Assembly (NCBI RefSeq): GCF_041956535.1
Contig: NW_027192206.1
Location: forward strand, 523,488 to 587,487
Direction of reading: 5' to 3'
Source: Calcarisporiella thermophila CBS 279.70
Lineage: Eukaryota > Fungi > Calcarisporiellomycota
DNA: 64,000 nucleotides
Position numbers and translations under genes: made by a program
Notes under the pieces: model-generated
What the model saw: only the letters and a program-made list of their open reading frames with translations
The model's database searches: none
What the model was told of the DNA's origin: nothing
Part shown: positions 1-64,000 of the stretch, one piece after another
Position numbering within the stretch: the first letter of the stretch is position 1
How the letters are laid out: each line of letters opens with the position of its first letter

Positions 1-881
1 TCTTCTTCGAGTTCAAGTTGGCGTAGTCGGGCGAGAATATCCTCGTCTTCCTTTTGCTCCTCTAAAGATTTCTCTTGTACAATAACTACAAGAGACAAAA
101 TAGGTGAATTACAGAGCTATCAGAAAAAAAAATATTCTACTGAAATATTACCTCGAGCCTGCTCTCTTCCTTTACCCTTTTCAACCTTTTTGGGTGTTTG
201 TTCTTCATCAGAATGATATTCTTCCATAATTTCAACTATCGGCAAGCCTTCTTCATTAGTCTAATAGAAGTTTAATAAGTATAGGCTCTAATGCAAAATA
301 AGTGAAGCTTATTCAAAGAATTTCACGCATACCCCTCTAGTAAACGTTCCTGATTTCGTAGCTGCTCCAGGTGCTACTTCCAACTTGATCTTTATCTCTT
401 CAACATTTTTGCGAAGATTTTCGATTTGCTCCTGAGTATCTGTTGAGAAGAAAGAGATAAATTAAGTAATTCGCAGTTTCGTTAAAACACCAATTAAACT
501 AGGTAGTAACCATTCAATCTGCGGTCAATAATATCGCAAGCCTGAGATGCGCTTCGTTCAGCGAAATATTCTTCACCTAGCCTCACCATAACCTCATTGG
601 TGTGTATGAGTTTGCCAGGAACAAAAGCACACTTGCCTAGTGGTACCTTTGTGAACATGATTTGTAATAATCAGGCTTAGTTACGATCTAAGGACTACAA
701 GTCAACGGCTCTTTACCATAACCTGATGTGAGGTTTTTGAAGGCAAATCAGAGAGCAATGCTTTAAGAGATTGATATCCCTGGTGGACAGAGATGGCCTC
801 TTGAAGCGTCCGTTCTGAAGCATGGAGAGAATCTTGCATAAGCTGCAGATATCTTCTCGTTTCTTCCTCTGAAATTTCCAT
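1..881 (-). CDS. URI1: Prefoldin-like protein URI1/Bud27 (5' part; continues beyond the window start)
   Basis: Manual minus-strand translation from the ATG at 881: MEISEEETRRYLQLMQDSL...YQSLKALLSDLPSKTSHQVM|VPLGKCAFVPGKLIHTNEVMVRLGEEYFAERSASQACDIIDRRL. This is an alpha-prefoldin signature, followed by the NEEGLPIVEIMEE motif typical of URI/Bud27. Several GT-AG introns. Confidence 0.85.
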
Positions 882-1048
882 GGTCGCTACGGGATTTTAG
901 TCACCACGTTAACTAAGTTCGCGTTTTTGACTGCTCAATAATCGAGGTCACAAAATAGGTCGCAGTGTTAATTTGTCTGTAAACAAGGAATTCAAAGTCA
1001 CTTTTTTGTCTTGACCTTCTCTTCTGCAACCGAGAGAATCCGACAACC

Positions 1049-3899
1049 ATGGTGGCTAAAAAAGATGACGATTTTGTAATGACAATAGACGAGGAGGAAG
1101 ATATCCCCTATCTTGAGGAGGAAAACGAAGATCTAGAAGAGGACGAAGAAGCTAACCAGAAGAAGTCGAATAAAAAGAAGAAAGAGTCAAAAGCCGCCAA
1201 AAAGAAGGGCGAGGATGCAGACGGGCTAGATCCAAACTTTACATTTGATATTGGTGGCGGCGCACATGCTGGTCCATTGCATGCATGGGATTTCAAAGAG
1301 GCTAGGGCCTTATTAAAGGAAAAAGCAACTGTAGGTTCTCCTTTGACTCTATTGTAGGTTTAAATTATCTTTGACATTCAATACTTTGCTAGACTTCCGC
1401 ATTAGATATCGACGAAATTATTGAAAGAAAGAGAACTTCTAATAAGTCTAAGGGAAAAAATGATAAAAAGAAACAGGATAAAACAGCAACCAAAGAGCCC
1501 ACTATTGATGACGACGATGAGGATATTGCGGCGGATGGATTTGGTGGAGGTGCCTCTGATGAAGAATTGGAAGAAGCTCATGAATTCGTTGATTTAGATA
1601 GTGAAGAGGATGAAGAGGAAGGATCAGCGGGAGAAGATGAAAATTTAGAAGGTGACGAAGAAGAGGAAAACGACGAAGTCGAGGATGAGGACGAAGACGA
1701 GGACGAAGAAGATGATGAAGAGGATGACGATGAAGATGACGAAGAGAATGAAGATGACGATGACGATGACGACGAAAATGAGGAGGAAGATGAATATGAA
1801 AAAGAGGTGCGTTAATTTCGATTAAATGCGTTTCGAACGATTTTATTTATTTTGCAATTTTAGCGTAAAAAAGAATACTTCGCACCGGAAGCCGAGAACC
1901 CTGACGAAATACACGAATCCTTCGCCTCCATGAATCTCTCACGTCCCATTATGAAGGGGCTTACGCAAGTCGGTTTTGTTCAGCCCACTTCCATTCAAGC
2001 CAAGACGATACCAGTAGCGTTACTTGGAAAAGATATCTGCGGTAGCGCGGTCACAGGTTCAGGAAAAACTGCCGCTTTCATCGTACCTATCCTTGAGCGT
2101 CTACTCTACCGGCCACGACAAGCTGCCTGTACTCGCGTATTGATTCTTTGTCCTACCCGTGAATTAGCTATTCAATGTCATAGCGTCGCTGTCAAACTTG
2201 CATCCTACACAGACATCGGCTTCTGTTTGTGCGTTGGTGGGCTGTCTCTCAAGACACAAGAGGCCCAGTTGCGCCAAAAGCCAGATGTAATTATTGCCAC
2301 CCCTGGTCGTCTTATCGATCACGTTCGGAATTCAATGAGTGTCACTCTAGATGAAATTGATATTCTCGTAATGGACGAAGCAGATCGTATGTTGGAGGAA
2401 GGTTTTGCTGCAGAGTTGAACGAAATTGTCAAGGCATGCCCGAAGTCACGCCAGACGATGCTCTTCTCCGCTACAATGACAGATAATGTAAACTATCGAA
2501 TACATATATTGTATACTAAGTTGCGCTCTCACTAATTAACTCTACTTTTGATTAGGTTGACGAATTGATCCGTCTCTCTCTAAATCGCCCTGTACGACTT
2601 TTTGTCGATCCTACTAATGCTGCTGCCTCTCGTCTAGTTCAAGAGTTCGTGCGAATTCGTCAGCATCGCGAGGCAGATCGTGCAGCTGTTCTGTTGGCCC
2701 TATGCAAAAAATCATTCAAGCACCGTGTAATCATTTTCTTCCGTTCCAAGGCCGCAGCGCATCAGATGAAAATTGCATTTGGATTATTGGGTCTACGCGC
2801 GGCGGAACTTCATGGAAATTTGACACAAGAGCAGCGTCTAAAGGCTTTGGAAGAGTTCAGAGATGAACAGGTGGATTATTTATTGGCTACAGATTTGGCT
2901 TCAAGAGGTCTGGACATCAAGGGAATTGAAACCGTCATCAACTTTAACATGCCACAACAATTTGCACAATATTTGCATCGTGTTGGAAGAACTGCGCGTG
3001 CTGGCCGTGCTGGACGGTAATTTTGCTTGGACTAAAAAATGGTCATCGACCTATAATACTTATTTTATTTATTAATTCCAGCTCCGTGACATTGGTCGGA
3101 GAAGGGGATCGCAAACTGCTCCGAATGGCAGTCAAATCCGCACCCAAGGAACAGATTAAGCAACGAGTGGTGTCTCCAGATCTTGTCTCCAAATACCGCG
3201 AGAAGCTCGAGTCCTTGCAAGATCAAATTCGTGAGGTGATGCAGGAGGAGAAGGAAGAGAAGGCGGTAAGTCTATCCACCTAAAATTTTATTATGGTAGG
3301 TAGAAAGTTAATGGCGGTTTCTTGTTGCTTTTCACAAATTTTAGTTACGGCAAGCAGAGATGGAGGTTCGCAAATCTCAAAATCTCCTAACACACGAGGC
3401 AGAAATCTATAGCCGCCCGGCTCGTACCTGGTTCCAGTCCGAAAAAGAAAAGCAGCAATCCAAGGAAATCGGTAAAGCACATTACAATGCGCAATTTGAG
3501 CCGGCCGAGGATAAGAAACGTAAACGCGGGGAGGAAGTAAAACGCGACAAATATGCAGGACTTTCGAGAAAAAAGCGCCGGAGATTGCAGATTCTTGAGG
3601 AGGAAAAAGCAGAGGCTCGGAGTGTAGGAAACTTGAAAGCAATCAGAGCGGTGAAGAAGGCAGCGCGCCCTACAAAAATCGGAAAGGTACGGGAAAGCAG
3701 TGCGGGACGAAGTGTAAGTCAGAGCAGTGGTGGTGCAACGAAGAAGGGTGGCTTCGAGGCAGAATTGACTGACTTTACCAAGCGACGGGCTGGAGCCAAT
3801 GTGCAGGCAGTAAAGAAATCAAAAGCAAAGATGAATGCTAAGGGAGGAAAAGGGAAGGCGAAAGGCAAAGTAGGCGGAGGGAAAAAAGGAAAACGATAA
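1049..3899 (+). CDS. DRS1: DEAD-box RNA helicase Drs1/DDX27 (60S ribosome biogenesis), multi-exon
   Basis: Acidic N-terminus; Q motif, [57 protein letters not shown]; Drs1-type C-terminal [20 protein letters not shown]; Lys-rich tail. Confidence 0.93.
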
Positions 3900-4213
3900 A
3901 AGAATGGTAGAGCTATTGGATTTTGATTTTGGATAGAAATCTATTTCTTAATGTTCGTTTTCTTTATTCCCTTTGGATGGATTAAAATATTTTTATTAAT
4001 CCATTTTGCTACATTAAATAACTAAAAAAAAAGTAAAATAGAAAATAAAAATATTCAAAATAAAATAATACATGAAGACAAGGGCAAGCAAACAAGTGAA
4101 CAAGCAATTTAACAAAAGCAAAAACGATGGCAAGAGAGATAAAAAAGAAGTCATCGATATTAAGAGTTTTATAATCTAAATGCGTTGGAAAGCGTAGGAA
4201 AGCACCAGTCTCC

Positions 4214-7200
4214 TCAATCTAATGCTCGTACTGCCCTCACCCTCCGATCCGCATAGAGGAGCGCTTGGAATGGTCCACACACTCCTGGCTCCCACGTTGC
4301 GAATACAATCACATACTTGCCAGGCTGAAGCAGTACGTTATCTGTTGCTACTCCCTGGATTACGTTGGTGTATGGGCCAGAGGTAGCAACCTCACGACCA
4401 AACACCTGGGTCGGGTGTGCCTCGAAAATCGTTACATTGGTTGTGGGCAGAGGCCGAAGCTGGAGTGTTTGAAGACGGATTCTGAAGATTATGTAAGATT
4501 AGGCAGAGTTACGATAATGAATAATTCTGTAAATTAGAAAACCCACTTGACTGTTGTGACCTCCGACACTTCGAGATAATATCGTGGGTTACGATGATAG
4601 TTTCCGTTGCTTGGACATCCCATTGCAGTAACTCCCTCGATCCTAATAAAAGTGAATATGGAGCGTATTAATAGCTAATTTGAAGTCTCCTTGAATCTTC
4701 CTATACTAACCATTCTCCTTTGATGATTTGCTTAAACATTCCCTATGTCAAACAAAAATGGTAACTGTAAGCAATGCGCTTTGCGATGATAATGATCAAA
4801 GAAACTATACCGCTCCTTCCAAAGGGATTACGCTTGTGGTAAATTTTAAGGTGGATTCGATGCTCAAAATAAATCCACCAACCATTCCAGGCTCAAAGGT
4901 TGATAGCACAATAGTGTAATCTCCCGGCTTGATATCTTTTAACTCGCAGTAGCAAAAGCCATGGCGGTAATCACCCGACTGCGCAAGAATATCTCGAGTA
5001 GACACGCTAAAATCAAATAGGCATCAATTATCTGATACACTTTGCCTTGCAGCAGTCTTAGAATTGTTCCCATACCTCGTGACTCTTTTTCCACCTGGAA
5101 GAAGCTTTACATGAACAGCATGAGTTCGCGGTGCTTCCAACATTAGCAATAGACCCGCTCTGTGGTCTTTGAATTCTCCGGAGGGCGGTAAAATAGAAAG
5201 CCTATACTGAGGGTTATTCATATAACTTGGATAAGAGGTGTTGCCACCTGCAGTTTGTTCTGTCCAGTTGCCCGGTATCTAATTGAAGTACCGGTTGAAA
5301 GTCAGTAATGTTAAATGAATATATGGGATTTCACTTGCGATCACCTTTTTTTTCCTGGGATATTTTTGGGGCACTTCCATGAGGGTAAATGGCGACATTG
5401 AGTAGCCACGAAGTGTAAAATGTAATGACCGCACCTTTTCATGTTGGGAGACAACGACAGTGTATCGCGACACTCCAGGATTTACATTAAACCGAACCTG
5501 ATAATTTGAATAGTTTTCATTCAGTTCAAAAAAAATGGCATCGTGATAAAAGCAAATGCACTTACAAGAATATGCGGGTTATTAACATAAACACCGGGTA
5601 TCATCGGCTTTCCTGGATAATACACCCGCTCTCCATCGGTCCCATCGTACACGTGGAGAGTAATGTAATCGCGATTTTCCTCCTTCACTGTTACGTGCTT
5701 TGTTAAGAGCAACCACATCGGAGAGGGCTTAGAATCCGAAACATTAATTTCAAGTGTGTACTGTGGATTATAGCCAAGGTTATAGATATCTTTTTTGGGG
5801 CCGAGGCTTTCCGGCCATGTTCTGCAAGATATGGATAAGAACTTGTAAGCATATATAGCCGACAGAAAATGCATGGAATATGGTATTTACGAATGCAATG
5901 TCCATCGATGCAAAAATAGCTCGGGGTTCCAGTTCATATGAATCGAGTCGAATTTATCGCACATCGATTCAAAATCAATCCAAAAAATCCCTAAAATTTG
6001 ATTGCATTTTGCTTAATTTAAACTTTTGTTTTCAAAAGACACGACAAAACTCACCGTCATCGACTGCCTGTGCAACAGCATGGTCATAGTCGAGAGCCTC
6101 ACGTAGTTCCGGAGTCCATCTCTCTTTATCGAGGTGGCTGTAGGCACCAGTCCATCGTTTATGACTCCAAGGATTTTTTACTTGGAGTAGCCGTTTGCCG
6201 TTTACCTCTCGGACATCTATTGCAAAGCAAGTTTGCACCAAGAATATCAGCCACGAGCATTAGTGATTTCAGGATTAAAATAAATAATTACCAAGAACAG
6301 CATATGCATGGGTAGGCACTAGGCCTAATTCCTCAGCCTCTTCAGCAGCCATCTCTCCGGTCGCAATTGTAATAAGCGCATCACCTATAATAATATACGC
6401 TTGTAAAATATACATTATGTGTATATTATGGACAAGCAACATACCGTAACGTTGGCCGTCCAAAAGCCGCTTCCATTGATTGTCCATATTAAAGGATTGA
6501 TCGTGAATGAAAATATGCTCCGGTATCCACCCAGTCAATGCGTGGAGATCAATTCCTGGATTCGATCCAGGAAAGTCATAGCCGCCCATTAGCTTCATAT
6601 ACTTGAAAAATGCAAATATAATTAATTCCGTGGCCATTGTAACTAAACTGGATAAAATTACATACAGCCTTCTCGATAATACTAGGCCACAGTTCATTTT
6701 TATTTGTCGAATAAGTACACATAAGCGTCCCGCCCTTAGAAACAGGTAAAAAATCGTCCACCACAACCTAATATTTAAAAAATGAAAAGAGTTACGCTGT
6801 TGCATATATGCCTAGAGAAAGTGTTAAACTTGGCTCACCTTTCTTGCAATTCCATTGAAAATAAGCTTAATCATATATTTTCCACTGGGATTATAGCAAG
6901 GTTGTCCTAGTTTGTTTTGAGGATAAATACACCGGGTAATCAACTGAGCGACAAAATTTGAAAGATTGTCAGCCAAGGTCGATAAGTTTCCGAGAGAGGA
7001 AAAGGATAACAAAACCTGTTTTTTGAACGTTCTTTCATACGCAGCACTGACGCATAGTGAAGCAACAAATGAACAGTCCGTTACCACGTCCTAGAATATA
7101 TTGTAAATCCATTATTCTTGCCTTTTATAACCTGCTCAAGCAATCGAAGGATTACCTGTAGTATGTTTTTGCTTGAAATCATATGTATCATTTTTGGATT

Positions 7201-8552
7201 TTCCATAAATTGTGTTGGCCGTTGCCACATCCCGAACTTGTTGTTTTGCTCCTCGGAGAGTCTTAAAAATCCATCCGGATCTCTAGATACCAAAGAGTTA
7301 GTTGCATGGGTGATTACTTTATCGCATATGTTTTCATCATGAATTTACAGGAATGGCTCTGGATAAGAAAAAGTCTCATTCAAATCAATCTCTAACCACG
7401 GGAGATATGTCTTTCCGTTGATATTGCTAGTGGTTCGTAAAACTTCGATCTCTTCAGGGGTAAGTCGTGAATCGTCTGGAGGTGACATAGCACCTGCATT
7501 TTTGTCAGTCGAAGAGAAAGATATCGCGCTAGAATTCGAGATTGAGCGGGCATGCTTAGAGGGTGAAGGGCTTCTTACACTAGAGTTGGAGGCTTGTACA
7601 GCTTCAAAAAAAAAAAATTAATGACAAAGAAATCAAAAATTGTAATTCAAAGTTCATACTCAATAAAGACATGGATCTCGTTGGAACTCCCTTCAGCTCC
7701 TCCGCGCGAGATAGAAGTTGTGACACCCTCGACTTGAGACTGTTCTTTATACTTTCATCCTTAGTTTCTACACAAAGAAAAATTCAACACACAACGGGTT
7801 GAGGAGGAATGGGTTGATATCACATAGAGTAAACGAGAGAATGGATATCGTTTATTACCCTTTAATGCTCTCAAAAAATATTCCACTGCATCCGTATAAA
7901 AGGTCAATGCACGCTCATGGTTTCTCCTCTGATCATACCATACTGCCTGATTCAACATGGTCTAATATTGACGACCTAAAAGTCAGTGTGATATTTTGAA
8001 ATACACAAGGTTTAAATATTACCTGGGCTTGCTTTAACACTGTCTCCATCTCCTCCCTTTCTTGAACTTCCCCCTCTTTTTCAACAACATGTTTTAACTC
8101 TCCAGGATCCGAAGGGGGTGAACCAGTTGTTGGAGAGCGTTTGGGGGATGGCTGGGAATTCTTTTGTGCGAGATGTTCGCGGAGTTTGGTAGCGCGTTGG
8201 GAGTACTCTTTTGATTTGTCTTGAATCATCTTCCGCTTTCTCAGATCGGATTCCTCTATACAATAATTTTAATTCGAGCAAAGTTAAACAAGCTAAATGT
8301 CGACTAGTTACCCTTAGTGATTTCTGTAAAAAGCTATTCCATTTAAATTTCGTGAGAAGCATTAAAACAATTAAAATCCGGGTTATAAGCAGAAATTCAA
8401 CAATGCTATCTTACCCTAAGCACTATAAGATATCCCTTGTACGCCTCCTCATACTTCCGTGCTGTATCCTTTACGACTGCACACTCAGCCGCTCTGAATG
8501 CCTCAGTATAGAGATCGTTGAGACGTGACTTGCCGCACGGCGAGTCTCCCAT
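4214..8552 (-). CDS. palB: Calpain-7 / PalB (Rim13)-type cysteine protease with N-terminal MIT domains, many introns
   Basis: MIT-like helices ([19 protein letters not shown]); catalytic Cys ([10 protein letters not shown]), His ([10 protein letters not shown]) and Asn (VKNPW); [28 protein letters not shown]; calpain-III repeats (NPQY). ATG at 8552 chosen by eye. Confidence 0.9.
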
Positions 8553-8825
8553 TTATTCCCTTAGATGATGGCTAGTGATATAGAGAGATGCAGAAGAAGG
8601 CAGGAACACTGGAGTAAAACAAGCTGTAGCCCTGGTAATTTGGTAATTTCTGAGCAAACAATAACTATGAGCTCAGTATATGACCCTCGGACGATGTCTA
8701 AACGTTTAAAGAGAAATTCCAAATTTTGAGCTCCGTGACCGAGAAGATAAAATATCCCATAGTTATCAAAAACTTTGATTCAATACTAGCTGATCATTTA
8801 TTTTCTTGCTAGATATATTCAACCA

Positions 8826-10103
8826 ATGTCCAATACAAAGTTCAAATATGGCCTAAACATCACAAAGAAAAGCACGCCCACATCCATTCCTAAACCCAAA
8901 GCCTCGATCTTTGGTGATGACGCCGACGATGATTACGAACAAGATTCGACTCCTTCCGATTACAAGACAGTCATCAATCGTTCCCTTGCCCTGCACACTC
9001 AGCAAATCAGCAGAAAAGACGCTAAAGAATATGAGAAGGCCCTGAGCGAAGATCCGACCATATTTGACTACGACGCTGTATACGATGATATCAAATCTGC
9101 AGAACGGGAAGCAGAGAGAAGAAGAAAAGGCATTGACGAGAATGAAGAAAAAAAGGTTCCTCTTGCCATTTTTGCTATTTGGCTATACCTCAAGTTAGTT
9201 GAATGTGATCTATTTTTTATAGCCCAGGTACATTGAAGGTCTGCTTGCTACTGCGAAACAACGACAGATAGACCGGCTACGGGCAGAAGAGAAGAAAATC
9301 CAGAGAGAGCGAGAACAAGAGAAGGAGGAATTCGGCGACACCGAGAGTTTCGTGACTCCAGCGTAAGTTTCTAACTTGTAATTATATCTAAATACGAGCA
9401 TGATATATCGTGTATTCCATTTTATAGTTATAAAGCTCAGATGGAGGAGTTAAAGAGACTAGAAGAGGAAGAAAAAAAGAAAGAAGGTAGATATTTATCA
9501 TTCGCGCTTCTACCTTTTATTAATACTAACATGTTTGTTTTTATCTTAGAAGATGAATTGAAGAACAAAGACATGTCAAATTTCTACCGCAACTTCTTAG
9601 ATAGGACAGCGCGCACTTCTACTCAGCCATCCTCTAAATCTTCGAGTGCTTCTAAAGTGCAACCCTCCGAAGACAAGGGTGATGAAGAAGCCGAATTATT
9701 AGAACGCGCAAGAAGAGAAGGGAAATCTGTAGTTGTCAATGATCAGGGAGAGATTGTTGACAAACGCCAGCTACTCTCAGCTGGGCTGAACATTATCAAA
9801 CCCCCGAAGCGCAGTAGCCAGCCATCTACACCACCTTCAAGGCAAGCCGAACCCGAATTCCGAAAGGGAGGAGGATATAAAAGAGGAACAAGAGAAAAAG
9901 AAAGAGCAACTAAGCAAATTGAAGAGCAATTACTAGAGAATGAAAGGCAGCAGCAGGAGGAGGAAAGGAGGAAAGAGCAGGAGCTTGCAGAAAAATTAAA
10001 AAGACAAACTACTGATGATTCTGCAGCAAAGGCGAGGGAGAGATATTTGGCCAGAAAACGGCTTAAAACGGCTGGTGTTGATTCGAATCCTGGAACTAGT
10101 TAG
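8826..10103 (+). CDS. NSRP1: Nuclear speckle splicing regulatory protein 1-like (NSRP1/CCDC55, DUF2040)
   Basis: KYGL start; ALSEDPTIFDYDAVYD; PRYIEGLL; EKEEFGDTESFVTPAYK; GEIVDKRQLLSAGLN; C-terminal ARERYLARK. Confidence 0.85.
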
Positions 10104-10393
10104 AATTGTAGACGTATGTTTGTTGCAAATGTTCCTATCGCTCTAATATACTGGATCAACGTCTTATGCCACCATGTATAAATATAAAGCGACCATGAAG
10201 TGATTTCGATGTTTAGATTAACTCTATTACCAAATTTGATTGCGGAAATTGAAATCAAGAGAAGAGTATATTCTGGGAAAATGAAAATTATGCCCATGTT
10301 ATTCCTCGCTTAAAAATGGTTTTTCTCGTTAACTAAATTTACAAAAAACTGGATATTATTTCTAACGTGCCAGACATTGAAAAGAAATATAAA

Positions 10394-11973
10394 ATGAAGG
10401 TGCTCGCTATACTTGACGAAGGAGGAAAATACTCGGACAATCCAAATATGCTCGGTAGTATAATTTTTATCTACTGCCACTGTTATATTGGTAATGACTG
10501 AGACCATTTCGAAGGCTGCGTCGAGAATGAGTTAAAGTTACGAGAATGGCTCGAGTATCAAATGCACACGTACATTGTTACGTCTAATATATCGGGGGCT
10601 GGGAATGTGATGGATAAAGAACTTCCTGATACTGATGGTCTGTTCAGACTTGTCGAGTCTACAAATTTCGTTTGCCTTGTCGTATGCACTGACATTTTAC
10701 GACACCAATAGTTCTAATTACAACGCCATATTATCCGGTACATATCACTGCGGAAAGTAAGTCTAGGTATTACAAAACTTTGTTGTACGCAATTAAAACT
10801 GTGAATCTCAAAGGAATCGCTATGGCTAAGAAGCTCAAATTAATCATCACCGCAGGTATTGGAAGTGACCAAATCGACATTACTGCAGCAAAGAAAGCAA
10901 ATATAACAGTAATTGAAATAACAGAATCGCATTCGTATGTGCCTCTCTTTTTTTCTATTTTTTTTTCGATATTCTAACGAATAGCGTCATATGTTAGTGT
11001 GAGCGTTGCAGAGGTAATATATAGCGATAACAATCAAAAAACACCAAATACATAGTTTATCATTTTATACAGCATGCCGTTATGACAATGCTCATTTTAC
11101 TCCGTAACTTCATCCCCGCTCATGAACAAATCGTGCGTGGAGATTGGAACCCAAACGAAGCTGCTGCGTTTTCACAAGATATCGCGGACAAGATTGTTGG
11201 GACGGTGGGATGCGGACGCGTAGGATCCAGAGTTCTACGGAGATTGAAAGGTTTTGGGTGCAAGGAGCTGGTATACTTTGATCCAAAGGGCCTAGATCCT
11301 GGTATGAGCTGAGGGAGACATTCTTCCTTATCGTCGGGTCCTCACCGCTGCTGATTAATCATCTTCATTATACACTTTTAATGTAAAGGTATGGAGAGTG
11401 AGTTGGGTGTAAGGAGATGCCCAACTCTTTGCAATTTGATTGAGATATGCGATGTCATCAATATCAGCTGTCCATTGACGGAGGAAACTTTTGGACTTTT
11501 CAATCGCCAACTCTTTAATTCGATGAAACGTGGTGTAATCATCGTCAACACGGCAAGGGGAGCTCTTGTTGGTTTGTAATGATAACACACAGGGCGTTTG
11601 CCCGAACAGTGCCTAGAGTGACAGACCACTTTAATAGACCGAGATGCTCTTGTGGAAGCTGTTCATAACGGAATTGTGCGTGGGTATGGTGGAGACGCTT
11701 GGTATCCTCACATCCCCCCAAAGGACCATCCTTGGCGTACCATGCCACACAATGCAATGGTCCCGCATTATGCTGGATCAACCCTGGACAGCCAAGAGAG
11801 GTTCGCAGAGCGTGCCATGGTATCTTCGCATAGCTAATAACTGGGAATTAACGAAATGAAGAATGACTACTTGTGATGTTTAGGATACGCTGCAACGGTT
11901 TTTGAGACACGAGCCAATGAGGCAAGAGGACATCATCGTTGGAGAAGCAGTTTACCTTGGAGAAAAGGAATAA
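10394..11973 (+). CDS. NAD-dependent formate dehydrogenase-like protein (divergent active site), many small exons
   Basis: Spliced by eye: [11 protein letters not shown]...[15 protein letters not shown]...[11 protein letters not shown]...[37 protein letters not shown]...GTVGCGRVG...NTARG...[40 protein letters not shown]. Collinear with the FDH family. Confidence 0.85.
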
Positions 11974-12010
11974 GCTGCTATTCTGCATCTATATTAAAAT
12001 CATGCGCTTC

Positions 12011-12186
12011 TTTTTTTTGGGATATATTTTACGGACCATGCTTGGCACTTAAGGGCTAGAGCTGTCTGCTTTGATGAAAAGAATTGGACTCATAGCCTGT
12101 GTCTCTATCAAATTACAAGAAATTTTCTTTTTAGGGCATATTTTACGGACCCCTCTAGGCGCTAAAGACTTGAGCCGTCACTTTTT
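12011..12186 (+). repeat. Two imperfect ~60-bp direct repeats
   Basis: ttttgggatatattttacggaccatgcttggcacttaagggctagagctgtc (~12015) versus ttttagggcatattttacggacccctctaggcgctaaagacttgagccgtc (~12129). Confidence 0.6.
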
Positions 12187-12501
12187 CTGTGAGCGTACAA
12201 TATTGAAACATGTCAAGGCCGTGATCTAACCGCAAGGCTAAAAGGGTGATACTATTCGGAGTTTCGATTGCCTCATGATCGCATCTCTTAATTTTCACCA
12301 ATCTGATGAAGTATTTAATGGCTCAGCTCCTATTGCCAAACCACCGATTTTTTTCCTGTTCAGTTTTTTAGTCGCACTGTTTAAGAGAATAGAATAACAT
12401 TAGTCAATCTTGCTGAAATTTCACAAAAGGCTCGTTTTATCCTCTTTGTGCTTTCGCCTCTTCTATCCTCTGTCTTTAACTAATTCTGCAGCATCCAAAA
12501 A

Positions 12502-14032
12502 ATGTCCAGTCCCATCTCCCGCACAAAATATGACTTTGAGCAATATGATCTCCCCCCTACACCTACCACCAGCACATCTGCACCGTTACCGAATGCACAA
12601 CCTAATCTCCCCCCCCTCATCGAGCCAAATGCCCCCAATCCTTTGGCTACTCGGCCTCGAAGAGAGGCCAAGCGAATCAGCCAAGCCATTGATCGTCAGA
12701 TTAATCGGGAAAGGGTGCGGAAAGATTCAGAAAATAGTTTAAAAATGTTAATCCTAGGTCAATATAATGAATGAAGACTTTTAGATGATCGAGAAAACCA
12801 AGAGAACTAATGCGACTCTCCTTTTTTTTATAATTTTTTTCCTACAGGAGCAGCAGAATCCGGCAAAACCACCGTCTTGAAACAAATCCGGCTACTACAT
12901 GGCGATGGTCTTGCAGATCGCTCTCACTTCAAACACATTATTTATCTCAATATCCTGAATGCCATCCGCTCCTTAGCGGTTGCAATGCTCAAAAATCAGC
13001 TTCCTCTAGCGAATCCGGAGAACGCCGATCACCTGCACACCATTCTTAATCTAGAGCCCACCCCGGAAGCCACCTTTATGAATGGACAATTCATCGCAAG
13101 CTCCACCGGATTCGACGATACGCCGTCCATAGTTACCCGGGAAGAAGAATACATTACCAGCGTTTTTAAATATGCAGCAGGTTCTGCAAAGGTTCTGTGG
13201 TTGGATGATGGAATTAAGGATGTTTGGAAACTAGGACTTGCGGGGGACCTGCAAGATACCGCAAAACAGTAAGTTCTGCTCTGACACTTCGCATTGATGC
13301 GAACTACAATTGTGAGCTGGATACCCATCTCTTGCTCTTTTCTCTATTCTTCCCTTGGTAGTTTCTTGGACTCAATTGACCGGATAGCATCTGATTACTA
13401 CACTCCCACGGACGACGATATTATACAGGCTAGAGTACGAACGCTGGGGGTATCAGAGCATCGATTTTTTATCGACAAACATACGTACATGTAAGCTCCA
13501 TCCTCCTTACTTTAGCAGGGAAGTGCCTAGGAAATGAATCTTATTATATGCTTTTAGTATTTATGATGTTGGTGGCCACCGATCCCAGCGCAAGTATTGG
13601 GCCCCTTACTTTGACAATTGCAATGCCATTCTATTTCTTGCCGCGATCTCGTCGTTTGATCAAACGCTCTCCGAGGATCCAAGCATCAATCGGCTCACGG
13701 ACAGTGTCGACCTTTTCCGCTCAATCTGCAACCACCCCCTCTTGAAGAAATCCGCCATGATTCTCTTCCTCAATAAAACCGACATCTTGCAAATGAAACT
13801 CGACGCCGGGATCAGGGTTGGCAAGTTTTTCCCAGAGTACAAGGGCTCAAACGATTTCGAGTCGATAGCCAACTTTTTCAGGCGGCAGTTTACGTCGCAG
13901 AAAAGAGATGCCGATAAAGAGATCTACGTGCACTTGACACATGCAACCGACACACAGCAGATGCGTATGATGGTGGCTGCGCTTAATGTTATTGTTGCAA
14001 AAACCAACCTGACTGATGCGGGCCTGCTCTAG
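12502..14032 (+). CDS. Atypical heterotrimeric G-protein alpha subunit
   Basis: AKRISQAIDRQI; P-loop ILGAAESGKTTVLKQIRLLHG; PTDDDIIQARVRTLGV; DVGGHRSQRKYW; LFLNKTD; HLTHATDT. No N-terminal MG myristoylation motif. Confidence 0.92.
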
Positions 14033-14884
14033 CTTTTGTTTCCCTTCCTCCCCCTCTCCTACCTCTTGTTTTGCTGCCTTCCCTCCATTCGCTTGTGTAC
14101 TTTTTGTTTTGCCTGCGACCCCTTGGGCCTGTATTTTTTTTTTCTCATGCATTCAGTGTATGTGTGTGAGCGTGTGATTTTTATGATGATATTGTGTACC
14201 TAAACCATGATGTCCGTTTATTCTATTTCGTTCTCTTTATTAGATCACTGAATATTATCTTTTCCATATCATTTTCCAACGATGTACATTGATCCTTCTT
14301 TCTTGGATGTTTTCTTTCTCAATGTTTATTCTATCAATACAATGCCTCTCTCTCCCTCTCCCTCCTCTTCACCGCACGCGAGACTTTGTCTTCGTCCTGA
14401 TATGCTCTGTTTCACTTCCTCCAACGCCTGACGACCCCTAACTAACACAGAATTGGTTCTCCATCGGCCAGGCCCGCCCGTCCTGTTTCACCGAAGCAAG
14501 CCCAGCCTCCCCCAAGGCAAATGTTCCGAGTCACCCTCCATAGATGGGGCAGCCTGCTGACAGCAAAGGCTACAGCTGGCTGTGGCTTTTGAAATTGGTT
14601 CTGCACAACCTTTAAGACGGGTATAAAAGCGGCGCGAGAGGATGAATACGGAAATTTTATTCTCCTATTTCGCCGCCAAGGCAACTCCTCAGATCCTCAA
14701 TCCATTATTGATTTTCCGAATGCCAGCTTCCACTCTCGAGAGCATATATTGAACCTTCGCTAATCTTGAACTAATATTCGCATAGCTTTGCTCCGTAAAG
14801 GGGGAAGACGGTCCATCCGAGTTTCACGCGATGAGGTGCAAGCATGCATATTTCTTGAATGCACTGGATAAGTTTCATTCGTTT

Positions 14885-14976
14885 TTTTTTCCTACGTGGA
14901 GGCCATGACATGGCCTCCACGTAGGAAAAAATAAAAATTCCAATATCGAATAGTAATACAATGTATTACTATTCGA
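14885..14976. repeat. Two adjacent perfect inverted repeats (23-bp and 15-bp arms, 1-nt loops)
   Basis: ttttttcctacgtggaggccatg-a-catggcctccacgtaggaaaaaa (14885-14931) and tcgaatagtaataca-a-tgtattactattcga (14946-14976). Confidence 0.9.
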
Positions 14977-15377
14977 AATGGATGAGAATCAGTGTAAAAG
15001 CTCATTATAAAGCTATCACACTTCACCATATCAATTCAACTTGACAGTACATCTACTCAAGCTGTGACAACAAACCCAGAGGTTTAAGACGGCATTCTCT
15101 AAATGGGCTTGTCCCCCGCCTCAAACGTGAAGAACGCGGCTCTGGAGTTTTAATTCCTTTGAAAATTAATTATTATAGAGAGGAAATATGGGATATACAA
15201 TCTTTCGAATCTGCCATGAGGAAATGGAAAAAATTGAAAAATAAAAAGTCAATAAATATGCTATACGGTCACGAAATAATGGAAATAGTAGGATAGTGAA
15301 TTGGATCCAGGAGGAAATAAAGGAAGGACTTTACAGCTCAATGTGTTTATCACAAGCCAATAAATAGGCGATATCCG

Positions 15378-17536
15378 TCAATTGCGACCGATAATAGCCG
15401 ACCCGTTGTTCGAATTTGATACTGGCTGCCCTTGTGGCATGGATTGCGATGCATGAACTACGTTATTAGTCGCAGCGGTTCCAGGGGGCTGCGACTGTGG
15501 CGGGTAGGATTGCCGTGGTTGGTGCGGCTCCGCTATGGGAGCTGAACTGGAGGGGAATTGGGACGGGATGGATATTAGAAATGGAGCAGACTGCAGGTGC
15601 GAATAATTAACGTCGCCCGTCATCGATCTCATAGGAGCTGGTTGATATGCACCACCCCCCACATAGTGCTGCTCATTAGCTGCTATCGGAAACGAATAGT
15701 GCCCTGCACGAGGATGCTGACCAGGATGCCCTGGGGAGTAACCCGGAGGTCCATTCTTGAACCCAATGCTCGTTGCGCTATCGTCTTCGGGGGACGAAGT
15801 GCCCTCGAGTGGACCCGCACCAGGATTGGACCTATAGTTGTATTTTCGGCGGTGGCGCAGGATAAGGAGCACGGCGACAATGGCCACGGCGCCTACAATC
15901 AGAATGCTCCCTAGTACCGTGCCAATGATGGCTCCTTGCGAGAGAGCCGGCTGCGATACAACCTGCGGCATAGTGTTGGGCACTATCGGGGGGTTGGCTG
16001 GAGGAGTATGGTTTTCCATTGGCGGATCCAAGTTAAAATTCGTTTCAAGCATGCTTGGGACATAGCGGTTAGTAAAGTTTCCCGTGGTTACGTCGTAGAC
16101 GAAAATATTATTATCTGTTCACCGAAAAGGAAAAGGGCTGGAGTTAATTGGAGTTACTATGATTCATTTTCGCACACGCACATCTACGCATGTGTGCGCG
16201 TGTGTTCGATATCGGCTCTATAGAAGATGTTCACTTACCCATTGTTGTCCCATTGAATTCTGTCGCCCCAAACATGATCATCACATTGGATCCGGAGCGA
16301 GCACACTGGTGGCGCATACGCGGGGTGGGTGGGATTGCGCCAGGTGAAATGCCAGGGTTCAGTTGGATCCAGGACCAAGTCCGAGTATTGAGAATCCAAG
16401 CGTCACCGAAAAGTGAAGACACCCCATCGGTCCCGCCGCAAATGAAGATGCCACCATCTTGTGCTGATAACGGGAGAGGAGGGAGAGGAGGGAGGGAGGG
16501 CGTTAGCAATTGATGGAGACAGAGCAAAGTATATTGAGTGAGTCCGGTTCAAACTCTACTTACTTATTGTAGCACCATGCAGCCAACGCTTCGGCGGATA
16601 GGGACCAACTAGATCCTTGGTTGACCATACCCTCTTTGCAGTATCAAAGATATAGGCCACCCCCATGCTGCGCATCTCGGTTCCCGTGTGCCCCCCTAAC
16701 ACAATCATTTTTCTAGAGAACAGTAGTGAATACGCGCCCCTTATCTCTCTAGCCCAAATAAACCTTACCCGTTCACCAAAGAAGCTGTCACGAGATAGAA
16801 GGAATACAGTTAGGTCGTTTCTGTGCCCTTTCCCCAATTCTAAACAACATTTACCAGTATGTCCAGTGACCGGCCCGGAAACAGGATTCATCTGCTCTGT
16901 AATGATCTGCTCCCACTTGAAGGTTGCCCCGTCGAATCGATACAATTCATTCAGCACATGGATATCCTCTCCTAACTCCATTTGGCCCCCATATACCCAA
17001 CTCACCCCATTCTTCTCACTCACTGCACTACTATACGCTCTTCTACTAGGGGCAGTGCCAGCGCTCCACGTGTAATTACTCAGGGCTAATTTGAATTCTG
17101 TGTTTGGGTCATTGGGCGAAAAGCTAGACGCGACCATTCCCCCAAAAGTAACCATGTATGGGTCTTTGGCATTGCCACCAGGGAGAAGTACATTGCCTGC
17201 CACAGGAAACGGAAGGGATGCCTCCCCAGATACGGGAAGCCATGCGGGCTTGGATACATCCCACTGTTGGCTGAGATCAAGGATGGCAAGTTCGGAGCTG
17301 GGTAGAGGGATTCCGTTCTTGATGGTGGCACCACCATAGAACATCAGACTAGTTGAGGAGAGGCCCAAGTTAGAAAGGAAAACTACGGCTCAAAGTCAAG
17401 ATTTTCACTGAATGCTGCGCAAGCACAGGCCTTACCGATTCCCGAGGAGCAGTTGCCCGAATGAGCTCTTGGGCGCAGGAGTGAATGCGACCGCAGCAGT
17501 AATGAGAAAAGCGAATACATATATACTCATTATCAT
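15378..17536 (-). CDS. Type-I membrane Kelch-repeat (beta-propeller) protein
   Basis: Signal peptide MIMSIYVFAFLITAAVA; repeated Kelch motifs (MFYGG, VTFGG, WVYGG, IVLGG, FICGG, IMFG with downstream W); TM helix GAIIGTVLGSILIVGAVAIVAVLLIL followed by RHRRK; Pro/Gln/Ser-rich cytoplasmic tail. Confidence 0.8.
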
Positions 17537-18117
17537 GCCAAGAATTGGGGAGTAGAAGAGAATGATGCCGCCTATATATCCAGAAGCAAATAGAGGAGAG
17601 GAGGGCACACGGTTACGAGAGGTTGTGTAAGAGGACGAATGAAACTAGTCAAGCCTCCTTATTCGGCCATAGAACACAAGAATCTTATTATATGCCTTAA
17701 AACAAAACAGCCTCAAGCCATAAATTGCCACCAAGTCGAGAAATCGTGGCTTATTCCTGTCTCAAGCTGAGCCTGGTATGGTATCATTGCCATTCTTCGT
17801 CATTCATGTGTACTTAATCCCCATACCGCACTGTTTCGTTTCCTACCGGATCCCATTCTCATGCTTACTTCCAAAATAGGGCATATAATTCAGAGGCCTC
17901 TTTATATAAAATACAGCCCAATGGAGAGTTGTAGGATGCATAAACTCCTTACTTGTATTAGTAATAGGGATTTGGGGAAAAGACCATGAAATAATAGAGT
18001 GGAGATGCTTCCGAGTATTCAGAAACCCACTTCCCTGCTTGGAGAAAATTAAGTATTAAGTAATAAGCATATTGCAAAAAAGGGTATCATCACAATTTAA
18101 ATTTTTAAAAATGTTAA

Positions 18118-18190
18118 CGCCCGATGTGGGGCTCGAACCCACGGCCTTGGGATTAAAAGTCCCACGCTCTACCGATTGAGCTAACCGGGC
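18118..18190 (-). tRNA. tRNA-Lys(UUU), intronless
   Basis: Reverse complement GCCCGGTTAGCTCAATCGGTAGAGCGTGGGACTTTTAATCCCAAGGCCGTGGGTTCGAGCCCCACATCGGGCG folds to a full cloverleaf with anticodon TTT; T-runs follow downstream. Confidence 0.95.
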
Positions 18191-18271
18191 TTACTTGATT
18201 CGTTTGTCAAATTTTTCCTGTTGTAGCAAAGTTTTTGCATTTTTTTATTCGTACGGGCTGCAATGTGAGGA

Positions 18272-18346
18272 GGAGGGATGGTGTAGTGGACTATCCCAGG
18301 GATGCCGAATGAAACGGCGTGGGTTTGAACCCCACTTCCCCCACCA
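18272..18346 (+). ncRNA. tRNA-like element or tRNA pseudogene without a canonical anticodon arm
   Basis: GGAGGGA/TTCCCCC acceptor-like stem followed by A-CCA; A-box-like TGGTGTAGTGG; T-arm GTGGG-TTTGAAC-CCCAC; internal hairpin GCCG-AATGAAA-CGGC. Confidence 0.5.
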
Positions 18347-19001
18347 GCACTCACTATTATATCGTGGCTGCTGTCCACTTTGATCAAGATTGAGTCTCTA
18401 TTACCGGAAAGATCGCTCCTACGAAAAAGTACAGATTACATCGATATATTAACCTGGAAGATAGTTTTGGCTTGATGTAAATAATAATCTATCTTTCTCT
18501 CCAGCTCTGATCGATTTTGGCGTTGCAAAAGTAATAATCGTGTTACGTGGCGCTATTTCTTACATCACAAACAAATACTGCTGCATATCAAAACCATGAG
18601 ATTTTCTTAGAAGAATTTGCAAAGTAAATTGTCCCCGGCTCTCGAGACTCAATTCGGAAATCCACCAGTTACAAACCACTTACCAAAAAATGTTAACTTT
18701 AATATGTGGAAGGATGATACCACCCTCCTATGCGCTTAATCTAGCTTGCCCAAACAGTTGAATAGGTTTGTAGCAACCCTGTTTTTCGTCAAAAAATTAG
18801 CAAAGTTTGCTCCGGATTTTATGGAGGAGTTTGTTTCGACGGATGATGCGGGCCCGAGCCGCCTCCAATACTTGGTTTCCGATATAATTGAAAACAATTT
18901 TCAGACGTAATTGAAAAGACAATATAAAAGAGAAGAATTCTACCTCACTTAGCTCCATCCAAATATTCAAAATATTTACCCTTCCCCAAAATTATCAAAC
19001 C

Positions 19002-19463
19002 ATGGACAGTAATATATACCCTTTTTATGAAAGAGATAACATTCTTTGTGATGATGCTACACACTCCGTTGCCGTCTCTCTTTCGACTGTGACAAATAAA
19101 AATCTACAGGATCAACAGGGCGAGTTTTACACGTGCATATCTTGCGGAAGCGCTGCGCTGTGTAATAATACAATAGATGATCTCGATGTAGAGCTCTATC
19201 AACAGAGTGTTGATACTCCGGCTACCGTTTCCGTTGAGTTTATATCGAATCGTCCGGAACCCACTAGTCCTAATACCGTCAATATGATGTACGTCATGCA
19301 AAGCGATCAACCTGGCTCTCAGTGCTATATCTTAGAAGTATTTGAGCTGATTTATCAAAAAGGAATAGATGCAGGCTTGACTAAGAAGACGGCTTCTATT
19401 CTAGTTATAATAGTAATATTTATGGCCTTATTTATTGGGGTAACGTATCTTACCAGGAATTAA
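19002..19463 (+). CDS. Hypothetical 153-aa protein with CxxC motif and C-terminal TM anchor
   Basis: Intronless ORF with ACCATGG context and TATAAAA about 80 bp upstream; hydrophobic tail ILVIIVIFMALFIGVTYL; no family recognised. Confidence 0.55.
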   Translation: MDSNIYPFYERDNILCDDATHSVAVSLSTVTNKNLQDQQGEFYTCISCGSAALCNNTIDDLDVELYQQSVDTPATVSVEFISNRPEPTSPNTVNMMYVMQSDQPGSQCYILEVFELIYQKGIDAGLTKKTASILVIIVIFMALFIGVTYLTRN

Positions 19464-21226
19464 TGGTGTTATTAATTATACACTTTGCTTGATCTACATA
19501 ATACTTTATGTTAATTTTGAATATGTGTTTTAATAAGTGTTACGTTTCGTAGTTTCAGCTTGTCTTATACTTGTGACTATTTGTGATAGCATCATTATAT
19601 GCATATATATATATATTGGCTTTTGGACTTTGGAATAAACTAAGCGGAGTTTTCTCTTACTCTCCTATCTCAAACTATCCATAACAATAAGCTTGTAATC
19701 TCGTAAGCCACCATTTTGATCGGGTGCGCTTAGGAAGAATTTCTTCCTTAATAATTTTATGGGCTTCATACTGCTAATTCTTCGCTACTTTGCGCTCTGC
19801 CTTCATTTTCTTCCATTGTAAGTCTGTCGGAAATATGCATGGTTTAATCGAGTTCGTTGTACTGATCGTTGCCTCCGCTGGAGTTTTCCATATATAAATG
19901 ACTCGATGCTCTCTTTGATCTTTGCCGAGGTACTATGAATCAACCATTTAGATAAAAAAAAACCTGTATAACTAAAAAGTATGAAACATACCCAAGCGGG
20001 GAACATTGGACTATTCCATTCAGCTAAAACTAAATTTTGGGGTCTCTCCTCTGAGCTTCCTTCAATATTCGAGTCTTCGTTTCTAAATATCCTATTTTAA
20101 TGTATCGTGCAACCTGTGAGAGGACAGAATAAGATTGGCAACCTAATACCCCATCTTACGATGGGAAATAAGGTCCAGAGTGTGGACTACGGTGGAATGG
20201 GGTGAAAAAGAAGTATTTACATTCACAAGAGTAATGAGAAACGGGTCGAACAACAAAGGAGAATCTGTTATCTCTAACCACGCCGCCTCCTGACAACAGA
20301 GCAATAGCCATGTATAAAATTAAATTTGCCCATTAGCCGTATCCTGACCTTGTTGAAATCAAAAAGGAGATTATTGGTGTAAAAAATTGAAACCAAAATT
20401 CAACTAGAGATTCATTTTGAAGTGTAAACTTTACACAATCTTGAGCAAGCGTGTCGACCTAAGGTATGTATGTAAGGAAAAGGATATTAGATAAGTAGAG
20501 TGAGCAGAGCTTGGCCATATTACATTGAGGTTTGAATGTGGAAGACTATAATACAATCTCCTTGCCTTATCCCGTAAACACATTCCACGGCCCTTGGCAT
20601 CATGGTAGACTGGAAAAATTATCCTGCTCATTTTGATTAAGCTTTCGTATAGGCTAAGCTTTACGCGTGGAAAAATCTCTTTATAACATCGTAAAGCGAG
20701 CAAGAATGAGTATACTCGATAGAAACGTACATGAGGGAATTTTATTTTCTAAGCCGATATCGGTTTTGCACCAACACTGGAATTATAATTATACTCAAAC
20801 TTTATTAGAATATTTAGCCTAAAAGATCCATTCAAAATAGCCGAAGTTACCATTGCGTTGGATTGGCCTTCATAGTTGAGACACCATCATCCACCCTTGA
20901 AGATAGCGTGGAGTAAACAAGGTTAAGAAAACGAGAGAAGGTGCTTAGATTGAGTTTAAGTTTGATTTGAATAAAGCCAATACGTTATCACCTAACTTAG
21001 GCCGCATCAAAGATATGGACGCGAAAAGCAGAATACCTATTTCACAACAATGGACTCAGCACTTGGACGGGGTATGCCCAAGAACACTCTACTTTAAGGT
21101 TATGACTTTGCCTCTTAACAACCGTATATAAGCGGGTGCAGGCAAAAGGGAGCATCCCAATATCTTCTCTCACCTATTTTTCCAAACAGCTTAACAAACA
21201 TTCAATTTGACGAACAACTTGACGCG

Positions 21227-21469
21227 ATGAAGACGAGCATGTTTCTCCTGGCATTCGCTTTGGTGGCAGGCTTCGCATCAGCCTACAGCTGCAGATGTGA
21301 TCGAAGCAATGGTGGTGACATTCAATTCCAGGCAACGCAATCATGCTGCCGAAAAGTGGGCGGCAGTCTGCATCAAGACGGTTATGGCTGCGTGATGCGC
21401 GACGGGGATATGACCGCAAACTACCGAAACTGCTGTTGGCGAACTGCTGTAGGCGAGCGGTGCTGGTAG
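21227..21469 (+). CDS. Small secreted cysteine-rich protein (80 aa, 8 Cys)
   Basis: Signal peptide MKTSMFLLAFALVAGFASA; mature part CxC..TxxCC..C..CC..C; TATATAA at ~21125; AATAAA downstream. Confidence 0.8.
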   Translation: MKTSMFLLAFALVAGFASAYSCRCDRSNGGDIQFQATQSCCRKVGGSLHQDGYGCVMRDGDMTANYRNCCWRTAVGERCW

Positions 21470-22218
21470 AGATGGCTACCAATATTCTACTACGTCGATA
21501 CCGTGTATAATGCATATTAACTGTTTATGTTAATAAAGTCAGCATTATAACCAGTCACTTATTAACTTGCCTGTTAAAGCTATATAACGCCCTAAAACTA
21601 GACAGGTGTCAGGAAGGCCTATCCAGAAAAATATTCTTATATTCCTATCCATTTTGATTAATTTAGCGTTCTCAAGAGAGATACCCGATTCGATGGATCC
21701 CCAAGGTAAATAATGCGGTAATCCACCTATAATTAATCAAGTACTCTCCTTATTCCTTGTATGCCGACAAGTTTCTCAACAGCCCCATTCTTTCCTTAGA
21801 GATTTCCTAGTGGTTAAACCATATTCAATGGGACCTTCTGTCGATACACTTGTGAAGTTGGTAAACTGCTTTCATTCGTGAAATACTTCGGAATACCGCC
21901 TCTTTTTATTATGAAGAACATTGATCCAACATATAAAACTATTATCTTGTATTCGATACACAGAGAATGGACGCAACTATGCATGAACTTGGAAAGAGAC
22001 CTTTATAAATATCAATAAGGAGGTTACAGCCATATATTTGGTCTTTGAGTGTTAATAATAACTCTGAACATTATTTATCTCGATAATTTAGATAACTTGG
22101 ACATATCATTAAGCCTTTGACTTGTTCATATTTGCAAGAGAATCTTTCTTGAGCGCACACCCAAAAACAGGTGCGAAATTTTTGGTTTATATAGTTCAAC
22201 CTGACGCCAATTTTCGTT

Positions 22219-22291
22219 GCCCGGTTAGCTCAATCGGTAGAGCGTGGGACTTTTAATCCCAAGGCCGTGGGTTCGAGCCCCACATCGGGCG
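22219..22291 (+). tRNA. tRNA-Lys(UUU), identical to the copy at 18118-18190
   Basis: GCCCGGTTAGCTCAATCGGTAGAGCGTGGGACTTTTAATCCCAAGGCCGTGGGTTCGAGCCCCACATCGGGCG followed by a TTTTT terminator. Confidence 0.95.
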
Positions 22292-22898
22292 CAAGCGTTT
22301 TTGATTTCAACCTTTACAAACGCCTATTTTTACCCTTTATTTTTGCAAAAATAGGTGGAGTAAAAACCCTCCTTCAAGGTCTTTTAGTTCCACCCTTGAG
22401 CCCATCTAGATAATGCCTTCTAATATGGTGTAGGCCAAATAGGGTATCATTTTGGTAGGGATTACAAGGTCAGAGTTTTCAGAGAGGAAGCCGGCTTCCC
22501 GAACCTACCGCCATCATGCCTCCGACACATCACCTGTTATGTCACCACTCCAAGCTTGCTTGCATGAACGACGGATGCATCAAACCATTGCGCGGGGCTG
22601 CGGGCTACTCTACTTCGCCTCCCCTTGTTTTATTCCATCACCAAAATAAGGAAAAACAACACATTTTATGAACTATTCTAAGTTATTATGAAAAAGGGGC
22701 TATTAAAAACACAATTTTAGAAAATAATTTAAGATGGCATTAAAGGGTAAAACTAAAAACAAAAACAAATAGGTACAAAACTCAATCCACGTTAAGAATA
22801 GGTTGGGCCCATTCCGTCAACGATCAATAGAGGAAGGGGGGTATCCTATCTTCATGGCTGCTAAGCAAATTATAAAGTCTCTTTTCCCCTCCCTCAGG

Positions 22899-24420
22899 TT
22901 ATAAGTGCATTCCTCCTTTGTGAGACGGGTTGTGCGAGTCGAATTTCTCCATCCGCTCGATGCCCGCTCGCATCTCGAGCTCGTACTCCCTCTCGTCGGC
23001 GCGGGAGAGCTCGGTGCGGGAGTGGGTCTGCTCATAACCTGTGCTCTCCGGGCCATTCATCCCCAACCCCTTCATGATCACTCCACTGAAGGCTCCACCG
23101 GACGGGTTGGGATGCGAGTTGGGGTCCTGTCCCGTGTGGCCGGTGGACTTCTTGCGCATCGGCACAAACCATGTTGAGTAAAAATAAGCGACAAAGTGCA
23201 CGAATCCGCGAAGGGAGACCATGAGGACTTGGAGGGTGAGCAAGCCATCGTTAAATTGGTTTGTGCTGAGACTGTAGATACGGGAGGCGGTGGGGAAGAT
23301 CCAGATGATGATGTAGGAGAGGAGGTAGATGGAGGTGTTCTTGACGAAAACCGTGGTAAATCGAGACAGGGCCGAGTTCTTAACATTGGCTCTGTGGAAT
23401 AGAAGCGAAAAATAAGAAATGCCGTCCATTAGTACTGGTGCCATTTCCGAATCGTTTCAATGTCCTTGCTCCCTACTCCCCCCCCTTCTTTCAAGGACTC
23501 AGAGCCATTCTACTTACGTGAGAATCTTGCGTGCTGTCTTGAATAAGTAGAAGGCACTCACAATGTACGCGACGGCATCCACAATGAAAATGATCCACAT
23601 CGGGATGTAGAAGATGTACATACGCCAGAGCACAAAGTTGCCGGCTTTGATCCAGCACCATAGCTGTGCATCGCCAATCATGCTACCCTGCACCGGATCA
23701 GTCACAATGAGGGTGGGCAAGGCGATAAGGAAGGGAACGATAAAGCAGATAGCGATCCAGAATTTCTCGAGCGACATGACCCGGGTTGCGGGCAAGTTGA
23801 AGACCACCACCAGAATCATGTTAATGGCCTATACGAAATGACCGCAATGGCAACCATTAGCTTATCCAAAGTGCGAATTAGGATTGGGCAGGGCAACCGC
23901 TTACCATGGCCATGGTCCAAAAGAACCCGCAAATGTCCATCCATTGCATCACAAAGCCTTGGGCCTTGCACGCGGCCGAGTCCGGGGCCTGGATTGCCCA
24001 CCTGGGTACCGGGCAAAAGCATTTTGACGCATTAGCCGCCACCCATTGGCGTCGAGGAAATGACAAATACTACCCACCTTCCCAGAAAGGTTGCCGTACA
24101 CGCTATTAAGTCGGAGAATGCAAGCCATAAAATTAATCGCGTGGTTGCATTGCGGAAACGAGGGAAGCAAAGGAAGGTCTAAGGAGCATGACAGCGGTTT
24201 TGTTAGTCTCGTTGGCCTAGGAGCAGACGCGGGCGGGGCCGCGCTGGACAACTTACAAAGATGATGGTGAGCGACCCGATGATGGAGATGATGGACCCTA
24301 CGGTCGCAATAGTCTGCGAGGAGGAGAGAGATGGGTGAGTGTTTGCGTAAACAATCTTTTGTTTCCCTTTCTCTTGCAGGATTAAGCCGAGCAACTTACA
24401 AAGTTTGTTTCCTGCCCCAT
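22899..24420 (-). CDS. 7-TM GPCR, cAMP-receptor-like (Dicty_CAR/CRL/Git3-like)
   Basis: Spliced: MGQETNF|TIATVGSIISIIGSLTIIF|TFLCFPRFRNATTRLILWLAFSDL...ACKAQGFVMQW...FWTMAMAIN...GDAQLWCWI...FYIPMW...YLLSYIIIWIFPTASRIY...SLRGFVHFVAY. These are CRL-family motifs. Confidence 0.85.
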
Positions 24421-26262
24421 GATTCAACAAATACAGCCGTCTTCACTCGAGGCGAAAGAAGGAGAGGGAGCAAGGGAGAGAGGAGTCAGTAGAAAGAAGC
24501 TGGAGCGACAGCTGTCAAAGAGAGAAAAGGAGAGAAGGAGAAGAAAAGATCAAACAATAAGCAAAGAAAAAAGGAGCGAGTCAAAGCAGCTTTGGCACGA
24601 AAAAGTATGAAAGGTTTTCATAAGAGTACAAACTCGAAGATTTTTTTTTAGCTGAGATTTGATAAGAGGATTAGAGTTTAACAAGGGAATCCCGGGCCCA
24701 AAGGAGGGAAATGTCCTTCGAGCGGCCATTGAAAAGGGGTTTCGTTCGGCCAGCAAGAGAAGAAAAAGATAGAAAAGATCTGGGCCTCGGGAGTGAAATA
24801 CCAAATCCTCGCATAATCTCACGCATCGAACCGCATTCCACGGAACCGAAAGTCAGCTCTGAGAAAGCCGAGCACGCTGGATCGATGTTTCGGAAGAGAC
24901 AGCCAGTGGCGCAGCGCCGAGCGGTTTCGCGCGCGAAGGCAAGAAAGGAAAAATGTGAAAAGGAGGGGCTCCATCCTGCGAGGCTAAGTAGTGGCTCCTA
25001 AACCTCCCCCCTCGTCTCCCCAGCCGGGATAACCTTTCTCGGGACGATATGATAAGGTTAGGATTGGAGTTGGTGCTTAATTGCAGGGAAGGGGAAGGTG
25101 GGCGATAAGATTCGCCCGCTCAACCTTAATGCCATGTGGTGCTTACATAAAAATGTATAGCGCGCCGCAATAGGGTTCCGTGGAGGATATATGAACTGAC
25201 GCGAGATGGGAGAGCTAGATGCAAGGAGGAGGAGGAGGAGGAGGAGTTCGCGGCCATGAGAAAATAACACAGAGTCGATGCAAGCTCTGGCACAATATGC
25301 AGCCGGCTCGATCCCCGCCCTTCTTCGCCAGAATGTCAGTGCGGTCGTCTGAGTCCGATGGGCGGGGGCTTGGCTTAGGGGGGAGGGGGAGAGGAGATTC
25401 GGCCGGCTGCGTTGGTAAGTCGACACCAACGGCGCAAGGAGAAAGGTTACAGCAGCCTCAGAAAAAACAAAACAAGCAATGCTTTGGCAGGGCGTGCGAG
25501 CACCAGCGTCCTCCCCCGTCTCCCCTTTCGAGCTCGCGCCGAACACGCCGGCGCGGCCTGGGGCGGTAGCGGGCATGCCAGCGCGTAGCCAAGGTTTTCG
25601 CACTCTATCAAGTGTTTGGCAGCATAGCGAAATGCGAGCGTGTAGCCGGGCACAGGATTTGGAAACAGGCCGGGCTAGGCTATTCTGAGGAGGTGACCTC
25701 ATCGTGGAACCTTCCCCCCCCTTTCCCCGTGTGACGCAGCACAAGACGGAGGAATCGCGGAGATCCAAAATCTCAAACTCAAATCGGGATTCGAAGGTTC
25801 CGCCGGGCCGCAATTGGGACGCTGCAGGGCACACAAGCTTGGGACCAATGGGTCAGCCGCCCCCCATCTGGGATCACGGCTGCCAGCTGTTGCTCGCCGC
25901 GCTCGCAGCTCCTCTTGGTGCTCAGCTTAAAAATCGCCCGCGAGCCGTCCCTGCAGCCAGGCCAAGGCCTCTCGTCCCAGTCGCCTCGCGTCGTTGCGCA
26001 ATCCCCGCTTCAAACTTTACACTGAACCCGAGACACCAAGTAGGTTGGACCGTTGTGTCTGTTTTCTCCCTTTTCTTCCCTTCGCCCGGACCAGGCCATT
26101 TCGACACCCGCCGGCCCCTATATTTTTCTTGCGCACCCGCCCTCTTCCTCTGTTTGCTCTCCCCATCTCCTCATCCCATTCCCAGTCCCATTCAGCCCCT
26201 TCCCCTTCCCCTTCCCCTTCCCCTCCCTCCATCTCGCCCCCGCCATCCCATCCCATTGCACA

Positions 26263-27913
26263 ATGCATGACTCTGAAAAGGTAGAAACCCCGTCGTCCGA
26301 GAAGCAGGAGGTCGTCTCCTCCTCCTCCGGCACCGACGCCGTCCTGGTGGCCGACGCCGAAAAGTCGCTGCCCGTCGACGAGATCGACCCCGCGAAGGAG
26401 GCCCAGCTTGTGCGCAAGCTGGACATGTATCTCCTTCCCCAGCTCGCCCTGTTCTACCTGCTCTCCTTCCTCGATCGGGTCAACATGTAAGTTAGAGTTT
26501 TCTCCCACGCAACCAAACCGCTATCCTTGATCTGGGAACGCTAACCTCGCTCCCACGACCTCCCCTTAGCGGCAATGCCAATGCGGCCCGCCTGTCCGAG
26601 GACTTGAATCTGAGCGGCGCGCAATTCAGCGGCTGTGTCTCGATCTTCTTCGCTGGATATGTGAGTGGCCCGCCTGATTCCCCTGGTTTCAATTTCAACT
26701 AACCAATCTCGCTTAGGTTCTGTTTGAGGTCCCCTCCAATCTCGTCGTGAAAAAGATCGGCCCCGCGCGCTGGCTGCCCTTCATCATGGCCATCTGGAGT
26801 ATCATCACGATCTGTCAGGCTGCCGCCAAGGACTTCGGCTCCCTGTTCGCCTGCCGGTTCTTCTTGGGGGTGGCCGAGGCCGGCCTGGTTCCCGGCATCC
26901 TTCTGTTCCTCACCATGTTCTACAAGCGCAAGGAGATGGCCCGCCGAGTCACCCTGTACTTCTCGGCGGGAACGTTTGCCGGCGCGTTTGGCGGCTTCAT
27001 CGCCTACGGCATCCAGACCACGCTCGAAGGCCGTCACGGATACCGCGCGTGGCAGTGGATCTTCATCATCGAGGGCGTGATGTCACTGGGCATCGCGCTG
27101 ATCGCCTTCTTCACGTTCCCCAGCTTCCCCAGCACGGCCCCCTTCCTCACCCCCGAGGAGCGCGAGCTTGCCGTCAAGCGCTTGAAGATCGCCGACAGCC
27201 TCTACCGTGCCCAGGACGAGTTCCGCAGCTACCACATCCGCTATGCCCTCTTCGACCTCAAGACCTGGATCTACTCCTTCATGTTCCTCTTCCACGCCAT
27301 TCCCCTCTACGCCATCTCCTACTTCCTGCCCACCATCATCAAGACCATGGGCGCCTTCGACCCGCTGATGACCAACCTGATGTCGGCCTTGCCCTACCTC
27401 GTCGCCTGCGTGGTCACGATCATCGTCGGCTTCCTCTCGGACCGCTTTGGAGAGCGCGGCATCCACATGGTCACCCCCCTCTGGGTCACCTTCTTCGCCT
27501 ACATTGCCCTGGCCTGCTACGGCTCCGACCCTGCCAAGCAGTATGCCGCCGTGTTCTTCGTCGCCGCTGGCCTCTTCTCCGCCACGCCTCCCCTGCTCTC
27601 CTGGTTCTCGAACAACTTCGCCGGTCACTACAAGAAGGCGGTCGCCCAGGCCATCATCGTCTCCGTCGGCAACATCGGCGGGGTCATCTCCGGGCAGATC
27701 TACACCAAGGACGATGCTCCCCTTTACCACCGCGGCCACGGCCTCTCCGCCCTCTTCATTGGCCTGATGGCCCTCCTGGGTATGGCCCTCAAGTTTATGC
27801 TCTGGCGCGAGAACAAGAGGCGTGCCAACCTGCCGCCCGAGCAGCGCAAGCAAATCATCGATGCCGACAGCGATCTCGGGGACAAGCACCCCGACTTCCG
27901 TTATATCCACTAG
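26263..27913 (+). CDS. MFS transporter, anion:cation symporter DAL5/TNA1 family
   Basis: EAQLVRKLDMYLLP..LFYLLSFLDRVN.GNA; FEVPSNL; RFFLGVAEAG; FYKRKE; WQWIFIIEG; SDRFGERG; C-terminal DLGDKHPDFRY; strong GC3 bias. Confidence 0.92.
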
Positions 27914-28929
27914 TGGTACCCCCCCATAGGGTGTGGTTTCTTTTTGGTTTTCGTTTTCGTGAAAAACATTCTATATCTTTTAAAAAGAAAAGATCTTCTT
28001 AGATATTAATATTAATTGTAAGCCTATCCGTTTTATACTATTTCTATTATTTCCTTTTTTTTTTCTTTACCTCCTAATACCCTCTTGCTATCTCAGCTTG
28101 TTTCGCCGCCCCTTTCCTCACCCCGCCCGCCCGCTTATTTATTTATTCTTTTGCTTGCTCTTCTTCATTTCTCTCGTAGTTTATAAGATAGAATACATAT
28201 TTTGTATCCTATAGTCTCAAGGTGACAAAGATGGAAACGGTGAAAACCAAGTTGGTCTAAATTAAACCTTCAAACGGGTGTCTCCTAAAGGAACTCTTGG
28301 CTTATGTTTCCGAGAATAAGTTTGTGTTCATAGTGGACACGGATGCATTCTCTTCACTTTCTCTCTTCTTTCTCTTTTTAAAGGATGAATTCCCCCGGAG
28401 GAGAAGTCGGCATCACCCAGAGGTAGTGCGATACTGGGGACACCGGTGGGGGTGAGGATGGCAAGCCAGAGCCTCGCCGCCCGCTGACCAAAAATCAGTT
28501 TGATATCAAGAACTGGGACGTGCCCAGTGGAACAGATATCAAGCTGTTCAGAACAGATACTACACTTGATCTTAGCCAATAGGCCTGAGAGGATAGGGAA
28601 ACCAGGCTTGCCTACTTGGATAGAGCCTTTATAGGACGTGAAAGAGAATAGGTTAGGTTAGAGATGTGGTAAATCCAACGGGGAGTAAACAAGTAGGGGC
28701 TGGGCCATTTGGCGCCAGATGGGAGGGAATGTCTATAGATCGATTTCTCGTGCCGAGCGTTTCTGGTGAAAGAGAAAAAATCATGATCATCGCCGGTAAA
28801 ACAGCGCCCAGTCCAGATACTTTCAATTCAAGAACGCTTTATTGAACATACCCATCCTCCACCAAGCTCTATCACAAAGAAACCCAATGTATATATATAA
28901 ATATATATAACTATATACGATCAACGTAT

Positions 28930-29561
28930 TTATTTCTTCCCAAAGATGTTCTTCATTTTGCTCATTAGGCCGGGCTGATCCTGCGACGCGGTGGAGGATC
29001 TATCTTCGAGAACATTGGTGTCATATTGCGTGGCCTGTTCGCCCTGCGCAGCTTCTCCTTGCATCGCTTTGGAAAGCTCCATGATGGTGCTCATATCGAG
29101 TTGAATGCCGGCGGCCTGGAATTGCTGTGAAATTTCGCCCACCTTCTCCTTGATCTAGGCCGCGGAAACAAGTTTCAGTTAGTAAGGGTACACCTGAATC
29201 CCATGCCCATGAAAAGGGGCCCTATTTCTACCTGCGAATCCGTCATAAGCTTCATCATTTGCATGAAGCTTGGCGGCTTGGCTCCCGTGACATCGAGACC
29301 TTTCTCCTGCAGCAGCTGCGTGAACTCGGTGAGCGAGTGCAAGATATGCGGGTTGCTGGCCAGCTGCTGAATGAGAGGGTGATTGGGATCGACGCCTCGG
29401 TGCCCGCTCTCATTCTGATCGCGATGGAACGGGGACGAGTGGAAGGATCGATTTAGCGCAGGAGAGACGACTCTGGTCGGGCACACGGGACGAGAAATCC
29501 GCGGGGAGAAGGCAGCATAAGGGCGAAAGAGAACGTGAAGACGAGAGGGAAGACGCGACAT
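28930..29561 (-). CDS. Hypothetical protein with predicted mitochondrial presequence and STI1-like helical motifs
   Basis: Arg/Ser-rich N-terminus ending RSFHSS; LIQQLASNP and PSFMQMMKLMTDSQ; one GT-AG intron (~29157-29231) joins the two ORFs. Confidence 0.7.
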
Positions 29562-29936
29562 GGAGCTTTTCGATCTGAAATGGAATGTTTCCTTCTTTTT
29601 TCGGCTCTTGACAAAAACGTCAACCTGTATCCGAAGGGGGGGATCGGGCTCGAATCTCGAACAGAGAAATTGCGGCGCAGCATTTTTTTCCCACTTGACT
29701 CTTTGGTGGCCACCTCCGCTTTTTCCTGACAAGGTGAAAAGAGATACTGAACTTGAAATTGTAATATTGTCGCTCTGACTTTGGTCAGGATGCCGGTCAA
29801 TTCGGATTCTATATGGCATCGAACTTACGCGCGCACCTCACCGCACAGGCCAGTGACCCTCTATCGCCCGCCGCTGCCCCTACTTTCGCCCCCCAACCAT
29901 TCGGACATCTACGGCAAAAACAAATCGCCCTCCTCC

Positions 29937-30631
29937 ATGCCATTCACTAGCATCGACGACGAAGAATATCTGCGGTTTGAAATTGTAACCCATGACGGCG
30001 GCGTATTTAGCCACGCGTACTCGATCGAGAATATTTTGCACGATGATGCAACGGTGTATTGGTATGGTAGTCAAGAACTTCCATTGGGGGCCATGATTTG
30101 GCTGATCCCTTTTGCGTCTACTCTACAGCTCTTCCAAGGCCGGCAACGTCAACATTCTACTCCGCTTCAACGATCCCCACCACACAGACACCACGTGTGT
30201 TCTCACGTCTTTCATAATCAAGGCCCCGGCCTACGGATTCACCGCGCCCTGCACCGAAGGCCTTCTCTTCATTTCCCACGAGCCCATCTCCGAACAGGAT
30301 ACCGCGCAGTACGACGACTATACTATCGAGGATTACGATGAGTTACAGGACACGGTGGAGGATCAGGAAAGCATGCTCCGCCCCGCCGCCTATTTCTCGC
30401 TGGAGGCTCCAAATGGGTATTTTTCGCGCACGCAGTTGAACCATCGCTCTGCACGCTATGTCCTGGTGAAGCTGCTGCGGTCGGATGGGAATTCAAACAA
30501 TATAGACGTCCAATATATCGGGTTCATGGGTAAGTCCGAGCTGCGTTTTGAACCTCCTGGTGTGGCCCTGCTAACCGCGCTTCCTAGGTTATACTGGCGC
30601 GAGAAGCTTTCCCAATGGACCTTTTCGCTAG
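29937..30631 (+). CDS. Conserved hypothetical protein, galactose-binding/discoidin-like beta-sandwich
   Basis: Three exons: LRFEIVTHDGGVFSHAYSIENILHDDATVYCSSK..NILLRF...IIKAPAYGFTAP...RYVLVKLL...NIDVQYIGFMG; clean splice sites. Confidence 0.7.
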
Positions 30632-31931
30632 CTCTCCCCTTCTCCCCCCCCCCCCCCTTCGCCTTCTTAGCTAATTTGAATATGCTGTATAATATTTTCT
30701 TGAACATCATTTCAATGGATATGCTGTCAGTTTCTGTATAACTATTTTTCTTTTTTTTATTAACAACTTTTTTTTCTTTCCCGCTCGCATTGGATTCACG
30801 AACACCATTGCCATCATCTCTGGCCAGTAATATGACAATTACAGAGTGGAAAGTAGGAGGAAAAAAATAGATATACTGTTTTGATGCAATAAAACAAGGT
30901 TATATCGGAACCATATCCCTGCTCAGCGAGGCTGCTGTGCACTTCAGAGGGCTGGCTCGGGAATGAGTCCTTCCCCTCCGGTGTTTCTGGGTGATTCGCC
31001 TTGGAACTTGAGCCGCTAGATGCGCAATAGTTCTGTACGAAATTCGATTTGTGCCACCATTGCTGGTAGAATAGGCAACTTAATCGCCTCGCTGAAAAGC
31101 GACCGGCTTGGCATACGGGGAGGAACCGTATGCGAACTCTCCACACCCTCAGGGGGAGATAGAGTTCTTGGCAGTGCCACCCTCATTTAAAAATAAAAAC
31201 CATATTCTCCATCGCCCTGGAGGAAAATAGTTTAAACCCGGATCCAATATAGTAGGTGACACAGTTAAGGGCTCTTTATATTCGGTGGGATTTAACCTCG
31301 TTGTGAGGCCAAAGGAGAGCAACGTCATCCGCAAGGTAGTCGCTGTATTTAGGACTGATTTCAGAATTATATCCGTCACGTCTGTCGAAAAATATATCGA
31401 GGATGAATATGGCTCTCGTTTCTCACTTAGCAGGCGAATTGCTTATTATTCGATGAGCTGCAATATAATATTGCTAATCCGTATTCCAAACCCAAACCTC
31501 ACTCTCAAACATTTTAATAGCCAGATAACCGCACGTATCAGTGTTCACCCATAGTGTTTATGAGTAGTGTGTCTTATTTCTATAAAAACGACCATTTTTT
31601 CGATCAAAGAACGCATGAAATTTCGCTGTTGAAGACGCACTATAACCAGCCTCCAGTGGCGAAAGCGGCTCTCCCGCGAGCAAAATTAACGGCCTATTAA
31701 GAGGTGGAAGTGGGGGGCAGAGAGCGCAACCCCCTAGAATTCATGTAGCAGCGAGGAATCCATGGTGCGGAAGCCAAGGTTCGATTTCTCTCTCCCTGGA
31801 TTCCCCATGGAGCCTTAGGATGAATAAAGAAAATTCTCCTTCTTTATTACACGAGTAAAAAAGAAAGAAAAAAGACAGAGTAAACGAGGGCGCATATAGA
31901 AAATAAACTTGTTTTATTAAGAGCCTTCCAC

Positions 31932-32898
31932 CTAATAGAAAGTCGTGGGCCGCTTGGCAACGAACACAGAGCTCTTGGCCTTGTCCCGGAGCTGGACGCG
32001 GTGCGGCAGCGGGAAGCGGAGCTTGGGCACCAACAGCTGCTTGATGTAGGGGCGGCGAACGTCGGCGTTCTTGACCTCAGCAACACGGATGATCTGGATG
32101 GAGCTGAAGCGGGCGCGGTGGCGGGCAGCCATGTCCTGGTAGCAGGCCTCGACGGCAGCAACGCGGGAGAGCTCGCGGAACTCCTTGTACATGTTGTGGG
32201 TACCGCTGCGGGAGTCGTAGCGGAGCCAGACACCGAAGTTCTTGACGGTGTCAGGGCGCTTCTCGAAGATCTGTTCACCCAGGGGGACTGAGTTAATTCC
32301 CGGCTCTCTACCCCCTCTCCTCGGAGACGATCCGATTCAAGGGGCAAATCAAAATCCTCAGAGCTTACCTCGTTCACTGAGACGATCTCGCCCGCAGCTT
32401 TCTTGACCTTGCGGAGCTTCCTCAGGAAGTACCAGAAACGGCTCTTGGCCACAACCTCATTAGGAGCAAACAAGCGCATGCGGTAGAGCTTGGGCACGGG
32501 CTCCGACTTGGAGGGGAGCTTACGGCCAACCACTTGATATTCGTGCAGCTACATGGGAAGAAAAAAAAAGAAGAATGGCGATTAATTAGGATAGATCGAT
32601 CAACATCATGCTTCATCCAGCCATCGCCCATGTTCCATCCATTTTGCCCATCCTACACCCCCCATCCCCGTCCATCCATTCCGTTGGATCAAAGGAGCAA
32701 AGGTCTGCACCTCGTGCCCTCCTTTGCCCGCATCCTACTGCCGCCCCCTCTTCCTCCATCCATCCATCCCCTCATCCAACCGAATACCCATCCATCACCC
32801 CACCCTCTTTGGCTCTCTAGCGGCTACTCCTCCCCACACTAGCCTCCCTCCCATCCCATTTCTATATCCTATCTCAGGTATATACTCACCCTGGCCAT
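31932..32898 (-). CDS. RPL20: 60S ribosomal protein eL20 (L20/L18a)
   Basis: MAR|[12 protein letters not shown]...[22 protein letters not shown]...|[31 protein letters not shown]...[14 protein letters not shown]...FPLPHR; strong codon bias. Confidence 0.97.
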
Positions 32899-33342
32899 TT
32901 TCCTAATATCGATTTTCCAAAGGAATAAAAAAAAGAAGGACCGAACAAGATGATGAAGTGGAGATCTTTGAATGGGATCGAGAAACCTGCCCTCGACTTA
33001 ATTTTTCCAAAATTCTTGCCCGACTATGATGATGAGGGGGGCCACCAATGAAAAAGGAATGATTTCAGAGACTTCCAATACAGCTCTCCAAATTTATTAG
33101 TCTTCTCTTCGCGAGATATATTAATAGGGGTAAAATAGGGTGGAATAGGCTAGAATAGAGTTAAAAAAAAAAAGAGAGAGAGAAATGGAAAGAATATAGA
33201 ATAGAGAAGCAAATGCAAGAAAAAACAATTATATCAGAATTAACAGAGAGAGAAAAAAAATAGGTATTGAACGCTTTGGATCGTCCCCCCAAAATAATAT
33301 ATTAACTTGTATGTATATGGGGAGAGAACTCAGTGCATATAT

Positions 33343-34422
<1,080 letters not shown>

Positions 34423-34734
34423 TAAGAGATAGCAATTGGAGGAGCAACCGCGGCGAAATGAAGTAGTTTGCTTAAATAAGAAGATAAATAGCGTCGAGAC
34501 TGATTTCCTCCAGTATTTACAACGTTTCACTTCGCTTTTCGAGTCAGGGGAAGAGAGATAACGCAATGGTCTCGAATACAAGATGACACTCGAGACGTTT
34601 TATCGAGACGAGCCGAAAAAAAAAGTGTGACGTTGAATTGTTACGTAACGGTTTTTTCTTTGAAAATCCTTTGCTCGAACTTTTGCATTGATCTTGGTAT
34701 CCATATCAATCGAAGCCATAGATCATTCATAAAG

Positions 34735-36253
34735 ATGGGAAAGGATGGAGGATTTCTCACGCCCAAGGCTATTGCCAATCGCATGAAGGTGAGTTGTTTA
34801 GGCTGTTTGTCCATCAGGCTGAGATGTAGATAAAAGGGTCCTGATTTTCGATAATAACTAATCGCTTTTTCATTTTCCACCCCTCCTTTAAAAGGCCAAG
34901 GGTCTTCAAAAGTTAAGGTGGTATTGCCAAGTATGTGAAAAGCAGTGCCGAGATGAGAACGGCTTCAAGGTAGGTGGATCGACTATTATTTATGTTTAAG
35001 CACATTGGATGTATTTATATGCCCTTGTTCCCATGTATAGTGCCACTGTGCATCAGAATCCCATCAGCGGCAACTTCTCCTTGTCGCCGAGAATCCCTAC
35101 AAACACATTGAGAATTATTCACGCGAATTTTTGACCGGCTTTGTTGATTTGCTTTCGAGGCGGTACAACACAAAGCGAGTGCATGCAAATCAAGTATACC
35201 AAGAGTACATCTCTGACCGGAACCATTTGCACATGAATGCCACCAAATGGGATACGCTGACGGGATTTGTGAAATACCTGGGAAGACAGGGCATCTGCCA
35301 CGTGGATGAAACACCCAAAGGCTGGTTCATTCAATGGATAGATAACAGCCCCGAAGCTCTGAAAAGACAGGTAAGCATTGACCACTCATGGCCTCTGGGC
35401 CTTTCTGGGTATGGGTGATTCATTAGGTTTGCTTTTTCTTTTTTTTTTGCTTGGCATTTATTAGGCTGCTATTCAAAAGAAAGAACGCCAAGATGTAGAT
35501 GATGAGCAGCGAGAGCAGCGGATGATACAAGAGCAAATTGAGCGGGCAAGACGAGAAGCAGAAGAGAAAAACCGGCTTGACGAGGCGGAATACACCGAGC
35601 TTCAACGTTCCAAAGAGGATGAAAAAATCAAGCTCGCCATCTCGCTTAAACCCCCCACCACTACCACCGCCACCACCGCTACCACCACCCCTAATACTAC
35701 CTCCAATACCATTACCAATGGCAAACCAAAGCCACTGAGTGCCCTGATTTCTGCTTCAGCACCTCCGAAAAAACCCACCTCGCTAGCTGCATTGGCTGCG
35801 AAAAATAGTTCGAAAGCCCCGGCCAATGGCAATGAGGGTGGGGAAAAGCGTAAACTAACAGCCATGGAGGAAATCATCCTGGCTGAGCAGGAGCGCAAAA
35901 AACGACGTGAGCAGTCGAGCCATCGAGACAGGGGATCGGAGCGAGACAGAAGTGATAGATTGAGCGAACGTGGCTCTGAGAGGGATGGTGACCGTTATGA
36001 AAGAGAGACGCGATACAGCGAGCGAGAGAGAGAAAGGGAGAAGGATCGGGAAAGAGATAGAGATAGAGACAGAGAAAGGGATAGATATAAGGAGAGGGAT
36101 AGAGATCGGGAACGATATAGAGAGAGAAGCCGAGAGAGAGAGAAGGATAGGGAGAGGGATAGAGAGAGGGATAGGGACCGAGACAGAGAGAGAGGTAGAG
36201 AACGTGAAAGATATGGAGATCGGGATCGGGAAAAGGATCGGGAGAGGAGCTGA
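34735..36253 (+). CDS. KIN17: KIN17/Rts2 zinc-finger DNA/RNA-binding protein with RD/RE-repeat tail
   Basis: TPKAIANRMKAKGLQKLRWYCQVCEKQCRDENGFKCHCASESHQRQ; HLHMNATKW.TLTGFVKYLGR; ETPKGWFIQWID. Confidence 0.93.
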
Positions 36254-37812
36254 GGTAGGAGATTGGCTGAGGGTTTACTTTAAAAAGGCATTCCATCTTG
36301 CCTTATACGTAGCTTTAGCTCTTGAAGATCGAGAGCAAATTCTGTTTCGGATATCAAGCTCCAGGTATCTAGCCCGCATTCTTTGCCGCACGCTCATTCG
36401 ACCGATTCCTCCCCTCTATTTTCACTCGAGCCTTATCCCGTTTTTTATTTACTGTTTTTAATTTGTGTAATAGAATCAATAAATCAGCGCAATCTCTGAT
36501 TCTTGTCGGTTATTTATCGAGTGGCCAGCTCCACGCTGATCAAAATATTTGCAAGCTTTGTACTCGGTGAGCCATTACAATACGTAATTACCTGGGCCGC
36601 ACCGGCTCGACACTCGCTAAGCTTGCACCTCACGGCAATAATTGGAAATAAAAGCCTAATTAGCAGCAAATTTACTGCTTGTGGCCTAGGGCGATAAAAC
36701 CTGGTGTAATGGGGGGGGGGTGTGGGAAGGCCTGCGCGAGGACGTTAGCCAAAAACCTCCCGCCCGCATTCATTAGGGAAAATGTCACAAAGCATGTTTG
36801 TTTTTGTTTGGCTGGGGGGGGGGGGGAGGGAGGGAGGGCGACAGGATTGGCTTGTGTTGTTCAAGACAGGAGGATCGGATGGGATGGTTGGCCTCGGAAG
36901 TCTCTTAGAGGGTCCTTCCCTTTTTGCTCAACGATCACTCTAAGCCCAAACCCACATGAAAAATTGGCAGCACGAGCTCCCATTTGCCCCCCGCCCTCCC
37001 CCAGCGAAATCGATACGCCATGCCTTTCACTAATGAGGGAGGTTCCGATATCGGGCGACGAGACAGGTGTTACCAGGACCAAGAGAGAAAAATGTCTAAG
37101 TAGTGAATCCGAGACATGGCCACTGTAACGTTTGACTTGGAACTCTGGATCAAGCGTAACACCTGTCTATTCCTCCTTCTGGGCCTTGGATTTTCAAGCT
37201 CTGGGATTTGCACTGTGATTCCGCGGATTTTAACCAGGGTTTGGAGGGGGGAGGGGGCGAGGGGGGGAGGGGGAGTGATGGGAGTGCTGATGAAAAACCG
37301 TGGGCAATTCGAGTGGGAAAAGGCAAGGCCTTCTTAGGGGAGGAATTGAGACATTTTCACTTGTCATGCTTACCTTATTGTTTTCTTTGGAATTGCTTTC
37401 TCATTTCTAATGAGACCGTGCTAACCAGGCTGGATCCAACAATATACACGCGAGGCAGGACTGGATCCCCCTCGAAAAAGGTACAGCGTTCAATGCCAGG
37501 ATCATTTATTATATTATATAAATAAAACCGACCGCTGTGTTGCCAGGTTTCACTCTTGTTACGGGCTGAGCTTTTCACAGGCGGCCCGCCAAATATATAT
37601 ACCTAGAAGGCCGCTTTTTTTTGGCTTTCCATCCCGTTTGGCTTTCAAGGACGAAAAAACGATAGGGCTACTTTGTCGCTAGTGTGCTTTCCCTCCTCTT
37701 TCCCCCCCGGCTGGTCTGTCTTTCCAATCCACTCGCCCTACTCTTTGCCACCCCCACCCCCACCCCTGTCGCTTGAGAACCTTGCCTTTGCGGCCGTGAG
37801 AGCAAGAAGAAC

Positions 37813-39826
37813 ATGTCAAAGCTGAACTACAACTTTGTGAAGAACTCCGAGAGCATCTGGTCCGGCGATGTGTAAGTGTGCCTGTCTGCTCTGTGATGGC
37901 CCCGCACCCTAACCTCCCTCTCGCCCGCTCTAGCTCCAATTTCTCGCTCATCTTCCGCCAGCAGCCTAAACAGGCCCGAGTGTGCAATTCCAAAGAAAGG
38001 GCGGATCGGCGTCCAATCGACCCCCCGCCCATCGTCCAGATCAAACTCGACGACGCAGGTGCCGAGGAGTCCCAGTATGTGTTGCCGGCTGCGCTGCTCT
38101 CCAAGTGGAAGAAGAACTCACCCTCTGCTTTCTTGTACCTAGGCGATTTCTGCAGAGCCCGAATTTTTTCATGTGCGCAGACATTGTCAGCGCAAAGGAG
38201 TACGCAAAGGACCCAGTCCTGGTGTCGCAGCGCCCGTTGGTAGGGAGCAACGTATCCTCACTGCACCGGCTGAAGGATATCGACAATACGGGTGAGTGAG
38301 CCGAAAGGGATCGCTCTGGCTAGAGCACTCTCGGTATTGACTCCTTTTTTTTTTCCCCACCTCTCTAGACGGCGGCTTCTTTGTTTTCGGTGATCTGTCG
38401 GTTAGAGTCGAAGGCAATTTCCGTCTTAAGCTGAATCTCTATCGGATCAAAGAGTAAGTGTCGAAGATGAATGGCGCTCTGATCTTCCAATCCTCCCCAC
38501 TTCATGGCCCTGTACTAATCATGGTCTTGATCAATAGTGAAGTGGCTATGCTCATCCAAACCATCTACTCCGAGCCCTTCACCGTGTACAGCGCCAAGGA
38601 ATTTCCGGGCATGGCCGAATCGACATTCCTTTCGAGATCCTTCTCTGATCAGGGGGTCAAACTGCGCATCCGGAAGGAGCACCGCATTCAACTCAAGCGA
38701 GCCGCGCCTCTTCTCTCTCCTCCCAGCGGCCACGACCAAGACGCCTCTGGCAAAATGAAGGTCAAAAGGCAGCGCTCCAACGACGATGTGATGAGTGAAG
38801 ATCGAGACTCTACTCCGCCTATGCCAACTCCGATTCCTACCCTGCCTCTCAACGCTGGCGAGCCCGGCCTCATTTCGCCAAGAGGTGGAATTGTGGAGGG
38901 ACACACTCGGCTGGGATATCCCTCCCCAATTTCCCCCGAATATTCGCGGCACTCTTTCTCGAGCCCCCACGGCCTCCCTACAGCAGGCCCCAGGGCAATG
39001 AGCCTCGATGCTGGCGTACGCTCCCTCCCACTTACCTCCTCCCTCTCCACCAGTGCTCCCTACCCGTCTCCTCTATGGGCCTCCGGCGCAGCGGGAGGTG
39101 CAGCGGGTAGGGATCTCTACGGCCAACCTTCGCAGCCGTCTTCTTACCCCCCCTCGTATTCCGAGCAGGGCCCGGCTCTGTCCGCGGCGGGTGCGCCCAT
39201 GCGTTCTCCTCCCACCTCTGCCTTCACCCAGCTGCACTCCTACTCCCAGCACCAGCAGCAGTATAGTTACGCCGGCCAGCCCACTCACCACGAGAGGCCC
39301 AGCTCGGCCGAACCGCTCCCCAAAGCCCTGAGTCCCATCGCGTCGGATGCGTTGTATCGCTCCAGCTCCGCTGGCTCGTCCTCTCACCCCTCCACCCCCT
39401 CCCGAACAACCCCCAGCTTTCCCCTCCAACCCTCTCAGTCTCTGCCACTATCCCCCCCCCTCGACCACCAACCTTCACCATCGGGATACCCCGCCTCATC
39501 CCCGTACGCTTCCCCCGCCTTCCCTTCTGCTTCACCCAGGCTTCCAGGAACACAAGTCCTTATATCCCTCTCGCTGGGGCGATCTAGGCAAGCCCGCCGC
39601 GCCCACCTCCCCCTCTGCTGCCGCGGTGAGGCTCCCGCCTCCCAGCATGATGTTGATGCAGCAGCAGCACGAGGAAGCAAACAAGAGGGAGGGTGGAGGC
39701 ATGCCCTTTCACTTGGCGTCGCCCATGATCACTTCCCCCCCCTCCACTACCCATCCAACCACCACCCAGTCCTCCTCCGCATTTCTCTCCATCTCTAATC
39801 TGCAGCATCCCATGGACGAACACTGA
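37813..39826 (+). CDS. Velvet-domain transcription regulator (VosA/VelC-like); C-terminal frame uncertain
   Basis: [11 protein letters not shown]...[13 protein letters not shown]...[14 protein letters not shown]...[23 protein letters not shown]...[36 protein letters not shown]; first exon from ATG 37813 joins in frame across intron 37872-37933. Confidence 0.9.
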
Positions 39827-40406
39827 ACTATTTATCAGGGGAAAAAAAAATGCGTATCGCCGGACTCCCTTCCTTATATGACTTAAATATTACCTAATGG
39901 ACTCCCAACGTTCTTATATTTCTTTTTACTATTCTTTTCGGCCTCCTGCTTGGATATTCTACAGAACCCCAGTATACATTCCCCCCCCACTGATGATGTA
40001 GATAAGTTTTATATTAATCCCTAATTTATCATTTTTTTATTCTCTTGTATATTTTTAGGTAATAGAAGATAAAATAATCTTAATAAACAAATTAATATAT
40101 ATATAATGAAACATGGCTTCTAACTAAGATATCAACTAGCAGATATCATGGTCACCAAATATGTATATAGAATAAAAGTAAAGGAGAGGGTAAATCCATC
40201 GGCGCTAGAGCAAGAAGACTGCATATAAAAAAAAAAGACTAGACCTAACCATGAAAGTATGTGAAATTAAAAATGATATTTACAAAGTCAAAAACATTGG
40301 GATTAAAATACAATTAGAAATTCAGCGTATGACATAGAGTACATTGGAATGAAGTGAAGCATGTGTAGGTGAGGCCCATGTTGTTCGCCCTTCTTTTTTC
40401 TTTCTT

Positions 40407-41834
40407 TTACTCCCTCAACCACTCCGTATCAAGAAGCTGGTCGATATCCCACCGCTTCTCAGGCTGAGTGTGGAATACCCCCGCTAACAGCTCCTTTAAT
40501 GCTCCACTCGCTCCCTCTGGCTCGGAATACCGGCCAGAGATGATTTGGAAATGCAAGCGCGGCTGGTACTCGTCGTGGAATGGCAAACGTCCCGTGACAA
40601 GAGCGTAGAGGACAACGCCCATGGCCCAGATGTCCACTTGGGGGCAGCGTAGCCGTGTAGGCGAACGAAGCTGCTCAGGCGAGGCATAGGGGAGAGACCC
40701 AACCACTGGCTCATCCCCCTCCTCCTCTCCCGCCCCCATCTCTTTAGGCTGTTCGCCATCGCCACAGCCACCACAGCCGCCTGCCTCATCCTTCCTCTTG
40801 GAACCTTCGTTGATGCTCCCCAGCAAAGCCCGCTCTGCTTCTGCGTCCCAGAACTCTGCTAAACCAAAGTCGCACAGGTGCACACTCCCATCGGTTCCAA
40901 GGAGGATATTCTCCAACTTGATGTCCTTGTGACACATGCGCACTTCACGGTGCAAATACCGCACTGCGCGGCACAGCTCCCGAAATATGCGTCGAGCCTC
41001 CACCTCGGAGAGCTGGCCTTTCCGATTAAGATAGGATAGCAAGTCTTCTTTGCACAGGTCCGTGAACAAGAACACGGATTCGTCCATAACGAGCACATCT
41101 CGCAAAGGAAGAATATTTTCGTTTCTCAGACATCGCCATATTCTTACTTCGCGCATGAGCGCCTTTTCGCCTCGTCCACCCTGTATCCGAACTATCTTCA
41201 CCGCTACGGGCTGGGCCACTGGGACCACAGGATACGCCTCTCTGACCACGCAGGATGCACCGTGTCCTATCAACGGCCCCAGAATATAGTCTCCCACCTG
41301 CTCTCCTTCGTCGTCGACTCGGGGAGAGATGGGGGCGCCTGCCAGGGCTGAGAGGTAATTGACCGCAGGCGAAGGGGGTAAATCACTGTAGGACGACGCA
41401 GTTACGTACGGAGTGGCTGATGTGGACTTTCGCCGAGGTAGAGGTACAGGGATGCCAGTTATGGGCTCGGGCTTACGAGAGAAATGGGCCCGGGCATCGG
41501 CCGGAGAGAGCCAAGGATCGGTCAATGTTCGCCTTTGACGATGGCCATGTTGCATGGTTTCGTCAGTCGCAGAAGAGATGGACGAAGAGGGTGAGACGCT
41601 ATGATCCGCCAAGGATCGGCCCTCCTCGATTGGATAAGGATGGGAGTCTGTAGGAGAGGCAAAATAGGAGGGGATCTGGATGTTGAGCGGTTGATGAGGC
41701 AGAAACGGCTGTGAATTGCGCAAATCATTAGCGCCGGTTATGATCTCGAATGGATTGATGAGTTTCCCACTAGCCCATTCTTCGCCTTTCTTTCTCCGTG
41801 CGGCCTCCTGCTGTTGCTGATAATATCCCTTCAT
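40407..41834 (-). CDS. Ser/Thr protein kinase (CAMK-like/CAMKL group), intronless
   Basis: IGHGASCVV, VAVK, HKDIKLENILL, DFG, GSLPYASPE, DIWAMGVVLYALVTGRLPF; likely start MKGYY at 41834. Confidence 0.9.
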   Translation of the reverse strand: MKGYYQQQQEAARRKKGEEWASGKLINPFEIITGANDLRNSQPFLPHQPLNIQIPSYFASPTDSHPYPIEEGRSLADHSVSPSSSISSATDETMQHGHRQRRTLTDPWLSPADARAHFSRKPEPITGIPVPLPRRKSTSATPYVTASSYSDLPPSPAVNYLSALAGAPISPRVDDEGEQVGDYILGPLIGHGASCVVREAYPVVPVAQPVAVKIVRIQGGRGEKALMREVRIWRCLRNENILPLRDVLVMDESVFLFTDLCKEDLLSYLNRKGQLSEVEARRIFRELCRAVRYLHREVRMCHKDIKLENILLGTDGSVHLCDFGLAEFWDAEAERALLGSINEGSKRKDEAGGCGGCGDGEQPKEMGAGEEEGDEPVVGSLPYASPEQLRSPTRLRCPQVDIWAMGVVLYALVTGRLPFHDEYQPRLHFQIISGRYSEPEGASGALKELLAGVFHTQPEKRWDIDQLLDTEWLRE

Positions 41835-43249
41835 GGAGGATATTAAACGCGGAGTTGACAATGGGAATGATTTGTTGCGTTTTAGAGATAAGATGGATGC
41901 TTGATTGTGACCGTTGGACAGGCCGGTTTGAGAGCTTTTGTAGATAACGAAATAAATAAATGCGGTTTGAAGTGTCTTTGGCCGCCTTACGAGGGAGAGA
42001 AAGGAGGAGGAATATAAATATACGAAAAAAATGCGGATCCCGCTGATAAGCGATAAATCGTGACGTCGTTTTGCATATCGAACCAAACAAGTTTAGTGCC
42101 ATTTAGAGTTTCCAGAGGGCAGCAGAGCTTAAATAAGACTTATTGCAGGACGCCCTCTGCCTCCACCCCCCTCGCGGCTCATCGCCACAGCCCAGCGGCC
42201 CCAACCTCGCCTCCGCGCTCCACTTCAACAGTCCCCCTCCTTCGCCTCCTCCTCCTCCTCCTCGGCTCTTCTTCCCCTCGACCCGCGCTTCCCCGCATGA
42301 TTTAGAGCTGAGATATGGGAAAAGTCACATGATGCTTATTTGGACAATTAGGGTTCTGGTGTTGCACTTTTCTAAAATGATAATAAGCGTTGTAGAACAT
42401 TCGTCCGATTTTGTGACTGCGGCACGCAGCGGGTTTGGATCCCAATTTCATCTTCCCGGTTTAAGTAAGCCTGCTGACTTTATCCGTCTAAGCGCGTCTA
42501 TTTGAAAAAGGGAGCCCGAGAAAAGCTATCAAAACTCACGGCTGGCGTGAGGAGTCATCTTGCCTGCCATTGGTAAGATAAGTGTAGGCCATTGATTCAA
42601 TAAAAGTGGGTTTCTGCAGAGTGAGGTAATACGCAGCACCTCTCCCTCGAGAGAGAAGGAGGGTAAGGTTGTTCTGGTTACTCAAAGTGACTCTTATCTT
42701 CTATTTCTTGTTGATTCCACATTCAACCTTCACGGCGGTATTGAACTATCACCTTCACTTGTATCCTCGAAATCGATGAATTAATGAAATCCTCCTCTTC
42801 CCTCGAACTCAACTTTGCCTGGCCAATAAGGCGCCCTATAGGGAGAGATAAGTGAGGCACGGTCAAATTGGAAGTTGCTTACCAAATTGCAGAATTAAAT
42901 CTTATGGAATGATTTAATTAAGTTATCTAACTTTGAGAGTAAAATCAGTTTAGTCAAGCCTCTCTGCATTTGCTTTTGTTATTTTTCTATATTTACAATT
43001 CTAGTTGAGTGGGCGGCTATTTTGATGGTATCGACCACATTGGCTTGCATTATTGAAGTTGGCTTCATCTATAGCCTTTTTATTTATTCTTAATTTCAAG
43101 CTATCGGAGTGAGCATTCGATGACAAAAAAGTGCAGCACTGATAGATCAATCTTTGGTCAGGGATAAAATAATTTAGCAAAAGACGATTAATAATTCAAA
43201 GAGCACTAAATAAATTCTTTAATGAAAGGGTGAGTCTACTTTCGCAGGT

Positions 43250-45588
43250 TCAAAAATAGCTACCATTGGATAGTTTGGCGCTCGTAATGAAATCGAACCC
43301 TTCGATGTCTGCAACCGATGCTACCTCAAAATTCACCTCCCTGGTATGGTGCCCGTCAGAGTAGATAAAGGTAGAGCACTCTTCTATATGTATATACTGT
43401 TCCTGCTCGAGTATTTCCGCATATGAGGCGGGTCGGAGTAGGAACACTATTCGGAGCTTGGTGAAATCGTCATCGATGTAGTGTTCGCAGAGCATGCATG
43501 CCTCGTATATATTCCAGGTTTTGAGCTCTTCTATGAATTTTTCGGGGGAGGTCATTTTGACTTGCAAAAGCACCAGCTCGTCAGACTGGGCACTGGGGCC
43601 ACGGTGGAGAATCGCATAATTAATCGCCTTATAAGTCTCAGTTGCGGGTATAAGAAGGTAATTCTTAGACCTCTGTTCAAGGGTATCAAATAGGTGATTA
43701 AAAAGTTTGGGATGGCGTGCGAACGGGTTGACTGAAGAAATATCTATAGTGTCCACACTGTCTTCTTCCAAGGAGTAAAGGTCTTTCTGAAATTAGATCG
43801 CTAAAATCGATATGCCCTTTAGTATGGATGAGGTTGGACTTGTCGTCTTGCTCCAACTTAACCGTGTCAAATTTGATACACCTAGAGGTTTTGGCTTTTT
43901 ATAAAAGGAGCCATTCGACTTCCTGACAAAATCCAGGGCCCACCATACTACCATCAAATGTGGGCGATCCGAGTGATTTGAGAAGGTCATTGAAATGGCG
44001 GCCGTAGTAGGCTCGAACCCCTTCTTTAAAGACCGGATTGAAAAACTTGATTTCAGCGTAGCAAGATGTAGGCGATAGTATCTCGTACATTTACTTCCGG
44101 TCGATTGTGTAAGAACCAGCTTCAATACCAATATCCATGATCGCGGCTATTGCAGCTACCTTCACCTTATCTACATCAACCAACCCAAAATTTCCTTTCA
44201 AAAATTTTAAGTGGTTTTCTTCAATTTCTCCACGAGCACTAGTAAGGAAAGCTTTTGCACGAGCCTTAACCCTGCGGAGGCGAATGGATTCTGAGACTTG
44301 GCTCAAATATCCTCTTTTGGCCAATGAGATAAGATGCTCGCAGAGTCCAGAGAGCAAGTATGGGTAAAACAGGGTAATCTCTCGCATCACATCCAGCACT
44401 TGTTCAGTTGGAAATGCGGCACACTTGCTTGGAGTGGTGTCAATAACCCATGCGACATCGGCAAATCTCTTTTCGATGAAGACTTTAGCTTCGGTATCAT
44501 TAAAAGGAGTCATAAACTGGTATGGCTTGAAACCACTTATCCCATATGGGGGTGTAATTGCGTTGTTGCTAGATGCGCACAGAACCACCACGCGTCCAAA
44601 CAGTCTAAGAACTGTCTGGTAGACTACAAAAGGGTACTCAACCTTGTCTTCCTTCAACTCTTCGAGGTTATCAATAATCCAGATTGGGATCAACTTCTCA
44701 TCGGTGCATAGGTTGTTGAGTTTGTTAAGAAAGATACCAGTTTCTTCGTTTAGGTCGTATTTCCGATAGCTGTATGATACATCGTAGAACTCTTTGACAA
44801 GAGAATGTACTTCACTGTCATCTGGAAAAGCCATGATAATATCACGCAGAAGGAACCGAAACCTTTTGCCGTAGCTCTTAAGAGCATACCAAGTTTTACA
44901 ATCATTGATATATATTACTCGGTAGGTAGGCTCTGTTAGTCGAAGATAGGTGGCAATCTGGAGCAACACGTGGCTTTTGCCAACACCATGTGGACCATGG
45001 ACATAGATTCCCTTGAGGTCACTAGGGCCAACGGCAAAATTAGTAGAAGTTGAAGCAGTACCACTCCCAGCAGTGGTTCGCTGACGGTACGCGGTTGAAA
45101 ACGCCATAGCTAAAAGGGCTTCTTTTTCTAAAAACAAGCCAGAGTTTTCGAGTATAACTTGCCTACTATTCGCTATGTGTTTCGCACGTAAAATTATTTC
45201 ATTAAGTATGGGTTCGGCCGCCTTAAAACGATACAGCGTCTCGTATAATGTGAGGGAATTGCCAATGACTGGCACCGATAGAAAATCGTTTGAAATTTCT
45301 TCATGGGCGCAGTTGACAATTCTAGTAAATTTACATTCATGAAAATCAGTCGCTTTGGTCCTGGAAATAGCATCTTTGCGCATGCTTGAGGATAATATAA
45401 CGTCGTCGATTTCTAATCATTAAAAGCATAGAAGAAAATTGTACTAAATTAGTTAGGGTCGCCAATGTAGTATCGAGCGAGAGGAGGAGGAAATGTGGAG
45501 TTGGAAGATACCTTTACTAAGAGCGTCGTATTCACTTGCGCTCGATTCAGTATCCTCATATGTTCTTTTCGATGGCACCCACGGCATG
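43250..45588 (-). pseudogene. Disrupted Crinkler(CRN)-like P-loop NTPase + restriction-endonuclease-fold gene
   Basis: Walker A GPHGVGKS followed by RVIYINDC..W and Walker-B-like WIIDN; C-terminal YLLIP....YKAINY....LVLLQVK resembles the CR-REase P..N..ID...Q motif. TAA stops at 44091-44093 and 43899-43901, plus a frame change near 43800. Confidence 0.6.
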
Positions 45589-45899
45589 TGCAAGTAACGA
45601 TGCAATTGTGAGCTAGATTTGAACGACTTAAGAAAGCAGAGAAAGACGGCCCATCCAACATTTTTGCAAGCTATATATACAAAAAAGAGAAAATAAAGGA
45701 GGAAAAGTGGGAGGAAAGATGAAAGAAAAGGTGGTAACAATGGCGGAGGGAGTGAAACCAGCAGTGAAAACTAGGCAAAAGACTAGCGCTATGTATTGAA
45801 CTTAATCCAACTTTTGCTGACAGACTGATTCGATACTAGTGTAAAAACAGACCTATCGTAATCTCCAAGTCTTCCATAACCGAAAAAAGATTTCGATTT

Positions 45900-47045
45900 G
45901 TTGCCCGAAATCAGTAGACGGATGTCATCTATGGTTATTCATATTCCCAGGTCTAAGTCATACTCAACATCGGTAACAAGGAAATCAGCAGTTCGTCCCT
46001 AAAGACTCTCCGATATTAGTTTTAATATCCATTACTTCACCGTAGCATTTCTACTTCGATACATAGCCCAATTCCAACAGCAACTTCTTGAACACCCAGA
46101 CCCAAATTCTCCGCAAATTGTTGTCGAATGAAACTATCCGTTGAGACGTTGTTTACTAGGATTCTTGCCGGCACGCTATTCATAATTGCATCGTTTCGGA
46201 ATAAACTATGTTTTCTTGAATCACTCCGTCGTTTTTTTTTCCCAATTTTTTTCGATGATTTTCTCTTTATTCGTCTGACCTCTCTTGTCCGCTTTGCTTG
46301 AATCAGAGTTGTTTGTTGATATCGTGTCCTGTGCTGGCTGTGATCTTTGAGTTCTTTTCTTATTTGGGCAATTTTTGGCAATTTGATGTCTTTCGCCGCA
46401 ATTGAAACACATACCGAACCGTAGGAACTATTGCTTTTGCTTCAAGTTCATTGTTCTTTACGAGAAACATTGTTGAGTTCCATTGTTGTCGTACTATTAT
46501 CCTTGTCGATATTCCGGTTAATTCTTACATTACTGTCGGAATTTGTTGAAAATGTCATACCCCAGTTAACAGTTGTATCATTAGGAACCTCTAATTCAAC
46601 TGCTTCTTAGAGGGTTTTGACAACCTTGTACTGACTTGTATTCTAACTCTGGACTTAAGGCCACTAATAAACATCGTCATCGTCTGCTTGTTGTCATAAG
46701 AATCCAACTAAACAAGGATGTTGCGGAATTGGAAGACGTAATCTTGAATGCTTGGCGAAGTGATGTAAGCTGATTACACAGGACATTTGATAATCAGCAG
46801 GTTCGGAAACCGCTATAAGTTCATTGCCAAAATCTAGCCATATATTTGGTGTATCTGTGCCGAACTTATTTGATTGATACCACTGGTTTGAGGTATCCCT
46901 AAGTACGAAGCAACTATAAAACCTTTCGTTCTTCCGGAATTCTCATTGCTTCAAATAGTGTATCTACTTGCCCAATCCACCTTTGCGCATTTTTTCCGCT
47001 TCGGCCATGAAATGGTGGCAAAGGAATTGAAATAAAGCCTTTTTT
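45900..47045 (-). mobile_element. Degenerate Ty3/gypsy LTR-retrotransposon gag + protease relic
   Basis: PPFHGRSGKNAQRWIGQVDTLFEA; SIQDYVFQFRNIL; FISGLKSRVR; zinc knuckle CFNCGERHQIAKNCP; decayed aspartic-protease region ARILVNNVSTDSFI; many frameshifts and stops. Confidence 0.8.
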
Positions 47046-47757
47046 GAAGCTTTACAAGGTAGTTGAGGTCATGTTTACAACGAGAGAAGTTATCTGCGAC
47101 AGGAAAACTTCAAGAGATTTTTGATTCACCGTATTTTTCCCACTTAATAACACAGAATAATAATAAATAATAATGTATTTTTTCTTGTTCATAGCTACCA
47201 AAATGTAGTGATCACAATTGTAATAAGTACTGTAATAGTAGTATAATAGTACTTGAAAATGAGTTCGGTTCAATTTCGATACTTTCTTCATTTTACTGTA
47301 GTTTTCTAAATTCCTAATTAATTGTTTGTATGAACTGTATTATAAGATCTTATCGAATTGGAATTAACTATTTATGGGATTTTTATAATCGAATTACTTT
47401 TAGGATTCTTTTAAGAATCGAACTTTGTTTAATAAACACTAATATCATCCGAACCTTACTTTTGTTTATATCAACGACTCAATTCACAAGAACTATGATT
47501 TTTATTACATTTGAAGTTCGATTTAATTATTTACGACGAGAATAACCTTAAAAGGGCTTCATATAACAAGGATCAGAAATTATGTGCAAATAAACTATCC
47601 TATTGCTACAATTCTCGTCTCTTTACAATATAAATCCATTTAGGATAGAATATCAATCAATATATATTTTCCCTTAATTTTCTCTTGTTAACTTTCTCCT
47701 TTGGTTTTATGATTTCTTTTTGTGGCCAAGTTCACGCTTCAGTTTTCAATAGTTCGC

Positions 47758-48342
47758 TTACTCTTCCATCGAAATAACCCCGCGAGCAAGTAGAACACGT
47801 TTGATACGTTCTGTAATATTTGTTCCAAGTCTCTTATCCAGCTCCTTGTATGTCTCGATCAGATACAGAGCTTCTTCTTCCGTTTCAACAAGAGATTCTG
47901 CACCCGGAAACGTGGTGGTGAGATAATTCTTATCTAGAGTACTGTATTTCTTCCACAGGTACGGATACACAGTCTCGTTTTTCTCCAGATAATCTTTGAT
48001 TTGGACTCGGAAAAATCGTTGGAGTCTGCGCGGGGTCAAATCATCTGGTGCTATTTTTGATTGCAAGCTCAAATCATCCTTAACGCCAAACTCTTTGTAC
48101 ACGGATTTGACGTCGATTTTCTCGCCATTCATTTCAAACTCTCCAAATACTTTGTTACCGGAGCCGGTAATCGCAGTCTGGAGTGCACAGAACATCAGAA
48201 TTTTCATCCCGTTCTTTGCTTTTATAGTTTCGTAGATTTCCTGATCGGAATACGAATCGGTGCTGATGGGCTTGAGGTCAGAATGGTCTGTAAGATTAAC
48301 AAGCTCGGAAAGCCGTTGCTGGCTAAGATACCGTTCTGTCAT
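47758..48342 (-). CDS. Intact intronless 194-aa ORF, putative viral nucleocapsid-like protein (candidate endogenous viral element)
   Basis: Uninterrupted ORF in AT-rich flanks; motifs DDLTPRRLQRFFR and FPGAESLV resemble the orthobunyavirus-type N motifs (LTxHRL...FPGxEMF) in order. Family call from memory only. Confidence 0.6.
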   Translation of the reverse strand: MTERYLSQQRLSELVNLTDHSDLKPISTDSYSDQEIYETIKAKNGMKILMFCALQTAITGSGNKVFGEFEMNGEKIDVKSVYKEFGVKDDLSLQSKIAPDDLTPRRLQRFFRVQIKDYLEKNETVYPYLWKKYSTLDKNYLTTTFPGAESLVETEEEALYLIETYKELDKRLGTNITERIKRVLLARGVISMEE

Positions 48343-49029
48343 TGTTTAGTATACTACTAACTCAATTTTATACTAATAGGTGCAATGTTGCTTGTTTATA
48401 AGACTCAATAAATATAGTAAATTGGTGAGGAGCAATATATCAAAATAAAGGATTTAATAGTCAAAGAAAATGATCTGATGATCTTATAATGTAATAGGAT
48501 GGTTCATCAGCATAATTTTGATTCTCATATTATGAACCCTGGCTATTATCTGGGAAACATTTGTAATATGTAACCAGACGGCTCACTTGCATTTTTCTCA
48601 TGAATGAAGATAAGGTTTCTGTTTTTAAGCTTGGGACTGCTTAAAAATTATTTTCTTGTCTTTTGGTGAAGTATGGTCTGAGATTTTTCTTCATTTCTTA
48701 TTTAAATCTACCTTAACTTCTTTATCCTCATTGATATTTTATATTTATTAAGGTGAGTATCTCCTGTTTACTTCGTTATTGTTATGATATTAATAAAGAC
48801 CAATCTCTTATTTTCATTATTGCGTTTGACTACGATCTACAGCCCAATGAGTGTGGAACCATTCGCATAATTTAAGTTTGTCCGTGATTTACAGCCAAAT
48901 GCAATGCAACAACACAGTAGCATATGGAAATGTGTTACGTTGTCTGATAAAGAATATAATGGACCAATAAAACATAGATCTCATTAGGGAGATGGAATAT
49001 GGAGATCACTATGACTCGTGCGCATGACT

Positions 49030-49712
49030 AGTTATGAATGAATATCTCACACATTCGCCAACTCGTCAGACAAGTATATGGGACTAATCTAATGACTTTT
49101 TTTGTCAGTGAATGTCGAAATCCCACTATTCCGATGTGGTTTCTTATCTCTTAGCTTATGGATTATATATAATTGAGCTGATAGGAGAGTTTTGCATTGA
49201 GATGTCGAAGTTTCTACATGGGTCTGATCACCCAAATGTAGCCTTATCTTTGAACAAGCTAGCAGAGCTCTATCGCCATCAAGGCAGGTGTTACCGGGGC
49301 TTTGAAATAGAGAGAAAGATTTATTACGATCTTAATTGTACAGTAAGTATCATCCTAAGTAATACCTACTAGAGGAAGGAAAGGTTTTGATGGTGGTTTT
49401 TAGGAAACTATTAATAAGTGATGGTGTATCGATTGCACTAAAAATGAGAGCTCAAGGATGGATCTTCGCAGAGTTATTGGCTCTCAAAAATTTTGCTATA
49501 ATACTAGAGATGTATATCCAAATAGTTTGGCTCAGGCTAATTTCTTAATTATTATTACTTAATCTCCGAATCTGTCTGATTTTTGGTGCATAAACCTCCC
49601 ATATAGCCATCTCTTTGTGCAACCTAGCAATACTCTATACTCCACTGGGCAAATATGACAAAGCAGTACCATTTATTCAATAATTGCAGGAGATTTGGAA
49701 GAGTTTGGGACA
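49030..49712 (+). pseudogene. TPR (kinesin-light-chain/NLR-type) gene relic 1, truncated by integrase sequence
   Basis: LHGSDHPNVALSLNKLAELYRHQGR; AISLCNLAILYTPLGKYDKAVP; stops and frameshifts; 5' part similar to 51570-51830. Confidence 0.7.
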
Positions 49713-50368
49713 GCACTTTCGAGAATCATGCTATTCCGATCGCTGGATACTTAGGGATTTAGAAGACATACGGGCGGATTCATTGATTTTTCTACTGGCC
49801 CAGATTACGAGATGCCGCCAAGAAATACGTGACGAGCTGCGACGTGTACCAAAGAACTAAGACGAGCAACACTCTTCCAGCGGGACTCCTTCAGCCACTT
49901 GATACACCAACTCAGAAATGGCACCAGGTTTCCAAGAACTTAATCACGCAATTCCCTAAGACGAAGAATGGATTCGACGCAATTATGGTTTTCGTAGACC
50001 GACTGACAAAGATGGCGCATTTCGTTCCAACAACAACAGCTAATGCACCAATTATAGCCAAATTATTTTCGACACAGTATTCAGACTCCATGGCCTGCCA
50101 CAAGCAATTGTTACAGACCGAGATCCACGATTTATCAGCAATTTCTGGAAGGCCCTGCACGAATACTTAGGAACCAAACTTGCAATGTCAATAGCATATC
50201 ACCCGGAAACCGATGGTCAAACAGAAAGAACCAACCGCACCCTAGAACAAATGCTGCGAGCATACGTTTCGTACCGACAAACTAATTGGGATGAATGTCT
50301 GACAGCCGCTGAGTTTGCCCACAATAACGCAAAGCAATCATCTACTAAAGTGAGTCCTTTTATCCTGA
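49713..50368 (+). mobile_element. Ty3/gypsy integrase fragment (zinc-binding + rve core), left arm of fold-back
   Basis: FYWP..RDAAKKYVTSCDVYQRTK; GLLQPL; VFVDRLTKMAHFVP; IVTDRDPRF; AYHPETDGQTERTNRTLEQMLR; AAEFAHNN. Confidence 0.92.
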
Positions 50369-50369
50369 A

Positions 50370-50702
50370 TTAGGTACAAAATGGCTCACTTTAGTAGATG
50401 ATTGCTTTGCATTGTTATGGGCAAACTCAGCGGCTGTCAGACATTCATCCCAATTGTTCTGTCGATAAGTCACGTACGCGCGCAGCATCTGTTCTAAAAT
50501 CCTGTTTGTTCTTTTAGTCTGTCCGTCTGTTTCTGGGTGATAAGCGGTTGACATTGCTAGCTCCGTTCCTAAGTAATCGTGCAGGGCCTTCCAAAAGTTG
50601 CTGATAAATCGTGGATCTCGGTCTGTAACAATTGCTTGTGGCATGCCATGGAGTCTGAATACTGTATCGAAAAATAACTTGGCTATAGTTGGTGCGTTGG
50701 AG
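50370..50702 (-). mobile_element. Second Ty3/gypsy integrase core fragment, inverted, right arm of fold-back
   Basis: MPQAIVTDRDPRFISNFWKALHDYLGTELAMSTAYHPETDGQTKRTNRILEQMLRAYV...AAEFAHNNAKQSSTKVS on the minus strand. Confidence 0.92.
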
Positions 50703-51439
50703 TTCGAGTGGATGACGAATCAACGTCATTAAACTAATTGTTAACTGAGCCATAGCACGAATTTGTATTTGGTACGGTAATCGTAACGGTTCCTGAGCAT
50801 GAGCTAGGATTTACCCATTCCCCTAAGACCCCAGAGCACAAGAATTCTTGAGAGACCATCCTTACGGGAATTGCTTGACTGGACTCCTTCAATATTTGGA
50901 CCATTAGTTTAGGACGAGGGACGAAATCTTGATTCCATTGAGGACATTGTAAAATTTTAATTCGCTCAAGTTAGCTTTGGAAGAACTGGTACCCTGGACT
51001 ACATAAATACGTATGCGAGAATTCGTTAAGTAAAACCAAAGCTTGTCCTAGCAAAACATAATCTGGAGTTACCATCTTCATGATTTGATTGATTGTTATT
51101 CAGAACCATTGTGTCAGCACTAAAATCGCCATAGTCAGAAGTTGTTCCCGAATAAGTAATACAATCACTTTGATTTCCATGAATTGTATTGTTTTCAAGA
51201 TTATTTTGATTACAACGGGCTGTCATGTCTCCCTAAATAATAAAGCCAATGACTATCCGTAAGAATAGCATGTGAGCTATTTCGAAGAATTTATCGGCTA
51301 GCGTTTAACAACATATGTAGAATAAGAATCAGGTAAGAAAAAAAGAAAGCATATTTTCCTCTAGAAAATGAATAAGCTGAATCCAATACCCGATTAATAG
51401 TGGTAAAATGAACCTGTGAACCCTTTTCGTCGACTGGCC

Positions 51440-52870
51440 CAATGTGCAGGCTTTAATCGACCTCATTCTCACACTATTCCATGCATTCATCTGGTTGGAT
51501 CACGTCTCGTCGCAAATTTAAGCTTCATTCCCAAATTGCTTTTTGGGTAATTTTGGGTTAGCTCTGAATAAATATCACTTACACATTCGACATTTCTTCG
51601 GTTTGGTCAAGAAATTTCGTCCAGGGTCATTCTTGTCGCGGGATCTCTCTATCCAGCTATATCGAACGGTTGCTTATCTCTTAGTCCAAAAAAAAATATG
51701 TTGGAGTTGAGCAGCTTGCACAGAAGTGCATCGAGATCTCCACAAGATTATATGGACCTAACCACCCACATACAGCCACTGCGTTGAATAATCCAGACAT
51801 ATTCTATGAGGAGCAAGGCAGGTACAACCGGGCTGAGTCACTCTACCAACAAGCATTAGACATATGGAAGAAGATGACTGGGTGCGACATACATACAGCT
51901 CAGTTTTTCAACAATCTGGCTGTAATCTTTCGTCAACAAGTACGACCAAGCCGAGTCACTCTATCAAAAAGCACTGGACATTTTGAAGAGAAAGTTTGGG
52001 CTCGACCACCCCCAAACAGCCTCGATTATTGGCAACTTAGCAGAACTCTATCGTCATCACGGTAAATACAACCAAGCCGAGTCTCACTACCAAAGAGCTC
52101 TAGAGATTCAAAATAGGGAGCTTGGGCATTACCACCCAGATACAGCATCTACTTTGAATAATCTTGCTTCACTCTATGCCGAGCTGCATAAGGACGACCG
52201 AGCCGAGCCACTCTTTAAACAATCACTGGAAGTTCGGACGAAAGTGCTCGGAGCCGACCACCCAGATACGGCTGGAACTTTGGACAACCTAGCAATAATC
52301 TATCGAGAGCAGAGTATGTACGACCAAGCTGAACAATTCCAACTACAATCCTTGGAGATTAGGAGGAGAGTGTTTGGAACTCGCCACCCAGATACGGCCA
52401 GATCTTTGAGCAATTTAGTCGAGCTATACCGGCAACAAGCCAGGTACAGCCAAGTTGAACCACTCTACTTGCAATCACTGGAGATTCGTAAGGAAGCGCT
52501 CGGGAAGTGCCGCCCAAATATAGCCTTAACTTTGAATAATCTAGCCATACTCTATTGTCATCAGCAGAAGCATGGTCAAGCCAAATCCCTTTTTCGACAA
52601 TCCCTGGACATTAGGGGTAGGGTCCTTGGACAGGGCCATCCACACACCGCCTCAGCTTTGAGCAATCTCGCTGAGCTTTATTGTCAACAGGGCAAGTACG
52701 ACTTAGCTGAGCCGCTGCTCAAACGATCCCTGGGCATAACGAAGAGAGTGCTTGGATCTTATCACCCACTTATAACTTCAACCTTGAATAAGCTTGCAAC
52801 CCTCTATCGGCAACAGAGTAAGTATGACAAAGCCAGGTCACCTTTCCGATAATCTCTGTAGATTCTTAAG
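51440..52870 (+). pseudogene. TPR_10/TPR_12 array (fungal NLR-like ligand-binding end), 5' part frameshifted
   Basis: About eight 42-aa repeats HPDTAxxLNNLAxLYxxQxKYDxAEPLxxQSLEIRxKVLG (ORF 51983-52852 open); upstream repeats broken by frameshifts; no intact N-terminal NTPase seen. Confidence 0.75.
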
Positions 52871-55154
52871 AGAATATCCGTGCTTTTCTATCCGCATACA
52901 AAAAGTCCTATCGACCTTTTACCCATATTTCATATTACAAGCATTGCCACTTTCGGTAGTTTGAAATAAATCATTAGCCCTATTTACCTTTATAAAATGG
53001 GAGTTAAAAATAACCCAGTCGAAGGGAAGCGAACTCGCTTCCTATTTATTTATATGTACCCATCCGAGAATATATGAGTGATAATAAATGCTTAGGCAGT
53101 TAAGCTACAACCCGTTTATTTCTTGCTCTTCAAGTGGAGAGCAATCTTATTCGCAACCTTCTAAAATCTCGGTTACCAAAATGTTTAAAGATTAAACGCA
53201 AACCGCCTTGTTTTCATTACTTTTGGAACCCATTCCATAGCAATATACATGGAAGCATCTCAATCAAAGTAATATGTCGTGCTCATAAACTGATAGAAAT
53301 ACTATGTGGTGAAAAGAACCTTTGATAAACTAGAAAGTGCAAGGAGAAAATACAACAACCTTAGTGAATAGAATATACAATCCTATACCAAAGGATTAAA
53401 TCCTTATTAATTAATGATCCAAGCCAAACAGGGTTCTCGAACATCTTGTTATGGTTGAAGAACACAAGCCAGCCTGCTCCGGAAAACCGGATTACTCTAC
53501 TATACCAGATTTGATAATGTTAAAGTTTATTTATTAACAGAGCTACCGATTCGGACTCGCGGCATACAGTTTGTTAAGGTGGGTCGACCTGGCCCTTTTG
53601 ATTGATCATGGGAGTATTTTTTTTGCCGTGCAGCAAAGAGAGATGCATCATTCCCAGCGTCAGGCCCCATGTAATTAATCCGTGGAGAGTTATCACCGAA
53701 ATTTTCAAAATATTAATCGAGCATTAGCAAACTAGGAACGAACACAAAATATTGGTCCAAGAAAGCGTACCTCCACGGATGATAAATCATGATGCGGCAA
53801 GTCCCATTTGTAACTTTGATCTCTGAAGAGGCAATGGCCTTTGGTCTCTTAGGGAAAACAAAAAAAAAGGAAAATTGGATTTGTCATGGTCGGCAAAAGC
53901 ACAAATTATGTGTGTGAAGTTATTCAAAACTTTTCGGTCGCAAATGCATTTTTCCAGGTCTGTGAGATGATGCAGTGTGGCTTTTCGTTCTTGCAATGCA
54001 TTTAAGCTTTAGCCTTTTTTGTTTTTTCAATGCACACGCTGGTCTAAACCCTTAACGGCAGGATAGCATACCCGCTCAGGCAGAGCGGCATATGGGGGGC
54101 AAAGCAATGGTTTCTTCTTGTGGGGGCGATATCTTAACAGATTTGCTTTGTTAGCAATTACACCCGAGCAATTGCCAAGGACAACCTAATTTCTTAGGTG
54201 TTATTATTAAGCAGGCGAGGGGTCTTAGAAATCACCTCTCGATCCCCCCCCCTAAATGCAAAATTGGCTTTCAGATCTGGCGGGTGTGGCCGAGGCCTGA
54301 ACGCCCTAGGCCCAGCAGAGTGGGCGAGGGGGGGAGGGGGGGAACGTGGTGAGTCACGATACAGGCCACTTGCGGTTGCGATTTGCAATAAATCTTTCCC
54401 GCATCTTCTCACGGTCCCATTTCTCAGGCACCGATCTGCAGACAAGCCGGCCGGCCTTAACACGCCGCAGCCTCTCTTGATCAGAATCGGGCCGTAAATA
54501 AAGCGGACATAGCACGCCCACCATGGGCCTATCGGCTCGACAGAGGGGTTGGGGGAAAACGCACCAACTGCTTGGGCGCCGGAGCTAAATCCAAACCGAG
54601 GGAAGAGGAGGGCCGACTCTGGTTTTAGGTTGGCGAAGGAGCTTGAAAAAGAAGCTTACATGGGAACTGCCGTGTCCGGGGAAGAGAAGGGAAGGCAGCT
54701 CCGTGTTCCCGCACGAGCATGCAGCACCAACCAAACAGGAGGCCCATTGGCGCTAGTGGCTAACCGCTCTCGCAAAAGCCTCCTTCCTCTCCCAGTGGCC
54801 TGGTGGACCGACCCAAACCTTATCCGTCGGTAAAGAGGGATTAGCAAAGGCTGCGCGCCAATTGCCGCGCAGGCGCGCCGAACAGAGTTCTCGACCTTAG
54901 CACTGGGAGGGTTCATATGAACAAGCGTGACGGAGCCCTCCGCGCTTTTCCCGTGCAGAGAAAACATAAGGGCCCGCTATATAACCTCGCCATAACCCAA
55001 GATCGCCGCCAGCTCCGAATCCTCTTTGTATCCACTTAACCTCTTGCTCCCAAGTCACCAATTATTCCGCTCTCCACCCTCTTCCCCGGACCGTCGATGC
55101 TAACCTAATATAAAGCCCCCGTCAGCGCTCGTTCCCGGTCCCCCCCCAACTTGC

Positions 55155-55936
55155 ATGCTCTCGTCCTCTCTAATGGCTTCCAAGGAAGTGATGGACTTCT
55201 TCTCCCTACAGCCGGCCTTGAAGCACGAGCCCCTCCTCCACACCGACCGCCTCGTCCTTCACCCCTCGCTCTTCCCCTCGGCCGAGTCCCCCCCGCCCAC
55301 CCCCTCAGACCCCCTGGCCTACCCGTGCTCGCCCTTCCCCGCGCACTCGCCCCAGCTCTCAGACCTGTTCTCCGCCTCGCCCTCTCCCCCCCCCCTGCCG
55401 CCGTCCCCTGTTCCCTCCCCGCGGCCAACGCGGCCCTCAAAGCACCGCCGCCGCCTCTCTTCCCACGAGACCGCGCTGCTTATGTCTGTCTACGACGTGA
55501 CACCAAAGCCCAGCGCCAACCTACGGCAGCGGTTGGCAAAAGAGCTTGGGATGACCCCGCGCAGCGTACAAATCTGGTTCCAAAATAGAAGGGCAAAGCT
55601 AAAGAGGGAGGAGCTGGAATGCGAGCGGTTTGAGCGGGAGAGCGGCAAGAAGCTTTTTTGTAAGTCCCGAGACCGCTCCCACGAGCCTTTTATCCTCTTC
55701 TTCCTCGTACTTGCGCAACTAACCCTGGCCTCCTCTGTTTAGCGACCAGCCCCACCGCGTCCAGCCTCTTCTATATACCAGCCTCCACGGAGGCCGCCTC
55801 GATGCTTCCCGAGGCAAGCGCCAGTTGGCCCTCCTCTTTCTCAAGCACGGCAGCCTCCCCCACTGATTTTAAATTTGAGTTGGCATTGGACGCGCCCATG
55901 GTTTCCGGTGGCTTTGAAGGCACTTTTTCAACTTGA
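55155..55936 (+). CDS. Homeodomain transcription factor, 2 exons
   Basis: KHRRRLSSHETALLMSVYDVTPKPSANLRQRLAKELGMTPRSVQIWFQNRRAKLKR; intron gtaagt...ctaac...tttag; second exon ends TGA at 55936. Confidence 0.9.
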
Positions 55937-56265
55937 TTGTAGCATCAGCACGCTTTGCATTTTTAATACTCTTGAAAATACCCCCCCCCCCCCTCCCACT
56001 ATTCCCTTGTAGATAGCATCTTGCTGGTTATTAAAATATCAAATAAATATCCACTTCAAACAACAAAGATAAAAATATATTAAACATTATGAAGTTTGCA
56101 CACGGCGCTTTTTTGCTCTATTGTTTTGGATAGCACTATTTTCAACATGGATCGCAAATAAATAACAACAAATTATAGAAATCAATCAAATCAAATGAGA
56201 AAAAGCAGAAGAATTAACATGGAGGAAATGAAGCAATGGATCGATGGAGGGTCGCATTTCATGAG

Positions 56266-56558
56266 CTACGTGGCAAATGATCCCGTTAATTTCGATCCGG
56301 TAATTTTCCGAATGCACGTAAACATGCTTACCTCATGACGACTCTGCCTCGGCCGATCCATCGGCGTGCCCTCTCTCGGTACATTTTGTGTGCTCCTGCC
56401 GCGGTTTCTCGTGCCCAGGCCTCGCCATTGACCAGCGCGGAGCGGCATTGCACGTAGGTGAGCATAAGCAAGTCGGAGACGAGCATGAGAATGGCGGGCG
56501 ACAGGGTCATTAGGCCGAGGAAAAAGAAGAAATAGGAGATAAGAGAGGTGATGTCCAT
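56266..56558 (-). CDS. Possible small membrane protein (3' end uncertain)
   Basis: CCATGG start context; hydrophobic N-terminus LISYFFFFLGLMTLSPAILMLVSDLLML; basic tail ending at a gtaagc donor. Confidence 0.4.
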
Positions 56559-57461
56559 GGAGTCTGCTGGGTTGGTTTAGAGAAGTGCTGCGTGGTGGGG
56601 AAAAAAAAGAGCGAGAGGAGAATGGTAATGGATGCCGGAATGAATGGGAAATGAGAATGCTTCTTCGAACAAACTAAGAACGAGCTATAAATACGGCGGA
56701 TTTTTATTTGGCTTTCTAATGATTGCTGCATTCTCCTTTCATGTGGCTAAACGGCGTGAAGGCTGGGAACGAATTAGAAATCTTCCGGAAGAATTCTGTT
56801 ATCCCATTATCAAGGTTTTATTTCCCTTTACGTTCCTGATAAAACCTACCATTGCAGGGGAGGCGATTTTCCTCACGTAAAAAATCGGAAGACGCAGAGT
56901 TACGCTCCAAGACAAGGAAAGATCAGCCTATCTCCTTAAACAATGAAAGAGAGCAAAAAATAAGCCTCCTCCCCTCTCTATTCACTTTCTTTTCGAGCCC
57001 ACCATGAGCAAAACCCCGGAAAACCCCTCATAATGGAGGCGGTCGTACTAGCCAGACACAAAAACGTGACTATCATTGTGCGATTCCTTAGTGTGAAATA
57101 GATGGTTTATTCTAAGAGTTCAACTCTCTGGTGCTCTAAATCGCAACACCCAGAAATCATCCTGTGACTATAAAAATACAATAAGAATAACACGGTCTAA
57201 AAAATGACCAAAAAAAAAAAATCGGTGGCTCCTCATCAATCCAGCGAGGTTACGAATGCTTGTAGTGAGTAGCGAAATATAAACAAGAAGAAAGCATCTG
57301 AAATTAGCAGAATTCAACTCCGGCCCTTTAGAAGAGTTGGCAAAGGGAGGAGCTGGACTTCGAAGCTGGATTTCTATAGAAGTCATACATTGATAAATAG
57401 AGATAGGAAAGGAAAGAAAGGGTGGGGTCCGGATGATCTAGGGTTGGTGGTATAGCTATAG

Positions 57462-59580
57462 CTACTGCCATATCTAATTTAAAACCATGAAGTGTAGATC
57501 AATCTTTCCTGCTCTTGGCAAATTAAATTAGAAATGAGTATCACCGCACCTTAATAGTTCGATCGGCACATCCGCTGATAAGAAAGTCATCGCCCAACGT
57601 CACCGCGTGGACGTAGCCTGTTCAAAAGGAAAAACGTTTCCATGGTCAGCGGGTGCAATTCACGTCAAAAGGAAGGGGAGAGAGAGAGAGCGCTACCTTT
57701 GTGCCCCTTCAATATCAAGTCACATCTCAACATCCGCGTGTCCCAACGCCTGATAGTGTGATCAAAGCTCCCGGAGAAGAGCTTATATTCTCCCGGCACG
57801 CAAACCAGCTGCCACACCTCCCACCCATGGCCGTGCAGGGTTGCGGTGGGCCCGTAGGTGCGCACGTCGTAACAGTGAATGGCGGCCTCGTAGGTGGAGC
57901 AGAAGAGCTGCCCGTCCCCGACGGCTACCTCTAGCACTTCCGAAGCATGCGTGCCGATGGTGTGGAGGGGCGTGCCGGTGCGAGCATCCCATATGCGGAC
58001 GGTCTTGTCGCTGGAGGCCGTGGCAAGCATGTCATCCACGCAAACCACCCCGTTGATATTGTCCGTGTGCCCGCTGAACGTTTCCAGGCAGCTCAGGGCC
58101 GCGGGGTCCCACATCTTCACGGTTCGATCGCTCGAGGCGCTATACAGCCGTCCGTTCCCAGTGGCAAGGCAATACACCTTTCCGCCGTGGTCGGTCAGGG
58201 TCGCCAGATCCTTGACCCGTGCCCCCTCCCCACCCTCCCCCCCGTTCTGCTCCCATTCCCAGGCACGGATGTTTCTATCCGATCCTGCGCTAAAGAATCG
58301 ATCCTGCTCGGGCACGACCGTCATCGCCCATACCGACATCGAGTGGCCGTCCACCTGGTGCACAAGTTCGGGCGCTTCCTCACTCACCATGGAGCGACTG
58401 CGGAAGATCCGGACCGATCCATCATGGGCCCCTGCATAGATAAGTCCCTGGCTATAGGCAAGGGAGGTGACACCACTTGTGTGCTGGGCAATGGTTTGCT
58501 TGCAAGAAAGTTCTCCATGGGGGAAGCTCTGTTCAAAGTGAGTGTGGGATGAGTCCGTGCATTGTATAGGCAGAACAAATATAGTATACCGATCCGCTGG
58601 ACTCCTCCTTCCCTTCTCCCTTGTCCTCATCCTCACTATGTTTCTCAACTTCAATCTAACAATAAAAATGAGGAGATCAGAACCACACAGGACAGAAACA
58701 CCAGCGATGTTATTGACTAGAATGCTGGGAGTAAAGAGGTGAAGAAAAAACGCACCTCATTTCCAAGCGAACGAATCATCTTTCCGGATATGTGATTCAA
58801 TCGATCAATCTCTAGATGTTGCTCCTGTTTGGAGTGGTATAGCAAAGAGGTTAGCTATTGCCACGTGCACTGCGAAAGCCAAGTCTCGGCCAGAATAAAT
58901 TCACGGGCCCTCACCTCGACGATCTTCTCCAGCTTCATGATACGCTCCTCGAAGCCCTCGAATTTTCGCTTCACTCGTTCGAATGTGCACCCGTTCTTAC
59001 CCTGGTGGACGCTCATCTCCTTCCGCAGCCCCTTGAAGTCGCAGCCGTATCCTGCAAAGGGACACTCGGTGGGTGCAAAGTCACAGACACCGGTATGGTG
59101 CTTCATTTCGTCGAGCTTCAGGGTAGAAGTGCAGCCCGATTTTTTAAACGGGCAGTACACCTCAAGCTCTTGGATCACCGCCGCAAGGGCTAGATTCGGA
59201 TGGAGATCTATCGGGATGCATCGGGAAGGTGCTGAGTGAAGGGGGTAATGGATCAATGACATCGGCCCATGGTACTTACCCGCTACATTGATGCGGGCTC
59301 TGCACAGCGGACAAAAATTCTCTACTTCCACCGCTTGAAAGATGCAGTTGGCACAGTAGGAGTGGCTGCAGCCCTGGGTTATAAGAGGATCTTTGAGGAG
59401 ATCGTGGCACCTAGATGCAGGGAACGCGCCGTTGGGGCAGAATTAGCATCTCTGTTTTTTTTTTCAGTTCGATGCAATGAACACTCACACAGGGCAGTAG
59501 AGAGAATGAGGCGGAGGGTAGACGAACTCATACTCTTGCTCTTCAGGTAATTCGGCCATTCCCGCGGCAGGGGTATTCAT
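57462..59580 (-). CDS. RING + TRAF-type zinc finger + coiled coil + WD40 protein (TRAF7-like E3 ligase architecture)
   Basis: C3HC4 RING (CPVC..CSHSYCANC..CPLC); NLALAAVIQELEVYCPFKKSGC..HTGVCDFAPTECPFAGYGC; coiled coil; about seven WD40 repeats (GH...SASSDRTVKMWD); last exon IWQ*. Confidence 0.85.
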
Positions 59581-60066
59581 CGAGTCGGGTAGATGAACCC
59601 AAGGGGTTACTAAGAAAATGAAAAATCTCGAGCTCGGTGATCTGGGGGCAGTCACAGGCGTTTCTATCGAATTGATTTCATGGACAATGCCGGTCCAGCC
59701 AATGGAGCAGAATCAAGGTCAGAGGTGAAATGATATGAACCGTTGCAAAGCATGTATATATTATTGGATAAAACGAATAGTCCCATTAGAATGGATAGAG
59801 AAAAAGCAAGCGTCGGGATAGAGATAGACTAATATACATCAAGAAAAAAAAAGCATCTTAGTAGGGTTAGAACTTCCAACATCAATCAAAAGAATGGAAT
59901 GGAGACCTAGTAAAATGGAGAGAGAAAAAGGAGAGGAAAGGGGTTGAAAAAAAAGTCCAAATATGATACAAAAAAGATATAGGGAGGAGAAATTGTAATA
60001 AATATATATATAGAAGAAAAAAAAAAAAGACTATTCACAATAGAGATAGGGCAAGAAATGCATGGG

Positions 60067-63000
60067 CTATTTTTGATTCTCCATCCAGTAGATTCTTTTG
60101 ACGTCGGCCATCTCCTCTTCCACCATGGCCACTACCTCACGCATCTGGACCTCGGCCTCTCTGACGAGGCGCGTGAGCCCCACCACCTGCTCCTCAATGC
60201 CGAGCAACCGCGCCTCTTCTCGCGTTGGCACCGGCTTGGCAGACATCGAAGAGGTGTAGTGAGGAACGCTGGGCGCGGCACGCGAATTGAGCCGTTGGGA
60301 GAGATCCCGAAGCTGCCAAAAGACGAGCAGGTCGGCCACGACCATGAAGATCAGTGCGATCCAAACGAAGGCTTGAGCGTAATGGCGCATATGAATCACC
60401 ACGGCCCATGCCTGTTTCACAGCGCACCCCACCCGATACACGAGCGAGTGCTCCACATTGGGCTGGCGACGGCTCTCCAGGTTCGCGGTGGCCGATTTCT
60501 CGGCTCGATCGCCAGTTCGTTTGGGCTTCCTGCCCTTCTGGCGTTTCTTCTCTCCCTCCTTCCGACTCGGCCGCCTGCTTTTGTCCTTCAGGGCGGCGCC
60601 CTCAAACTCTGACGGGTGCTGCCGGATATACTCGTGCATTTTCTTCGCCAGATTTTCATAGTAGGTCTTTTGCCCATCGGCTGTGCCTCGCTCGATGGCC
60701 CCCTTCAGCCAGGAGCTCTTCGTGAACTCCACTGCGGTGGTCACGATCACACGCGACTGTCCACTCCCGGCCCACATGATGCAGGTGCGCGTCTTGGTGA
60801 CGAACGCGTTGCCGGAGGGAACATCTGGGGTAGTGGCCGTGGATAACACCGTCACCGCTTGGTTGAAATCCTTGGTAACTACCTCGTCCGTCACAAAGCA
60901 CCGCGTGCCACGCGGCCCGATCGGATTGCTTAACTGCTTGTAATGCGAGACCTTTCGTGTCTCGGTCCCGTTTACCACCTGCCATTCACCAAACTCGACC
61001 TCTAAAACGGACGAAACGTGTAAAATGATCAGTTAAAAAAATTCAGGACTATGAAAATCCACGTTTGCTGTTGCAAGCATCAGTCCACTCGACTACTCAC
61101 CTTTGCTCTTCTCCTCATTGATAAAAATGTTTTTCACAAATGGCCCCACAAACAACAAACGCCAGGCCTCCTCTACGCTCACAGGGAACACCTCATCCAA
61201 TACCTTGTTTGTGTAGTGGGCATTATTATTCTCACACTGGCACACGGTCGGCCTACGCTGCTTTGGGGGGGTCGCTGTCTCGAAGGACGTGGCCTTTTCT
61301 ACGGGCATCGTCAATGCACGCCCAGTAAGACGCTCACTCTCCTCTGATTTGCCTTCGGAGGGAGCAGACGTGTTCGAAATAGATGGAGGATGATTGCTCG
61401 CTTTCTCCAGGATATTACCGCTGAAGGGCGGTTGCCTCGCCGAGGCTATTTCGCGCAAAAATGGCCGAGTTGCGTCCGATTGTGAGCGCCGGCGATTCCC
61501 TGCCAGGTTGCTGTTGCCTCCGGTACCCGAGTCGCCCTCCGCAGGTGCACGGCCACCTGTATCGGAAATGGAACGGTGTCGCCCCGCCTTTTCCGCTTTT
61601 AGGTGGTCGTCTTGCTCTTGAACTTGCTCCTGGTCCAGGCCCTGGTCCAGACGATCTTGGAAGCCTTGGGGATATGCGTTGAGGACGGTTGCAGCCACTA
61701 GGCTCCCCACGGGGGAGTTACGTCTTGCCCCTGTGCTTGCAGGCTTAAGCCCTACGCAGAACAAAAACATAAGAAAAGGGATGAATATGGTGGATACTGA
61801 GTGCACTTCAGCGGGAGGGGTGGCATTACCTGAGAAAACCTTGAAGAGAGAAGAGTCATTCGACAGGGCCTGCTTCGTCCATTTCTTGAAGTTGCTCTCG
61901 GAGCCCAGACTATCCTCATCCGAACCCGAAGTAGTGACCCCTGCACCCCCAGAAGAGCCGCCACATACCGTCATATCGTTGGAAGATTGGAAACACTCTC
62001 CACTAGCGGTGCGCGAAAGCACGTTTGGAAGGCTACGACGCCGTTGAAAATTGATGCGTGGGGTTGGATTTTCTAATTGCTCTGCGTGTGCTTCACCATC
62101 CTCATTCCAGTCGTCGGATGGATCTTCCTCCTCGTCTTCCTCGTCCTCGTCCTCCTCTTCTTCATCATCACTGCAATACGATTCCTGATCCTCCGAGAGC
62201 TCTTCGTCATAGCTTTCATCTTCTTCATCGCTATATTCCCTTCTCGATTTGCGCGAACGATTGTGCCGATCCTGGTGATGGTGACCAAGCTCTATATCCG
62301 AAGTGTTTTGTACTGCACTCAGCACGCGCGCCATTACATGCGGCTGCGAAGCACGCCACACAGTAACCATGCAGTTGTAGGCCGAGTCTCGTGAGAGAAA
62401 CGAGGCGAAAGTGTACTATCCATTGCACGTCAATATGAAACCCCCAATCAGTAAAAAAGAGTTAAGAATGCGCGGGCTTACCTTTTTATGAAAGGTGGAA
62501 ATTTGGATGGCGTTAGGGATGACTAGAGCAGTCATCTTCTTCTCTATATTGACAATGTCTTGCAGACCAATGACCAGCTTTGTCATGATGAGAAATCAAA
62601 CCCATTAGATAATGTCTCGAGCCGATCTTAAAGCATTTCAAACAATGCTTACCGTGGTGACCCATCCAAATATGTTTGCATTGAAGCATATATGCCCTTC
62701 AGAAATGAATAACCGGCCCTGGACGAGAATCTCCTTTTGCAAAGCGCATGAATACTCTGCAGAAGAGGGAGAAATCAGCTGTGAAAAGAAAGGGGGAAGA
62801 GCAGCTCGCAAGTAATTTACCATCCACCAGTCTGTCTTCCTCAGGGACACTTCGGAACATGACATGGAACTCGTCGTTTCTCTGCTCGCTTGCCATCTTT
62901 AATCCAGCCGCTCCCACCGAACTCCCAAAGCTTCCCGAGTAGCTCTGGGATTCGCTGCGCTCACTTCCGGACTCGTGCCCATTTTCTACCGGGCGACGTT

Positions 63001-63250
63001 CTCTCCGCTTTGCTTTGCTGGAGACCGACGAGTTGAGATCGGCGGAGGGGGCCGAGGTGGTCGTCACACTGGCCGTGGAGAGTTGGGAAGTCGGGGCCCC
63101 AGTCTGTGAGGAGACTAGCGAGTTAGAGGGAGATGATGATGACAACGGGAGAGACTGGCTGGGGCGGGTTGAGAGGGGAGTGGGGGCTTCGACGGTGAGG
63201 GCAGGGGTATCGAGGGATGAGGTATTGATGTTGAAGGTTGCTGCTCTCAT
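60067..63250 (-). CDS. GRAM + VASt/StART-like sterol transfer protein (Lam/Ltc/Ysp2 family); true start may lie upstream
   Basis: RNDEFHVMFRSVPEEDRL; YSCALQKEILVQGRLFISEGHICFNANIFGWVT; EKKMTALVIPNAIQI; TPDVPSGNAFVTKTR; KSSWLKGAIE; C-terminal TM helix and coiled coil. Confidence 0.9.
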
Positions 63251-64000
63251 TTTCGAAGACGCTCCTTGTTCTTTCGGTCTAGATGGAGAAACAAAAAAGG
63301 GAAAAGGAGGCGGGTGAATATTTACATAAAAAAGCGATCAGAATGGGTAGAAACAAGGAGTAGATGATTTGGAAGAGGCCGGCACAGCAGTTAAAAAAGA
63401 GGCTCTCCGTGTGGGCGAAAAGTCAAAAAAATGGAAAAATGGCTAAGTACCCGCCTACCTTTTAAAAAACAACGGCATTCTGAAACACAGTCTCAAATCT
63501 ATCTACGACTTGGGGGTGATCGGGCTCTTTCATTGGTCGCCCAGAGGCAATTGCCCATGTGCACAAAGCCGCTCTAGGCCGAATGGAAATCCCGATTTGA
63601 GAAACTAAGGAGCGGAGGGGAATAAGAAAGGGGGAGGGGGCGCTCTTATAGTCCTCGGATCCAAGACAAATTCAATTAGGCGATGGGCCCGTCGCTTTAT
63701 AAGCAATTTTAACCGAGGAGAGGGGCTCCACTTTTCATACAAGCTTATGAATGAATTCAGGAGAAAATGCAAAGAAGCAAGGACAAGAGATTTTTCCATA
63801 AGCAAAGCGGTTCATGTTGGTTTCTGTGAGTAGATTTTTCCATTGAAAGACCAAGTCGGCGGGGTATTATTTTCCTGGGTCTTACAAGCTGACCCCTTCC
63901 GAACACACCAATCCCTAAGAGCTCAGCCCGATGCATCCTCGGGCTGACTTTCACCGTTGAACTCCCTCGCTCTCTCGCTTACTCGAAGCGCTTGCGGCAT

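What the first reader, a model, noticed from the sequence alone, without database searches (positions are those of the whole stretch)
50040..50702. Fold-back of two different gypsy integrase copies: candidate natural hairpin-RNA transposon silencer
Seen: 50040-50368 (+) and 50372-50702 (-) are homologous integrase-core segments joined tail-to-tail with only a few nt of loop (ttttatcct-gaatt-aggtacaaaa). Both arms end at the same homologous position (after ...AHNNAKQSSTKVS). The mismatches are mostly synonymous third-position changes (cac ccg gaa acc gat ggt caa aca versus cac cca gaa aca gac gga cag act). So the arms look like two independently evolved family members, not one copy that duplicated and decayed. 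Identity is patchy: nearly perfect near the loop and distally, lower in the middle. Established: inverted TE fragments read through from a host promoter can make hairpin RNA and trans-silence a family (maize Mu killer). Inference: read-through from the upstream TPR relic would give ~330 bp of dsRNA, producing siRNAs against two gypsy subfamilies at the most conserved part of pol.
Basis: partly seen in the sequence, partly recalled or inferred. Interest (0 to 1): 0.78.

Follow-up and report, generated by a model that had tools for sequence, protein, structure and literature searches.

The report
Fossil fold-back of two retrotransposon copies
Two dead, closely related jumping-gene fragments in a fungal genome are joined back to back at the same point, likely by a DNA rearrangement; the join would make a long hairpin RNA if transcribed, but nothing here shows that it is transcribed or silences anything.

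Summary
Arms 50042-50369 (+) and 50370-50698 (-) are Ty3/gypsy integrase-core fragments, 85.6% identical, meeting with no spacer on a shared palindromic AATT at the same codon. Differences are mostly synonymous (dN/dS 0.07), even in the well-matched patches, so the arms are two sister copies, not one decayed duplicate. Both are dead (stops, a frameshift, a lost catalytic glutamate). They lie in an AT-rich island of a Mucoromycota fungus, between a TPR relic (+) and an NB-ARC relic (-), with no LTR or target-site duplication. Best reading: two inverted neighbours paired as a stem and the inside was deleted at the palindrome, leaving a fossil. A transcript would fold into a ~330-bp duplex, so by-product siRNA is plausible, more likely from the NB-ARC side than from the TPR relic. 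No reads, genome or close intact family member could be obtained, so junction, expression and silencing are untested. Transposon-derived hairpin loci are a known kind (Mu killer; palindromic siRNA loci of Naumovozyma castellii). The scan noted retrotransposon fold-backs on other DNA before. A side find may matter more: an intact bunyavirus-like nucleocapsid-fold gene 1.4 kb from arm A.

The parts
49721..50041 (+). Copy A outside the stem: integrase zinc-finger (H2C2) and start of core; two in-frame stops, 7 of 40 conserved columns broken
50042..50369 (+). Arm A: integrase core, 1-nt deletion near 50066
50368..50371 (.). Palindromic AATT shared by both arms; axis between 50369 and 50370; no spacer
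50370..50698 (-). Arm B: integrase core of a sister copy; open frame, but the Glu conserved in all compared homologues is Lys; a few more codons of uncertain homology may extend to about 50719
49169..49710 (+).
   Evidence: tblastn, E 2e-4 to 4e-3
50744..51226 (-). 5' part of an NB-ARC (NLR-type) gene relic: ATG at 51226, Asn/Gln-rich N-terminus, P-loop region at 50899-50744, cut off just before arm B; points into the hairpin
51586..52933 (+). Larger TPR-repeat relic (frameshifted; 308-aa open stretch at 51926-52852)

Best explanation
This is a fossil fold-back of two dead sister gypsy integrase copies, likely formed when two neighbouring inverted copies paired into a stem and the inner DNA was deleted across the four-base palindrome, and it would yield small RNAs only as an untested by-product. 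Shown: two lineages, exact register, shared AATT, decay of both arms, unrelated and oppositely oriented gene relics on the two sides, no LTR, no target-site duplication. Inferred: in single-stranded DNA the two copies paired in register; a palindrome inside such a stem is a direct repeat across it, so a polymerase slip or microhomology join there removes everything inside and leaves both copies ending at the same base; further deletions trimmed the outer ends. Inferred and untested: read-through from the NB-ARC relic on the minus strand (or stray transcription on either strand) gives a ~330-bp imperfect duplex that Dicer could cut; I put siRNA production at about 0.35 and a selected silencing role at about 0.12.
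For: Two lineages: dN/dS 0.074 overall; 8 of 11 differences in the two best-matched patches are synonymous, P 0.0004-0.005 under neutral change (patch borders chosen after the fact, six centre codons and the gapped codon left out). Exact register with 4-nt overlap is very unlikely for random ends (rough arithmetic, about 1 in several thousand for a multi-kb element), so pairing must have guided the join. Flanks are not two halves of one gene: TPR relic on + to the left, NB-ARC start on - to the right, as a large central deletion would leave; no repeat of 7 nt or more shared by the outer junctions. The precursor layout exists: L051 holds two gypsy copies tail to tail, 67% identical, 925 nt apart; 3 of 80 related loci carry an opposite-strand pol fragment. 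Yeast inverted repeats at 86% identity and up to 30 kb apart anneal in single-stranded DNA (PMC10164571, passages). No sign of selection for pairing: G-U-compatible mismatches 11 (+) versus 16 (-), p 0.44; each arm keeps its own lesions.
Against: Needs two insertions and three deletions; the intermediate is not seen. Only 4 nt of microhomology are demonstrable, and the homologous site is not unusually palindromic in relatives (0 of 69 in the top 5% of their own core; rank 141 of 330). The yeast paper describes fold-backs leading to dicentrics, not this symmetric deletion; the deletion model is my recollection of Tn10 nearly precise excision, not read here. Arm A looks less decayed inside the stem (3 of 60 conserved columns broken) than outside (7 of 40), p 0.08, or 0.03 if one change shared by both arms is dropped: a weak hint of conversion or selection on the stem. 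Both arms share a Thr where 0 of 118 homologues with the motif have it, inside the longest perfect run; this may be a family trait or a trace of arm-to-arm conversion.
Confidence: 0.5

Rival explanations
1. Copying accident in a retrotransposon particle. Two sister RNAs were packaged together; reverse transcriptase, displacing one genome while copying the other, switched onto the displaced strand at the palindrome, and the folded-back cDNA piece was captured at a chromosome break that also rearranged the NLR relics.
For: One event explains register, two lineages and lack of LTRs and target-site duplication; the mosaic identity fits a family that recombines by template switching; both arms show similar decay (3 and 5 of 60 conserved columns). 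Yeast captures Ty1 cDNA of 140 bp to 5.6 kb at breaks, two discontinuous pieces in 3 of 21 clones (PMC1976456, passages), and captures paired inverted fragments joined by 2-11 nt of microhomology (PMC11724301, passages).
Against: The flanks are oppositely oriented relics, so a separate inversion or deletion is needed anyway. The inverted insertions in PMC11724301 come from one locus (identical arms). No test possible without the genome's other copies.
Confidence: 0.22
2. Functional hairpin silencer. The fold-back is transcribed, diced, and holds the family silent in trans; it is kept for that reason.
For: 281 of 329 positions pair; perfect runs of 46, 38, 26 and 21 bp; 51 of 309 21-nt windows pair fully and 101 with at most one mismatch. 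In N. castellii 74.1% of siRNA reads come from palindromic loci (10.1101/2019.12.12.873604, passages). A gene start lies 528 nt from arm B. Weakly lower decay in the stem (p 0.08).
Against: No intact close family member found: best protein identity 71% among the 120 listed hits, best DNA identity 67-72%, one shared 21-mer in 1 of 80 loci, none elsewhere in the window; these collections would miss unannotated copies in this genome, so this is weak. No strand bias in G-U pairs. Two radical changes sit within four codons of the centre. Both candidate host genes are broken.
Confidence: 0.12
3. One copy folded back on itself (arms at first identical), and one arm was later overwritten by gene conversion from a sister copy during repair of breaks at the palindrome.
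For: Self-priming explains the exact centre most simply; patchy identity; the shared rare Thr; the better-preserved stem part of A (p 0.08).
Against: Every patch, including the best-matched ones, shows a synonymous excess, and differences run to the last codons before the centre, so conversion would have had to replace a whole arm right up to the axis.
Confidence: 0.1
4. Assembly or library chimera: the junction does not exist in the organism.
For: No reads could be laid; strand-displacing amplification makes inverted chimeras (general knowledge).
Against: Read fold-backs give identical arms, not 86% arms with codon-biased differences; the repeat is internal with distinct single-copy flanks in the window; the neighbouring gene is recorded on a 737-kb contig; restriction-ligation at AATT is excluded by 7 further AATT sites in A and 2 in B.
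Confidence: 0.06

Closest known systems
Palindromic (inverted-repeat) siRNA loci of Naumovozyma castellii (10.1101/2019.12.12.873604, passages read; the original 2009 paper was not held)
   Same: [quoted passage not shown] That the palindromes are built of Ty fragments is my recollection, not read here.
   Different: There siRNA output is measured; here nothing is. Different phylum and element family.
Mu killer of maize (PMC2563033 and PMC10827316, passages)
   Same: Inverted transposon sequence inside host DNA, with possible read-through from a flanking gene.
   Different: Mu killer is a duplication of one DNA transposon, a perfect 2.4-kb hairpin with proven siRNAs and heritable silencing of an active family. 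This one is 329 bp, 86% paired, from two decayed retrotransposon copies, with no known transcript or target.
Chromovirus-type Ty3/gypsy retrotransposons of early-diverging fungi (nearest: P0005, Calcarisporiella thermophila, 71%)
   Same: H2C2 plus core integrase, motifs in the same order; most near relatives carry a chromodomain.
   Different: Only integrase fragments remain: no LTR, gag, protease, RT, RNase H, SH3 or chromodomain in the window.
Rearrangements at diverged inverted repeats (yeast Alu inverted repeats, PMC10164571, passages; Tn10 nearly precise excision, recalled)
   Same: Pairing of imperfect inverted copies guides a rearrangement in register.
   Different: The yeast outcome studied is a dicentric chromosome; a stable zero-spacer join of two different copies was not described in the passages I read.

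Membership tests
Mu killer-type transposon silencer | Inverted repeat of transposon sequence that can fold into a long hairpin | tested here: met
Mu killer-type transposon silencer | Arms are a duplication of one element (perfect hairpin) | tested here: not met
   85.6% identity, dN/dS 0.074, two lineages
Mu killer-type transposon silencer | Transcribed through both arms from a flanking promoter | not testable with these tools
   no run listed; a broken NB-ARC gene start points into it
Mu killer-type transposon silencer | siRNAs that silence an active family in trans | not testable with these tools
   no small-RNA data, no genome
Mu killer-type transposon silencer | An intact, closely matching target family in the same genome | tested here: inconclusive
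   none in the window or in public collections; own genome not held
Fungal palindromic siRNA locus (N. castellii type) | Closely spaced inverted repeat in a host lineage with Dicer and Argonaute | tested here: inconclusive
   repeat met; host is Mucoromycota and the phylum keeps RNAi (PMC9963178), but this genome's genes were not seen
Fungal palindromic siRNA locus (N. castellii type) | Abundant Dicer-dependent 21-24-nt RNAs from the arms | not testable with these tools
Ty3/gypsy (chromovirus-type) integrase relic | H2C2 and core integrase homologous to Ty3/gypsy pol | tested here: met
   Pfam H2C2 E 1.9e-6, rve below cut-off; 62-69% identity of the core to six gypsy pol proteins
Ty3/gypsy (chromovirus-type) integrase relic | Chromodomain on the integrase | tested here: inconclusive
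   that part is missing from both copies; present in many relatives
Integrase-made insertion | LTR ends and a target-site duplication | tested here: not met
   no LTR or other pol domain near by; no shared repeat of 7 nt or more at the outer junctions, one 6-mer

The most novel reading that the evidence does not exclude
The AT-rich island is a small-RNA 'trap' of a Mucoromycota fungus: an NLR-relic promoter drives a hairpin fused from two gypsy subfamilies, so one locus silences both, and the same island keeps an intact nucleocapsid gene of a negative-strand RNA virus. It would be a natural two-subfamily retrotransposon killer in an early-diverging fungus and would show that in-register fusion of diverged copies is a route to broad-spectrum silencers.
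Probability: 0.1. Interest if true: 0.65.

Novelty: new member of a known kind. Interest (0 to 1): 0.27.

Why it matters
As a fossil it matters little: it is a clean example of homology-guided joining of two diverged repeats. If it does make siRNA, it is a tractable single locus for asking how RNAi first recognises a retrotransposon family in Mucoromycota, where RNAi and H3K9 methylation act separately on transposons (PMC9963178, passages).

Tried and rejected
No whole genome held. Exact 20-nt pattern from the stem: 0 hits in metagenome contigs. Viral contigs: 24 pattern matches, none confirmed. The one locus sharing a 21-mer (L003) lies in no held genome. Rfam: no match in 46000-54000. Idea that the junction codons form a long natural palindrome in this clade: not supported in 69 usable of 80 distant relatives; untestable for the family itself. 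RIP-like mutation: dinucleotide indices of the insert do not differ from the rest of the window. Restriction-ligation artefact: rejected. Further homology of B to the outer part of A: none. The second inverted repeat (18107-18190 / 22219-22302), first noted as possible transposon ends, is two tRNA-Lys genes. Single-sequence fold of the neighbouring ORF was poor (pLDDT 44.7) and was replaced by an alignment-based model. Literature: searches listed no title on a zero-spacer fusion of two different retrotransposon copies in a fungus; I saw listings plus passages of ten papers only, no supplements, and most subscription papers are not in the library, so this is not a claim that it is unpublished. 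PMC7175516 and PMC7763443 (passages) added nothing specific.

Full report
Observation. The window's largest inverted repeat is the one reported. Aligned with gaps, 50042-50369 pairs with the reverse complement of 50370-50698 over 329 positions, 281 of them Watson-Crick, with a single 1-nt gap in the left arm. Both arms encode the integrase core of a Ty3/gypsy element. There is no loop: both read to the same Asn codon of the conserved 'S-P-F-x-L-N' stretch and share the four bases AATT at 50368-50371, the axis falling between 50369 and 50370. In 70 near relatives with this motif the next residues are Tyr or Ser and then always Gly, so both copies break off at the same point inside the protein. 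As RNA the region folds at -472.5 kcal/mol, against -178.7 for 20 shuffles.

Two copies, not one. Of 47 differing bases in 109 codons, 34 are at third positions; dN/dS is 0.074. Identity is 94.0%, 74.8% and 89.7% in the distal, middle and proximal thirds, and the divergent block was matched by 3 of 200 permutations. If the better patches were leftovers of a once-perfect palindrome their differences should be neutral; 8 of 11 are synonymous, P 0.0004 to 0.005 depending on transition bias (borders chosen after seeing the data, six centre codons and the gapped codon left out). So every part of the stem diverged while coding. In a tree with the 79 of 120 listed homologues that cover the fragment, A and B are sisters (support 100/93), next to a protein from Calcarisporiella thermophila (few columns, 116). 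They are two subfamilies of one family at most, probably with an earlier recombination that made one of them a mosaic (inference).

Both are dead. Copy A runs on outside the stem to about 49721, carrying the zinc finger with two stops and 7 of 40 conserved columns broken; inside the stem it has a frameshift and 3 of 60 broken; B has 5 of 60 broken, including the Glu conserved in all compared homologues (that this is the third catalytic residue is general knowledge) and two changes within four codons of the centre. Natural homologues average 1.4 and 2.1 such changes in the same regions, so the stem counts are only modestly above background. The lower decay of A inside the stem is a weak hint (p 0.08; 0.03 without one change shared by both arms). 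That shared change, a Thr found in 0 of 118 homologues with the motif, lies in the longest perfect run and is unexplained: family trait or arm-to-arm conversion.

Surroundings. The host is a Mucoromycota fungus: a ribosomal protein exon is 97% identical to that of C. thermophila and at most 81% to any other of the 120 listed hits. The repeat lies in an AT-rich island (GC 0.38-0.41 against 0.51 on both sides). Left of A are broken TPR repeats on the plus strand (49169-49710); right of B is the start of an NB-ARC gene on the minus strand (ATG 51226, P-loop region 50899-50744, 46-49% identical to two NB-ARC proteins), then more TPR repeats on plus (51586-52933). No other pol domain, LTR or second family copy is in the window, and no target-site duplication was found. 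The two flanks are thus not halves of one interrupted gene.

How it formed. Random ends would almost never coincide, so pairing between A and B must have set the register. I favour two inverted neighbours pairing as a stem in single-stranded DNA, followed by a slip or microhomology join across the palindromic AATT, which in such a stem is a direct repeat; this deletes the inside and brings unrelated neighbourhoods together, as seen. Support is indirect: tail-to-tail gypsy pairs exist (L051, 67% identical, 925 nt apart; 3 of 80 loci hold an opposite-strand pol fragment, 6 of 80 some inverted repeat of 50 nt or more), and yeast repeats of 86% identity anneal in single-stranded DNA across long spacers (PMC10164571, passages). 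The symmetric-deletion step is modelled on Tn10 nearly precise excision, which I recall and did not read. Against it: three deletions are needed, only four bases of microhomology are visible, and the site is not generally palindromic in distant relatives (0 of 69 in the top 5%). The main rival, suggested to me by earlier notes of the scan on other genomes, is a reverse-transcriptase switch between two co-packaged genomes, with the product captured at a break; capture of Ty1 cDNA and of inverted fragments is documented in yeast (PMC1976456, PMC11724301, passages). Self-fold-back with later conversion, and an assembly chimera, are less likely for the reasons given under rivals.

What it does. 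If transcribed it would be a good Dicer substrate: perfect runs of 46, 38, 26 and 21 bp, 51 of 309 21-nt windows fully paired. The phylum keeps RdRP, Dicer and Argonaute, and Dicer loss raises many transposon transcripts in Mucor (PMC9963178, passages). The likelier driver is the NB-ARC relic, whose start lies 528 nt from arm B with no AATAAA between on that strand (weak, fungal signals are loose), not the TPR relic. But nothing shows function: no reads (no evidence either way), no strand preference in G-U pairs (11 versus 16, p 0.44), each arm keeping its own lesions, and no close intact target in what I could search (best 71% protein, 67-72% DNA, 1 of 80 loci sharing a 21-mer), though the genome itself was not available.

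Comparison and verdict. Transposon-derived hairpin loci are known: Mu killer (perfect 2.4-kb hairpin from one duplicated element, PMC2563033, passages; PMC10827316) and the palindromic loci that give 74.1% of siRNA reads in N. castellii (10.1101/2019.12.12.873604, passages). This locus could work like them but fails the single-element criterion of Mu killer and is untested on every functional one. The tidy zero-spacer join of two different copies is the one unusual trait. New member of a known kind; interest 0.27.

Side finding. [quoted passage not shown] The paper on that virus calls the protein of unknown function and possibly of host or bacterial origin, and the word nucleocapsid does not occur in its main text (PMC11351042, passages). 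An alignment-based model (pLDDT 90.7) matches phenuivirus and discovirus nucleoproteins at the top of both libraries, though with weak Foldseek E-values (1e-3 to 1e-2), and Z 9.2 to SFTSV and Toscana nucleoproteins, tied with potyvirus coat proteins (rmsd 4-5 over about 170 residues). It is likely an endogenised nucleocapsid gene; its link to the hairpin is position only.

Noticed in passing
window 47761-48342 (-): [quoted passage not shown] Predicted fold resembles phenuivirus/discovirus nucleoproteins and potyvirus coat proteins (Z about 9). Likely an endogenised nucleocapsid gene of a negative-strand mycovirus, with homologues in many Mucoromycota genomes; a paper search listed nothing else on it. 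Deserves its own follow-up.
   Followed up: partly
L081:4001-4585 and L082:885-1466: The same nucleocapsid-like gene sits in two Streptomyces genome contigs (63-66% identity; the only 2 confirmed of 98 pattern matches). Gene GC is lower than the flanks (0.58 vs 0.69; 0.54 vs 0.71) but third-position GC is high (0.82, 0.77), and the two loci share only ~950 nt around it: looks like an old transfer of an RNA-virus gene into bacteria.
   Followed up: partly
window 51226-51030 (-): The NB-ARC relic begins with an Asn/Gln/Gly-rich stretch that recalls the amyloid signalling motifs of fungal NLRs (recalled, not tested; no Pfam hit).
   Followed up: no
window 42800-53500: AT-rich island (GC 0.38-0.41) in otherwise GC 0.51 gene-dense DNA, holding a P-loop ATPase ORF with weak STAND/AAA hits (44091-45416, -), an unannotated ORF (43250-43792, -), the virus-like gene, NLR relics and the gypsy relics.
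   Followed up: partly
window 18118-18190 (-) and 22219-22292 (+): Two tRNA-Lys(TTT) genes in opposite orientation flank a 4-kb lower-GC stretch with short unannotated ORFs.
   Followed up: partly
L013:1352-1575 and 2088-2311; L051:2743-3935 and 4861-6052; L064:2302-2840 and 4619-5148: Other inverted gypsy pol pairs in metagenome loci: a 97% inverted integrase duplication with a 512-nt spacer, a 67% tail-to-tail pair, and a 72% inverted fragment.
   Followed up: partly
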